64,000 nucleotides of DNA from Macrostomum hystrix. Its lineage: Eukaryota; Animalia; Platyhelminthes. A model generated the notes under the pieces. It searched no databases. It worked only from the letters and a program-made list of their open reading frames with translations, and was not told the DNA's origin. Each line of letters opens with the position of its first letter. Positions within the stretch are counted from its first letter, which is position 1. Both the position numbers and the translations under genes were made by a program. The stretch spans positions 855,895-919,894 of the forward strand of contig CATNEN010000013.1 in the NCBI GenBank assembly GCA_950097015.1, read 5' to 3'. This document shows, one piece after another, positions 1-64,000 of this stretch.

Positions 1-691
1 AAGCAATAAATTATCCTAGAAAGGATTTCATGGCTTAGTTCACAAATAAGGCAATGAGCAGCTACAGTGCCTAGGCTACTTACGCAATGAGTAAATAGAC
101 ACAGCAATGCACCCTAACCTAGCTCATTCTGACCACTAATTTGCTGAGTCCACAGCCGCTTCATCTGCTTGGACAGAACTGTCAGCCAGATAGTAAGTCA
201 ATGTAGCTATTTTTAAGTAAATCGAGTGCATGGATATTTAGGACAGACATGGGGATAATTTAGGTACTCACCTGATAGGCCTGACAAAATCATGGGATCT
301 AGCTAGATATTTAGGAAATAAAGTTATGCAATCAATCTACCTGAGGGAGGGTGAGATCAATCCCCAAAATCCTATTCAGCTTCAATGGTGGAGAGGTTGG
401 AGTGACCAATATAGAATGCTCCTTCATCAAATTAGGGACGAAAATGGGAATGGTCCAGGGAACTGTAAGGATATATAGAACCAAGAGGCACTGAAGCTGT
501 TAGACTATTTCCTTTGTTTCAATGACACACAAGTGCCAGCGTGAGTGTGTTGACAGGTTCGAATGCAGGCTGGGGATATTGGGAGAGACAGTTTGAGAAT
601 GAAGTGTCAGTGTGACTCAGTCTTTGAGGCTTGTAAGCAGCAATTCGAGCGTATGCAATCTCATTAGCGACCCCTAGGCTGCCAACATTGG

Positions 692-1904
692 ATGGAGTGA
701 TAAAGAACTGTGCTGGAGTGATACAGAACTGTGTTGGACTGATACAGAACTGTGTTGGACTGATACAGAACTGTGTTGGACTGATACAGAACTGTGTTGG
801 ACTGATACAGAACTGTGTTGGAGTGATACAGAACTGTGTTGACTGGAGTGACTGGAGTGACTGGAGTGACTGGAGGGATTGGAGTGATACAGAACTGTGT
901 TGACTGGAGTGACTGAAGTGACTGGAGTGATACAGAACTGTGTTGGAGTGATACAGAACTGTGTTGACTGGAGTGACTGGAGTGACTGGAGTGACTGGAG
1001 GGATTGGAGTGATACAGAACTGTGTTGACTGGAGTGACTGAAGTGACTGGAGTGATACAGAACTGTGTTGAATGGAGTGACTGGAGTGACTGGAGTGATA
1101 CAGAACTGTGTTGACTGGAGTGCTGGAGTGACTGGAGTGATACAGAACTGTGTTGACTGGAGTGACTGGAGTGACTGGAGTGATACAGAACTGTGTTGAC
1201 TGGAGTGCTGGAGTGACTGGAGTGATACAGAACTGTGTTGACTGGAGTGACTGGAGTGACTGGAGTGATACAGAACTGTGTTGACTGGAGTGACTGGAGT
1301 GATTGGAGTGATACAGAACTGTGTTGACTGGAGTGACTGGAGTGATACAGAACTGTGTTGACTGGAGTGACTGAAGTGACTGGAGTGATACAGAACTGTG
1401 TTGAATGGAGTGACTGGAGTGACTGGAGTGATACAGAACTGTGTTGACTGGAGTGCTGGAGTGACTGGAGTGATACAGAACTGTGTTGACTGGAGTGACT
1501 GGAGTGACTGGAGTGATACAGAACTGTGTTGACTGGAGTGCTGGAGTGACTGGAGTGATACAGAACTGTGTTGACTGGAGTGACTGGAGTGACTGGAGTG
1601 ATACAGAACTGTGTTGACTGGAGTGACTGGAGTGATTGGAGTGATACAGAACTGTGTTGACTGGAGTGACTGGAGTGATACAGAACTGTGTTGACTGGAG
1701 TGACTGGAGTGATTGGAGTGATACAGAACTGTGTTGACTGGAGTGACTGGAGTGATTGGAGTGATACAGAACTGTGTTGACTGGAGTGACTGGAGTGATT
1801 GGAGTGATACAGAACTGTGTTGACTGGAGTGACTGGAGTGACTGGAGTGACGAGTGACTGGAGTGACTGGAGTGACTGGAGTGATACAGAACTGTGTTGA
1901 CTGG
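692..1904. repeat. Composite minisatellite (GACTGGAGT 9-mer interspersed with GATACAGAACTGTGTT 16-mer)
   Basis: Both units directly visible; ORFs 519..1991 and 664..1917 are translations of the repeat. Confidence 0.95.
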
Positions 1905-2631
1905 CGCTGTTTGCCATGGCTTTAAACAGTTTGCTATCCTATATTCGTATGGACGATTACGAAATGTTACAAACACCCAATATTTTAACACGATACAATA
2001 TTGGCCTTAAGTTTAAAGAGGCCTTTATTTAAGCTTCGGTTATAAAAAATGTTCTTTTTTGTAACTGAAACTTTTTTGCCACATTTTCCAGTGCAAACGA
2101 AACTATGACAGAGGGTTGTTGCCACGCTCAATAGGTTTGATAAGCTGGGGCAGTGTGTGGGACGCCCATCAGCTATGGGCACATCCCGTGTTTGCTCACA
2201 GTTTGAGTAGGCTAGGCTCACACTGAGCTGGTATTGCGTCATGAGCCCGGGTGTAAATGACACAAACATCATTGGGCATTGAGCGCTGTCGAGTCGGTTT
2301 TTAAAACTAATGCGGCTGCTTGTTAGTCGCGGTAGGGACAAGAGGTCTCAGCGGATTCTCAAGTGGCTCACATCCCAAACGCAATGGAGAAGTGACAGAT
2401 GCGACACTCGGGCTATCACTTTAGCGTGAGCAACAACACACCCTCCGTGTCTTTAATGCTCACATCTAGCTCCCTGTGTAGCATTGTCCACGACTTGCGA
2501 TAATGATGAAATGTGAGAAATGTCACTGCTCAGGAATCCTGCACCCGTGAATTCCCGACTCTTCGTCTATTCAATACCAATCTAGGGAGATTTCGATATG
2601 GAGAATTCCTCCAGAGATGGGAGGTTGGGGT

Positions 2632-4110
2632 CTAATGCGCTTGCATTATGCACCGAGGTCCCTGAGCTCGATTCCGCGGCGAAGCCACACTCATTTGGGG
2701 CGCAGCTGCGGAGAGAAGGCTTGGGGATAAAGGGATGATTGGAGATGGGATAATGGAAGATCAGACTGTCTCTGATGGGATAATGGGAAGATTGGAGTGT
2801 CTCTGATGGGATAATGGGAAGAATGGAGTGTCTCTGATGGGATAATGGGAAGATTGGAGTGTCTCTGATGGGATAATGGGAAGAGTGGAGTGTCTCTGAT
2901 GGGATAATGGGAAGAGTGGAGTGTCTCTGATGGGATAATGGGAAGATTGGAGTGTCTCTGATGGGATAATGGGAAGAATGGAGTGTCTCTGATGGGATAA
3001 TGGGAAGAGTGGAGTGTCTCTGATGGGATAATGGGAAGAGTGGAGTGTCTCTGATGGGATAATGGGAAGATTGGAGTGTCTCTGATGGGATAATGGGAAG
3101 AATGGAGTGTCTCTGATGGGATAATGGGAAGAGTGGAGTGTCTCTGATGGGATAATGGGAAGAGTGGAGTGTCTCTGATGGGATAATGGGAAGATTGGAG
3201 TGTCTCTGATGGGATAATGGGAAGAGTGGAGTGTCTCTGATGGGATAATGGGAAGAATGGAGTGTCTCTGATGGGATAATGGGAAGATTGGAGTGTCTCT
3301 GATGGGATTATGGGAAGAATGGAGTGTCTCTGATGGGATAATGGGAAGAGTGGAGTGTCTCTGATGGGATAATGGGAAGAGTGGAGTGTCTCTGATGGGA
3401 TGATGGGAAGATTGGAGTGTCTCTGATGGGATAATGGGAAGAGTGGAGTGTCTCTGATGGGATAATGGGAAGAATGGAGTGTCTCTGATGGGATAATGGG
3501 AAGAGTGGAGTGTCTCTGATGGGATAATGGGAAGAGTGGAGTGTCTCTGATGGGATGATGGGAAGATTGGAGTGTCTCTGATGGGATAATGGGAAGAGTG
3601 GAGTGTCTCTGATGGGATGATGGGAAGAGTGGAGTGTCTCTGATGGGATGATGGGAAGATTGGAGTGTCTCTGATGGGATAATGGGAAGATTGGAGTGTC
3701 TCTGATGGGATAATGGGAAGATTGGAGTGTCTCTGATGGGATAATGGGAAGAGTGGCGTGTCTCTGATGGGATAATGGGAAGATTGGAGTATCTCTGATG
3801 TGATAATGGGAAGAGTGGATTGTCTCTGATGGGATGATGGGAAGATTGGAGTGTCTCTGATGGGATAATGGGAAGACCAGACGGTGTCTGATGTGGCTTC
3901 TCGTGCAATTTACGCCACAGAGTGCCAACCTCCAAGGCACAGTGAAAGTGCGCACTGCCTGACGATAGTCCGGGCAGATGTATACTCCTGTGTGAGTGTG
4001 TGCTCAGGAGTCAGCGAAATGGGCAGAATTGCCTTCTCGATGGCTGCGGGTCTAGTGTCAGCAAATAATGTGCCATTGCCCGCAGCCCTGCTAGGAATAA
4101 TCATAAATTA
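2632..4110 (+). mobile_element. tRNA-derived SINE (family 1), interrupted by a 31-bp minisatellite
   Basis: 2632-2726 aligns to the head of the intact copy at 34448-34545 (GCACC(G/A)AGGTCCCT(G/A)AGCTCGATTC...GGAGAGAAGGCTTGGGG). 3894-4110 aligns to the rest of it (GTGCAATTTAC...CAACCTCCAAGGCACAGTGA...GTGTGCTCAGGAGTCAG...ATGTGCCATT...CAGCCCT). Confidence 0.8.
2727..3890 (+). repeat. 31-bp minisatellite (GGGATAATGGGAAGAGTGGAGTGTCTCTGAT)
   Basis: Direct tandem periodicity of 31; the 31-aa period in the repeat-derived ORF equals 3 x 31 nt. Confidence 0.95.
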
Positions 4111-5331
4111 TATTTAGTATTCATTTGCAAATTAATTTGCTATCCCTCTTCAGCTCTTATATTTACATAGCATCTTCTTGAGTTGCAAGTGTACTAGCTA
4201 AGCCTAAAAAGTGTTTTTATTGTCGGACTCATAAAAAACTGGAGCAAACATCAAACACTGCCGGCTGAGACGCCCGGAACATCTGGCTATAGAGGAGAAA
4301 GTTTTGGGGATTTGCCTGTGATCCAGGCTCAACTCACTATGGGGAGGAGGGGTGTAGTCGGCAATCGGTGAGGCGTTATGGACAGACTCGAAGGGGATAA
4401 AAATCCTCTCAGACTGGCGAGTGGGATGTGAAATATGGCTGGTTTATGATCCCGCTAGACTCATATCCTGCCCCACTTCCCCGGCCTTTCTTAAGGGTTA
4501 TGACACAAGGAAGAAAGTGAGCAGCCTGAGCATTAGGGAGAGTCTGTTGATCCATCTTCCCGGGATCGCATGAGCAGAAAAATTCGCAGCCTGGGCTTCA
4601 ATTTCCTAGCTCAATCTGGTACAGGCAAAGGGTGCTGCTTTGAGTTTGGAGATCGTTGCTAATGTAATCACTGCCTGTGCGCTGCGGGGGAAAATCCGGA
4701 AAACATTTTCTCCCCAATATTGCCAAGGGGATATTGGTTAGCCATATAGGCTGGCAAATGTAGCAAAGTGTCAAATTCTTACAGGCCATGCACGCGCAGC
4801 TTCCCCATGGCAAACGATAAATGGTTCAAGAATTTTGGCAAGCAGAAAAAATCGAAATTGCGACGCAACTTGAATGTGGAATTTTTTTCAGAAACGAAGC
4901 ATGGACTGTTTGCCCTGGATTCCAGGAATCCGCGTGAATTCGGCTATCTATATGCAGGTCTTTGTCCAAAAGCATATTGTATATGCATATATAGGTGTGT
5001 TTGTTATCCCGGTATTGTGGGATATTTCGCATGTTGGCACAGCGGGCGGTTGTCAGAATTCAACTTGGCCTAAATAGCAATGCTAGAGTGATAAAAAATG
5101 CATCAAAGGCTAATTTATGGAGACACACTCACATCAACCATCAAGGAGGTCAGGTCAATAGTGCGAAACAAAGACCTAGGTGACAGACGGACGTTTAAAC
5201 TTTCGATTCCATGCAGAACTTTTTATTATTTCAGAAGACAAACAGAACCATTGTTTTGCTGCCTGCGCACAATGAGCTAGGGTTAAGGTTAAGGAAAACT
5301 ATAGACTTAAAAGTGACACTGCACAAAAATC

Positions 5332-7434
5332 ACCCCAAATTCTCCCATTATCCCATCAGAGACACTCCATTCTTCCCATTATCCCATCAGAGACACTCCA
5401 CTCTTCCCATTATCCCATCAGAGACACTCCAATCTTCCCATTATCCCATCAGAGACACTCCACTCTTCCCATTATCCCATCAGAGACACTCCACTCTTCC
5501 CATTATCCCATCAGAGACACTCCAATCTTCCCATTATCCCATCAGAGACAGTCTGATCCTCCCATTATCCCATCAGAGACACTCCAATCTTCACATTATC
5601 CCATCAGAGACAGTCTGATCCTCCCATTATCCCATCAGAGACACTCTACTCTTCCCATTATCCCATCAGAGATACTCCACTCTTCCCATTATCCCATAGA
5701 GACACTCCAATCTTCCCATTATCCCATCAGAGACACTCCAATCTTCTCATTATCCCATCAGAGACACTCCAATCTTCCCATTATCCCATCAGAGACACTC
5801 CAATCTTCCCATTATCCCATCAGAGACACTCCAATCTTCTCATTATCCCATCAGAGACACTCCAATCTTCTCATTATCCCATCAGAGACACTCCAATCTT
5901 CTCATTATCCCATCAGAGACACTCCAATCTTCTCATTATCCCATCAGAGACACTCCAATCTTCCCATTATCCCATCAGAGACACTCCAATCTTCTCATTA
6001 TCCCATCAGAGACACTCCAATCTTCCCATTATCCCATCAGAGACTCTCAAATCTCCCCATTATCCCATCAGAGACACCCCAAATTCTCCCATTATCCCAT
6101 CAGAGACACTCCATTCTTCCCATTATCCCATCAGAGACACTCCACTCTTCCCATTATCCCATCAGAGACACTCCAATCTTCCCATTATCCCATCAGAGAC
6201 ACTCCACTCTTCCCATCATCCCATCAGAGACACTGCAATCTTCCCATTATCCCATCAGAGACACTCCAATCTTCCCATTATCCCATCAGAGACACTCCAA
6301 TCTTCCCATTATCCCATCAGAAGACACTCCAATCTTCCCATTATCCCATCAGAGACACTCCACTCTTCCCATCATCCCATCAGAGACACTCCAATCTTCC
6401 CATTATCCCATCAGAGACACTGCAATCTTCCCATTATCCCATCAGAGACACTCCAATCTTCCCATTATCCCATCAGAGACACTCCAATCTTCCCATAATC
6501 CCATCAGAGACACTCCACTCTTCCCATTATCCCATCAGAGACACTGCAATCTTCCCATTATCCCATCAGAGACACTCCAATCTTCCCATTATCCCATCAG
6601 AGACACTCCAATCTTCCCATTATCCCATCAGAAGACACTGCAATCTTCCCATTATCCCATCAGAGACACTGCAATCTTCCCATTATCCCATCAGAGACAC
6701 TCCAATCTTCCCATTATCCCATCAGAGACACTCCACTCTTCCCATTATCCCATCAGAGACACTCCACTCTTCCCATTATCCCATCAGAGACACTCCACTC
6801 TTCCCATTATCCCATCAGAGACACTCCAATCTTCCCATTATCCCATCAGAGACACTCCACTCTCCCCATTATCCCATCAAAGACACTCCAATCTTCCCAT
6901 TATCCCATCAGAGACTCTCAAATCTCCCCATTATCCCATCAGAGACACCCCAAATTCTCCCATTATCCCATCAGAGACACTCCAATCTTCCCATTATCCC
7001 ATCAGAGACACTCCAATCTTCCCATTATCCCATCAGAAGACACTGCAATCTTCCCATTATCCCATCAGAGACACTGCAATCTTCCCATTATCCCATCAGA
7101 GACACTCCAATCTTCCCATTATCCCATCAGAGACACTCCACTCTTCCCATTATCCCATCAGAGACACTCCACTCTTCCCATTATCCCATCAGAGACACTC
7201 CACTCTTCCCATTATCCCATCAGAGACACTCCAATCTTCCCATTATCCCATCAGAGACACTCCACTCTCCCCATTATCCCATCAAAGACACTCCAATCTT
7301 CCCATTATCCCATCAGAGACACTCCAATCTTCCATTATCCCATCAGAGACACTCCACTCTTCCCATTATCCCATCAGAGACACTCCACTCTTCCCATTAT
7401 CCCATCAGAGACACTCCACTCTTCCCATTATCCC
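5332..7434 (-). repeat. Same 31-bp minisatellite in inverted orientation
   Basis: Unit CCCATTATCCCATCAGAGACACTCCAATCTT is the reverse complement of the 2727-3890 unit. Confidence 0.95.
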
Positions 7435-7934
7435 ATTGGGAAGACACAGAGGTGCATCGACCAAAGGTAATTTTCATTTCTTATCGAAAGAATATACAAT
7501 TAAAGAAGTGAAAGCAGAGCTTAGGAAAAAAGAGTTATCAAGAATGAAATCTGTAATAGGAAAATAATTGCTACAAAAATCCTTCAATGGCATGTCCAAA
7601 TTATGGGTCATTAGTTAGGAATATTCAGATTTCATTATTCTCTACTTGCCAAGAAAGAGCTATTTCCGCTTGTCGGAAATGGCAGGTTATATTAACACGC
7701 CTATACTCAGGTGTTAACTAAATTGAAGGATTTTATAATAGTAATCCTTCAAAAATAATTCTGGAGAATGATTGAGTCAATCATAAATGGTTGAAACCTC
7801 ATTGCGTAAAACACGGGTCTGAAAATAAAGTTTTCAAATGCCTACACTCAAACTGTAACTATGATTGAACACCCTATTATAGAATGCTGATGCATATACA
7901 GATAGAAATTTCATCTAGCTCAGTTGTTCTCATT

Positions 7935-7990
7935 CGAAGGCGGTGTACAGCTTTTCAGTCCATGGACAGGACAGGACCGTTCCCATTCTA
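7935..7990 (-). mobile_element. Short diverged fragment of SINE family 2
   Basis: Minus strand reads AGAATGGGAACG...GTCCATGGACTGAAAAGCTGTACACCGCC, matching 11265-11340 and 18662-18770. Confidence 0.5.
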
Positions 7991-8273
7991 CAGTTCCGTA
8001 AATTAATCCTAATTTAGTCACTAAGAAGACTTCACTCTGCATGTTACTTTTGGGATATCCGATCTGCTTAATCCATGCACATTGTGTTCAGAGGATGCTA
8101 GAGATTGTCCGTTGTCATTATTACAAACCATTTTCCCTTAAAAAATATCATTTACACTTAAGTTTTGTATTTTCTAAGCATTTTTTTTGTATTATAGGAA
8201 ACTACAAGTATTATATTAGCAGTAACTTCTGAATAACAATAAAGATTTTCTTTTTGTCATTTATTATCGACAG

Positions 8274-8700
8274 TGGTCATTTCTGATAAAAAACGGTCAT
8301 TGCTCATCGACATTGCTCACTACCCATTGATACAGGTAATTACTCATCGATACAGGTCATTACTCATCGATAATGGTCATTGTTCATCGATAATGGTCAT
8401 TGTTTATCGATACTGGTCATTGTTTATCGATAATGGTCATTGTTCATCGATAATGGTCATTGCTTATCGATAATGGTCATTGTTCATCGATAATGGTCAT
8501 TGTTCATCGATACTGGTCATTGTTAATCGATAATGGTCATTGTTCATCGAGACTGGTCATTGTTTATCGATAATGGTCATTGTTCATCGAGACTGGTCAT
8601 TGTTTATCGATAATGGTCATTGTTTATCGATAATGGTCATTGTTCATCGATACTGGTCATTGTTTATCGACAATGGTCATTGTTTATCGATAATGGTCAT
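8274..8700. repeat. 20-bp minisatellite (TAATGGTCATTGTTCATCGA)
   Basis: Direct tandem periodicity of 20. Confidence 0.95.
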
Positions 8701-9661
8701 TTCGCGTCGGTACTGGAGATTTCATACGGTGATTTCCCCTTTCTTCCCCATATATTTCCCCTTATTCCTTCGGTTTCGCGAAAACTGAAAAAGGACAGCA
8801 AAGTAAATCAGGCCGCTTTTATCCGCTTCTCATCTTTCTACTCTCCGGTTGTCCTCAGCTGCTCCCCCTGACACGCCGGCCAGTTTTCACGCGGTTGTTT
8901 ATTAACTTTTTTTTCTACAGCTGGCCAGAGTCAAGAGGCGGAGCGAGGATGGGGATGAAACGAAGAGTGGCTGCCCGCTCACCGCATCCCATAAATCACA
9001 ATGAGCTGGCTGCTTAGTCGCTTCCCACACGGGGCGAAACTGAGGGGGGGGCCACAGCAACGGTAACAGCAGCAGCAGCTGAAATCCCCTTTGCCGATTT
9101 CCTCTTTTCTCCCTCGGGCACACCGATAGGGATGGGGATGGGGAAACGAATCAGAATCAGATTTTCTATCTCCCCAGTCTCTGATTGATGGCAAGCCGCC
9201 GCCGTTGCGAGGGTCCTTGGGAGCACCTGGCGGCGAGGAGGGATAATCCTCACCTTCCATTCTCCTCCCCTCCAATCAGTCGGGCGGAATCAAACAGGGA
9301 GATCCAGGGGCATATAAAGCAGACTCGGGGATCTTAAGGTGAAGTGGGGACTGATTGATGCCGAGTTGAGCAGTCAAATCGCATGTTTTACAGATTTAGT
9401 CAACCGGTGGACGAGAAGTTTTGTTATTGGTTGATTTGCTTCCAGCAAACAAAGACTTTTGAGCACCTGGGCGCTTCAGTCAGGCGAGACAACACCATTC
9501 AAGTTGTGAGTTCGGTGACACAAGAGCCAGGTTTGACACTGATTGGCTGGGAATCAAACATCGGAAATAATTGATCAATCTTTGAGCACCATATATTTAT
9601 GCGGTAAAGAAAGATAGTGTTCAAAAACTAGCTTCGAACGAACAATCAGTGAGGTCACCAT

Positions 9662-12600
9662 TCACGAGTAGATTTGGTTGAAGAACTCAAGCAGGAAGTC
9701 GTCAACGAGTTCCTTCGCCGGCACCCGCGCCACCATGCCGTAGACAGCGGCCATGCCCTTCGGCTTGATGCTCTCCGACTGCGGTTTTTGTTCATTTGTT
9801 TTTGGTGAGTAAAATATAACAAAATCCCAATCTTGCTACTTAAACCAGTAGTGACAATAGCGGACATGTCTCACTAGTATTCTTTCGATGCAGGCGCGGA
9901 TGTCAGACACAAAATCGTCCCGTCTGGCCAGGTGCTGCGGCAGCACGGTGACGTGCAGACAGTCAGGGTTCGATTCCCGCTCCATCTTCCAGCCTGCGAC
10001 GTGAAAATATTGAGGATTAGATTGACATTCTGAGTATTTAAGAAAGAATCGAGATCGTATCAGAATCCCAAATTTCAAATAACAAATCCCAAAAATGCCA
10101 AAATGCCAAATTCTAAATCCCAAATCCGAAATCTCAAATCCCAAATCCCAAATTTCAAATCCAAAATCACAACATCCCCAATCCCACTCACCCTTCTCCT
10201 CCATTAGGTCGGCCAGTACGAAAACGCTCAGCGCGGGATTGCTTGAAGCGATAGCGAAGCAGGTCATGTGCGGCGAGCCAATAATCTTTAGCGACTAGAA
10301 GAAAGAAAATATGTTTTTTTAAATGAACGCAAATATCTACTTTCAGTAGTGCAAATGGCAAAAGTAATTCGTTGCCCTTAGCTTACCCCAGTGGCTCGTA
10401 TTTCTCCAGTCCAGAATTTAGTGAGCTCCATGAGGTCGCCGGCCACGCGTAGGAAGCCCTCCTGGCCCATTGTGCGCAGCGTCACCCAGGCGGTGGCCAG
10501 GTAGCCGCCAGGCCGGGTGCCCGCCATGGTCGGCGAGCCGAACAAGCCGCCAGGCCAGCCAGAGTAGGCGAACAGCTGGTGCTTGCGGAGCTCCGCGCTG
10601 CGGTACACGATCACGCTGGCTCCCTGGGGATTTAGATTTTGATTGGAAGCCTTTAGTTAGGGATTATTTAGGGATTCTATTCTATTTAGGGATATATCTG
10701 AAAATTTATTATTGAAAAAAGTTCCAGTTATGGAAATTACTTGATGGGAAGTTTTAAGAGTGGAAGTTTCCAGAGGGGAAGTTTCCAGAGGGGAAGTTTC
10801 CAGAGGGGAAGTTTCCAGAGGGGAAGTTTCCAGAGGGGAAGTTTCCAGAGGGGAAGTTTCCAGAGGGGATGTTTCCAGAGGGGAAGTTTCCAGAGGGGAA
10901 GTTTCCAGAGGGGAAGTTTCCAAAGAGAAAGTTTCCAGAGGGGAAGTTTCCAGAGGGGAAGTTTCCAGAGGGGAAGTTTCCAGAGGGGAAGTTTCCAGAG
11001 GGGAAGTTTCCAGAGGGGATGTTTCCAGAGGGGAAGTTTCCAGAGGGAAAGTTATGCTTGTTTTAATCAGGGAGCTTCCTTACCATGAAAAAATATAGTT
11101 TAATAGGGAATGATTTTTTCCCTTGTCTTGATAAAACTTTTTTCTCATTCAGAGGGGTTGCAGCCTAGTGCTTTCACATGGTAGCGAACCCACGACTTGA
11201 AAGTCGGGGGTTCGATCCCCGACTACACAAGAACAAGTTGTGTGTCCTTTATGAAATCCTTGCTAAAATGGGTACCTGCATCAGCTGGGTGTGGCGTCCC
11301 ACAGTCCATGGACTGACCAGCCGTACACTGCCGTCAGATGCGCCGCGCAATTGCTATTTATTATATCTCGTATTATTATTTATTAGCTAGCAAAATTAAA
11401 ATAGTTTAATATTATTATTCAAACCTTAGGCGCAAAGCCGTACTTGTGCAAATCGGCAGACACCGAAGTCACTTCTGGCACGCGAAAGTCAAACAACGGC
11501 ACAGAGTAGCCCAGCTTCTCCACCCTGTCAAATTGGTAGTCAGTGAGTTTGATGGATTGTGTTCATTGGTCTGTCAAACAACCTCACTCCACGTCCTATC
11601 CATTTCCAGAGCTCTAATTGGCTATCAGCTCACTGTCCGATTAGCGCCTGCATAGGGTCAGGGCGCGAGGCTGGGGTTAATGTACACTAGGTGGATTGTA
11701 CAAGCAAGCTTCCACTCAGCCAATCAAAGCGAGGCAGTAGAACGCTGGCCTCACCAGGGCAGCATGAAACCGCCGAAGCAGGCGTCGACGTGCAGCGGCA
11801 GGCCGAACTCTCGGGCCACCGTGGCGTAGTCTTCCACCGGGTCAATAACGCCGTGGCAGTACTGCGGAGCTGACGCCACTAGGAGGACTGTGTCGGCTGT
11901 TACCGCGGCTCGCAGTGACGCTGCATCAGCAGTCTGACTGACAGGGTCAACAGGCACCAGGATCAGGTCCAGGCCGAAATAGTGGGCCGCCTTATTGATG
12001 GCCGGGTGCACCGTGACTGCGGCTACCTGTGCAATACAGAATCAGGGAGCGAGATCAATATATGTAGGACATAGTAGGTATATAGGTGCAAAATATCAGA
12101 TGACTCTAATGTGTGCATTACTAAAGCTTTTTATCTTGTAATGCACTAACCAATGAACCTCAGGCTCAGGTGCACCAGCTAATAAATCTTATGTATACAC
12201 CAAGCTTTAAACCTCAGGTGATAAACCTACGATAAAAACATCAACATATCAAGATGGTGCAACATGTCAAGTGCATCAACATAAATTTCAACTTTACACC
12301 ATCTTAAAGGCATCGTATGTTCACCAACTAAAATACATCAGGTATTCACAATCTAAAGAACGTCAGGTGTACACTTTCTAGAAACCATCATGTGTACACC
12401 ATCTAAAAACCAACAGGTGTACGCTATCTAAAGAACGTCAGGTGTACACAATCTAAAGAACGTCAGGTGTACACACTTTAATGACCGTCAGGTGTACACT
12501 ATCTAAAGAACGTCAGGTGTACACTTTCGATAAACCATCATGTGTACACTATCTAAAAACCATCAGGAGTACGCTATCTAAAGAACGTCAGGTGTACACA

Positions 12601-14278
12601 CTTTAATGACCTTCAGGTGAACACAATCTAAAGAACGTCAGGTGAACATAATCTAAAGAACGTCAGGTGTACACTATCTAAAAACCATCAGGTGTACGCT
12701 ATCTAAAAACCATCAGGTGTACACCAAGGACCACTAGGAATTACATATATAAGTTAAGTTGTCCTTGGTGTACACTATCTAAAAACCGTCAGGTGTACAC
12801 TATCTAAAAACCGTCAGGTGTACACTATCTAAAAACCGTCAGGTGTACACTATCTAAAAACCGTCAGGTGTACACTATCTAAAAACCGTCAGGTGTACAC
12901 TATCTAAAAACCGTCAGGTGTACACTATCTAAAAACCGTCAGGTGTACACTATCTAAAAACCGTCAGGTGTACACTATCTAAAAACCGTCAGGTGTACAC
13001 TATCTAAAAACCGTCAGGTGTACACTATCTAATCACGCGGTAGCGAATCCCAATAGAATCTCACAATATTGGGCTTGGCAGACCAGCCAGGTCTTCGCTC
13101 CCTGGCAAAATCTCTGTAGGTCTTCACTGCCATCAGGAGGCTCTCGGTTCCGCCCGAGGTGACATTGCCCCGCGCTCCAGTCCCGGCGTGCAGCATGCCG
13201 GCGGTCATCTGGACGAGTTCCACTTCGAAGCGGCGCAGCGCGGCAAACAGTGTCGGATTGAGGGCATTCTCATGCATGAATGCGCGCATGTACTCGGCCA
13301 CAACCTGGCGCTGATCGGCCGTCAGGCTGCCAGCCAGCTCGGCGGCGTCCTCGGACACGAAGTCCAACGCTGCGCGCTCCTGAGCGGCGGCCAGGGCTCG
13401 GCCGAGAACTTCGACAGCCTCGGAGTAGACGTAGGCGAACATTCGATCGGTTTTGTGAGTTCGCAGGGACTCCACCTGGGCCAGGAGCTGCTGGGGATCT
13501 TCGCCTGCGGTTTGTGCAATGATGCTACTATTTTTAGAAGTGAATTTGTGGGGAATCCCTTTTTAATCGACCAAGCACGTGACTTGACCATAGAAAATTT
13601 CTATTAGGTCGATTACCAAAAAAAACGGTGTAAGTTGAGTGTACTTAAGGCATTTAGCAACCTTAATGTCTTAATGTTATCCCATTGATGTCTCAATGTT
13701 ATCCCATTGATGTCTCAATGTTATCCCACTGATGTCTCAATGTTATCCCATTGATGTCTCAATGTTATCCCACTGATGTCTCAATGTTATCCCATTGATG
13801 TCTCAATGTTATCCCACTGATGTCTCAATGTTATCCCATTGATGTCTCAATGTTATCCCACTGATGTCTCAATGTTATCCCATTGATGTCTCAATGTTAT
13901 CCCATTGATGTCTCAATGTTATCCCATTGATGTCTCAATGTTATCCCATTGATGTCTCAATGTTATCACCCCAGTCTCAGTGTTATCCCCTCAGTATTGA
14001 TGACCCAGATGGGATTTGAATCCCTCACCTTTCTCTGGAATCTGCACCGGCTGCGGCCCGCCAGCCTTGATGCCGAGGTCCTCGGAGATGATGCGAGCCG
14101 CCTGTTGGCGAAGGCCTGCTGAAATGGCTCTGCGAAGCGCCGGCACCTTCCGCACACTGTCCAGGATGAATGCGATGGGACCGTCGTACCAGACTCTGAC
14201 AGCCGCCAGCAAGAACAGAACGGTGGCGACGGCCTTCACCGTCAGCTCGACCAGGGCAGCCAGCACAGCAAAGCTCAT
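9662..14278 (-). CDS. SGPL1: Sphingosine-1-phosphate lyase family (PLP-dependent group II decarboxylase fold), 8 exons, 545 aa
   Basis: Exons on minus strand: 14278-14029, 13504-13065, 12026-11755, 11524-11425, 10623-10387, 10294-10192, 9993-9875, 9778-9662. All introns are GT-AG with consistent phases; the total is 1638 nt, ending in TGA. Motifs: N-terminal hydrophobic segment, [51 protein letters not shown] lysine in [40 protein letters not shown]. Confidence 0.95.
10752..11050. repeat. 15-bp minisatellite (GTTTCCAGAGGGGAA) in SGPL intron 4
   Basis: Direct tandem periodicity of 15. Confidence 0.95.
11150..11390 (+). mobile_element. tRNA-derived SINE (family 2) in SGPL intron 4
   Basis: tRNA-like head with A-box-like GCAGCCTAGTG and B box GGTTCGATCC (11209-11218); central GTGTCCTT...AAAATGGGTACCTG; AT-rich TATTATT tail; diverged homologues at 18662-18770 and 7935-7990. 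Confidence 0.6.
12340..13031. repeat. 25-bp minisatellite (TACACTATCTAAAAACCGTCAGGTG) in SGPL intron 2
   Basis: Direct periodicity of 25; degenerate on the left, homogeneous over 12770-13031. Confidence 0.95.
12725..12767. mobile_element. 43-bp hAT-like minimal element with 8-bp TSD
   Basis: Ends CAAGGACCACT...AGTTGTCCTTG (11-bp TIR, 1 mismatch), flanked by direct repeat GTGTACAC at 12717-12724 and 12768-12775; interrupts the 25-mer array. Confidence 0.7.
13675..13965. repeat. 22-bp minisatellite (TGATGTCTCAATGTTATCCCAT) in SGPL intron 1
   Basis: Direct periodicity of 22. Confidence 0.95.
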
Positions 14279-14611
14279 TGTGGTTGTTATTTCCGTATTT
14301 TTCTCTTTTTTCTTCTTCTTCTGAGTCTATTCTGAGTGAGTCTCGACTCAAACCCATTAGGCGTCAGTAAATATTCGTTTTGAGCATACTTTCAAACCAG
14401 GTGTACACAGCCTGTACAGTCCTGCTCTTGCCTGACCCTTGGCCTGAGGAGGTGGGGTTAGACTGTACACTTTGAGCTGTCTCCATTCGCATGCGACTCG
14501 GAGTTGTTTGTGATTCAATTAAAAAATTCTTATCGATAGAGAGAAATTTAATTCAGCCAAGGTGGAGATCATTTGTCTGCCTCAACTTGTTATAGGTGTT
14601 AGCAAAGGCGC

Positions 14612-14930
14612 TGCTAATTGCTCTGCCTAATTAAATACGATGAAAGGTATCAGCACAGGTGATGCTAATTGCTCTGCCTAATTAAATACGATGAAAGGTA
14701 TCAGCACAGGTGATGCTAATTGCTCTGCCTAATTAAACACGATGAAAGGTATCAGCACAGGTGATGCTAATTGCTCTGCCTAATTAAATACGATGAAAGG
14801 TATCAGCACAGGTGATGCTAATTGCTCTGCCTAATTAAACACGATGAAAGGTATCAGCACAGGTGATGCTAATTGCTCTGCCTAATTAAACACGATGAAA
14901 GGTATCAGCACAGGTGATGCTAATTGCACT
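14612..14930. repeat. 51-bp tandem repeat, about 6 copies, upstream of SGPL
   Basis: GCTAATTGCTCTGCCTAATTAAATACGATGAAAGGTATCAGCACAGGTGAT repeated. Confidence 0.95.
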
Positions 14931-16152
14931 GCCACACTTGATACGATTAGAGGTGTTAGCAATGATGATGTTTAATCGCCCTGTCTCATTAAATACGATG
15001 AAAGGCATCATCAGTACAGGTAAAATTGATCAATTTTTCTCGACGATATTGGGTCAGGTTGAGTTATTTTGATTTATAAAAATTAAAAATATTTGAGATA
15101 ATATTTGAGATTACATTTGAGAAAGTAATTATCAAGCGGTTTAAAATACCGGCCGATAATTTAAGGCCAAAAGATTGACTTGAAACAATGGGCTTATTTT
15201 ATCTATAGTAAAGTGATTTTCTAATTGTTACTGCACTGTATATTTCATTTTTTCCCCAGGAAAAAATAGATAAACGATTCACAATCTACAAAGAAAGATA
15301 GAAATAATGATGCATAACTTAGTTGTACCAGATGGCGATTCTGCAACCACTGGACAATAATCTCTACAATATTCAAGCCACTTTCTAAACTGGTATTGTA
15401 AAACGCATGGCAGGTATTAATTACTCACCAACAGGCACTATTCCGAGCTCAGTAGCTTAAGACCCGGCCTGACTTTGATAACTGCTCAGGAGCCATCGCC
15501 TACACGCACAGGCTTGGTCAGTTTGACCAGATTTTACCTGGCTCTCAAGAGCAGCAATCAAAAACTGACCGATGGGGCCACAATTTGAAGAAAATTGAGC
15601 AAATTTTCAGATTGTCTCAGTTGAGCACTCGGCAGGGTTTTATGCCCCTAGGCATTGGCAAGCACTTCCGGTGAGGTGGCTCTGCGGCCTTATCACCCAC
15701 ACCCCTCCCCCAACCAGAGGTGAGAACAGCTCCGATTGAATGCTGGATTTCAAATGAGAGAAACAAAGAAATATTATGAAGGATTTCTTCTTTCCAAACG
15801 ATAAATAAACTGCTATTTTTTTCTCGCGCTAAATTCCCAACACGGGTGCTGACGTGGCGCCGTGAAGAAGAATGGGGGATACATTTGGGAGGTCCGTGGG
15901 CGGTTTCTGGGATTTGGTTTACGATTCCCAGCTCATCCGGTTGTTTTTGGAGTCGGGATTCGACCACCGGAGGTGACGACTCAGAGTAAGGCAGAATGAG
16001 AAATGAGATCTGACAGACCGGGCTGTTGTGATATTTTTATTTATTCGATAATGTGGTTTCTGCATTGTGTCTCTGCAGTACAGACACCTATTTAGATTAG
16101 CCTATCTATCTAGTTTCAGTCAAATATTCTCAGAATGAGTTAGAAAACTGCT

Positions 16153-16927
16153 GTCAGGAGAGTGCTTCGGAGTTGTCAGGAGAGTGCTCAAAATCTTTCA
16201 GGAGAGTGCTTGGAGAGTGCTTCGGAGTTGTCAGGAGAGTGCTCAAAATCTTTCAGGAGAGTGCTCAAAATCTTTCAGGAGAGTGCTCAAAATCTGTCAG
16301 GAGAGTGCTCAAAATCTGTCAGGAGAGTGCTCAAAATCTGTCAGGAGAGTGCTCAGAATCTGTCAGGAGAGTGCTCAAAATCTGTCAGGAGAGTGCTCAA
16401 AATCTGTCAGGAGAGTGCTCAGAATCTGTCAGGAGAGTGCTTAGAATCTGTCAGGAGAGTGCTCAGAATCTGTCAGGAGAGTGCTCAAAATCTGTCAGGA
16501 GAGTGCTCAAAATCTGTCAGGAGAGTGCTCAAAATCTGTCAGGAGAGTGCTCAAAATCTGTCAGGAGAGTGCTCAAAATCTGTCAGGAGAGTGCTCAAAA
16601 TCTGTCAGGAGAGTGCTCAGAATCTGTCAGGAGAGTGCTTAGAATCTGTCAGGAGAGTGCTCAGAATCTGTCAGGAGAGTGCTCAAAATCTGTCAGGAGA
16701 GTGCTCAAAATCTTTCAGGAGAGTGCTCAAAATCTTTCAGGAGAGTGCTTGGAGAGTGCTTCGGAGTTGTCAGGAGAGTGCTCAAAATCTGTCAGGAGAG
16801 TGCTCAAAATCTGTCAGGAGAGTGCTCAAAATCTTTCAGGAGAGTGCTTGGAGAGTGCTTCGGAGTTGTCAGAAGAGTGCTCAAAATCTGTCAGGAGAGT
16901 GCTCAAAATCTGTCTGGAGAGTGCTCA
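16153..16927. repeat. 22-bp minisatellite (TCAGGAGAGTGCTCAAAATCTG)
   Basis: Direct periodicity of 22; the overlapping ORFs are repeat translations. Confidence 0.95.
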
Positions 16928-17039
16928 GATGGCTGCAAATTCGTTTATACTGCCAATTGAAAGCTAATCTAAGAAAACACGGATGTTCTGTTTAACAAAC
17001 AAAAGACAGTATTTCGATTCCATCAAGCGCAAATCTCGT

Positions 17040-17480
17040 CAAGGACCACTGGGTCTAGTAGTTGTCGCTGACTGGCCATCTGAAATGAAAGCGGTGGGCG
17101 CGACTAGCCGGGCCTTGAACAAAATCAACTTTTTTCGCATTGATTTTCTTTAGTCTCTACTAATCTCTACTAAAAGTAGGCACAAATGAGAAAGCATGAA
17201 ATTTTTTTTTGTTAAACAAATATGGATTCGCCGTCGAGGTTTATACAGAGCAATGTCAGTTGTCCTTGTCACCAGGGTTTTCGACAAGAATTGCTTGTGT
17301 TACCGGACACCGGTAACACCGGTATTACACCGGTGTAATGCTGACACCGGACGGCTTTGAAAGTTCATCGTAAAGGGGCGGAAAACTTGGATTTATAGCG
17401 ACTTTCACAAACAATCTGTCATTAGATTTGGGACCTATCGTGAAATAGGCAGTGCGAATTTGAACGGCCCCGTTGTCTTT
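17040..17480. mobile_element. Probable non-autonomous DNA transposon fragment(s), hAT-like
   Basis: CAAGGACCACT (17040) ... AGTTGTCCTTG (to 17268) are the same ends as the 12725 element. ACACCGG motifs cluster at 17300-17352. 17235-17480 is homologous to 29121-29290. No TSD seen. Confidence 0.45.
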
Positions 17481-18018
17481 CCCCAATGGGGAAAATAGCT
17501 CACCTTCGCTAGCCAGCCGGCGTGTCAGCCAGCGAACATCAGCGGGCAGCAGGGACCAGTCGGACTTCCTGGCTGCGTCTCGCTGACGAGTTAGTTGAAC
17601 AGCCAGCATGGCGACGAAGTTTGTGCGGCTGATACGACCGCTGGCTGTAAAATGATTGGTTGCGTGATAGACCATGGACTCTAGCGAGACTGCATAGCAA
17701 CCAAAATGAGGTTTTACCTACCTCGATCTGCAAACAGGCCTATCCATTCAGATGGTCTGTCATGGCAGCCGTCAAAGCCGAGCTTCGAGAACGCGTCAGC
17801 AAGACCTTCTGGCTGAAGCTGATTACGACCGGGCAAGCTTCGAAACACAGATTCTGCAACTAAAGTTAAAATAATTATAATCGTCTCAGATTAGTATGAT
17901 TACTAACTAATTCAGATTATCCAGCAAAGACTGACCGCTAAGCCATTCCTCTGAAATGGGACATTCGTCAATTAGAAGATCCTGAAATTATTGCATGCTG
18001 CATTGTGAAATCTACTGA

Positions 18019-18370
18019 CAGTCACTCTGACAACTAGAAACAGTCACTCTAACAACTAGAAACAGTCACTCTGACAACTCGAAACAGTCACTCTGACACT
18101 TAAAAACAGTCACTCTAACAACTAGAAACAGTCACTATAACAACTAGAAACAGTCACTCTAACAACTAGAAACAGTCACTCTGACACTTAGAAACAGTCA
18201 CTCTAACAACTAGAAACAGTCACTATAACAACTAGAAACAGTCACTCTAACAACTAGAAACAGTCACTCTATAAACTAGAAACAGTCACTCTAACAACTA
18301 GAAACAGTCACTCCGACACCTAGAAAGAGTCACTCTGACAACTAGAAAGAGTCACTCTGACAACTAGAAA
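18019..18370. repeat. 22-bp minisatellite (CAGTCACTCTAACAACTAGAAA)
   Basis: Direct periodicity of 22. Confidence 0.95.
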
Positions 18371-18661
18371 CTTGACTCTCTCACCACCCGGGCCAGTCTC
18401 CCCTGTCCCTCTGCGTTTAGCCTAACTCGCCGACAACCGCGTCCACGACTGTACGACAGACAGTCCACAGACAGTCGGTCCAGTTCTGGCTTGGAGACAA
18501 CGATTGGCGGCTTGTCATACTCTGACAGGCACCGAGTTGAGACTGATGAAGTTGAATAATTGCTTGAGACCGTCGCCACCGCTTGCCTGTTAGTGAAAAT
18601 ATATGTACTTGATTGATAGATTGAGAATTTTCCGTGCCCAGTAAGGCCAGATGTACAGCCG

Positions 18662-18770
18662 CAGCAATTTCCCAGCGCCTCTAAACGCTGTGTACAGCTT
18701 CTCAGTCCATGGACAATTGACGCCGCAGCACACAACTAGATTTCTGCCCCAACTAATTCTGGTACCCACA
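18662..18770 (-). mobile_element. Diverged fragment of SINE family 2
   Basis: Minus strand GGGTACCAGAATTAGTTGGG...GGCGTC...GTCCATGGACTGAGAAGCTGTACACAGCG...AGAGGCGCTGGGAAATTGCT aligns colinearly with 11270-11355. Confidence 0.6.
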
Positions 18771-19289
18771 TTGATCCTATTAATGTTTTATTAATATAAA
18801 CCTGACTAAAATATTAATTAGAGATAATAAAATATTGAAAGACTTACACTTCAACAACAACTTTGCTGTGCGGCATCAAAGTTAATTTCTTGGAAAGATC
18901 GAATACACAATGAAAACCCGCTGCAATACGCTTTAGTGCTTGGCTGAATCTGCGGAACTGGGTATATTGTAGTTAGATAGAGTCTGTACCCGTAATTTAT
19001 ACAATGTGGAGATTTGGTATTTCACGAAACTAACGGTCTGTTGCGTTTGTGTTTACACTGCACCTGTCTCCGGGATGGACCGGAGGTAATGGGTCAAGTG
19101 GAACAGATCGAAATGGCGTTGACTTTCCAAGCAACCGGGGCTAACATAGGAGAAAGGTTGCTGTTTATTTATTCTTGTGATTTTCATCTGCATCGAGTGA
19201 AAGGAACTAAACTGACATTTCGCTCCCTTAGAATTGCATTGCCTCACTAAGCACTCTACTAGTTCACTCGGTACATTTCACTCCATTCT

Positions 19290-22200
19290 TCTTCACTTGT
19301 CACTCTTCTGAATATAACAATCAACTTACACTTCACTCTGTACTTGGCACTCTTCTGAATATAACAATCGCCTTACACTTCACTCTGTACTTGGCACTCT
19401 TCTGAATATAACAATCGCCTTACACTTCACTCTGTACTTGGCACTCTTCTGAATATAACAATCGCCTTACACTTCACTCTGTACTTGGCACTCTTCTGAA
19501 TATAACAATCGCCTTACAATTCACTCTGTACTTGTCACTCTTCTAATTATAACAATCGACTTACACTTCAGTCTGTACTTGTCACTCTTCTGAATATAAC
19601 AATCGACTTACACTTCACTCTGTACTTGTCACTCTTCGGAATCTAACAATCGCCTTACACTTCACTCTGTACTTGTCACTCTTCTGAATATAACAATCGC
19701 CTTACACTTCACTCTGTACTTGTCACTCTTCTGAATCTAACAATCGCCTTACACTTCACTCTGTACTTGTCCCTCTTCTGAATATAACAATCAACTTACA
19801 CTTCACTCTGTACTTGTTGTGACTTACACGTAAATTTAAGTGAGGCTTAAATAATGGTTGGTTGTTGGTGCGATTAGAAATCCTTGCGGCGGTCCGAGAG
19901 CCAGCGGGTCAAGAATATATAGCCAGAAGTCTCGTAACCAATTTTATTGATTTTATTATAGCGAGATAACAATGGGGGAGCTGAGCGTACATTGTAGAGA
20001 GAAAGATAAGAGACGAGCGATCGAGAGGGGTGGCGAACACGGGGGGGTTGAGGCGTACATTAGAGAAAAGGTGGGCAGGCAGCGAAGATACGAGTAATGC
20101 ATGAGGGGGTCCAGTGCAGGCGCACTTCATGATAATTTAGCGACAGTACTTGTCACTCTTCGGAATCTAACAATCAACTTACACTTCACTCTGTACTTGT
20201 CACTCTTCTGAATATAACAATCGCCTTACACTTCACTCTGTACTTGTCACTCTTCTGAACATAACAATCGCCTTACACTTCACTCTGTACTTGGCACTCT
20301 TCTGAATATAACAATCGCCTTACACTTCACTCTGTACTTGTCACTCTTCTGAATATAACAATCGCCTTACACTTCACTCTGTACTTGTCACTCTTCTGAA
20401 TATAACAATCGCCTTACACTTCACTCTGTACTTGTCACTCTTCTGAGTATAACAATCGCCTTACACTTCACTCTGTATTTGTCACTCTTCTGAATATAAC
20501 AATCGCCTTACACTTCACTCTGTACTTGTCACTCTTCGGAATCTAACAATCAACTTACACTTCACTCTGTACTTGTCACTCTTCGGAATCTAACAATCGC
20601 CTTACACTTCACTCTGTACTTGGCACTCTTCTGAATATAACAATCGCCTTACACTTCACTCTGTACTTGTCACTCTTCGGAATCTAACAATCGCCTTACA
20701 CTTCACTCTGTACTTGTCACTCTTCTGAATATAACAATCGCCTTACACTTCACTCTGTACTTGTCACTCTTCTGAATATAACAATCGCCTTACACTTCAA
20801 TCTGTACTTGTCACTGTTCTGAATCTAACAATCGCCTTACACTTCACTCTGTACTTGTCACTCTTCTGAATATAACAATCGCCTTACACTTCACTCTGTA
20901 CTTGTCACTCTTCTGAATATAACAATCGCCTTACACTTCACTCTGTACTTGTCACTCTTCTGAATCTAACAATCGCCTTACACTTCACTCTGTACTTGTC
21001 ACTCTTCTGAATATAACAATCGCCTTACACTTCACTCTGTACTTGGCACTCTTCTGAATATAACAATCGCCTTACACTTCACTCTGTACTTGTCACTCTT
21101 CTAATTATAACAATCGACTTACACTTCAGTCTGTACTTGTCACTCTTCTGAATATAACAATCGACTTACACTTCAGTCTGTACTTGTCACTCTTCTGAAT
21201 ATAACAATCGCCTTACACTTCACTCTGTACTTGTCACTCTTCGGAATCTAACAATCGCCTTACACTTCACTCTGTACTTGTCACTCTTCTGAATATAACA
21301 ATCAACTTACACTTCACTCTGTACTTGTCACTCTTCGGAATCTAACAATCAACTTACACTTCACTCTGTACTTGGCACTCTTCTGAATATAACAATCGCC
21401 TTACACTTCACTCTGTACTTGTCACTCTTCTGAATATAACAATCAACTTACACTTCACTCTGTACTTGTCACTCTTCGGAATCTAACAATCAACTTACAC
21501 TTCACTCTGTACTTGTCACTCTTCTGAATATAACAATCGCCTTACACTTCACTCTGTACTTGTCACTCTTCGGAATCTAACAATCAACTTACACTTCACT
21601 CTGTACTTGTCACTCTTCGGAATCTAACAATCGCCTTACACTTCACTCTGTACTTGGCACTCTTCTGAATATAACAATCGCCTTACACTTCACTCTGTAC
21701 TTGTCACTCTTCGGAATCTAACAATCGCCTTACACTTCACTCTGTACTTGTCACTCTTCTGAATATAACAATCGCCTTACACTTCACTCTGTACTTGTCA
21801 CTCTTCTGAATCTAACAATCGCCTTACACTTCACTCTGTACTTGTCACTCTTCTGAATATAACAATCGCCTTACACTTCACTCTGTACTTGGCACTCTTC
21901 TGAATATAACAATCGCCTTACACTTCACTCTGTACTTGTCACTCTTCTAATTATAACAATCGACTTACACTTCAGTCTGTACTTGTCACTCTTCTGAATA
22001 TAACAATCGACTTACACTTCAGTCTGTACTTGTCACTCTTCTGAATATAACAATCGCCTTACACTTCACTCTGTACTTGTCACTCTTCGGAATCTAACAA
22101 TCGCCTTACACTTCACTCTGTACTTGTCACTCTTCTGAATATAACAATCAACTTACACTTCACTCTGTACTTGTCACTCTTCGGAATCTAACAATCAACT

Positions 22201-23750
22201 TACACTTCACTCTGTACTTGGCACTCTTCTGAATATAACAATCGCCTTACACTTCACTCTGTACTTGTCACTCTTCTGAATATAACAATCAACTTACACT
22301 TCACTCTGTACTTGTCACTCTTCGGAATCTAACAATCAACTTACACTTCACTCTGTACTTGTCACTCTTCTGAATATAACAATCGCCTTACACTTCACTC
22401 TGTACTTGTCACTCTTCGGAATCTAACAATCAACTTACACTTCACTCTGTACTTGTCACTCTTCGGAATCTAACAATCGCCTTACACTTCACTCTGTACT
22501 TGGCACTCTTCTGAATATAACAATCGCCTTACACTTCACTCTGTACTTGTCACTCTTCGGAATCTAACAATCGCCTTACACTTCACTCTGTACTTGTCAC
22601 TCTTCTGAATATAACAATCGCCTTACACTTCACTCTGTACTTGGCACTCTTCTGAATATAACAATCGCCTTACACTTCACTCTGTACTTGTCACTCTTCG
22701 GAATCTAACAATCGCCTTACACTTCACTCTGTACTTGTCACTCTTCTGAATATAACAATCGCCTTACACTTCACTCTGTACTTGTCACTCTTCTGAATAT
22801 AACAATCGCCTTACACTTCACTCTGTACTTGTCACTGTTCTGAATCTAACAATCGCCTTACACTTCACTCTGTACTTGTCACTCTTCTGAATATAACAAT
22901 CGCCTTACACTTCACTCTGTACTTGTCACTCTTCTGAATATAACAATCGCCTTACACTTCACTCTGTACTTGGCACTCTTCTGAATCTAACAATCGCCTT
23001 ACACTTCACTCTGTACTTGTCACTGTTCTGAATCTAACAATCGCCTTACACTTCACTCTGTACTTGTCACTCTTCTGAATATAACAATCGCCTTACACTT
23101 CACTCTGTACTTGTCACTCTTCTGAATATAACAATCGCCTTACACTTCACTCTGTACTTGGCACTCTTCTGAATCTAACAATCGCCTTACACTTCACTCT
23201 GTACTTGTCACTCTTCTGAATATAACAATCGCCTTACACTTCACTCTGTACTTGTCACTCTTCTGAATATAACAATCGCCTTACACTTCACTCTGTACTT
23301 GTCACTCTTCTGAATATAACAATCGCCTTACACTTCACTCTGTACTTGTCACTCTTCTGAATCTAACAATCGCCTTACACTTCACTCTGTACTTGTCAGT
23401 CTTCTTACAATCAATCGCCTTACACTTCACTCTGTACTTGTCACTCTTCTGAACATAACAATCGCCTTACACTTCACTCTGTACTTGTCACTCTTCTGAA
23501 CATAACAATCGCCTTACACTTCACTCTGTACTTGTCACTCTTCTGAACATAACAATCGCCTTACACTTCACTCTGTACTTGTCACTCTTCTGAGTATAAC
23601 AATCGCCTTACACTTCACTCTGTACTTGTCACTCTTCTTACAATCAATCGCCTTACACTTCACTCTGTACTTGTCACTCTTCTTACAATCAATCGCCCTA
23701 CACTTCACTCTGTACTTGTCACTCTTCTAAATAAATCACACTCTACTTGT
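19290..23750. repeat. 47-bp satellite (TACTTGTCACTCTTCTGAATATAACAATCGCCTTACACTTCACTCTG), interrupted by a solo LTR
   Basis: Direct periodicity of 47. Confidence 0.97.
19815..20145 (-). mobile_element. Solo LTR, 331 bp, 5-bp TSD GTACT
   Basis: TGT...ACA termini (minus strand TGTCGCTA...GTCACAACA); GTACT at 19810-19814 and 20146-20150; two AATAAA on the minus strand; satellite register resumes exactly after the insert. Confidence 0.9.
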
Positions 23751-25044
23751 CACTCAAAATCTTAAACATTTAGTCTAACGATTCACAAGGAAAATTTGAT
23801 GCTTTTCTATTGCACTACTAACAGTAGTCTGATAAGTAGCAAGCACTGTAAGACAGCGTAAAAAAGCCCGTTTTTGAAGCTCTCTGTTCAGGGGGCACGG
23901 CATAAGGCAAAAGTGAAATTTCAATGTCTACCAATTTCATTGGCTTCTATATTCCGAAGAGGAAAATCAAACAGCGAAAATGACAGGCATAACTGACCGA
24001 GGGGGGCACGCAGTGGTGCTGAGTGATTTGGGGATAAAGATATGGGATCTGCGGGAGGTGGGCGATTCTAGGGTCAAATTTTAAGCGCCCACTTTCTATT
24101 TAATATTTCATATTTTTAGCCCAACCGATTCGCGCAAAAACTCGACAGGGGGTTGTCTTAACTTTAAGCTGGCCCTGTGGTGTTTTAAGCGATTGCTCAC
24201 CCAAAGGTCGGCTTTTAATTAAATATTTCTGTGCCCCTCTTATAAATCTGCTTTAAAGAATTTGAAAGCAATGGCTATAGGTCTTCAATGTGGACAATTG
24301 TGCAGGAAATTCGTCACACTCGATATAAGCGAAGGAATTTGAAGAATTGATTGTTAAATTTTTAACAGGACAGAAGTTTGAGAGGGCGAATGAGGAAATT
24401 CACCAAACACTTCCCCCTTCTGTTCAATCAATAAATATTGCATCTAGTACAAAAAATATTCCCATTTAAGCGTTTAATTATCGTATATATTTGAAGCATA
24501 TGTTTCCACTTATTGTTTATACCGATTTCAAGTCCAACATATGTTCATTACTTTTCAGTTAGAAATGAACAGAAATTCCTTTCACATCTCATCCACGCAC
24601 ATGGCTATTCGCTCTGGGGTTTCATCGAATTATGAAAAAAAATAGCCTATGGCAACTTTTCGCTATCAGCCGCTGGCATCAGTTCCGCCAAATGTCGATG
24701 AGTTTTTTAGGCCTTCCAGCCTGTCTGTCTGTCTGTTCCTCTGTTTCATAGTCCATGAGGCTGTGTTGAGTTGGTTGTGAAATGAAACACAGGAAATTTG
24801 AGATGGTATTAGGCTCTTCTAGGAGACAAAAAGTCGGATTTTAATTAATGAATTAATTAGCGATGCTGTGCCTATCGGATTGGAAATCAGCTCACCGGAT
24901 AGCGACAATGCATTTGAGTTTGAAGCTTTGCCAATTCAACAGTTCGCTGAATGCTAAATAAATGCCTCTAGGAGAATAGATGCAGATAAGAGATTGACTG
25001 GAAAGTATAAGCAGTGTGAAGCGAGTGAATTCAGTGGGATGAAG

Positions 25045-26348
25045 AGATGGGGAGAGATGGGGAGAGATGGGGAGAGATGGAGAGAGATGGGGAGAGATGG
25101 AGAGAGATGGGAAGAGATAGAGAGAGATGGAGAGAGATGGAGAGAGATGGAGAGAGATGGGGAGAGATGGGGAGAGATGGGGAGAGATGGAGAGAGATGG
25201 AGAGAGATGGAGAGAGATGGAGAGAGATGGAGAGAGATGGGGAGAGATGGGGAGAGATGGAGAGAGATGGGGAGAGATGGGAAGAGATAGAGAGAGATGG
25301 AGAGAGATGGAGAGAGATGGAGAGAGATGGAGAGAGATGGGGAGAGATGGGGAGAGATGGGGAGAGATGGAGAGAGATGGAGAGAGATGGAGAGAGATGG
25401 AGAGAGATGGGGAGAGATGGGGAGAGATGGAGAGAGATGGAGAGAGATGGAGAGAGATGGAGAGAGATGGGGAGAGATGGGGAGAGATGGGGAGAGATGG
25501 AGAGAGATGGAGAGAGATGGAGAGAGATGGAGAGAGATGGAGAGAGATGGAGAGAGATGGAGAGAGATGGAGAGATGGGGAGAGATGGAATAAATTGGGG
25601 AGAGATGGGAAGAGATGGGGAGAGATGGGGAGAGATGGGGAGAGATGGGGAGAGATGGAGAGAGATGGGGAGAGATGGGGAGAGATGGAGAGAGATGGAG
25701 AGAGATGGAGAGAGATGGAGAGAGATGGAGAGAGATGGAGAGAGATGGAGAGAGATGGAGAGAGATGGAGAGAGATGGAGAGAGGGAGAGATGGGGAGAG
25801 ATGGAATAAATTGGGGAGAGATGGGAAGAGATGGGGAGAGATGGGGAGAGATGGGGAGAGATGGAGAGAGATGGGGAGAGATGGAGAGAGATGGAGAGAG
25901 ATGGGGAGAGATGGGGAGAGATGGAGAGAGATGGAGAGAGATGGAGAGAGATGGGGAGAGATGGGAGAGATGGGGAGAGATGGGGAGAGATGGGGAGAGA
26001 TGGGGAGAGATGGAGAGAGATGGAGAGAGATGGAGAGAGATGGAGAGAGATGGGGAGAGATGGGGAGAGATGGGGAGAGATGGAGAGAGATGGAGAGAGA
26101 TGGAGAGAGATGGAGAGAGATGGAGAAAGATGGAGAGAGATGGAGAGAGATGGAGAGAGATGGAGAGAGATGGAGAGAGATGGAGAGAGATGGAGAGAGA
26201 TGGAGAGAGATGGAGAGAGATGGAGAAAGATGGAGAGAGATGGAGAGAGATGGAGAGAGATGGAGAGAGATGGAGAGAGATGTAGAAAGATGGAGAGAGA
26301 TGGAGAGAGATGGAGAGAGATGGAGAAAGATGGAGAGAGATGGAGAGA
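25045..26348. repeat. Purine-rich 10-bp repeat (GGAGAGAGAT / GGGGAGAGAT)
   Basis: Direct periodicity; the MERDGERW and LSPSLS ORFs are artefacts of the repeat. Confidence 0.97.
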
Positions 26349-27279
26349 TTTAATAAGATATGGGAAGAGAAGTTAAGAGAAGGGGAGATACGATAGGGCA
26401 TCTTACGTGTATACCATAATACAGTAAAATATTAGCTTTGTTGCTACGAGCTATTAGCATATCGTTGACGAGTTGATGTTAAAAAGAGGAAGTTTAAGTT
26501 AGTGAGTCCACTTAAACGGATCGCAACAGTCAGGTAGGCAACAACTCTAGATCTGTCACTTGAATACTTCTTCTTGTAATAAAAAGTCACGGAAGCCAAT
26601 TCATGGGAATAAAATTTTCAAGGAGCAACAGGAACGATGATCAGCTACTTCATTATTTTAATTTCCCAACCCAACTCCGTTGTTCCAAATGGAATTGAGA
26701 CTGTAGGGGTCAAAATCTACAGCCTGTGAGTTGAGAGATTTTCGAGTGTCGATATTGAGCGCGAACCCTAGGTCTTGTTCTGAGCCTTTAGAAAGTGAAA
26801 CTCTATCGAAACTAGGTTCAGGAAATTGAGCCGCACGAAGTAAGAGTTTGAGAGCGGTGCGGCCTAATGCAAAAATCAAGAGAGCGCTTATAATTCCCTT
26901 AGAGAGTCGCTTTCACCTCATGGCTCCCATAACGGGGCCATGAGGTTTATAAATTGTGATTTTTCTCAAATCCTCTTAGCGACTGTTGCTGTGAGCCATT
27001 CTCCGAAGGGGATTTTTTTATTAAAAAACTGCCGATAAGATGGAAGGATTGATTTAAGTTTTGATAACTGGCGGGGGCCTTCTTAATGTTTGGTTTTATT
27101 GGGGTCTAACGGGGGAAGGTTTTGCACAGATTTAAATCTGTGGGAATTCGAGTGCTAGTAATGCTGCATCTCTTTCAATGGGTTCAGACAGGAACAGATT
27201 TTATTAATTAAATAGAGAATTGGAAGGTAGAAAAGATTGACAACTAGTGGGAAGCAATACTTAAGGGGATTGATAACTT

Positions 27280-28421
27280 GGATCGGGAGGTAGGTAGAGG
27301 GGATCGGGAGGTAGGTAGAGGGGATCGGGAGGTAGGTAGAGGTGGATCAGGAGGTAGTTATAGAGGGGATCAGGAGGTAAGTAGATGGGATCAGGAGGTA
27401 GGTAGAGGTGGATCAGGAGGTAGGTAGAGGGGATCAGGAGGTAGGTTGAGGGGGATCAGGAGGTAGGTAGAGGGGATCACGAGGTAGGTAGAGGGGATCA
27501 GGAGGTTGGTCGAGGTGGATCAGGAGGTAGGTAGAGGTGAATCAGGAGGTAAGTAGATGGGATCAGGAGGTAGGTAGAGGGGATCAGGAGGCTGGTAGAG
27601 GGGATCAGGAGGTTGGTCGAGGTGGATCAGGAGGTAAGTAGATGGGATCAGGAGGTAGGTTGAGGGGGATCAGGAGGTAGGTAGAGGCGGATCACGAGGT
27701 AGGTAGAGGGGATCGGGAGGTAGGTAGAGGGGATCAGGAGGTAGGTTGAGGGGATCAGGAGGTAGGTTGAGGGGATCAGGAGGTAGGTTGAGGGGGATCA
27801 GGAGGTAGTTAGAGGTGGATCAGGAGGTAGTTAGAGGTGGATCAGGAGGTTGGTAGAGGGGATTAGGAGGTAGGTAGAGTGGATCAGGAGGTAGGTAGAG
27901 GGGATTAGGAGGTAGGTAGAGTGGATCAGGAGGTAGGTATAGAGGGGATCACGAGGTAGGTTGAGGGTGATCAGTTGGTAGTATAAAGGGGATCAGGAGG
28001 TAGGTAGAGGGGATCAGGAGGTAGGTAAAGAGGGGATCAGGAGGTAGGTATAGAGGGGATCAGAAGGTAGGTAGAAGGGATCAAGAGGTTGGTAGAGGGG
28101 ATCAGGAGGTTGGTAGAGGGGATCGGGAGGTAGATATAGAGGGGATCAGAAGGTAGGTATAGAGGGGATCAGGAGGTAGGTAGAGGGGATCAGGAGGTAG
28201 GTAGAGGGGATCAGGAGGTAGGTATAGAGGGGATCAGGAGGTAGGTATAGAGGGGATCACGAGGTAGGTAGAGGGGATCAGGAGGTAGGTAGAGGGGATC
28301 AGGAGGTAGGTAGAGGGGATCGGGAGGTAGGTAGAGGGGATCAGGAGGTAGGTATAGAGGGGATCACGAGGTAGGTAGAGGGATCAGGGGGTAGTTAGAG
28401 GGTATCAGGCGGTAGGTAGAG
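27280..28421. repeat. G-rich ~21-bp minisatellite (GGGGATCAGGAGGTAGGTAGA)
   Basis: Direct periodicity with small indels. Confidence 0.95.
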
Positions 28422-29120
28422 GTTTTCAATTAACACTTGAAAATAGCTATACTTTGGCGCGAGACCCAACGTGCTTCAACTTCTCAACCTCTTCAGCAAT
28501 TCGAATGATTTGAATTAATTTTAGATAGTCAAACAACAATTCACTGTATGCTCAAACAGTCTAGCTGCAGTGTGACAGCTGTGTCAATATCTATACAGTA
28601 GAGGCTAGTCTAGTTCCGCTAGTTTTCACCAATCCATCAGCTCGGCTTTCCGAACAGATGATTGGAATTATCTTCTTCAAGGAAGAGTCGATCAAAGCGC
28701 CAGTTTTTAATCAATAACGATTTTGAAGGCTTGCGCAAAAGGCGACTTGCAGAGGCAGTGGAGGATGACGCAATAGCTTATCGATTTCTATACAGTTCCA
28801 GACGCTGCAACAATTGCTGTTTATATTGTGTTGGTCTGTGCTTGAGCCAATAATTAAATTAAGCTTCATCTTTCTTCTTATACATAGTTTCTCATATTTT
28901 ATCGATTGATTATTGCATTGGGTGCAGTGTTGCACAACAGTCAGATTGGCAGTGTTACATATGCCATAGACTCTTTGCAGGTAGCTATATAGTATATGAG
29001 GGTATCAATTTGTTGTCATCGATTAGATTGATTGATAAAATAATGCAATCAGTAATTGAATGGAGATCGATTAAATTTCTTCTCAGTTTCGCAGTATTTT
29101 CTGCTATAGAATTCTAAATT

Positions 29121-29290
29121 TGAGAGGTTTATACTGAGCAGTGCTATAGTTGTCCTTGTCACCAGGGACTCGGACAACTTTGAAAGTTATTGATTTTGGG
29201 GAATTTTGGGGAATTTCACAAGAATCGGTCATTCGGTTTGGGGACTGTCGTGAAGTAGGCAGTGGGTGGGTATTTGAAAGGGGCGAGTGG
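29121..29290. mobile_element. Second copy of the 17235-17480 interspersed repeat
   Basis: Shared GAGGTTTATAC(A/T)GAGCA..AGTTGTCCTTGTCACCAGGG and GGGAC..TCGTGAA(A/G)TAGGCAGTG...ATTTGAA. Confidence 0.5.
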
Positions 29291-29885
29291 GTCAGCGGCT
29301 AGCGTCGCTGCCTCGCACTCCAATGGACGCTAGTTCGATTCTCCCTTTAAGTCACGATTAATTTCGGGACCTGTTGGAGGGTTTGGACAGTAGCGACCGG
29401 CGGAGGTGCACCATATTTCGTGCAATCAAAGCTTGAAATAATAGCTTCGCTCCTACCTTCTGTGTGCCTGTTCTGCGTTGTGTGAGTTGTGTGCGTTGGC
29501 GCTGGGGCGTGAGGCCTTGCAGTGGGGGTGGCTGGGGGGCGGGTGTACACCGCCGCGCGCTTTCTGGATTTCCGTCAGCACGATTGGATAAGTGTACACT
29601 CATCACCCGGCCCCCCTGAGGACTGATCTCTTATCAGCCTTCCGCCCCGGCTTGGTCTGCTCTGTGCGTCTGGGGCTGGGGTGGGGGGCACTGCTGCCTA
29701 TTCTGGGTGCCTCCTGCCCTCCCCGGCTGGTCTGTGCTGCTGTGTGTGGTGCCTGCTCAGGGGAGGCGGCGCAATGGGCGCTAAGCGCCTAGTTCGCCGG
29801 TCTGGGGGCGTGCCGCTCCGTCGCTTGTGCTACAAGTGCCCCGGGCTCCCCTGCAAATAGAAATAGAGTGGGTATTTGAACTACC

Positions 29886-29992
29886 CCGTGGTCTTACCCC
29901 AGGGAGGGGGGATAGCGTGGTCTGTGGTCTTACCCCAGGGAGGGGGGATAGCGTGGTCTGTGGTCTTACCCCAGGGAGGGGGATAGCGTGGT
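29886..29992. repeat. 36-bp repeat x3 (GTGGTCTTACCCCAGGGAGGGGGGATAGCGTGGTCT)
   Basis: Three direct copies. Confidence 0.9.
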
Positions 29993-30680
29993 CTTTCTTA
30001 AAAGTCACTGCAGTTCCTGCACATGTGCCGATGACAATAAAACAACTAAAGCACAGTTGGCTTAACAATAACAAACAATAATAATAATAAACACATGCTA
30101 ACCAGATCCTCAATACCGGACAATGAGACTTCATTTTCCTCATCCAGCTTCTCCTAGACTAAATCGCTGGGATAATAATCTGATGAAATACGAGTATATG
30201 GCACAGATCATTTTTGAGCCATATGGCAACTCATAAATGCAGGGATGGAAGATGGAACCGAAAAATTGATGCTACAAGCCCCAGTTGCTAGACAGAAAAT
30301 CATAATTTATCCCATTACGGGAACAATGGGAGATTTACCAACTCGCCCCACAAAAACAGTACCAACCGAGGAAGCAGCAGACCAATGGCCCTGTCCTCCC
30401 TTTCCATCACTTTTTTCTGAAGAGAGGAAACTATTTAGAAGGTGAGAAATCTCAGGTAGACCAAGCAGCGGGACGTGGCACGACAGCAGACTCCTCGACA
30501 ACAGAGGGGACTATGGGATTTCCTGGGGACTATGGGAATACTGGAAAATCACTGCACGCGAGAGCTATAGAAGAGATTTTGGAGGCCATCTGCCACAGAA
30601 AAAAAACTGGGGAGATTTACAAAACAAACGGCATGCGACACACACGAGCCAAGCAAGAATCGTTTAGATTGGTCGCCTCT

Positions 30681-30821
30681 GCCAGCCAATGGGAGGCGGC
30701 CGGGACCCGCGAGAGCCGCCAGGGGGAGGGGGCGAGGCCCGGCTAGATAAGGAGGCGCCACGTGGCTGGCGGCAGGTCGGCAGGGATCACAAGTTTGAGA
30801 ACGCAAGCCGAACACGTGACC
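30681..30821 (+). promoter_or_regulatory. Putative proximal promoter/5' UTR of ASCL copy 1
   Basis: CCAAT box (AGCCAATGG), GC-box-like GGGGAGGGGGCG, GATAAG, palindromic GCCACGTGGC and a second CACGTG E-box 9 nt before the ATG; retained in copy 2. Confidence 0.5.
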
Positions 30822-31397
30822 ATGTCATCATCAACAGTGTCAGCAGTGTCAACAGCGGCTTCGGCCTCGGCCTCTGCGGCAGCGGCGGACAGGCAGCACC
30901 TGCCGGTGCCAGCCTTCCTGCGACTGCAGCAGCTCCGGGCAGGCGACACCGCTGCGGCGGGCGCGCCGAGGCAGCCGCTGGGCGAGCGCAGCAGCAACCT
31001 CCCGCCGGCGCGGCCTCAGCAGCTGAAGCAACAGCAACAGCAGCACCAGCAGCAGCAACAGCAGCAGCAGCAGCCTGGCTCGGAGGCCGTCAAGTCGGCA
31101 GTCGCCCGACCTGCGGCGGCCGCCTCGTCGATGCAGCGCCGAAATCAGCGCGAGCGGAACCGCGTCAAGCTGCTCAACCTGGGCTTCGAGCGGCTCCGTC
31201 AGCTGGTGCCGAGCGATGACGGCCAGCGGCTGAGCAAGATCGCCACCCTGAGGGCCGCCATCGCCTACATCCGCAGCCTGCAGGAGCTGCTGGATCAGGA
31301 CGACTGCGGCGGCGACTCCGGCAACTCTGGCGACTCCTGGATGCTGCCGTGCGAGTCGACGACCGGCGACCCCGCAGCCGGCGATGTCGGCCAGTAG
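30822..31397 (+). CDS. ASCL: Achaete-scute family bHLH transcription factor, copy 1 (intronless, 191 aa)
   Basis: b[28 protein letters not shown]...[22 protein letters not shown] is diagnostic of achaete-scute; poly-A and poly-Q tracts; ATG in GACCATGT context. Confidence 0.93.
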
Positions 31398-32205
31398 CCG
31401 CAGCCGCCAAGGAGCTCCTGGGCGATGTCCCGTCAGCACTCTCAGCTGCTCTTCTCTCTGCTCAAAATCTTCTTCGTGGCGCCTTTGGCGGCCCTTCAAA
31501 TCGCTTGGGTTCAGACCGACTTTTTCTGTTGCTGCTTTTTTCTCACCTGCGGCTTTTGCTGCGTGCTTTCAGATTTCATGTTAGGCATTTCCACTGCGGG
31601 TTCTGGGATTTCCTGTTTTTAGGATTTTTCCTGTTTTTCTTTAGGATTTTTCTGTGCTCAGATGACACTCTCTTTTTAGGATTTTTCCTGCTTTTTAGGA
31701 TATTTCTGTGCTCAGAAGACTTTGCTTTTTAAGGATTTTTTTGTTTTTCAGAAATTTTCTACTTTCTTAGATTTCTCCAATAGATTTTTATAGGTTTTTA
31801 TTTTGTATTCCGGTACGCTCGAAGATTAGAATTTTTTCAATTCAAGATTGCATCTTATTTTGTCTCGCTTTCGCTATCCTATGCATATCTGCTTAAACTG
31901 TTTGTTACAATTTATTTTTTCTCTGATCAGATATTTTCTTTAGTTTTCGTTAGCTGTCTAATATTGCTTATTTTCTGCGAATGTTGTGCACTAGCCAATA
32001 TGCAACTATCGATGTTATGCACTTAGTGTAATTGCTATTGTTTGTACTTTATAATATGAAATTTTATCAACTCAGCCTTACTCAATACACTTTTATTAAG
32101 TCTCGCTTCTGTATAATTTCAGTTTGTACAGAAAAAATACAAAACCTCGAAGTTAAAAATACAAAATTTTGCACGAAAGCAATAAAAAATATATATTTGA
32201 CTGGT

Positions 32206-33838
32206 GTATCTCTCTCAGTCACTCTATATCTCTCTCAGTCACTCTATATCTCTCTCAGTCACTCTATATCTCTCTCAGTCACTCTATATCTCTCTCAGTC
32301 ACTCTATATCTCTCTCAGTCACTCTATATCTCTCTCAGTCACTCTATATCTCTCTCAGTCACTCTATATCTCTCTCAGTCACTCTATATCTCTCTCAGTC
32401 ACTCTATATCTCTCTCAGTCACTCTATATCTCTCTCAGTCACTCTATATCTCTCTCAGTCACTCTATATCTCTCTCAGTCACTCTATATCTCTCTCAGTC
32501 ACTCTATATCTCTCTCAGTCACTCTATATCTCTCTCAGTCACTCTATATCTCTCTCAGTCACTCTATATCTCTCTCAGTCACTCTATATCTCTCTCAGTC
32601 ACTCTATATCTCTCTCAGTCACTCTATATCTCTCTCAGTCACTCTATATCTCTCTCAGTCACTCTATATCTCTCTCAGTCACTCTATATCTCTCTCAGTC
32701 ACTCTATATCTCTCTCAGTCACTCTATATCTCTCTCAGTCACTCTATATCTCTCTCAGTCACTCTATATCTCTCTCAGTCACTCTATATCTCTCTCAGTC
32801 ACTCTATATCTCTCTCAGTCACTCTATATCTCTCTCAGTCACTCTATATCTCTCTCACTCACTCTGTACCTCTCTCACTCACTCTGTACCTCTCTCACTC
32901 ACTCTATATCTCTCTCAGTCACTCTATATCTCTCTCAGTCACTCTATATCTCTCTCAGTCACTCTATATCTCTCTCAGTCACTCTATATCTCTCTCAACC
33001 ACTCTATATCTCTCTCACTCACTCTGTACCTCTCCCAGTCACTCTTTACCTCTCTCACTCACTCTGTACCTCTCTCACTCACTCTGTACCTCTCTCACTC
33101 ACTCTGTACCTCTCTCACTCACTCTATACCTCTCTCACTCACTCTGTACCTCTCTCACTCACTCTGTACCTCTCTCACTCACTCTGTACCTCTCTCACTC
33201 ACTCTGTACCTCTCTCACTCACTCTGTACCTCTCTCACTCACTCTGTACCTCTCTCACTCACTCTGTACCTCTCTCACTCACTCTGTACCTCTCTCACTC
33301 ACTCTGTACCTCTCTCACTCACTCTGTACCTCTCTCACTCACTCTGTACCTCTCTCACTCACTCTGTACCTCTCTCACTCACTCTGTACCTCTCTCACTC
33401 ACTCTGTACCTCTCTCACTCACTCTGTACCTCTCTCACTCACTCTATATCTCTCTCACTCACTCTGTACCTCTCTCACTCACTCTGTACCTCTCTCACTC
33501 ACTCTGTACCTCTCTCACTCACTCTGTACCTCTCTCACTCACTCTGTACCTCTCTCACTCACTCTGTACCTCTCTCACTCACTCTGTACCTCTCTCACTC
33601 ACTCTATATCTCTCGCAGTCACTCTATATCTCTCGCAGTCACTCTATATCTCTCTCAGTCACTCTGTACCTCTCTCACTCACTCTGTACCTCTCTCACTC
33701 ACTCTCTACCTCTCTCAGTCACTCTATATCTCTCTCAGTCACTCTATATCTCTCTCAGTCAGTCTATATCTCTCGCAGTCACTCTATATCTCTCTCAGTC
33801 ACTCTATATCTCTCTCAGTCACTCTGTATCTCTCTCAG
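32206..33838. repeat. 20-bp minisatellite (TCTCTCAGTCACTCTATATC / TCTCTCACTCACTCTGTACC)
   Basis: Direct periodicity of 20 with two variant domains. Confidence 0.97.
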
Positions 33839-34426
33839 GCACTCAGCATACCTCGTTATATCTCACTCCCACTGCATGCCATATCAGGCTTAAAAAGCTT
33901 TAAAAGCCAATTAAGAGTTGAAGGAATAAATTTGAAACTATGGTATTAGAAGGAATTATAGCGCCTCCATCAAACTGCTCAATGTCGTGTACGAGCGTAT
34001 AATCGATCAAATCTGTAGTTGATCTCTACAATTTCTAACACATGCCCAGCTATTAACAGTTGCGCAATCAACCTGTCCTCGCGCCGAACCCCCTAGGGGC
34101 TTGTGTGTGTGGTCGGCGAGAATTTCACAAAATTTTTTATTTGCTCACCGAAGCTTGAAAACTTAGCTCACAAATTGACAATAAATTTCATATTTTAGCC
34201 CGAAGCGGTCTGTCTGAAAATATCGGATAACACAGCTCGTGTCTATGTCCTAAGTATAAAGCAGTCATTAATTTCTAATTAGTGTACTTCGCAGCATCCA
34301 GCAGGAAGATGACTGATTGGGAATTTTACAGCAGCAAGAATGCTTTTAGGAAAAAAACTATGTTTGCAGAGATTTAACTGACAACAACAGCTGCTTTTTC
34401 TTAGAAAAATATTCCTAGATTGTAAT

Positions 34427-34737
34427 GGGGGTGAGTGGCAGAGCGGGCTAACGCGTTTGCCTCTCGCACCAAGGTCCCTAAGCTCGATTCTGTGGCGAGG
34501 GCCGCATTAATTTGGGGCGCAGCAGCGGAGAGAAGGCTTGGGGGCTTGTGGTGCAATTTACACCACTGAGGGTCAACCTCCAAGGCACAGTGAGAGTGTA
34601 CACAGCATGAAGATGAGAAAGTCAGGGCGGATGTACACACCTGTGTGCATGTGTGCTCAGGAGTCAGGTCTACTGTCACCAAATGATGTGCCATTTCCCA
34701 CAGCCCTCCTGCAATTATTAATTATTATTTTTTTTTT
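34427..34737 (+). mobile_element. Intact tRNA-derived SINE (family 1)
   Basis: A box TGGCAGAGCGG, B-box-like GCTCGATTC, body shared with the split copy at 2632-4110, ATT/T-rich tail. Confidence 0.8.
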
Positions 34738-35029
34738 CCCATTGCATGATATATTGGGAGATAGACGGATGTCTTATACATGGATGGTGTTATTTGTAGA
34801 CCTCCTGATAGTTTTTCAAATGCGATTGGCCAATCATAAATGTTGATACTATGCGAGCATACGGAGTGACTTTAAGTCAAGCACACAGCGGCGCGTGTCA
34901 ACAAATCAGTTGTGGTTTAGTTGCCACGTGCCATCAAGTGGGTGTGGCATCTGTAGGCGGCGTGCAGTTCACTGCTTAGTCTGGGCTACTTTTCAATGAG
35001 GCTAAGCTGAGACAATTTAGCTGAGACGT

Positions 35030-35600
35030 GTGTGAGAGAAGGGGAGAAAGTAAGAGAGAGGGTGAGAGTGAGAGAGGGGGTGAGAGTGAGAGAGGGGGTG
35101 AGAGTGAGAGAGAGGGTGAGAGTGAGAGAGAGGGTGAGAGTGAGAGAGGGGGTGAGAGTGAGAGAGAGGGTGAGAGTGAGAGAGAGGGTGAGAGTGAGAG
35201 AGAGGGTGAGAGTGAGAGAGAGGGTGAGAGTGAGAGAAAGAGGGTGAGAGTGAGAGAGAAGGTAAGAGTGAGAGAGAGGGTGAGAGTGATAGAAAGAGGG
35301 TGAGAGTGAGAGAGAGAAGGTGAGAGTGAGAGAGAGGGTGAGAGTGAGAGAGGGGGTGAGAGTGAGAGAGAGGGTGAGAGTGAGAGAGAGGGTGAGAGTG
35401 AGAGAGAGGGTGAGAGTGAGAGAAAGAGGGTGAGAGTGAGAGAGAAGGTAAGAGTGAGAGAGAGGGTGAGAGTGATAGAAAGAGGGTGAGAGTGAGAGAG
35501 AGAAGGTAAGAGTGAGAGAGAGGGTGAGAGTGATAGAAAGAGGGTGAGAGTGAGAGAGAGATGGTGAGAGTGACAGAGAGATAGAGTGAAAGAGACAGGG
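35030..35600. repeat. GA-rich 18-bp repeat (GAGAGTGAGAGAGAGGGT)
   Basis: Direct periodicity. Confidence 0.93.
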
Positions 35601-37604
35601 TGAGGCATTGTCAAGAGAATGCGGCTAAACGCGGCGTGGAATATTTGTCGCTATGGTTAGTCCCAAAACGGCAACAGGTCCGATATGTCGTGAAAAAAAA
35701 AATTTGAAACACAGGCGGCAAAGCAGCCAAAAATGAAAGAGTCATCGGAAGATTTTTTTGTTAATTATCAAAGGATCAACAAAGAGAGACAAACAATGAA
35801 CTTATGAATGAATTGAATGAGCGCGTTAGCTGTTCAGTTCTCAAGCATGCCAATTATGCCCACTCGATGCAGTCAGTAGTTGGCAGTGCCTGGCGCACTT
35901 GGGATTATAGTTGCAGATCTGCACTAACAAAAGCGATAGAATTTGATTATTATCATTATTATTGGGCTACTTGGGGAGAAAAAGAACAACGGACTGGAAC
36001 GAACAAAAAGACGAACCACCGCTTTTTGCCGAAGCCGCCCCAGGGGCAAAAATTATTATAGTTACCTCTCATTTATGACAACTTTTTTCCCCAAATCCCA
36101 AATTCCCTTAGCTTGGAAGGGCTTGGGGGTGGCTGGGGGGCAGGGCCTTCACAGCATGGGATCAAGGAGTGCATTGGGAAAATGTCACCGGGAACTTACA
36201 GTTTATAACTGTAGGTGTGGGATAAGTGGCGCTGATGACCCCCCGTTGGTCTACTATGCAGATAAGAGCAAAAAAACCTGAGCAGGCAGGTAACAAAGGG
36301 ATAAAAACACGGGAAGTAGCAGGCTTAGTGCCCTACTGCATTTGCAATTTCCCAATGCGAAATCCCGCTGTGAGCCTCGGCCTCAGCCTAGTGATGAGAG
36401 CTGCAGATAGACTGTCCTCTCTATAGTCTGATTTCTCTATAATTTTCCAGACGCTCCGATTATGATCTTCCGGCTGCTGAGCTATTGTCTAGACAGACTG
36501 ACAATATATCGAGAAAATACAATTAAAGTGCAGGTGGAAACAGAACACGAGATTATGCGAATGAGAGAAGAGAGACTGGGAGAGAGAATAATGAGCACGG
36601 AATATCTGACGAAAGAAGCAATAAGAAGAACAAGAAGACACAGTAATCCAAGACAGAACTCTAGAACTATTCAAAAGCAGACGACAAGACCGCTCAATCA
36701 ATCTAAAGGCCTATATCCACACCGATAATACAGATCAGTGAAGTAGTGTGGAACGCAGCGTGAGAAAAGTCGGTCGCGGCCAGACCCGGCAAATATTTAC
36801 TGGGGTTCCCGCACAAACACGAGCAATTGGAAATGGTTAAAAGGAAGGGGAGAATTTAAAATTGGGTCGTGCTCAGTGAGACGGCCCTGTTGATGACGAG
36901 TGAGAATTTTGTGCTCAGTCTCAGACTCTCAGACTGTCATGGACAGAAAGAAAAGACAAACAACACTTTGAGAAAGTTTTTATTGATCCACACACTTGGG
37001 TAGACTCAATGGGATAACAGTCGATGGTCCAAGAAAAGGGTAAGTGGAAGTAAGTTAAGGGAAAATTATTCTGCTTTTGAGGGAGTTTCAGTTGTGACAG
37101 ATGTTTGCCAAAGCTTAAGGATCTTGTTTGCATCTCCCCTAATAGAAATAGGTGAGTCCTTTGAGTCTGCGATTGCTGTGAACCTTGGGGGATATCAGAG
37201 GGAAAATGGAACCTTTTGCTCAGCTGTTTTCATCATTAACGCTAAATCCCATAAGGTCGAGTCGGGGTCTTCCAGAGGCCATTTAGGGGGGATCGTAAAA
37301 TCATAATTTTATTATTTAGCTCGCGATGCTAACACACGGATTGAACACAATGATAGGTGCAATAACTTTTTTACCTGGAAGTGGTCCTAAAAATAGAAAT
37401 AAATGGCTAATTTAGGACTCAAATTTATTGAGACAGGAATGAGAAGGCCAAGAAGAATATTGTTCGCTTTAAAAAATAGCCGACAATTTTACGACCGAAA
37501 GAGCATAAACGCTATGCATGCTCACTGTGAATCATGTCAGAAAAGGGAGATTCTCAACTCAGCCTTTTAACTAAAATGATCCCCAAAAAACTTTCATAAT
37601 CCCA

Positions 37605-39830
37605 AAATGACTCAAATAATCCTCAAATGACTCTCCTGATCCTCAAATGACTCTCCTGATCCTCAAATGACTCTCCTGATCCTCAAATGACTCTCCTGAT
37701 CCTCAAATGACTCTCCTGATCCTCAAATGACTCTCCTGATCCTCAAATGACTATCATGATGCTCAAATGACACCCCATGATCCTCAAATGACTCTCCTGA
37801 TACTCAAATGACTCTCCTGATACTCAAATGACTCTCCTGATCCTCAAATGACTCTCCTGATCCTCAAATGACTATCATGATCCTCAAATGACTCTCCTGA
37901 TCCTCAAATGACTATCATGATGCTCAAATGACACCCCATGATCCTCAAATGACTCTCCTGATACTCAAATGACTCTCCTGATACTCAAATGACTCTCCTG
38001 ATCCTTAAATGACTCTCCTGATCCTCAAATGACTCTCCTGATCCTCAAATGACTATCATGATGCTCAAATGACACCCCATGATCCTCAAATGACTCTCCT
38101 GATACTCAAATGACTCTCCTGATACTCAAATGACTCTCCTGATCCTCAAATGACTCTCCTGATCCTCAAATGACTATCATGATCCTCAAATGACTCTCCT
38201 GATCCTCAAATGACTCTCCTGATACTCAAATGACTCTCCTGATACTCAAATGACTCTCCTGATCCTCAAATGACTCTCCTGATCCTCAAATGACTATCAT
38301 GATGCTCAAATGACACCCCATGATCCTCAAATGATTCTCCTGATACTCAAATGACTCTCCTGATACTCAAATGACTCTCCTGATCCTCAAATGACTCTCC
38401 TGATCCTCAAATGACTATCATGATCCTCAAATGACTCTCCTGATCCTCAAATGACTCTCCTGATACTCAAATGACTCTCCTGATCCTCAAATGACTCTCC
38501 TGATCCTCAAATGACTATCATGATGCTCAAATGACACCCCATGATCCTCAAATGACTCTCCTGATACTCAAATGACTCTCCTGATACTCAAATGACTCTC
38601 CTGATCCTCAAATGACTCTCCTGATCCTCAAATGACTATCATGATGCTCAAATGACACCCCATGATCCTCAAATGACTCTCCTGATACTCAAATGACTCT
38701 CCTGATACTCAAATGACTCTCCTGATCCTCAAATGACTCTCCTGATCCTCAAATGACTATCATGATCCTCAAATGACTCTCCTGATCCTCAAATGACTAT
38801 CATGATGCTCAAATGACACCCCATGATCCTCAAATTACTCTCCTGATCCTTAAATGACTCTCCTGATCCTCAAATGACTCTCCTGATACTCAAATGACTC
38901 TCCTGATACTCAAATGACTCTCCTGATCCTCAAATGACTCTCCTGATCCTCAAATGACTATCATGATCCTCAAATTACTCTCCTGATCCTTAAATGACTC
39001 TCCTGATCCTTAAATGACTCTCCTGATCCTTAAATGACTGTCACAATCCTCAAATGACGCTCATCATCCTCAAATTATTAAAATAATAATTCTCCTAATC
39101 CTTCCATGATCATCAAATGACTTTCACAATCCTTAAATGTCCCCTATGATCCTCAAATGCATATCATGATACTTAAATGACTCTCTTGATCCTTAAATGA
39201 CTGTCACAATCCTCAAATAACTCTCCTGATCCTTAAATGACTCTACTGGTCCTCAAATGACTCAAATGACTCAAATGATCCTCAAATGACTCAAATGATC
39301 CTCAAATGACTCTAATGATCCTCAAATGACTCAAATGATCCTCAAATGACTCTAATGATCCTCAAATGACTCAAATTATCCTCAAATGACTCTAATGATC
39401 CTCAAATGACTCTAATGATCCTCAAATGACTCAAATGATCCTCAAATGACTCTAATGATCCTCAAATGACTCAAATGATCCTCAAATGACTCTAATGATC
39501 CTCAAATGACTCAAATGATCCTCAAATGACTTCCGTCATCCTTAAATGACTCAAATGATCCTCAAATGATCCTCAAATGATCCTCAAATGATCCTCAAAT
39601 GATCCTCAAATGATCCTGAAATGATCCTCAAATGACTCAAATGATCCTCAAATGACTCAAATGATCCTCAAATGACTCAAATGATCCTCAAATGACTCCC
39701 GTCATCCTCAAATGACTCAAATGATCCTCAAATGACTCCCGTCATCCTCAAATGACTCAAATGATCCTCAAATGACTTCCGTCATCCTCAAATGACTCCC
39801 ATGATTGCAAAATGAGTCCCATGATCCTAA
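37605..39830. repeat. 20-bp minisatellite (GATCCTCAAATGACTCTCCT) with variant subdomains
   Basis: Direct periodicity; unit variants change toward 39250-39800. Confidence 0.95.
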
Positions 39831-41058
39831 AATGAATTTAAGTTACTGTTTTTTTAAATAGTTTTTAACTAGTACGACACCTGTTTTTAAACTAAAAGTA
39901 ACTAGATAATTACTATTTAACATAATAAATGATGGTTCACTCAAATTTCATTTTTTGATCACGCAAGACTTTCAATTGATCATTTTGTTTGTCTGTTGTC
40001 AAACGCGAGCCTGGCACCCGCACAAACATCAAAGGGTTTGTCTTCCGTTTTTTCTCTCTAAAGTTTGACTCTCACTTCAGAATAATTTGATATTAGTCGC
40101 TGACATTTATATAACCCTTCTTTACAACTTGTGCAGATACAAAAAGACACACGCACACAGAGACTCAATTAAGAATTCAAATTATTTAACACGGGTATGG
40201 ACATATTTTTTGTTCTAGAGAATGGTGTCACGCGAAAATACGATACTTAACGGGTCTCAGTGCTATACCTGATCTTTTATATTATATCGCGGGCCATAGC
40301 AACCGTGCACAATATGCCACGGAGACCGAGCTCTGCAAACTCCAAGCGCGCATCTTTGCTGACATTTTCGGAATTTGGGGGAGGCCCCGTACGTATAGCA
40401 ACCAATATTAGCGGATTGGAGCGGAAGTGGAAATGAGATCAGAATTCTAAATCTGGTTGTTAAGATGCGCGTTGAAATTAATAATTAATTTCTTTGATTT
40501 CATCATCATTTCTTTCGGATGCAAAATCTTAGATAGTCAAATTATTATTTTTTTCATCCAAGCCTTATCCCTGAATAAGCAGCTGATCACGCAACACACA
40601 GCTATATGCATATAATACTCACACACATTGATGAGCACCGAATGAGCAACTAGTAACGTTATTAAATTACTCTACAAATTATGGATGTCACTTTGGTCAA
40701 GATAAATTTGTTAGAAAAAACATCTATGCCGCAATGTGAAAAAAGCAGTGGATAATTACTGCGCATACAAATTTGAGTATCAAATTGCTCAACTGTCCCA
40801 TATACGAGTATTATGTTGCGCTTCTTTCGATGAAACAATAATAAGTATATAGTAGTAATTTGACTCAGAAAATAATGATGGAGATTGAATTCTGATAGCA
40901 AACGCATAGTCTCAATAAATAATCATGGCCGATAAAAAAAGATTAATAAAGCTTTATCTTAGGGACAGATGGTGCTCTGTTGATAGAACAAAACCGGTCC
41001 GGCTTTTTTCAGTGCCAAATAAAAGAAAAACTTTATTGGTTTATCTCACGACAGACTG

Positions 41059-41111
41059 GTGTGTGTGAGTGTGTGTGTGAGTGTGTGTGTGAGTGTGTGT
41101 GTGAGTGTGTG
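41059..41111 (+). repeat. (GAGTGTGTGTGT)n 12-mer microsatellite, left flank of the YR element
   Basis: A at 41068, 41080, 41092 and 41104 gives period 12. Confidence 0.95.
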
Positions 41112-42412
41112 CAGATGCATAGCCCACTTATTGGGACTCGCGTATGCATAGTGACCCGTGCTCTTGGGCCGAAATAAGTGTTGGGCCAGGCCCAAGAAGT
41201 GCGTCCAACACTGCCAAAAATTTGGAGCTATTAGGAAAAAAAAATATCCACTGAAACCGCATTTTTTTTGTCCAAAAGAAAAAATTCATTTTTTTCATTT
41301 GCAATTGAAGATTTTTTATTAATCTAATAATAATTGCTGGCCCAATAATGTGAAAACTGATGCAAACAAACGTAACTGACCCAATAGTGTTGTTCGGACA
41401 AAATGCGAATTATGTGCTCTAGCATTTTTGAATCGAATTTTCAAAGCCGCTACTGATAGTAGTATTTTCGAATTCGTTTTAGGCGGCTCGCTTTTAAAAC
41501 TCGCGTTCAATGAGACTGACTCCCCTCTGTATTTCTAATGCACAGTGGCTGTGTGACTAGGAAGTAATGAATGTTACGTTGATTGTGAAACTGTACTTCT
41601 GTCCATAAAAATCCCCGACTGCAACTGAATGTGCAGGTATAGCCTTTTAGTTATTTACAATTTATAACGCTAGTTACAGGATGGAGGGTGGGAGCTTTGT
41701 TTGACGACAGAATGCAAAATCTAGAATATTCATGCGTTCATATTAGAGATTTTAACACAGTTAAAATTATTGTATTATTCGTAGTGCAATGCAAAAGAGC
41801 TATGCGCTTTTAAAGATTTAGTATTTTAGCATTGTCGCATTAGACATTACTAAATTCCCAAATATTTATCTACCAATTTAAAAGAACTTTTAACTAAGAT
41901 TCAAATTCACTTATGGAGTCCAGAAGCTGACTAAACAGAACAGTGAGAACTCATACTCCTAAAATGAAAACATTTTTGCTCAATGAATCAAAGGCATCGA
42001 TTCTACAAGAATCAAATTCCAGATGACAAGTTGTGGCACTATGTATTGCCTATATTTTACTAGCGCGCAGCTCTTAAAGGCTGTCTTCAAAATGCCATCA
42101 GTTTATCACACATGCAGACTTATGCCTATGGATCATTTAAAAGGGCCTCGTGTTCTGGGGTTGTTGTTGTTGACCTGAAAGTGTTGGGACAGCCTATTGG
42201 GGGGCTCTTGCTCTATCCACTGAATTAATCGATAACGCCCCATCTACATTTAATTGGACGCCTTGTTTCACACCCTGTACAATTTCACAAACCCCTAAAA
42301 TCTTTTACCCGTCTGAACCAGTAAGAAATGAACGACATACAAGCCCTACTAAGCCAAAGAGGGTGGACCCCTGTTCTGTCTTTATTAGCCTAAAAAAAAC
42401 TAGTGAAAAGCT

Positions 42413-42540
42413 TTTTAAGTGACTGCTTCGATCCTTAGTATTTTAAGTGACTGCTTCGATCCTTAGTATTTTAAGTGACTGCTTCGATCCTTAGTATTTT
42501 AAGTGACTGCTTCGATCCTTAGTATTTTAAGTGACTGCTT
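42413..42540. repeat. 28-bp repeat x4.5 (TTTTAAGTGACTGCTTCGATCCTTAGTA) ending 9 nt before the YR-gene ATG
   Basis: Direct copies at period 28. Confidence 0.93.
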
Positions 42541-42549
42541 GTCGCCACA

Positions 42550-45500
42550 ATGAGGCGACAAGCGAACAAGAAGGGAAGAAAGAAAAAGAAAGACTCTTCA
42601 GAATCAGAATACCATCCGAACTTTCGCGTGGAAGTAAGGTTCGACAAGAGGCACCCATCTTATGGCCAAACGAATGTTGTATATTTGAAAGACTTGACAT
42701 ACTCGGGCAAGCTGTGCCATGGCACCAGAGTCTCAATGGCTTGGAAAGCGAAGGAGTGGTTCGGTACCGTCACAAATATGTAAGTAGCAAATTACTTTCC
42801 AACATTTGTCTTTCTTTGTTCGCTTAACATTTTGAGACCACTAGCCAAAAGCAATTTTGATTTTCGGAACACTGCTTTGCAGATATGTCGACGTTGATCC
42901 GCTTCCAGCTGGTGCAGTTACCTCGGGACTTCGCACTACACTAACAGGTAGGCGGCGAATAAACTTCTGGAATTCACTGAATCAAAAAGCCTATAGCGTA
43001 TAGATATATTTCACCTAAAAGAGATGCAATATGCTTTATGCAGTTTAGGGAATATGAACGTACTCGAACTTAAATTTGATTTCGTGAAATTTACGGAATA
43101 TAAAACGCGCCTTTATAAAGAGCATCAAGAACTGTACATTTCGATGCAATCCCAATCTACGATCATTACAGCTGAAGAACTTAGTCAAGGCAAAACTCCC
43201 GGCGATTGCTTTGAGGACTATTATATTGGTAAGTAATAAAAGCATTGTCACCAAAATTAAGAAAAAACCCGATTCGATTCGATATTAAAAAACTCACACG
43301 TTACAGAAAAGGAGAAGGAGTACATAAATAAACAACTCAGCGAAAAATCCAGTCAGTCCAAGAGAGAAAACTACGCTGATTCTGAGAGACAAGTCAGCTG
43401 CCTTGATTCGCTTCCTCCTGCAGCTTCACACACTGCCAAACTGGACGATCTCAGCAGCGCCTCCAATCGATCCGCTGATTCTGAGAGACAAGTCAGCTGC
43501 CTTGATTCGCTTCCTCCTGCAGCTTCACAGACTGCCAAACTGGACTATCTCAGCAGCGCCTCAAATCGATCCGCTGATTCTGAGAGACAAGTCAGCTGCC
43601 TTGATTCGCTTCCTCCTGCAGCTTCACACACTGCCAAACTGGACGATGTTAGCAGCGCCTCCGATCGACCTGGTGAGTCCCGCTTGACAATGCCATATGA
43701 ATAAGAGCTAAAACAGACCAATTTCAGCATTGAAATATTAAAAACGCATTTCCTGGAACACTGCTGAAAGACACTAAACAGTCGGCATTTTTCAGCTTAG
43801 AAGACAGGGCATTGTTGGGACATGCAGTTCAAAGTGTGTTCTGATAAAACAGGGCATTTTTAGGACATGCAGAACAAAGTGTGTCGCGATAAAACAGGGC
43901 ATTGTTGGGACATGCAGATCAAAGTGTGTTTCGATTCAACAGGGCATTGTTGGGACACAAGAGATTATGTAAAGTGCATGCAGGAGATAAAAGTGTTCAA
44001 TGTTTTCTCCCTTGTGTGCAGATTCGGTTGCTAAGGAAAAGAAGAAGCGAGGCAGCAGCGGCAACGGCCCTTCGGCTCCAAAGTCTGTCAAATTTGACGA
44101 TGTCAGCGGCGCCTCAAATCGATCCGCTAATTCTGAGAGCGGAAGCGTCGGTGTCGATTCGCTTCCTTCTGCAGCTTCACACACTGCCAAACTGGACGAT
44201 CTCAGCAGCGCCTCCAATCGATCCGCTGATTCTGAGAGACAAGTCAGCTGCATTGATTCGTTTCCTCCTGCAGCTTCACACACTGCCAAACTGGACGATC
44301 TCAGCAGCGCCTCCAATCGATCCGCTGATTATGAGAGACAAGTCAGCTGCCTTGATTCGCTTCCTCCTGCAGCTTCACAGACTGCCAAACTGGACTATCT
44401 CAGCAGCGCCTCAAATCGATCCGCTGATTCTGAGAGACAAGTCAGCTGCCTTGATTCGCTTCCTCCTGCAGCTTCACACACTGCCAAACTGGACGATGTT
44501 AGCAGCGCCTCCGATCGACCTGGTGAGTCCCGCTTGACAATGCCATATGAATAAGAGCTAAAACAGACCAATTTCAGCATTGAAATATTAAAAACGCATT
44601 TCCTGGAACACTGCTGAAAGACACTAAACAGTCGGCATTTTTCAGCTTAGAAGACAGGGCATTGTTGGGACATGCAGTTCAAAGTGTGTTCTGATAAAAC
44701 AGGGCATTTTTAGGACATGCAGAACAAAGTGTGTCGCGATAAAACAGGGCATTGTTGGGACATGCAGATCAAAGTGTGTTTCGATTCAACAGGGCATTGT
44801 TGGGACACAAGAGATTATGTAAAGTGCATGCAGGAGATAAAAGTGTTCAATGTTTTCTCCCTTGTGTGCAGATTCGGTTGCTAAGGAAAAGAAGAAGCGA
44901 GGCAGCAGCGGCAACGGCCCTTCGGCTCCAAAGTCTGTCAAATTTGACGATGTCAGCGGCGCCTCAAATCGATCCGCTAATTCTGAGAGCGGAAGCGTCG
45001 GTGTCGATTCGCTTCCTTCTGCAGCTTCACAGACTGCCAAACTGGACGATCTCAGCAGCGCCTCCAATCGATCCGCTGATTATGAGAGACAAGTCAGCTG
45101 CATTGATTCGTTTCCTCCTGCAGCTTCACACACTGCCAAACTGGACGATCTCAGCAGCGCCTCCAATCGATCCGCTGATTATGAGAGACAAGTCAGCTGC
45201 CTTGATTCGCTTCCTCCTGCAGCTTCACACACTGCCAAACTGGACGATCTCAGCAGCGCCTCCAATCGATCCGCTGATTCTGAGAGACAAGTCAGCTGCC
45301 TTGATTCGCTTCCTCCTGCAGCTTCACACACTGCCAAACTGGACGATGTTAGCAGCGCCTCCGATCGACCTGGTGAGTCCCGCTTGACAATGCCATATGA
45401 ATAAGAGCTAAAACAGACCAATTTTAGCATTGAAATATTAAAAACGCATTTCCTGGAACACTGCTGAAAGACACTAAACAGTCGGCATTTTTCAGCTTAG

Positions 45501-48500
45501 AAGACAGGGCATTGTTGGGACATGCAGTTCAAAGTGTGTTCTGATAAAACAGGGCATTTTTAGGACATGCAGAACAAAGTGTGTCGCGATAAAACAGGGC
45601 ATTGTTGGGACATGCAGATCAAAGTGTGTTTCGATTCAACAGGGCATTGTTGGGACACAAGAGATTATGTAAAGTGCATGCAGGAGATAAAAGTGTTCAA
45701 TGTTTTCTCCCTTGTGTGCAGATTCGGTTGCTAAGGAAAAGAAGAAGCGAGGCAGCAGCGGCAACGGCCCTTCGGCTCCAAAGTCTGTCAAATTTGACGA
45801 TGTCAGCGGCGCCTCAAATCGATCCGCTAATTCTGAGAGCGGAAGCGTCGGTGTCGATTCGCTTCCTTCTGCAGCTTCACAGACTGCCAAACTGGACGAT
45901 CTCAGCAGCGCCTCCAATCGATCCGCTGATTCTGAGAGACAAGTCAGCTGCATTGATTCGTTTCCTCCTGCAGCTTCACACACTGCCAAACTGGACGATG
46001 TTAGCAGCGCCTCCGATCGACCTGGTGAGTCCCGCTTGACAATGCCATATGAATAAGAGCTAAAACAGACCAATTTTAGCATTGAAATATTAAAAACGCA
46101 TTTCCTGGAACACTGCTGAAAGACACTAAACAGTCGGCATTTTTCAGCTTAGAAGACAGGGCATTGTTGGGACATGCAGTTCAAAGTGTGTTCTGATAAA
46201 ACAGGGCATTTTTAGGACATGCAGAACAAAGTGTGTCGCGATAAAACAGGGCATTGTTGGGACATGCAGATCAAAGTGTGTTTCGATTCAACAGGGCATT
46301 GTTGGGACACAAGAGATTATGTAAAGTGCATGCAGGAGATAAAAGTGTTCAATGTTTTCTCCCTTGTGTGCAGATTCGGTTGCTAAGGAAAAGAAGAAGC
46401 GAGGCAGCAGCGGCAACGGCCCTTCGGCTCCAAAGTCTGTCAAATTTGACGATGTCAGCGGCGCCTCAAATCGATCCGCTAATTCTGAGAGCGGAAGCGT
46501 CGGTGTCGATTCGCTTCCTTCTGCAGCTTCACAGACTGCCAAACTGGACGATCTCAGCAGCGCCTCCAATCGATCCGCTGATTCTGAGAGACAAGTCAGC
46601 TGCATTGATTCGTTTCCTCCTGCAGCTTCACACACTGCCAAACTGGACGATCTCAGCAGCGCCTCCAATCGATCCGCTGATTATGAGAGACAAGTCAGCT
46701 GCCTTGATTCGCTTCCTCCTGCAGCTTCACACACTGCCAAACTGGACGATCTCAGCAGCGCCTCCAATCGATCCGCTGATTATGAGAGACAAGTCAGCTG
46801 CCTTGATTCGCTTCCTCCTGCAGCTTCACACACTGCCAAACTGGACGATCTCAGCAGCGCCTCCAATCGATCCGCTGATTCTGAGAGACAAGTCAGCTGC
46901 CTTGATTCGCTTCCTCCTGCAGCTTCACACACTGCCAAACTGGACGATGTTAGCAGCGCCTCCGATCGACCTGGTGAGTCCCGCTTGACAATGCCATATG
47001 AATAAGAGCTAAAACAGACCAATTTTAGCATTGAAATATTAAAAACGCATTTCCTGGAACACTGCTGAAAGACACTAAACAGTCGGCATTTTTCGGCTTA
47101 GAAGACAGGGCATTGTTGGGACATGCAGTTCAAAGTGTGTTCTGATAAAACAGGGCATTTTTAGGACATGCAGAACAAAGTGTGTCGCGATAAAACAGGG
47201 CATTGTTGGGACATGCAGATCAAAGTGTGTTTCGATTCAACAGGGCATTGTTGGGACACAAGAGATTATGTAAAGTGCATGCAGGAGATAAAAGTGTTCA
47301 ATGTTTTCTCCCTTGTGTGCAGATTCGGTTGCTAAGGAAAAGAAGAAGCGAGGCAGCAGCGGCAACGGCCCTTCGGCTCCAAAGTCTGTCAAATTTGACG
47401 ATGTCAGCGGCGCCTCAAATCGATCCGCTAATTCTGAGAGCGGAAGCGTCGGTGTCGATTCGCTTCCTTCTGCAGCTTCACAGACTGCCAAACTGGACGA
47501 TCTCAGCAGCGCCTCCAATCGATCCGCTGATTCTGAGAGACAAGTCAGCTGCATTGATTCGTTTCCTCCTGCAGCTTCACACACTGCCAAACTGGACGAT
47601 CTCAGCAGCGCCTCCGATCGATCCGCTGATTCTGAGAGACAAGTCAGCTGCCTTGATTCGCTTCCTCCTGCAGCTTCACACACTGCCAAACTGGACGATG
47701 TTAGCAGCGCCTCCGATCGACCTGGTGAGTCCCGCTTGACAATGCCATATGAATAAGAGCTAAAACAGACCAATTTCAGCATTGAAATATTAAAAACGCA
47801 TTTCCTGGAACACTGCTGAAAGACACTAAACAGTCGGCATTTTTCAGCTTAGAAGACAGGGCATTGTTGGGACATGCAGTTCAAAGTGTGTTCTGATAAA
47901 ACAGGGCATTTTTAGGACATGCAGAACAAAGTGTGTCGCGATAAAACAGGGCATTGTTGGGACATGCAGATCAAAGTGTGTTTCGATTCAACAGGGCATT
48001 GTTGGGACACAAGAGATTATGTAAAGTGCATGCAGGAGATAAAAGTGTTCAATGTTTTCTCCCTTGTGTGCAGATTCGGTTGCTAAGAAAAAAAAGAAGC
48101 GAGGCAGCAGCGGCAACGGCCCTTTGGCTCCAAAGTCTGTCAAATTTGACGATGTCAGCAGCGCCTCTGATCGATCACCTGAGTTCAGGGGCAACGTCGG
48201 GACAGGCGTGATGTTTGAGAAGTTGTCTTTTGTTGGCCATTCTCAATGTTCTATTGAGGCTGACGCATTTTTGGGCGTGGCAGATGATGCTGCAACGTTT
48301 GCTCTTCTTGAACCAGTTACTGCAACGTTTACTCGAAGTGGATTGTCTTTTGCTGCTGGTTGCGGTGACCCGTATGCTTTGTCACCGTGTGACTCAGCCC
48401 AAGGCCTGGTGGATTCTGACTGTAATCTGGTTAATTGTGAACTAACCGAAGTTCCTGTCGAACATGTTTTACGTGATTTTAGCGATCTATCAATGCCATC

Positions 48501-51373
48501 TCAGCTTGTGAACTATGTTAGTACCGAAGAAGTAAAACATCATGAAAGTAGTCTTCATTCTCATCACGGTGATATGTTTGGCCCTCAGACGACACATGAA
48601 GTTTTACCTGAAGGCGGCTCAACTGTAAGACAAATCGAAGAGAACTCTGAATCTGTAGACTTTGATTTGCCGTGTAAAGCAGAAAAATGTCAACCTAAAG
48701 GCAGTGTAGTTTTGCAGAAGTTTGTTTCCTCGATTACCAAGATCCACCACTGCAAGTATTGTGGCAAAATGTTGACAAAAATCTCGAGACATTATAAAAC
48801 TTCTCACAAGAAGGAATCTGATGTTATGCGCATACTTAAGATGCACAACAAGTCACGCCGAAAGAGGGCGTTTAAAGCTTTAGAAAGTGAAGGCGACTTC
48901 GTTCATAATAGAATAGTGTTAGCAAAGCAAGAGGGAGAACTGATAATTGCTAGGCGGCAAAAGGACGATGAAAACAGTCCGGATGACTTTTTGCCTTGTC
49001 ATACGTGTTTTCAATTCATAAAAAAAGATCTTCTTTACCGACACAAGAATACTTGCTCAGGAAGCCTGCACGATATTCTTGAGGAAGACAGCAATGACAA
49101 TGAAAGTGAGGATTCAATAGACTCTGCGAAGTCAATGCAGGAAAAAGAAAACCGAAGTGTATCGACCAAATACTGCCAGCAGCTGTCACGCCTTCTATTG
49201 TCAAATCCGGCAGCGGGATCGAATCTCTTAGATCCTGAGTCAGAACTCTACAAGACCGTGCTGTCGAAGCTTGCTGCTGACGAGGTTTTTGATGTTATTT
49301 GTACGGAGGATCTTATTCTTCGTCTCGGAGAGCGGTATAGATCAAAGCAGAAGAAGCTTAATCGGCAGCATGTTTCAAGCGTTATCAGAGATGCTGCACG
49401 CATCTTAATCGAGCTTCGGAAAATTCACGGAAATCATAGCTTGAAGCATTTCTTACAGCCACACTTTTTCGACGACTGGATCGACATAATAAGAAAATTA
49501 TCTAAAGATGCACCATCATTTGCACTTCGAGCAGGAAATTTTATTCCTCATCTATGCAACATAGTGATTGGAGACGCCATCCGTAAAGGGGATGATAGTT
49601 TAAAAAAGTCAACGTCCGATTTCCTTACGTTGAAAACCACGGAGTACCATCCACTTGTCACCGCTAAATGCTTGAAAGAACTAAACGATAAAGCATCACG
49701 TCCACAGGACTCAGTGCCTCTGACGGAGGACATCGTCGCCGTCTCTACTTTTATTAAATCCGCAATCGCTAGAACAATTGAGGAGGCAGAAGATGCGCTA
49801 AAATGTAGTAAATCGCCAATGCCTCGTTTGTATCGCGAGCTTGTTTACTTGGTAATGACAAAACTAGCATTTTACAACCGACGTCGCTCAAGCGAGATTT
49901 CTGAATTGGATTTTGATCTTCTAAAGTCCATGCATCAATCCCACACGCATGAGGATTTGCATAAGTACATGTCACCGCTAGAGCAGAAACTGGCTAGCAG
50001 ATTAAAAATTGTCAACATAGCAGGGAAGAAAGGCCGCTCCGTCCCAATACTAATTGAACAGCTTTGCTGGAATGGAATCCTTTGCATTGAAAAGTGCAGA
50101 AAACAGGCCGGAGTCAAGGACAACAACAACTTCGTATTCGCCATTCCGGGCTACGATGAGTCTGTATACCGCTGTTCAGTTGCGATCGACCAAGTTGTAC
50201 GCCTCGGTAACTTGGAGTTGAAGAGACCGGAATTACTACGATCAAGATATTTGAGACGCCACTGCGCTACTGTTTCACAACTGCTTGATTTGACGTCAGC
50301 AGAACTAGACTGGCTTGCACGGCACCTTGGACATGACATAACAGTTCACAGGCAGTACTACAGAATGCACCAAAACACACTTGAGTTGACCAAAGTTTCA
50401 CGAATTCTGGAAATTATGGACAGCGGAAAACTTGGTCACTTTAAGGGCCGAAAACTCGAGGACATTACTTTAGAAGAAATGGACAGTGTGCTACCCATCG
50501 GAGCCGACGAAATCGACGTAGAAGCCTCTGCGTCCGCTGAACAAAGTAAGCAGCCGAAGCGAAGCAGCAGCAACGATTATTCAAACGATTGCTCGCCTTT
50601 AACGGTTGCTAAAGTCAGTCCAAGTCAGTCCAAGAGAGTTGGCCTCAGCAATCAAGGTCCAACGACTGCCCAACATGGCGACAGGTCACCACCGTCCAGC
50701 AAAGAAGACGGCATCACAGACAAGTTTTCCCGGAGAGTTGAAAAGGCAAACGCGAAACATTCAAAGGAAGCTTCGAAGTCAGGTGAGGAGACGATAAAAT
50801 AAAATAAATATCGTAATATATTCAGCTTGAAATCCTATATAAATAGGAGCTAAAGCAGGGCTGATAAACTTTTCGGTGTTAATATTAAAAACGCATTTCC
50901 TGGAACACTCCTGAAACTGAAAGACACTAAACAGTCGGCATCTCTCAGCTTAGAAAACAGGGCATTGTTGGGACATGCAGATCAAAGTGTAATGTGATTG
51001 TATTGAAGAGCACATTGTTAGGATATGCAGACCAAAATGTGTGTTCTCATTGTGTGAACTCCCTGATAGTGTTTTGACGACATAGTGCTAGGTTATGTTA
51101 TTGCTGTATGTATGGTAGGTATGGTATGGTATCTTATTTAAGTTAGATATTGCAGTGTTCCGCATTGCCTCATTACGTGCATATGTCTACTTTCCTTTTT
51201 CAGCAAAGCGGCTCACAGATGAACAGAAGAAGGATATGTGCGAGGCATTCGCTCACTTCATTCAACAAGGCACTCTTCCTGGGAAGAAGGATATTCTGGA
51301 GCTGCGGCCTGATTCGATGGCTAACATTGAATGGAAAAAAAATCAAAGACAATTTGAGGGTAGCAGTGGTTAA
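42550..51373 (+). CDS. Spliced tyrosine-recombinase-domain protein with repeat-exon N-terminal half (11 exons, ~2020 aa)
   Basis: Exons 42550-42779, 42883-42947, 43004-43228, 43307-43672, 44022-44522, 44872-45372, 45722-46024, 46374-46973, 47323-47724, 48074-50782, 51204-51373. All introns are GT-AG with consistent phases (2,1,1,...); 6072 nt in frame; Kozak-like GCCACAATG. Confidence 0.8.
43307..48180 (+). repeat. Tandem exon+intron modules (850, 850, 652, 949, 751 bp) with internal 99-bp (33-aa) repeats
   Basis: Near-identical 349-bp intron repeated five times; module exons of 303/402/501/600 nt differ by multiples of 99 nt. Confidence 0.95.
48074..50782 (+). CDS. Main exon: CxxC-x9-H-x4-H and CxxC-x11-H-x3-C zinc motifs plus tyrosine recombinase catalytic domain
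   Basis: CKYC...RHYKTSH (48751) and CHTC...YRHKNTC (48997). YR motifs: YNRRRSSEI (R, ~49879), GKKGRSVP (K, ~50026), SRYLRRHCAT (~50254), LGHD (50332), HRQYYR (Tyr, 50356-50361). Confidence 0.88.
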
Positions 51374-52379
51374 GGCTCGCAACAATTAGTAAAAGAAGTA
51401 ATTCGGCTTTCTTGCTTTTCGGGACTAATAGTTGCAATTTTCTGAATTAAAAAAAGAGCTATTACTTATCAAATGAGATAAGTTACATGACATCAACAAA
51501 ATGATGCTTCAAACACAGGATATGTGTCGTTTGTATGTAATTTTGTGTAGCAAAGGACTCTGGGTGGACAACATTTGTATCAGAAGGTTTTTTTAAGCTA
51601 GTTTATTGGTCTTGCTGTTACTTTTATATTAGTAGACTCAGTCTGAATATTATTGTTAGTAAGATGCGAGGATTTTAATTCAATGCCCTTTTCACTGCTG
51701 GTACAACAGTACCAATACAAAACAGTACAACAGTAAATTACGGAAGCTCTGTACCTTTTTGGAAAGGAGAAGAAAAAAGATTTACAGCTATTTACATCAG
51801 TAGACACTAGACAATGACCAATAAGGAGTGCGTGCTAGCTTTGCTTTGGGCGGCGGGCGGGTCTAGCTGTCAATATTTGTCATTGTTCTTTTATTTTCAT
51901 TGTAATTTCATTATCCTTTCAATATTGTCTGTTTTTTTCACGCTTTATGCCCAATAATCAATTCATCGTGAACTTATTCAGATATAATCATTTTAATGTT
52001 TTATTAAAAGAAACAGACGAGCATGAGCAGGAAACAATGCCACCTTGCACACACTACTGCTACAGAATGGAATGGATGGCTGGGGAAGGGGCACGGAGCA
52101 GCTGATGGGCTACAGGCACTGCGGCACTTTCGATCCGCTTTAACAAGAAAATAAAGGGAGGGAATTTTCCCCAGCGCGATAAAAAGATTCCTTATTGATT
52201 TAATGCGTGATAAAATAGGATTAGACAAATAGCTACCAGTTTCTATTGCCATGCTACTTTTGAGACTACTGTTGTCTAATCATTTTATCACTAATTAAAT
52301 CAATTAGTATGCTTTTATCGCTTTTCGTGTTTAATCATCAGTGATTTATTATTTTCGTGCTTCTTTGTATGTCTCATCT

Positions 52380-52840
52380 ATTTTATCGCCAGTTAAATCA
52401 ATTATTTCATTTTATTGCTTTCTATGCCTTATCTTCTACTTATCGCAGTTTAATTCAGCAGTTATCATTTTAATCCCTCTTTTAATGTCTAATTATCCAT
52501 TTTATCGCCATTTAAATCAATTATTTCATTTTTATTGCTCTCTATGCCTAATCTTCTACTTATCGCAGTTTAATTCAGCAGTTATCATTTTAATGCCTCT
52601 TTTTTAATGTCTAATTATCCATTTTATCGCCATTTAAATCAATTATTTCATTTTATTGCTTTCTATGCCTAATCTTCTACTTATCGCAGTTTAATTCAGC
52701 AGTTATCATTTTAATGCCTTTTTTTAATGTCTAATTATCCATTTTATCGCCATTTAAATCAATGATTTCATTTTTATTGCTTTCTATGCTTAATCTTCTA
52801 CTTATCGCAGTTTAATTCAGCAGTTATCATTTAAAGCTTT
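52380..52840. repeat. ~120-bp AT-rich tandem repeat x4
   Basis: TTTATCGCCA(G/T)TTAAATCAA starts at 52382, 52501, 52623 and 52743. Confidence 0.92.
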
Positions 52841-53245
52841 TTTTTAAGTCTAAAATTATACGAGTATATTTTCACATTTTTTCATCTTTCATATAACTTC
52901 TAAATATTTGTCAATTCGATAAATAATTATTCACTGGACATTCACAAACATAATTTTTTTAAATATAATTAATTATCGTTTCTTTATATTAAAGTTTGTT
53001 ATATTCCCGCTCAGTTTTTTTCACAATGGACCTTAATCTTTCTTAGTGCAGGACCCATTCGACGCACCAAAAATGCGTATTAGACTTCTATTAGTAAGTG
53101 GAGAGTGCATTTGATCCTAAAATGTTTTAAAACAGTGTTGGACGCATGTGTCGGGACACGTGTGTGTATAATTTTTCGTGTGTCCGTGCAGTCCCTATAA
53201 GTGCCCACTTTTATACAAGTGGCCAATAAATGCCCGGTGCCCGTT

Positions 53246-53338
53246 TGTGTGTGTGAGTGTGTGTGTGAGTGTGTGTGTGAGTGTGTGTGTGAGTGTGTGT
53301 GTGAGTGTGTGTGTGTGTGTGAGTGTGAGTGAGTGTGT
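53246..53338 (+). repeat. (GAGTGTGTGTGT)n 12-mer microsatellite, right flank of the YR element
   Basis: A at 53256, 53268 and 53280 gives period 12; same orientation as 41059-41111. Confidence 0.95.
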
Positions 53339-53596
53339 CGCAAATAGCCATGCATTAATTCGAGTTCCTTGACCACTTAAGTCCTTATAGCCACTGAGTG
53401 AAATATTAGCATACCATGCTAAGGTATAGGATTGAGAGATCATTTATTTATTTGTAACAGTCCATTAGACTTGTGGCTGTTAAACAAATGTTATTGTAAT
53501 GAAGAAAGTTTTTTTATCACTCAGAAAATTCTGGATAAAAAAGGGAAAAAACTACCTTTTTACACGCACTTACAAACAATAACCAGAAAGCATATC

Positions 53597-56500
53597 ATTG
53601 TCCTCTGTCCATCAGTAGCTAATAGGCATCATTCTCCTCTGTCCATCAGTAGCTAATGGGCATCATTCTCCTCTGTCCATCAGTAGCTAATAGGCATCAT
53701 TCTCCTCTGTCCATCAGTAGCTAATAGGCATCATTCTCCTCTGTCCATCAGTAGCTAATAGGCATCATTCTCCTCTGTCCATCTAGCTAATAGGCATCAT
53801 TCTCCTCTGTCCATCAGTAGCTAATAGACATTCTCCTCTGTCCATCAGTAGCTAATAGGCATCATTCTCCTCTGTCCATCAGTAGCTAATAGGCATCATT
53901 CTCCTCTGTCCATCAGTAGCTAATAGGCATCATTCTCCTCTGTCCATCAGTAGCTAATGGACATCATTCTCCTCTGTCCATCAGTAGCTAATAGGCATCA
54001 TTCTCCTCTGTCCATCAGTAGCTAATAGGCATCATTCTCCTCTGTCCATCAGTAGCTAATAGGCATCATTCTCCTCTGTCCATCAGTAGCTAATAGGCAT
54101 CATTCTCCTCTGTCCATCAGTAGCTAATGGGCATCATTCTCCTCTGTCCATCTAGCTAATAGGCATCATTCTCCTCTGTCCATCAGTAGCTAATGGACAT
54201 CATTCTCCTCTGTCCATCAGTAGCTAATAGGCATCATTCTCCTCTGTCCATCAGTAGCTAATAGGCATCATTCTCCTCTGTCCATCTAGCTAATAGGCAT
54301 CATTCTCCTCTGTCCATCAGTAGCTAATAGGCATCATTCTCCTCTGTCCATCAGTAGCTAATAGGCATCATTCTCCTCTGTCCATCAGTAGCTAATAGGC
54401 ATCATTCTCCTCTGTCCATCAGTAGCTAATAGGCATCATTCTCCTCTGTCCATCAGTAGCTAATAGGCATCATTCTCCTCTGTCCATCAGTAGCTAATGG
54501 ACATCATTCTCCTCTGTCCATCAGTAGCTAATAGGCATCATTCTCCTCTGTCCATCAGTAGCTAATAGGCATCATTCTCCTCTGTCCATCAGTAGCTAAT
54601 AGGCATCATTCTCCTCTGTCCATCAGTAGCTAATAGGCATCATTCTCCTCTGTCCATCAGTAGCTAATAGGCATCATTCTCCTCTGTCCATCAGTAGCTA
54701 ATGGACATCATTCTCCTCTGTCCATCAGTAGCTAATGGGCATCATTCTCCTCTGTCCATCTAGCTAATAGGCATCATTTTCCTCTGTCCATCAGTAGCTA
54801 ATAGGCATCATTCTCCTCTGTCCATCAGTAGCTAATAGGCATCATTCTCCTCTGTCCATCAGTAGCTAATAGGCATCATTCTCCTCTGTCCATCAGTAGC
54901 TAATGGACATCATTCTCCTCTGTCCATCAGTAGCTAATGGGCATCATTCTCCTCTGTCCATCTAGCTAATAGGCATCATTCTCCTCTGTCCATCAGTAGC
55001 TAATGGACATCATTCTCCTCTGTCCATCAGTAGCTAATAGGCATCATTCTCCTCTGTCCATCAGTAGCTAATAGGCATCATTCTCCTCTGTCCATCAGTA
55101 GCTAATAGGCATCATTCTCCTCTGTCCATCAGTAGCTAATAGGCATCATTCTCCTCTGTCCATCAGTAGCTAATGGACATCATTCTCCTCTGTCCATCAG
55201 TAGCTAATAGGCATCATTCTCCTCTGTCCATCAGTAGCTAATGGACATCATTCTCCTCTGTCCATCAGTAGCTAATAGGCATCATTCTCCTCTGTCCATC
55301 AGTAGCTAATAGGCATCATTCTCCTCTGTCCATCAGTAGCTAATAGGCATCATTCTCCTCTGTCCATCAGTAGCTAATAGGCATCATTCTCCTCTGTCCA
55401 TCAGTAGCTAATAGGCATCATTCTCCTCTGTCCATCAGTAGCTAATAGGCATCATTCTCCTCTGTCCATCAGTAGCTAATGGACATCATTCTCCTCTGTC
55501 CATCAGTAGCTAATAGGCATCATTCTCCTCTGTCCATCTAGCTAATAGGTATCATTCTCCTCTGTCCATCAGTAGCTAATAGGCATCATTCTCCTCTGTC
55601 CATCAGTAGCTAATAGGCATCATTCTCCTCTGTCCATCAGTAGCTAATAGGCATCATTCTCCTCTGTCCATCAGTAGCTAATAGGCATCATTCTCCTCTG
55701 TCCATCAGTAGCTAATAGGCATCATTCTCCTCTGTCCATCAGTAGCTAATGGGCATCATTCTCCTCTGTCCATCTAGCTAATAGGCATCATTCTCCTCTG
55801 TCCATCAGTAGCTAATAGGGCATCATTCTCCTCTGTCCATCAGTAGCTAATAGGCATCATTCTCCTCTGTCCATCAGTAGCTAATGGGCATCATTCTCCT
55901 CTGTCCATCAGTAGCTAATAGGCATCATTCTCCTCTGTCCATCGTAGCTAATAGGCATCATTCTCCTCTGTCCATCAGTAGCTAATAGGCATCATTCTCC
56001 TCTGTCCATCAGTAGCTAATGGACATCATTCTCCTCTGTCCATCAGTAGCTAATGGGCATCATTCTCCTCTGTCCATCAGTAGCTAATAGGCATCATTCT
56101 CCTCTGTCCATCAGTAGCTAATAGGCATCATTCTCCTCTGTCCATCAGTAGCTAATAGGCATCATTCTCCTCTGTCCGTCAGTAGCTAATAGGCATCATT
56201 CTCCTCTGTCCATCAGTAGCTAATAGGCATCATTCTCCTCTGTCCATCAGTAGCTAATGGGCATCATTCTCCTCTGTCCATCTAGCTAATAGGCATCATT
56301 CTCCTCTGTCCATCAGTAGCTAATAGGCATCATTCTCCTCTGTCCATCAGTAGCTAATAGGCATCATTCTCCTCTGTCCATCTAGCTAATAGGCATCATT
56401 CTCCTCTGTCCATCAGTAGCTAATAGGCATCATTCTCCTCTGTCCATCAGTAGCTAATGGACATCATTCTCCTCTGTCCATCAGTAGCTAATAGGCATCA

Positions 56501-58047
56501 TTCTCCTCTGTCCATCAGTAGCTAATAGGCATCATTCTCCTCTGTCCATCAGTAGCTAATAGGCATCATTCTCCTCTGTCCATCAGTAGCTAATAGGCAT
56601 CATTCTCCTCTGTCCATCAGTAGCTAATAGGCATCATTCTCCTCTGTCCATCAGTAGCTAATAGGCATCATTCTCCTCTGTCCATCAGTAGCTAATGGAC
56701 ATCATTCTCCTCTGTCCATCAGTAGCTAATAGGCATCATTCTCCTCTGTCCATCAGTAGCTAATGGACATCATTCTCCTCTGTCCATCAGTAGCTAATGG
56801 GCATCATTCTCCTCTGTCCATCTAGCTAATAGGCATCATTCTCCTCTGTCCATCAGTAGCTAATAGGCATCATTCTCCTCTGTCCATCAGTAGCTAATAG
56901 GCATCATTCTCCTCTGTCCATCAGTAGCTAATAGGCATCATTCTCCTCTGTCCATCAGTAGCTAATAGGCATCATTCTCCTCTGTCCATCAGTAGCTAAT
57001 AGGCATCATTCTCCTCTGTCCATCAGTAGCTAATAGGCATCATTCTCCTCTGTCCATCAGTAGCTAATAGGCATCATTCTCCTCTGTCCATCAGTAGCTA
57101 ATAGGCATCATTCCCCTCTGTCCATCAGTAGCTAATAGGCATCATTCTCCTCTGTCCATCAGTAGCTAATAGGCATCATTCTCCTCTGTCCATCAGTAGC
57201 TAATAGGCATCATTCTCCTCTGTCCATCAGTAGCTAATAGGCATCATTCTCCTCTGTCCATCAGTAGCTAATAGGCATCATTCTCCTCTGTCCATCAGTA
57301 GCTAATAGGCATCATTCTCCTCTGTCCATCAGTAGCTAATGGACATCATTCTCCTCTGTCCATCAGTAGCTAATAGGCATCATTCTCCTCTGTCCATCAG
57401 TAGCTAATAGGCATCATTCTCCTCTGTCCATCAGTAGCTAATAGGCATCATTCTCCTCTGTCCATCAGTAGCTAATAGGCATCATTCTCCTCTGTCCATC
57501 AGTAGCTAATGGACATAATTCTCCTCTGTCCATCAGTAGCTAATAGGAATCATTCTCCTCTGTCCATCAGTAGCTAATGGACATCATTCTCCTCTGTCCA
57601 TCAGTAGCTAATAGGCATCATTCTCCTCTGTCCATCAGTAGCTAATAGGCATCATTCTCCTCTGTCCATCAGTAGCTAATAGGCATCATTCTCCTCTGTC
57701 CATCAGTAGCTAATAGGTATCATTCTCCTCTGTCCATCAGTAGCTAATAGGCATCATTCTCCTCTGTCCATCAGTAGCTAATAGGTATCATTCTCCTCTG
57801 TCCATCAGTAGCTAATAGGCATCATTCTCCTCTGTCCATCAGTAGCTAATAGGCATCATTCCCCTCTGTCCATCAGTAGCTAATAGGCATCATTCTCCTC
57901 TGTCCATCAGTAGCTAATGGGCATCATTCTCCTCTGTCCATCAGTAGCTAATAGGTATCATTCTCCTCTGTCCATCAGTAGCTAATAGGCATCATTCTCC
58001 TCTGTCCATCAGTAGCTAATAGGCATCATTCTCCTCTGTCCATCAGT
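53597..58047. repeat. 34-bp satellite (CCATCAGTAGCTAATAGGCATCATTCTCCTCTGT)
   Basis: Highly homogeneous direct periodicity of 34. Confidence 0.97.
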
Positions 58048-58892
58048 GAATAATCAAATAATCACAAATAACTGACAGACACGAAAAACACGACTTAATA
58101 ATTGCTGTTATTTACGATATTTTATTACTTGTTACGATCTTCACGATAAACGAGTATTATTAGCATATTATAAAGCAAATAAGGTGAAACAAATACGAAA
58201 TTACGTATTTCACAGTACGTAATAAAGGGCTGGTGCATTTACGCAAAATATAAGATGTGCAACTCTCTACTACTAAATAGTTTCCATGGAGACTGTGACG
58301 CAAGTTACCAAGTTATACAAATACAAAATAGAGAAAAACACACAAGAATTGTGACGCGTGCCACAGTTAAATATCAAGTGACGCGAGTGTAAAAATGAAC
58401 ATTGACAAAAATGAGAGAAAATTATTTGAAGATCTAAAGTCGAAACAAGCATTTAGCACAAGAAAGAATGATCTAGAAATGGCTCCTGATTCTAGAAAAT
58501 GTCTGATAGCTAAATAGAGATTAAAAAGTCCTTTGTAAAAAACATGAAAAATGAAAATATGTCCTAAAATTATAATCCGAAAACGCAGAAATATCCTAAA
58601 AAGCAGGAAAATCCTAAAAAAGAGTCATCTGAGCACAGAAAAATCCTAAAGAAAAACAGGAAAAATCCTAAAAACAGGAAATCCCAGAACACGCAGTGGA
58701 AATGCCTAACATGAAATCTGAAAGCACGCAGCAAAAGCCGCAGGTGAGAAAAAGGCAGCAACAGAAAAAATCGGTCTGAACCCAAGCGATTTGAAGGGCC
58801 GCCAACGGCGCCACGAAGAAGATTTTGAGCAGAGAGAAGAGCAGCTGAGAGTGCTGACGGGACATCGCCCAGGAGCTCCTTGGCGGCTGCGG

Positions 58893-59235
58893 CTACTGGC
58901 CGACATCGCCGGCTGCGGGGTCGCCGGTCGTCGACTCGCACGGCAGCATCCAGGAGTCGCCAGAGTTGCCGGAGTCGCCGCCGCAGTCGTCCTGATCCAG
59001 CAGCTCCTGCAGGCTGCGGATGTAGGCGATGGCGGCCCTCAGGGTGGCGATCTTGCTCAGCCGCTGGCCGTCATCGCTCGGCACCAGCTGACGGAGCCGC
59101 TCGAAGCCCAGGTTGAGCAGCTTGACGCGGTTCCGCTCGCGCTGATTTCGGCGCTGCATCGACGAGGCGGCCGCCGCGGGTCGGGCGACTGCCGACTTGA
59201 CGGCCTCCGAGCCAGGCTGCTGCTGCTGCTGTTGC

Positions 59236-59266
<31 letters not shown>

Positions 59267-59471
59267 TCAGCTGCTGCGGCCGCGCCGGCGGGAGGTTGCT
59301 GCTGCGCTCGCCCAGCGGCTGCCTCGGCGCGCCCGCCGCAGCGGTGTCGCCTGCCCGGAGCTGCTGCAGTCGCAGGAAGGCTGGCACCGGCAGGTGCTGC
59401 CTGTCCGCCGCTGCCGCAGAGGCCGAGGCCGAAGCCGCTGTTGACACTGCTGACACTGTTGATGATGACAT
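58893..59471 (-). CDS. ASCL: Achaete-scute family bHLH transcription factor, copy 2 (intronless, 192 aa)
   Basis: Protein identical to copy 1 except in the poly-Q tract; intact ATG and TAG. Confidence 0.93.
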
Positions 59472-59612
59472 GGTCACGTGTTCGGCTTGCGTTCTCAAAC
59501 TTGTGATCCCTGCCGACCTGCCGCCAGCCACGTGGCGCCTCCTTATCTAGCCGGGCCTCGCCCCCTCCCCCTGGTAGCTCTCGCGGGTCCCGGCCGCCTC
59601 CCATTGGCTGGC
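59472..59612 (-). promoter_or_regulatory. Putative proximal promoter/5' UTR of ASCL copy 2
   Basis: Near-identical to 30681-30821 (CCAAT, GC-rich box, two CACGTG). Confidence 0.5.
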
Positions 59613-60739
59613 CGACCACCCCCTTCCGATACTGAGTTCCAGAGCGGACAACTCCTTATCCCTTAGTTTGACTCCCATTTTTGGCGCGCGATGCCCTCAA
59701 GGTAATCGAAGCGAGTTCTCGTCATCAGCCCGCGATCTGGGAGAGAAGGAGGAAAGGAGCGGCAGAACTGAGAGACAGCGGGCCAGCAGAGTTTCGGGGG
59801 CATTGGCCTGAGAACAAGTGGATCTGCGCCAATTCTCGATTACCCCGGCCTGGCCTACAACAGCCCCCCTTGATAGGATTTTAGAACAACAGACGGTCGA
59901 GAGTCTATGCTCAGTGTTTTCCCCCCTATCCGCCAGTCTGAATAATATCCCCCTAACAGACGCGCGAGCCAGTCAGACGAAATGAAATGGAATTCCACCC
60001 GGCCCACTCGGCCCAATCTGTCGCTTCTTTGCTCGCGGGCCATAACTCATCGACCCTGACAGAAATAGCCTCAAAGCTTCTTATTATTAAGGCTTTGAGT
60101 CTGGTGCCTTTGCAGACAGAGTCGGGATGGGGGAGTTAAGACTGCTAAGCTTTGGCTAAAAAATAGGACTCTCTGTTTGATCCCCGACTTAACTACGAGT
60201 ATATTGCTATATCTATACGTGAGCGGATTCTAACGTTTCTCTGCTTGTGGCAGCAATCACACACGCACACACACACACACACACCAATGTGTAAGCTGGA
60301 AAACACTATGACCAGATGCCAGATGGTCCCTTCATCACTTCTCATAAATAGATTCCTGTATAGGTCCACACGCAGCCTATTTGGCTAATATATCAGTATA
60401 CTATAACAAAGGCCAGTCAATATACATTATTCCCTTTACGTATAAACGCAGACCTATCAATTTGAAATCTGAACTGAAAGTTGATCCAGCATGTGTGATA
60501 AGTAATGGCGATTTATTTATGAAAAATTTATGTAATCCTATATCGAATAATCTTAATATCATCTTAAAATTATTTAGTGTTTCTTTTTTATAGTTAATAA
60601 TTGTTTTGAAGAAACCAGTTATAATATCAAAGGATACATGAAATTTGACAATTAAAACAAAGACATGTGCAGTGACCTAGAGTCAAAGCATGGGAGACTT
60701 ACGACTGCGTGTCCTTTACTATCTTCCCTGACTCATTTC

Positions 60740-63700
60740 CCAGTATCTCATCTCCACGTGCCTCATCTTCCCGTGCCTCATCTCCATGTGTCTCATCTCC
60801 CTGTGTCTCATCTCCCCATGTCTCATCTCCCCAAGTGTCTCATCTCCCCGTGTCTCATCTCCACGTTTATCATCTCCCTGTGTCTCATCTCCCCGTGTCT
60901 CATCTCCCCATGTCTTATCTCCCCAAGTGTCTCATCTCCACGTTTCTCATCTCCACGTGTCTCATTTCCCCGTGTCTCATCTCCCCGGGTCTCATCTCAC
61001 CGTGCCTCATCTCCCGTGCCTCATCTCCACGTGTCTCATCTCCCCGTGTCTCATCTCCCCGGGTTTCATCTCCCCGTGTCTCATCTCCCCGTGCCTCATC
61101 TCCCCGTGCCTCATCTCTCCCGTGTCTCATCTCCCCGTGTCTCATCTCCCCGTGCCTCATCTCCATGTGTCTCATCTCCCTGTGTCCCATCTCCCCGTGT
61201 CTCATCTCCCCATGTCTCATCTCTCCCGTGTCTCATCTCCCGTGTCTCATCTTCCTGTGTCTCATCTCCCCGGGTCTCATCTCCCCGTGTCTCATCTCCA
61301 TGTGTCTCATCTCCCCGTGTCTCATCTCCCCGTGTCTCATCTCCCCGTGCCTCATCTCCATGTGTCTCATCTCCCTGTGTCCCATCTCCCCGTGTCTCAT
61401 CTCCCCATGTCTCATCTCTCCCGTGTCTCATCTCCCGTGTCTCATCTTCCTGTGTCTCATCTCCCCGTGTCTCATCTCCCAGTGTCTCATCTCCCCGTGT
61501 CTCATCTCCCCATGTCTTATCTCCCCAAGTGTCTCATCTCCACGTTTCTCATCTCCACGTGTCTCATTTCCCCGTGTCTCATCTCCCCGGGTCTCATCTC
61601 ACCGTGCCTCATCTCCCGTGCCTCATCTCCACGTGTCTCATCTCCCCGTGTCTCATCTCCCCGGGTTTCATCTCCCCGTGTCTCATCTCCCCGTGCCTCA
61701 TCTCCCCGTGCCTCATCTCTCCCGTGTCTCATCTCCCCGGGTCTCATCTCCCCGTGTCTCATCTCCATGTGTCTCATCTCCCCGTGTCTCATCTCCCCGT
61801 GTCTCATCTCCCCGTGCCTCATCTCCATGTGTCTCATCTCCCTGTGTCCCATCTCCCCGTGTCTCATCTCCCCATGTCTCATCTCTCCCGTGTCTCATCT
61901 CCCGTATCTCATCTTCCTGTGTCTCATCTCCCCGGGTCTCATCTCCCCGTGTCTCATCTCCATGTGTCTCATCTCCCCGTGTCTCATCTCCCCGTGTCTC
62001 ATCTCCCCGTGCCTCATCTCCATGTGTCTCATCTCCCTGTGTCCCATCTCCCCGTGTCTCATCTCCCCATGTCTCATCTCTCCCGTGTCTCATCTCCCGT
62101 GTCTCATCTTCCTGTGTCTCATCTCCCCGTGTCTCATCTCCCAGTGTCTCATCTCCCCGTGTCTCATCTCCCGTGTCTCATCTCCCGTGTCTCATCTCCC
62201 CGTGTCTCATCTCCCGTGTCTCATCTCCCCGTGTCTCATCTCCCCGTGTCTCATCTCCCCGTGTCTCATCTCCCGTGTCTCATCTCCCCGTGTCTCATCT
62301 CCCCGTGTCTCATCTCCCGTGCCTCATCTCCCCGTGTCTCATCTCCCGTGTCTCATCTCCCCGTGCCTCATCTCCCCGTGTCTCATCTCCCGTGTCTCAT
62401 CTCCCCGTGCCTCATCTCCCCGTATCTCATCTCCCCGTGTCTCATCTCCCCGTGCCTCATCTCCCCGTGTCTCATCTCCCGTGTCTCATCTCCCCGTGCC
62501 TCATCTCCCCGTATCTCATCTCCCCGTGTCTCATCTCCCGTGTCTCATCTCCCCGTGCCTCATCTCCCCGTGCCTCATCTCCCCGTGTCTCATCTCCCGT
62601 GTCTCATCTCCCCGTGCCTCATCTCCCCGTATCTCATCTCCCCGTGTCTCATCTCCCCGTGCCTCATCTCCCCGTATCTCATCCCCCGTGTCTCATCTCC
62701 CCGTGTCTCATCTCCCCGTGTCTCATCTCCCGTGTCTCATCTCCCCGTGTCTCATCTCCCGTGTCTCATCTCCCGTGTCTCATCTCCCCGTGCCTCATCT
62801 CCCCGTGCCTCATCTCCCCGTGTCTCATCTCCCGTGTCTCATCTCCCCGTGCCTCATCTCCCCGTATCTCATCTCCCCGTGTCTCATCTCCCCGTGCCTC
62901 ATCTCCCCGTATCTCATCCCCCGTGTCTCATCTCCCCGTGTCTCATCTCCCCCGTGTCTCATCTCCCGTGTCTCATCTCCCCGTGTCTCATCTCCCTGTG
63001 TCTCATCTCCCCGTGTCTCATCTCCCGTGTCTCATCTCCCCGTGTCTCATCTCCCGTGTCTCATCTCCCCGTGCCTCATCTCCCCGTATCTCATCTCCCC
63101 GTGTCTCATCTCCCCGTGCCTCATCTCCCCGTATCTCATCCCCCGTGTCTCATCTCCCCGTGTCTCATCTCCCCGTGTCTCATCTCCCCGTGTCTCATCT
63201 CCCGTGTCTCATCTCCCGTGTCTCATCTCCCCGTGCCTCATCTCCCCGTGCCTCATCTCGCCGTGTCTCATCTCCCGTGTCTCATCTCCCCGTGCCTCAT
63301 CTCCCCGTATCTCATCTCCCCGTGTCTCATCTCCCCGTGCCTCATCTCCCCGTATCTCATCTCCCGTGTCTCATCTCCCCGTGTCTCATCTCCCGTGTCT
63401 CATCTCCCGTGTCTCATCTCCCCGTGCCTCATCTCCCCGTGTCTCATCTCCCCGTGCCTCATCTCCCCGTATCTCATCTCCCCATGTCTCATCTCCCCGT
63501 GTCTCATCTCCCCGTGTCTCATCTCCCCGGGTTTCATCTCCCCGTGTCTCATCTCCCCGTGCCTCATCTCCCCGTGTCTCATCTCCCCGTGTCTCATCTC
63601 CCAGTGTCTCATCTCCCCGTGTCTCATCTCCCCGTGTCTCATCTCCCCGTGTCTCATCTCCCCGTGTCTCATCTCCCCGTGTCTCATCTCCCCGTGTCTC

Positions 63701-64000
63701 ATCTCCCCGTGTCTCATCTCCCCGTGTCTCATCTCCCAGTGTCTCATCTCCCGTGTCTCATCTCCCAGTGTCTCATCTCCCGTGTCTCATCTCCCGTGTC
63801 TCATCTCCCCGTATCTCATCTCCCGTGTCTCATCTCCCCGTGTCTCATCTCCCCGTATCTCATCTCCCCGTGTCTCATCTCCCCGTGTCTCATCTCCCCG
63901 TGTCTCATCTCCCGTGTCTCATCTCCCAGTGTCTCATCTCCCGTGTCTCATCTCCCGTGTCTCATCTCCCCGTGTCTCATCTCCCAGTGTCTCATCTCCC
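60740..64000. repeat. 14-15-bp minisatellite (GTCTCATCTCCCCGT) running to the window end
   Basis: Direct periodicity; a ~600-bp higher-order duplication at 60915-62110. Confidence 0.97.

What the first reader, a model, noticed from the sequence alone, without database searches (positions are those of the whole stretch)
41059..53338. Candidate ~12 kb tyrosine-recombinase transposon inserted into a (GT)5GA microsatellite
Seen: the identical 12-mer microsatellite GAGTGTGTGTGT lies in the same orientation at 41059-41111 and 53246-53338. Just inside these arrays are two inverted-repeat pairs in mirrored order: a perfect 14-bp TGCGTCCAACACTG/CAGTGTTGGACGCA and a 13/14 CACTTAT(T/A)GGGACT pair. Extra CACTT/AAGTG motifs occur at both ends, and a spliced gene with a YR domain lies between. 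Known: eukaryotic YR DNA transposons (Cryptons) have spliced YR genes and lack canonical DDE-type TSDs. From memory, the CryptonV group was described as target-site specific; this should be verified. Inference: this is an autonomous or recently active YR element that targets GT-rich microsatellites, with the subterminal inverted motifs as recombinase binding sites.
Basis: partly seen in the sequence, partly recalled or inferred. Interest (0 to 1): 0.9.

Follow-up and report, generated by a model that had tools for sequence, protein, structure and literature searches.

The report
Microsatellite-bounded Crypton tyrosine-recombinase transposon
This is a 12 kb mobile element that carries its own tyrosine recombinase gene and sits between two halves of a GT-type microsatellite; near-identical copies of a sister element in the flatworm Macrostomum lignano lie between (GT)n tracts at several different sites, so it is a real microsatellite-associated transposon of a kind so far recorded only briefly, for cnidarians.

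Summary
Two same-orientation (GT)5GA arrays (41059-41111, 53246-53338) bracket a 12.1 kb unit.

Inside is a spliced gene for a protein of about 967 aa. Its core (residues about 414-775) folds like XerD, XerH and Cre, and R612, K659, R735, H761 and Y770 are conserved in 23-24 of 24 homologues.

The decisive evidence is comparative. The closest homologue (M. lignano, 65% aa identity over the conserved core) is encoded by six loci. These are 99.8% identical over about 14.4 kb and occupy at least five different flanks. Every visible end stops in a (GT)n tract of variable length. Their ends align to the window's ends at 75-83%, although most internal non-coding DNA does not align.

A second M. lignano family is bounded by (TGTC)n with a 25/28 inverted repeat. 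A Capitella relative abuts GT arrays.

The hAT-MITE, host-gene and retroelement readings are rejected. Microsatellite-specific CryptonV elements are cited in the literature (Repbase Reports 2012), so this is a new member of a known kind.

No empty site or circular junction could be obtained. Other first-stage notes record further Crypton-like genes elsewhere in this genome.

The parts
41059..41111 (.). Left (GT)5GA microsatellite half (period 12, 4.4 copies). Proposed crossover and target sequence.
41112..41225 (+). Left inverted arm of about 110 bp. It carries copies of the TTGGGMC motif (41131, 41164, 41181, and 41189 on the minus strand) and the 14-mer at 41200-41213. It aligns to the left end of the M. 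lignano element at 75-77%.
42550..42783 (+). Upstream 77-aa ORF or exon. 42568-42786 is conserved with the M. lignano element (68% aa over 73 residues against L001 4007-4225). No Pfam match. Either a 5' exon or a second small gene.
43374..48009 (+). Higher-order tandem array. Units of about 650-950 bp are built from 99-bp and 45-bp subrepeats. Each unit repeats the first-exon-like ORF start (MFSPLCADSVAK...). The 45-bp subrepeat carries the end motif ATTGTTGGGAC.
48052..50782 (+). Main exon of the recombinase gene. It encodes two zinc-binding motifs (residues about 233-253 and 315-336), a core-binding domain and the catalytic domain with R612, K659, R735, H761 and Y770.
50783..51203 (+). Inferred intron (donor AG|GTGAGG, acceptor tttttcag|). 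The M. lignano gene model has an intron at the same position. It contains one copy of the 45-bp motif unit at 50955-50990.
51204..51373 (+). Last exon, in frame. It encodes the C-terminal module KRLTDEQKK...LPGKKD, which coral, hydrozoan, annelid and fish homologues (P0002, P0018, P0011, P0024) and one homologue from an unnamed metagenome source (P0028) carry downstream of the recombinase domain. The stop codon is at 51371-51373.
52376..52853 (.). Subterminal 120-bp tandem repeat, 4 copies.
53125..53245 (-). Right inverted arm, holding the 14-mer at 53133-53146 and the motif at 53190-53203. It aligns to the right end of the M. lignano element at 80-83%.
53246..53338 (.). Right (GT)5GA microsatellite half (7.8 copies), in the same orientation as the left half.

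Best explanation
Window 41112-53245 is an autonomous Crypton-type DNA transposon, meaning its only enzyme is a tyrosine recombinase. It is integrated in a GT-type microsatellite, whose two parts now flank it as direct repeats.

Proposed mechanism. Recombinase subunits bind the roughly 110-bp inverted arms, which carry iterated GCAYTNNTTGGGAC-like motifs. Recombination between the two flanking GT tracts would excise a circle. In that circle the right arm, one GT tract and the left arm form a lox- or attP-like site, and the donor locus is left with a single GT tract. The GT tract acts as the crossover (overlap) region. Because it is a dinucleotide repeat, any genomic (GT)n offers the identity needed for strand exchange, in any 2-bp register. 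Integration therefore places the element inside a microsatellite without a target-site duplication and leaves GT tracts of variable length on either side.

What is shown: the element boundaries, multicopy status at different sites in the sister family, the conserved arms, the recombinase fold and catalytic residues, and the splice. What is inferred: the circular intermediate, the crossover lying within the GT tract, binding of the motifs by the recombinase, and the way copy number increases.
For: (1) Six M. lignano loci encode the closest homologue. They share about 14.4 kb at 99.8% identity. Every visible end (3 left, 6 right) stops in (GT)n tracts of 14-48 nt, next to unrelated flanks. There are five distinct right flanks and three distinct left flanks.
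(2) The window's ends align to those ends at 75-83%, whereas outside the ORF and one upstream exon nothing else aligns at nucleotide level.
(3) Left and right ends are imperfect inverted copies of each other in both species.
(4) The window has no other GT arrays.
(5) The AlphaFold model gives tyrosine recombinases as the top 19 VIA matches: XerH Z 9.6, XerD 9.5, Cre 8.6, lambda Int 7.1, over residues 414-775. XerD and XerC take 27 of the top 30 Swiss-Prot matches at Foldseek probability 1.00.
(6) R612, K659, R735 and H761 are invariant and Y770 is present in 23 of 24 homologues, with XerD-like spacing.
(7) No reverse transcriptase or other enzyme ORF is present.
(8) A second M. lignano family (L008) is bounded by (TGTC)n on both sides with a 25/28 terminal inverted repeat. 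Capitella copies abut (GT)34 and a GT-rich array, and carry an inverted iterated motif (AATCGAGGAC on the left, GTCCTCAATT on the right).
(9) Literature: some CryptonV families insert specifically in microsatellites (PMC8869645). In Chlamydomonas, Crypton insertion and clean excision at a short sequence shared by terminus and target have been observed directly (PMC9977147).
Against: No empty site and no circle junction was seen. The one read-laying run used short-read contigs, which break at the microsatellite. It is therefore not proven that the GT array existed before insertion rather than being carried by the element. Copy number of the window's own element rests only on contig depth (ORF 217, right end 143, flank 63), which the tool warns is not a copy number. 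The His of the canonical HxxR box is replaced (Arg in Macrostomum, Thr in most homologues), so activity is not guaranteed. In 80 metagenome contigs of the family, same-motif microsatellites on both sides were not found, although the contigs are too short to be informative. The inverted motifs closest to the GT tract lie more than 10 bp from it, unlike a classical 13-8-13 lox site.
Confidence: 0.8

Rival explanations
1. The element is a tyrosine-recombinase transposon, but the GT tracts are its own terminal direct repeats. They would be carried along, or generated and expanded by slippage after insertion. It would then insert without preference for microsatellites.
For: No empty site was observed. 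Right-hand tracts can be as short as 14-16 nt (L003, L006). That is compatible with a short element-borne core that sometimes expands.
Against: Tyrosine-recombinase chemistry needs an identical overlap sequence in both partners, so a GT core in the element implies a GT core in the target. Tract lengths differ independently on the two sides of each copy. In the window both halves share the unusual period-12 (GT)5GA structure, whereas the sister family has pure (GT)n, as expected if one pre-existing array was split. CryptonV is described as microsatellite-specific.
Confidence: 0.13
2. The inverted CAGTGTTGG motifs belong to two independent hAT-like MITEs, each with its own microsatellite, that happen to bracket an unrelated recombinase gene.
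For: Read outwards, the 14-mer begins with CAGTG as some hAT termini do. Its orientation (..CACTG on the left, CAGTG.. on the right) is what two outward-lying MITE ends would give.
Against: No partner ends exist anywhere in the window. In M. lignano the homologous arms, the gene and the tandem arrays move together as one 14.4 kb unit whose similarity stops in the GT tracts, not at the 14-mer. The 14-mer itself is not conserved between species, while the surrounding arm is.
Confidence: 0.02
3. It is a domesticated or segmentally duplicated host gene with a recombinase-derived domain, not a mobile element.
For: Crypton-derived host genes are known (PMC3212892). The N-terminal region is long and disordered and carries nuclear-protein-like features.
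Against: Six 99.8%-identical copies with sharp common boundaries lie in unrelated flanks. The catalytic residues, including the tyrosine, are retained, whereas domesticated DUF3504 domains lack most of them. No DUF3504 match was found.
Confidence: 0.03
4. It is a tyrosine-recombinase retrotransposon (DIRS, Ngaro or PAT type) that has lost, or hides, its reverse transcriptase.
For: It has inverted terminal structures plus internal repeats related to the ends, as DIRS elements have.
Against: There is no RT or RNase H ORF, and no space for one outside the tandem arrays. Protein-level comparison with the sister element shows only the recombinase gene and two short conserved segments. The gene retains an intron in both species, which a retrotransposed copy would be expected to lose.
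Confidence: 0.02

Closest known systems
CryptonV (Repbase group; Kapitonov and Jurka 2012, Repbase Reports 12:2034, as cited in PMC8869645)
   Same: A DNA transposon whose only enzyme is a tyrosine recombinase. An animal host. Some families insert specifically in microsatellites. The window's protein has many cnidarian homologues, for example Acropora at E 1e-79.
   Different: CryptonV was described from cnidarians, and only in a database report that could not be read here, so sequence membership is untested. The present elements are from a genome whose best protein match is a flatworm, from that flatworm itself, and from an annelid. Whether CryptonV has the roughly 110-bp inverted arms, the internal motif arrays and the repeated 5' exons is unknown to me.
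CryptonA / CryptonI animal Cryptons (Kojima and Jurka 2011, PMC3212892)
   Same: An intron-containing recombinase gene, no reverse transcriptase, no target-site duplication, low copy number.
   Different: Those groups are reported to have no terminal repeats (direct or inverted) and no C-terminal domain. This element has inverted arms, flanking direct microsatellite repeats and a C-terminal module. No DUF3504 (PF12012) match in any of 24 family members.
CryptonF-1_cRei of Chlamydomonas reinhardtii (PMC9977147)
   Same: Its observed behaviour fits the model used here: insertion by recombination between a short terminal sequence and a near-identical target, and clean excision that leaves only the target.
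   Different: Its target is a 5-bp motif (CAYCG), not a microsatellite. It belongs to a different Crypton group, in a green alga.
Telomere-repeat-specific tyrosine recombinases of endogenous nimaviruses (PMC10871703)
   Same: A eukaryote-associated recombinase with a C2H2 zinc-binding region that integrates its element into a simple tandem repeat.
   Different: The cargo is a giant viral genome and the target is (TAACC)n. Those authors state that their recombinases are not closely related to Cryptons. No relative of the present family was found in viral contigs.
Bacterial and phage tyrosine recombinases (XerC/D, XerH, Cre, lambda Int)
   Same: The same two-domain fold, with the catalytic Arg, Lys, Arg, His and Tyr at XerD-like spacing. 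The attP x attB logic, in which only the overlap must match.
   Different: 10-16% sequence identity, no Pfam PF00589 hit, an N-terminal extension of about 400 residues with two zinc motifs, and the first His of the HxxR box replaced.

Membership tests
Crypton (tyrosine-recombinase DNA transposon) | Encodes a tyrosine recombinase with the catalytic Arg-(Lys)-His-Arg-(His/Trp)-Tyr set | tested here: met
   The fold matches XerH, XerD and Cre. R612, K659, R735 and H761 are invariant; Y770 is present in 23 of 24 homologues. The HxxR His position is Arg or Thr, so five of six positions are canonical.
Crypton (tyrosine-recombinase DNA transposon) | No reverse transcriptase or DDE transposase; the recombinase is the only enzyme | tested here: met
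   ORF list and Pfam scans of all non-repeat ORFs, and tblastx against the sister element.
Crypton (tyrosine-recombinase DNA transposon) | Multiple copies with common sharp ends at different loci, a short direct repeat at the termini, no target-site duplication | tested here: met
   Met for the M. lignano sister family: six loci, at least five sites, ends in (GT)n. For the window's own element only contig depth suggests more than one copy.
Crypton (tyrosine-recombinase DNA transposon) | Excision as a circle and reintegration by site-specific recombination | not testable with these tools
   Only short-read contigs were available, and they break at the microsatellite.
CryptonV (Repbase) | Copies lie inside microsatellites | tested here: met
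   Window 2 of 2 ends. M. lignano family 1: 9 of 9 visible ends. Family 2: 2 of 2 ends in (TGTC)n. Capitella: 2 of 2 evaluable ends. That the array pre-existed insertion is not shown.
CryptonV (Repbase) | Recombinase sequence groups with the Repbase CryptonV consensus sequences | not testable with these tools
   Repbase sequences and the 2012 report are not held. Only cnidarian homologues at about 30% identity were seen.
CryptonA / CryptonI | No terminal repeats and no C-terminal domain (PMC3212892) | tested here: not met
   Inverted arms of about 110 bp and a conserved C-terminal module.
CryptonA / CryptonI | Recombinase domain of the DUF3504 type | tested here: not met
   No PF12012 hit in any of 24 members at E 0.01.
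DIRS / Ngaro / PAT recombinase retrotransposons | Reverse transcriptase and RNase H ORF | tested here: not met
   An intron is retained.
hAT MITE pair | Each MITE has two inverted termini and 8-bp target-site duplications | tested here: not met
   No partner termini in the window. The arms co-move with the gene in M. lignano.
Starship captain / CryptonF (DUF3435) | PF11917 domain | tested here: not met
   No PF11917 hit. Only a weak language-model resemblance, 0.89.

The most novel reading that the evidence does not exclude
In this animal recombinase family the target may be set simply by the simple-repeat spacer that the circular form carries between its two inverted arms: (GT)n here and in M. 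lignano family 1 and Capitella, (TGTC)n in M. lignano family 2, and possibly (TA)n in an octocoral. Lineages would then retarget to a new microsatellite class by changing the spacer, while the arms and iterated motifs recruit the enzyme. That would make these elements natural spacer-programmable integrases for metazoan genomes. It would also make them a hidden cause of flanking-sequence similarity and instability at microsatellites.
Probability: 0.3. Interest if true: 0.75.

Novelty: new member of a known kind. Interest (0 to 1): 0.5.

Why it matters
Target-specific DNA transposons are rare in eukaryotes. For the microsatellite-specific Cryptons, all that could be found here was a one-line citation of a database report.

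This locus, together with the six M. lignano copies, gives a fully delimited example outside Cnidaria. It has defined ends, inverted arms, an iterated candidate binding motif, a spliced recombinase gene and a clear prediction for the recombination site.

The protein family is very large: 4,466 clusters at E<=1e-30 in a library clustered at 50% identity. It has no Pfam model, so many animal genome annotations probably list these genes as uncharacterised host proteins.

M. lignano is a transgenic laboratory model, so excision, circle formation and retargeting could be tested directly there.

Tried and rejected
Sequence searches of the 916-aa ORF against Pfam and PDB sequences gave nothing meaningful, singly or as a 24-member profile. 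The fold had to be established from a predicted structure.

Exact-protein look-ups for the Acropora and Crassostrea homologues (P0002, P0003, P0014, P0015) were not on record, so coral loci could not be examined. The Clytia locus (L007) has a single (CA)32 about 9.5 kb downstream and is uninformative. The Paramuricea locus lies between (TA)n arrays, but in a TA-rich region that also holds a nested RT gene, so it is inconclusive.

Eighty metagenome contigs of the family are mostly under 10 kb. Only two showed the same repeat on both sides, and that was a coding ATG repeat next to the gene. Several contigs end in microsatellites (ACAG, ACAT, AGGT, AAGT), which is suggestive only. No viral-contig relatives were found.

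I considered recovering an empty homeologous site through the WSC/PAN gene next to L002. I did not pursue it, because it needs a hand-spliced protein sequence rather than a reference.

I did not determine the source organism: the window has no clear host gene, because its long ORFs lie in tandem repeats.
Full report
**1. The observation.**
A period-12 array (unit GTGTGTGTGAGT) lies at 41059-41111, with 4.4 copies and 100% matches. The same unit, on the same strand, lies at 53246-53338, with 7.8 copies and 93% matches.

TGCGTCCAACACTG is at 41200-41213 and its exact reverse complement at 53133-53146. These are the only two matches in 64 kb even at two mismatches, against 0.29 expected. CACTTATTGGGACT is at 41125-41138 and its reverse complement, with one mismatch, at 53190-53203. 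The window holds no other GT-rich array and no other copy of either end.

When the left end is aligned with the reverse complement of the right end, the two pairs turn out to be the best-preserved blocks of one imperfect inverted arm of about 110 bp. Each arm starts directly at the microsatellite.

**2. The gene.**
A 916-codon ORF runs from 48052 to 50802 on the plus strand. It has no Pfam or PDB sequence match, alone or as a profile.

Thirty-two homologues were found. The best is a Macrostomum lignano protein at 65% identity over the conserved core (54% over all 839 aligned residues). The others, at about 26-33%, come from corals, a hydrozoan, an octocoral, an annelid, bivalves, a sea urchin, a fish and beetles.

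A profile of 24 members finds 4,466 clusters at E<=1e-30 among 1.84 billion representatives. This is therefore a very large animal family without a curated model.

An AlphaFold model built from that alignment has a confident core at residues about 220-820. In the VIA second look, the top 19 matches and most of the top 35 are tyrosine recombinases: XerH Z 9.6, XerD 9.5 and 9.3, Cre 8.6, lambda Int 7.1, Tn1549 Int 6.6. The remaining rows in that range are type IB topoisomerases of the same catalytic fold. These matches cover model residues 414-775. Full-length XerD and XerC take 27 of the top 30 Swiss-Prot matches, at Foldseek probability 1.00.

R612, K659, R735 and H761 are invariant in 24 of 24 sequences and Y770 is present in 23 of 24. 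The spacings K659-732-R735-H761-Y770 (73, 3, 26, 9) are close to those of XerD (72, 3, 23, 9, from my own knowledge of XerD numbering). The His of the HxxR box is Arg in Macrostomum and Thr in most others. Two Cys/His zinc motifs precede the core.

**3. Splicing.**
The gene is spliced. An AG|GTGAGG donor at 50782/50783 and a tttttcag| acceptor at 51203/51204 join in frame. They add a 56-residue module (KRLTDEQKK...LPGKKD...) that Acropora, Capitella, Clytia and Solea homologues, and one metagenome-derived homologue, carry downstream of the recombinase domain. The M. lignano gene model uses an intron at the same position.

Contigs of two runs of unrecorded library type cover only the ORF and not the 3' region. 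That looks like RNA, but it is not proof.

**4. The decisive comparison.**
The M. lignano homologue P0001 is encoded at six loci of assembly GCA_002269645.1. These loci share about 14.4 kb at 99.8% identity. They differ mainly in the number of internal tandem units.

In all three loci where the left end is visible, and in all six right ends, similarity stops in a (GT)n tract of 14-48 nt. Beyond the tract the flanks are unrelated. There are three different left flanks and five different right flanks. Two loci share one right flank and are probably alleles or homeologues.

The window's ends 41082-41247 and 53144-53287 align to these ends at 75-83%. The ORF aligns at only 67% nucleotide identity. 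Apart from one upstream exon-like segment (42628-42785), nothing else aligns at nucleotide level; protein-level comparison adds only short patches, the clearest being the last exon.

Ends that are better conserved than the coding region, and that travel with the gene to new sites, are element termini. This rules out the two-MITE reading and the host-gene reading.

**5. The same plan in other family members.**
A second, chromodomain-bearing M. lignano family (P0030, locus L008) lies between (TGTC)n arrays at 8833-8864 and 17651-17873. A 25/28 inverted repeat abuts each array, with further inverted GGACC motifs inside.

In Capitella teleta (L011) one copy ends next to (GT)34, and the next copy begins after a GT-rich array that resembles the window's interrupted array. 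The left end of that second copy carries AATCGAGGAC three times. The right side of each copy carries GTCCTCAATT in a 35-bp tandem array. Its own right end falls in an assembly gap.

An octocoral copy lies between (TA)n arrays, but that case is inconclusive. Metagenome contigs are too short to judge.

**6. Internal anatomy.**
The end motif recurs inside the element, with invariant T-GGGAC in a GCAYTNNTTGGGAC context. In the window it is in the 45-bp subrepeat, 3.4 copies per higher-order unit across 43804-48009, with one more copy in the intron. In M. lignano it occurs twice per 655-bp unit and in a 38-bp x 11.8 array near the right end.

Each higher-order unit in the window also repeats the start of the ORF. 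In M. lignano each unit contains a 240-nt exon used in the gene model.

A 73-residue upstream segment (42568-42786) is 68% identical between the two species and has no Pfam match.

**7. Mechanism.**
This part is inferred, on the basis of established tyrosine-recombinase chemistry and the Crypton model of Goodwin et al. 2003. That model is supported by observed insertions and clean excisions in Chlamydomonas (PMC9977147).

Recombination between the two flanking GT tracts would release a circle. In it the right arm, a GT tract and the left arm form an attP-like site. The GT tract would be the overlap region, so any genomic (GT)n can pair with it in any 2-bp register. That explains three things: the absence of target-site duplications, the variable and independent tract lengths on the two sides, and the fact that in the window both halves share an idiosyncratic period-12 structure while the sister family has pure (GT)n.

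The iterated motifs are the likely binding sites for the recombinase or its zinc-finger or C-terminal modules. The internal arrays may act as accessory sites.

**8. What is known, and novelty.**
Kojima (PMC8869645) states that some CryptonV families insert specifically in microsatellites.

Animal CryptonA and CryptonI are described as lacking terminal repeats and a C-terminal domain (PMC3212892). This element has both, and it has no DUF3504 signature.

I could not compare it with the Repbase sequences. I therefore file it as a Crypton that works like CryptonV and is probably a member of that group. It is a new member of a known kind, from a genome whose closest protein match is a macrostomid flatworm.

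**9. Limits.**
No empty site or circular junction was obtained. The copy number of the window's own element is suggested only by contig depth: 217 over the ORF and 143 at the right end, against 63 in the flank. Variant copies diverge at 48176 and 51439. A second organism in the same study holds a copy with 43 substitutions in 2,772 aligned letters (about 98% identical) and many frameshifting indels.

Noticed in passing
window 43804-48009 and 50955-50990; L001 4928-11278 and 16083-16528: The terminal motif (..ATTNTTGGGAC..) is iterated inside the element in tandem arrays, all on the gene strand. It occurs in the 45-bp subrepeats in the window, twice per 655-bp unit in M. lignano, and in a 38-bp x 11.8 array near the M. 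lignano right end. These may be accessory recombinase-binding arrays.
   Followed up: partly
window 43374-48180; L001 4928-11278: The higher-order tandem units each repeat the start of the recombinase ORF. In M. lignano each 655-bp unit holds a 240-nt exon (80 codons), and the annotated protein contains two of them. Copy number of the units differs between otherwise identical M. lignano copies.
   Followed up: partly
window 48010-51562 (run X2, 'organism B'): A second organism in the same sequencing study holds a copy of the ORF with 43 substitutions in 2,772 aligned letters (about 98% identical). It has many frameshifting deletions (2, 2, 1, 7, 4, 10, 13 nt ...) and no coverage beyond 51562. 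It is either a decayed copy or a sign of recent shared ancestry or transfer.
   Followed up: no
window 48176 and 51439: Contigs from three runs diverge from the window at these two points (loose ends CGCTAATTCTGAGAGCG... and ATTAGACTGGAGTTGTCG...). This indicates at least one structurally different copy of the element in the same genome.
   Followed up: no
L008 8833-17873 (M. lignano NIVC01000850.1): A second Crypton family, whose recombinase carries a chromodomain, lies between (TGTC)n arrays with a 25/28 inverted repeat at the ends. It sits inside the annotated span of a large ankyrin/armadillo host gene, presumably in an intron.
   Followed up: partly
L011 9884-20770 (Capitella teleta KB309003.1): Two copies of a related element lie in tandem, 93-98% identical in their 3' parts. 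They are separated by (GT)34, about 730 bp, and an interrupted GT array. The annotated 1,358-aa 'gene' fuses pieces of both copies.
   Followed up: partly
window 42568-42786; L001 4007-4225: An upstream 73-residue segment is 68% identical between the two species' elements and has no Pfam match. It may be a 5' exon or a separate small gene of the element.
   Followed up: partly
window 38000-39835 and 53594-56000: The insertion site lies between two large minisatellites: a 20-bp unit x 90 on the left and a 34-bp unit x 71 on the right. Much of the window is tandem repeat, with overlapping long ORFs in several frames.
   Followed up: no
protein family (A1 profile): The recombinase family has 15,507 representative clusters at E<=0.001 and 4,466 at E<=1e-30, yet no Pfam model. 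Many members are annotated as fusions with SET, chromo or other domains.
   Followed up: partly
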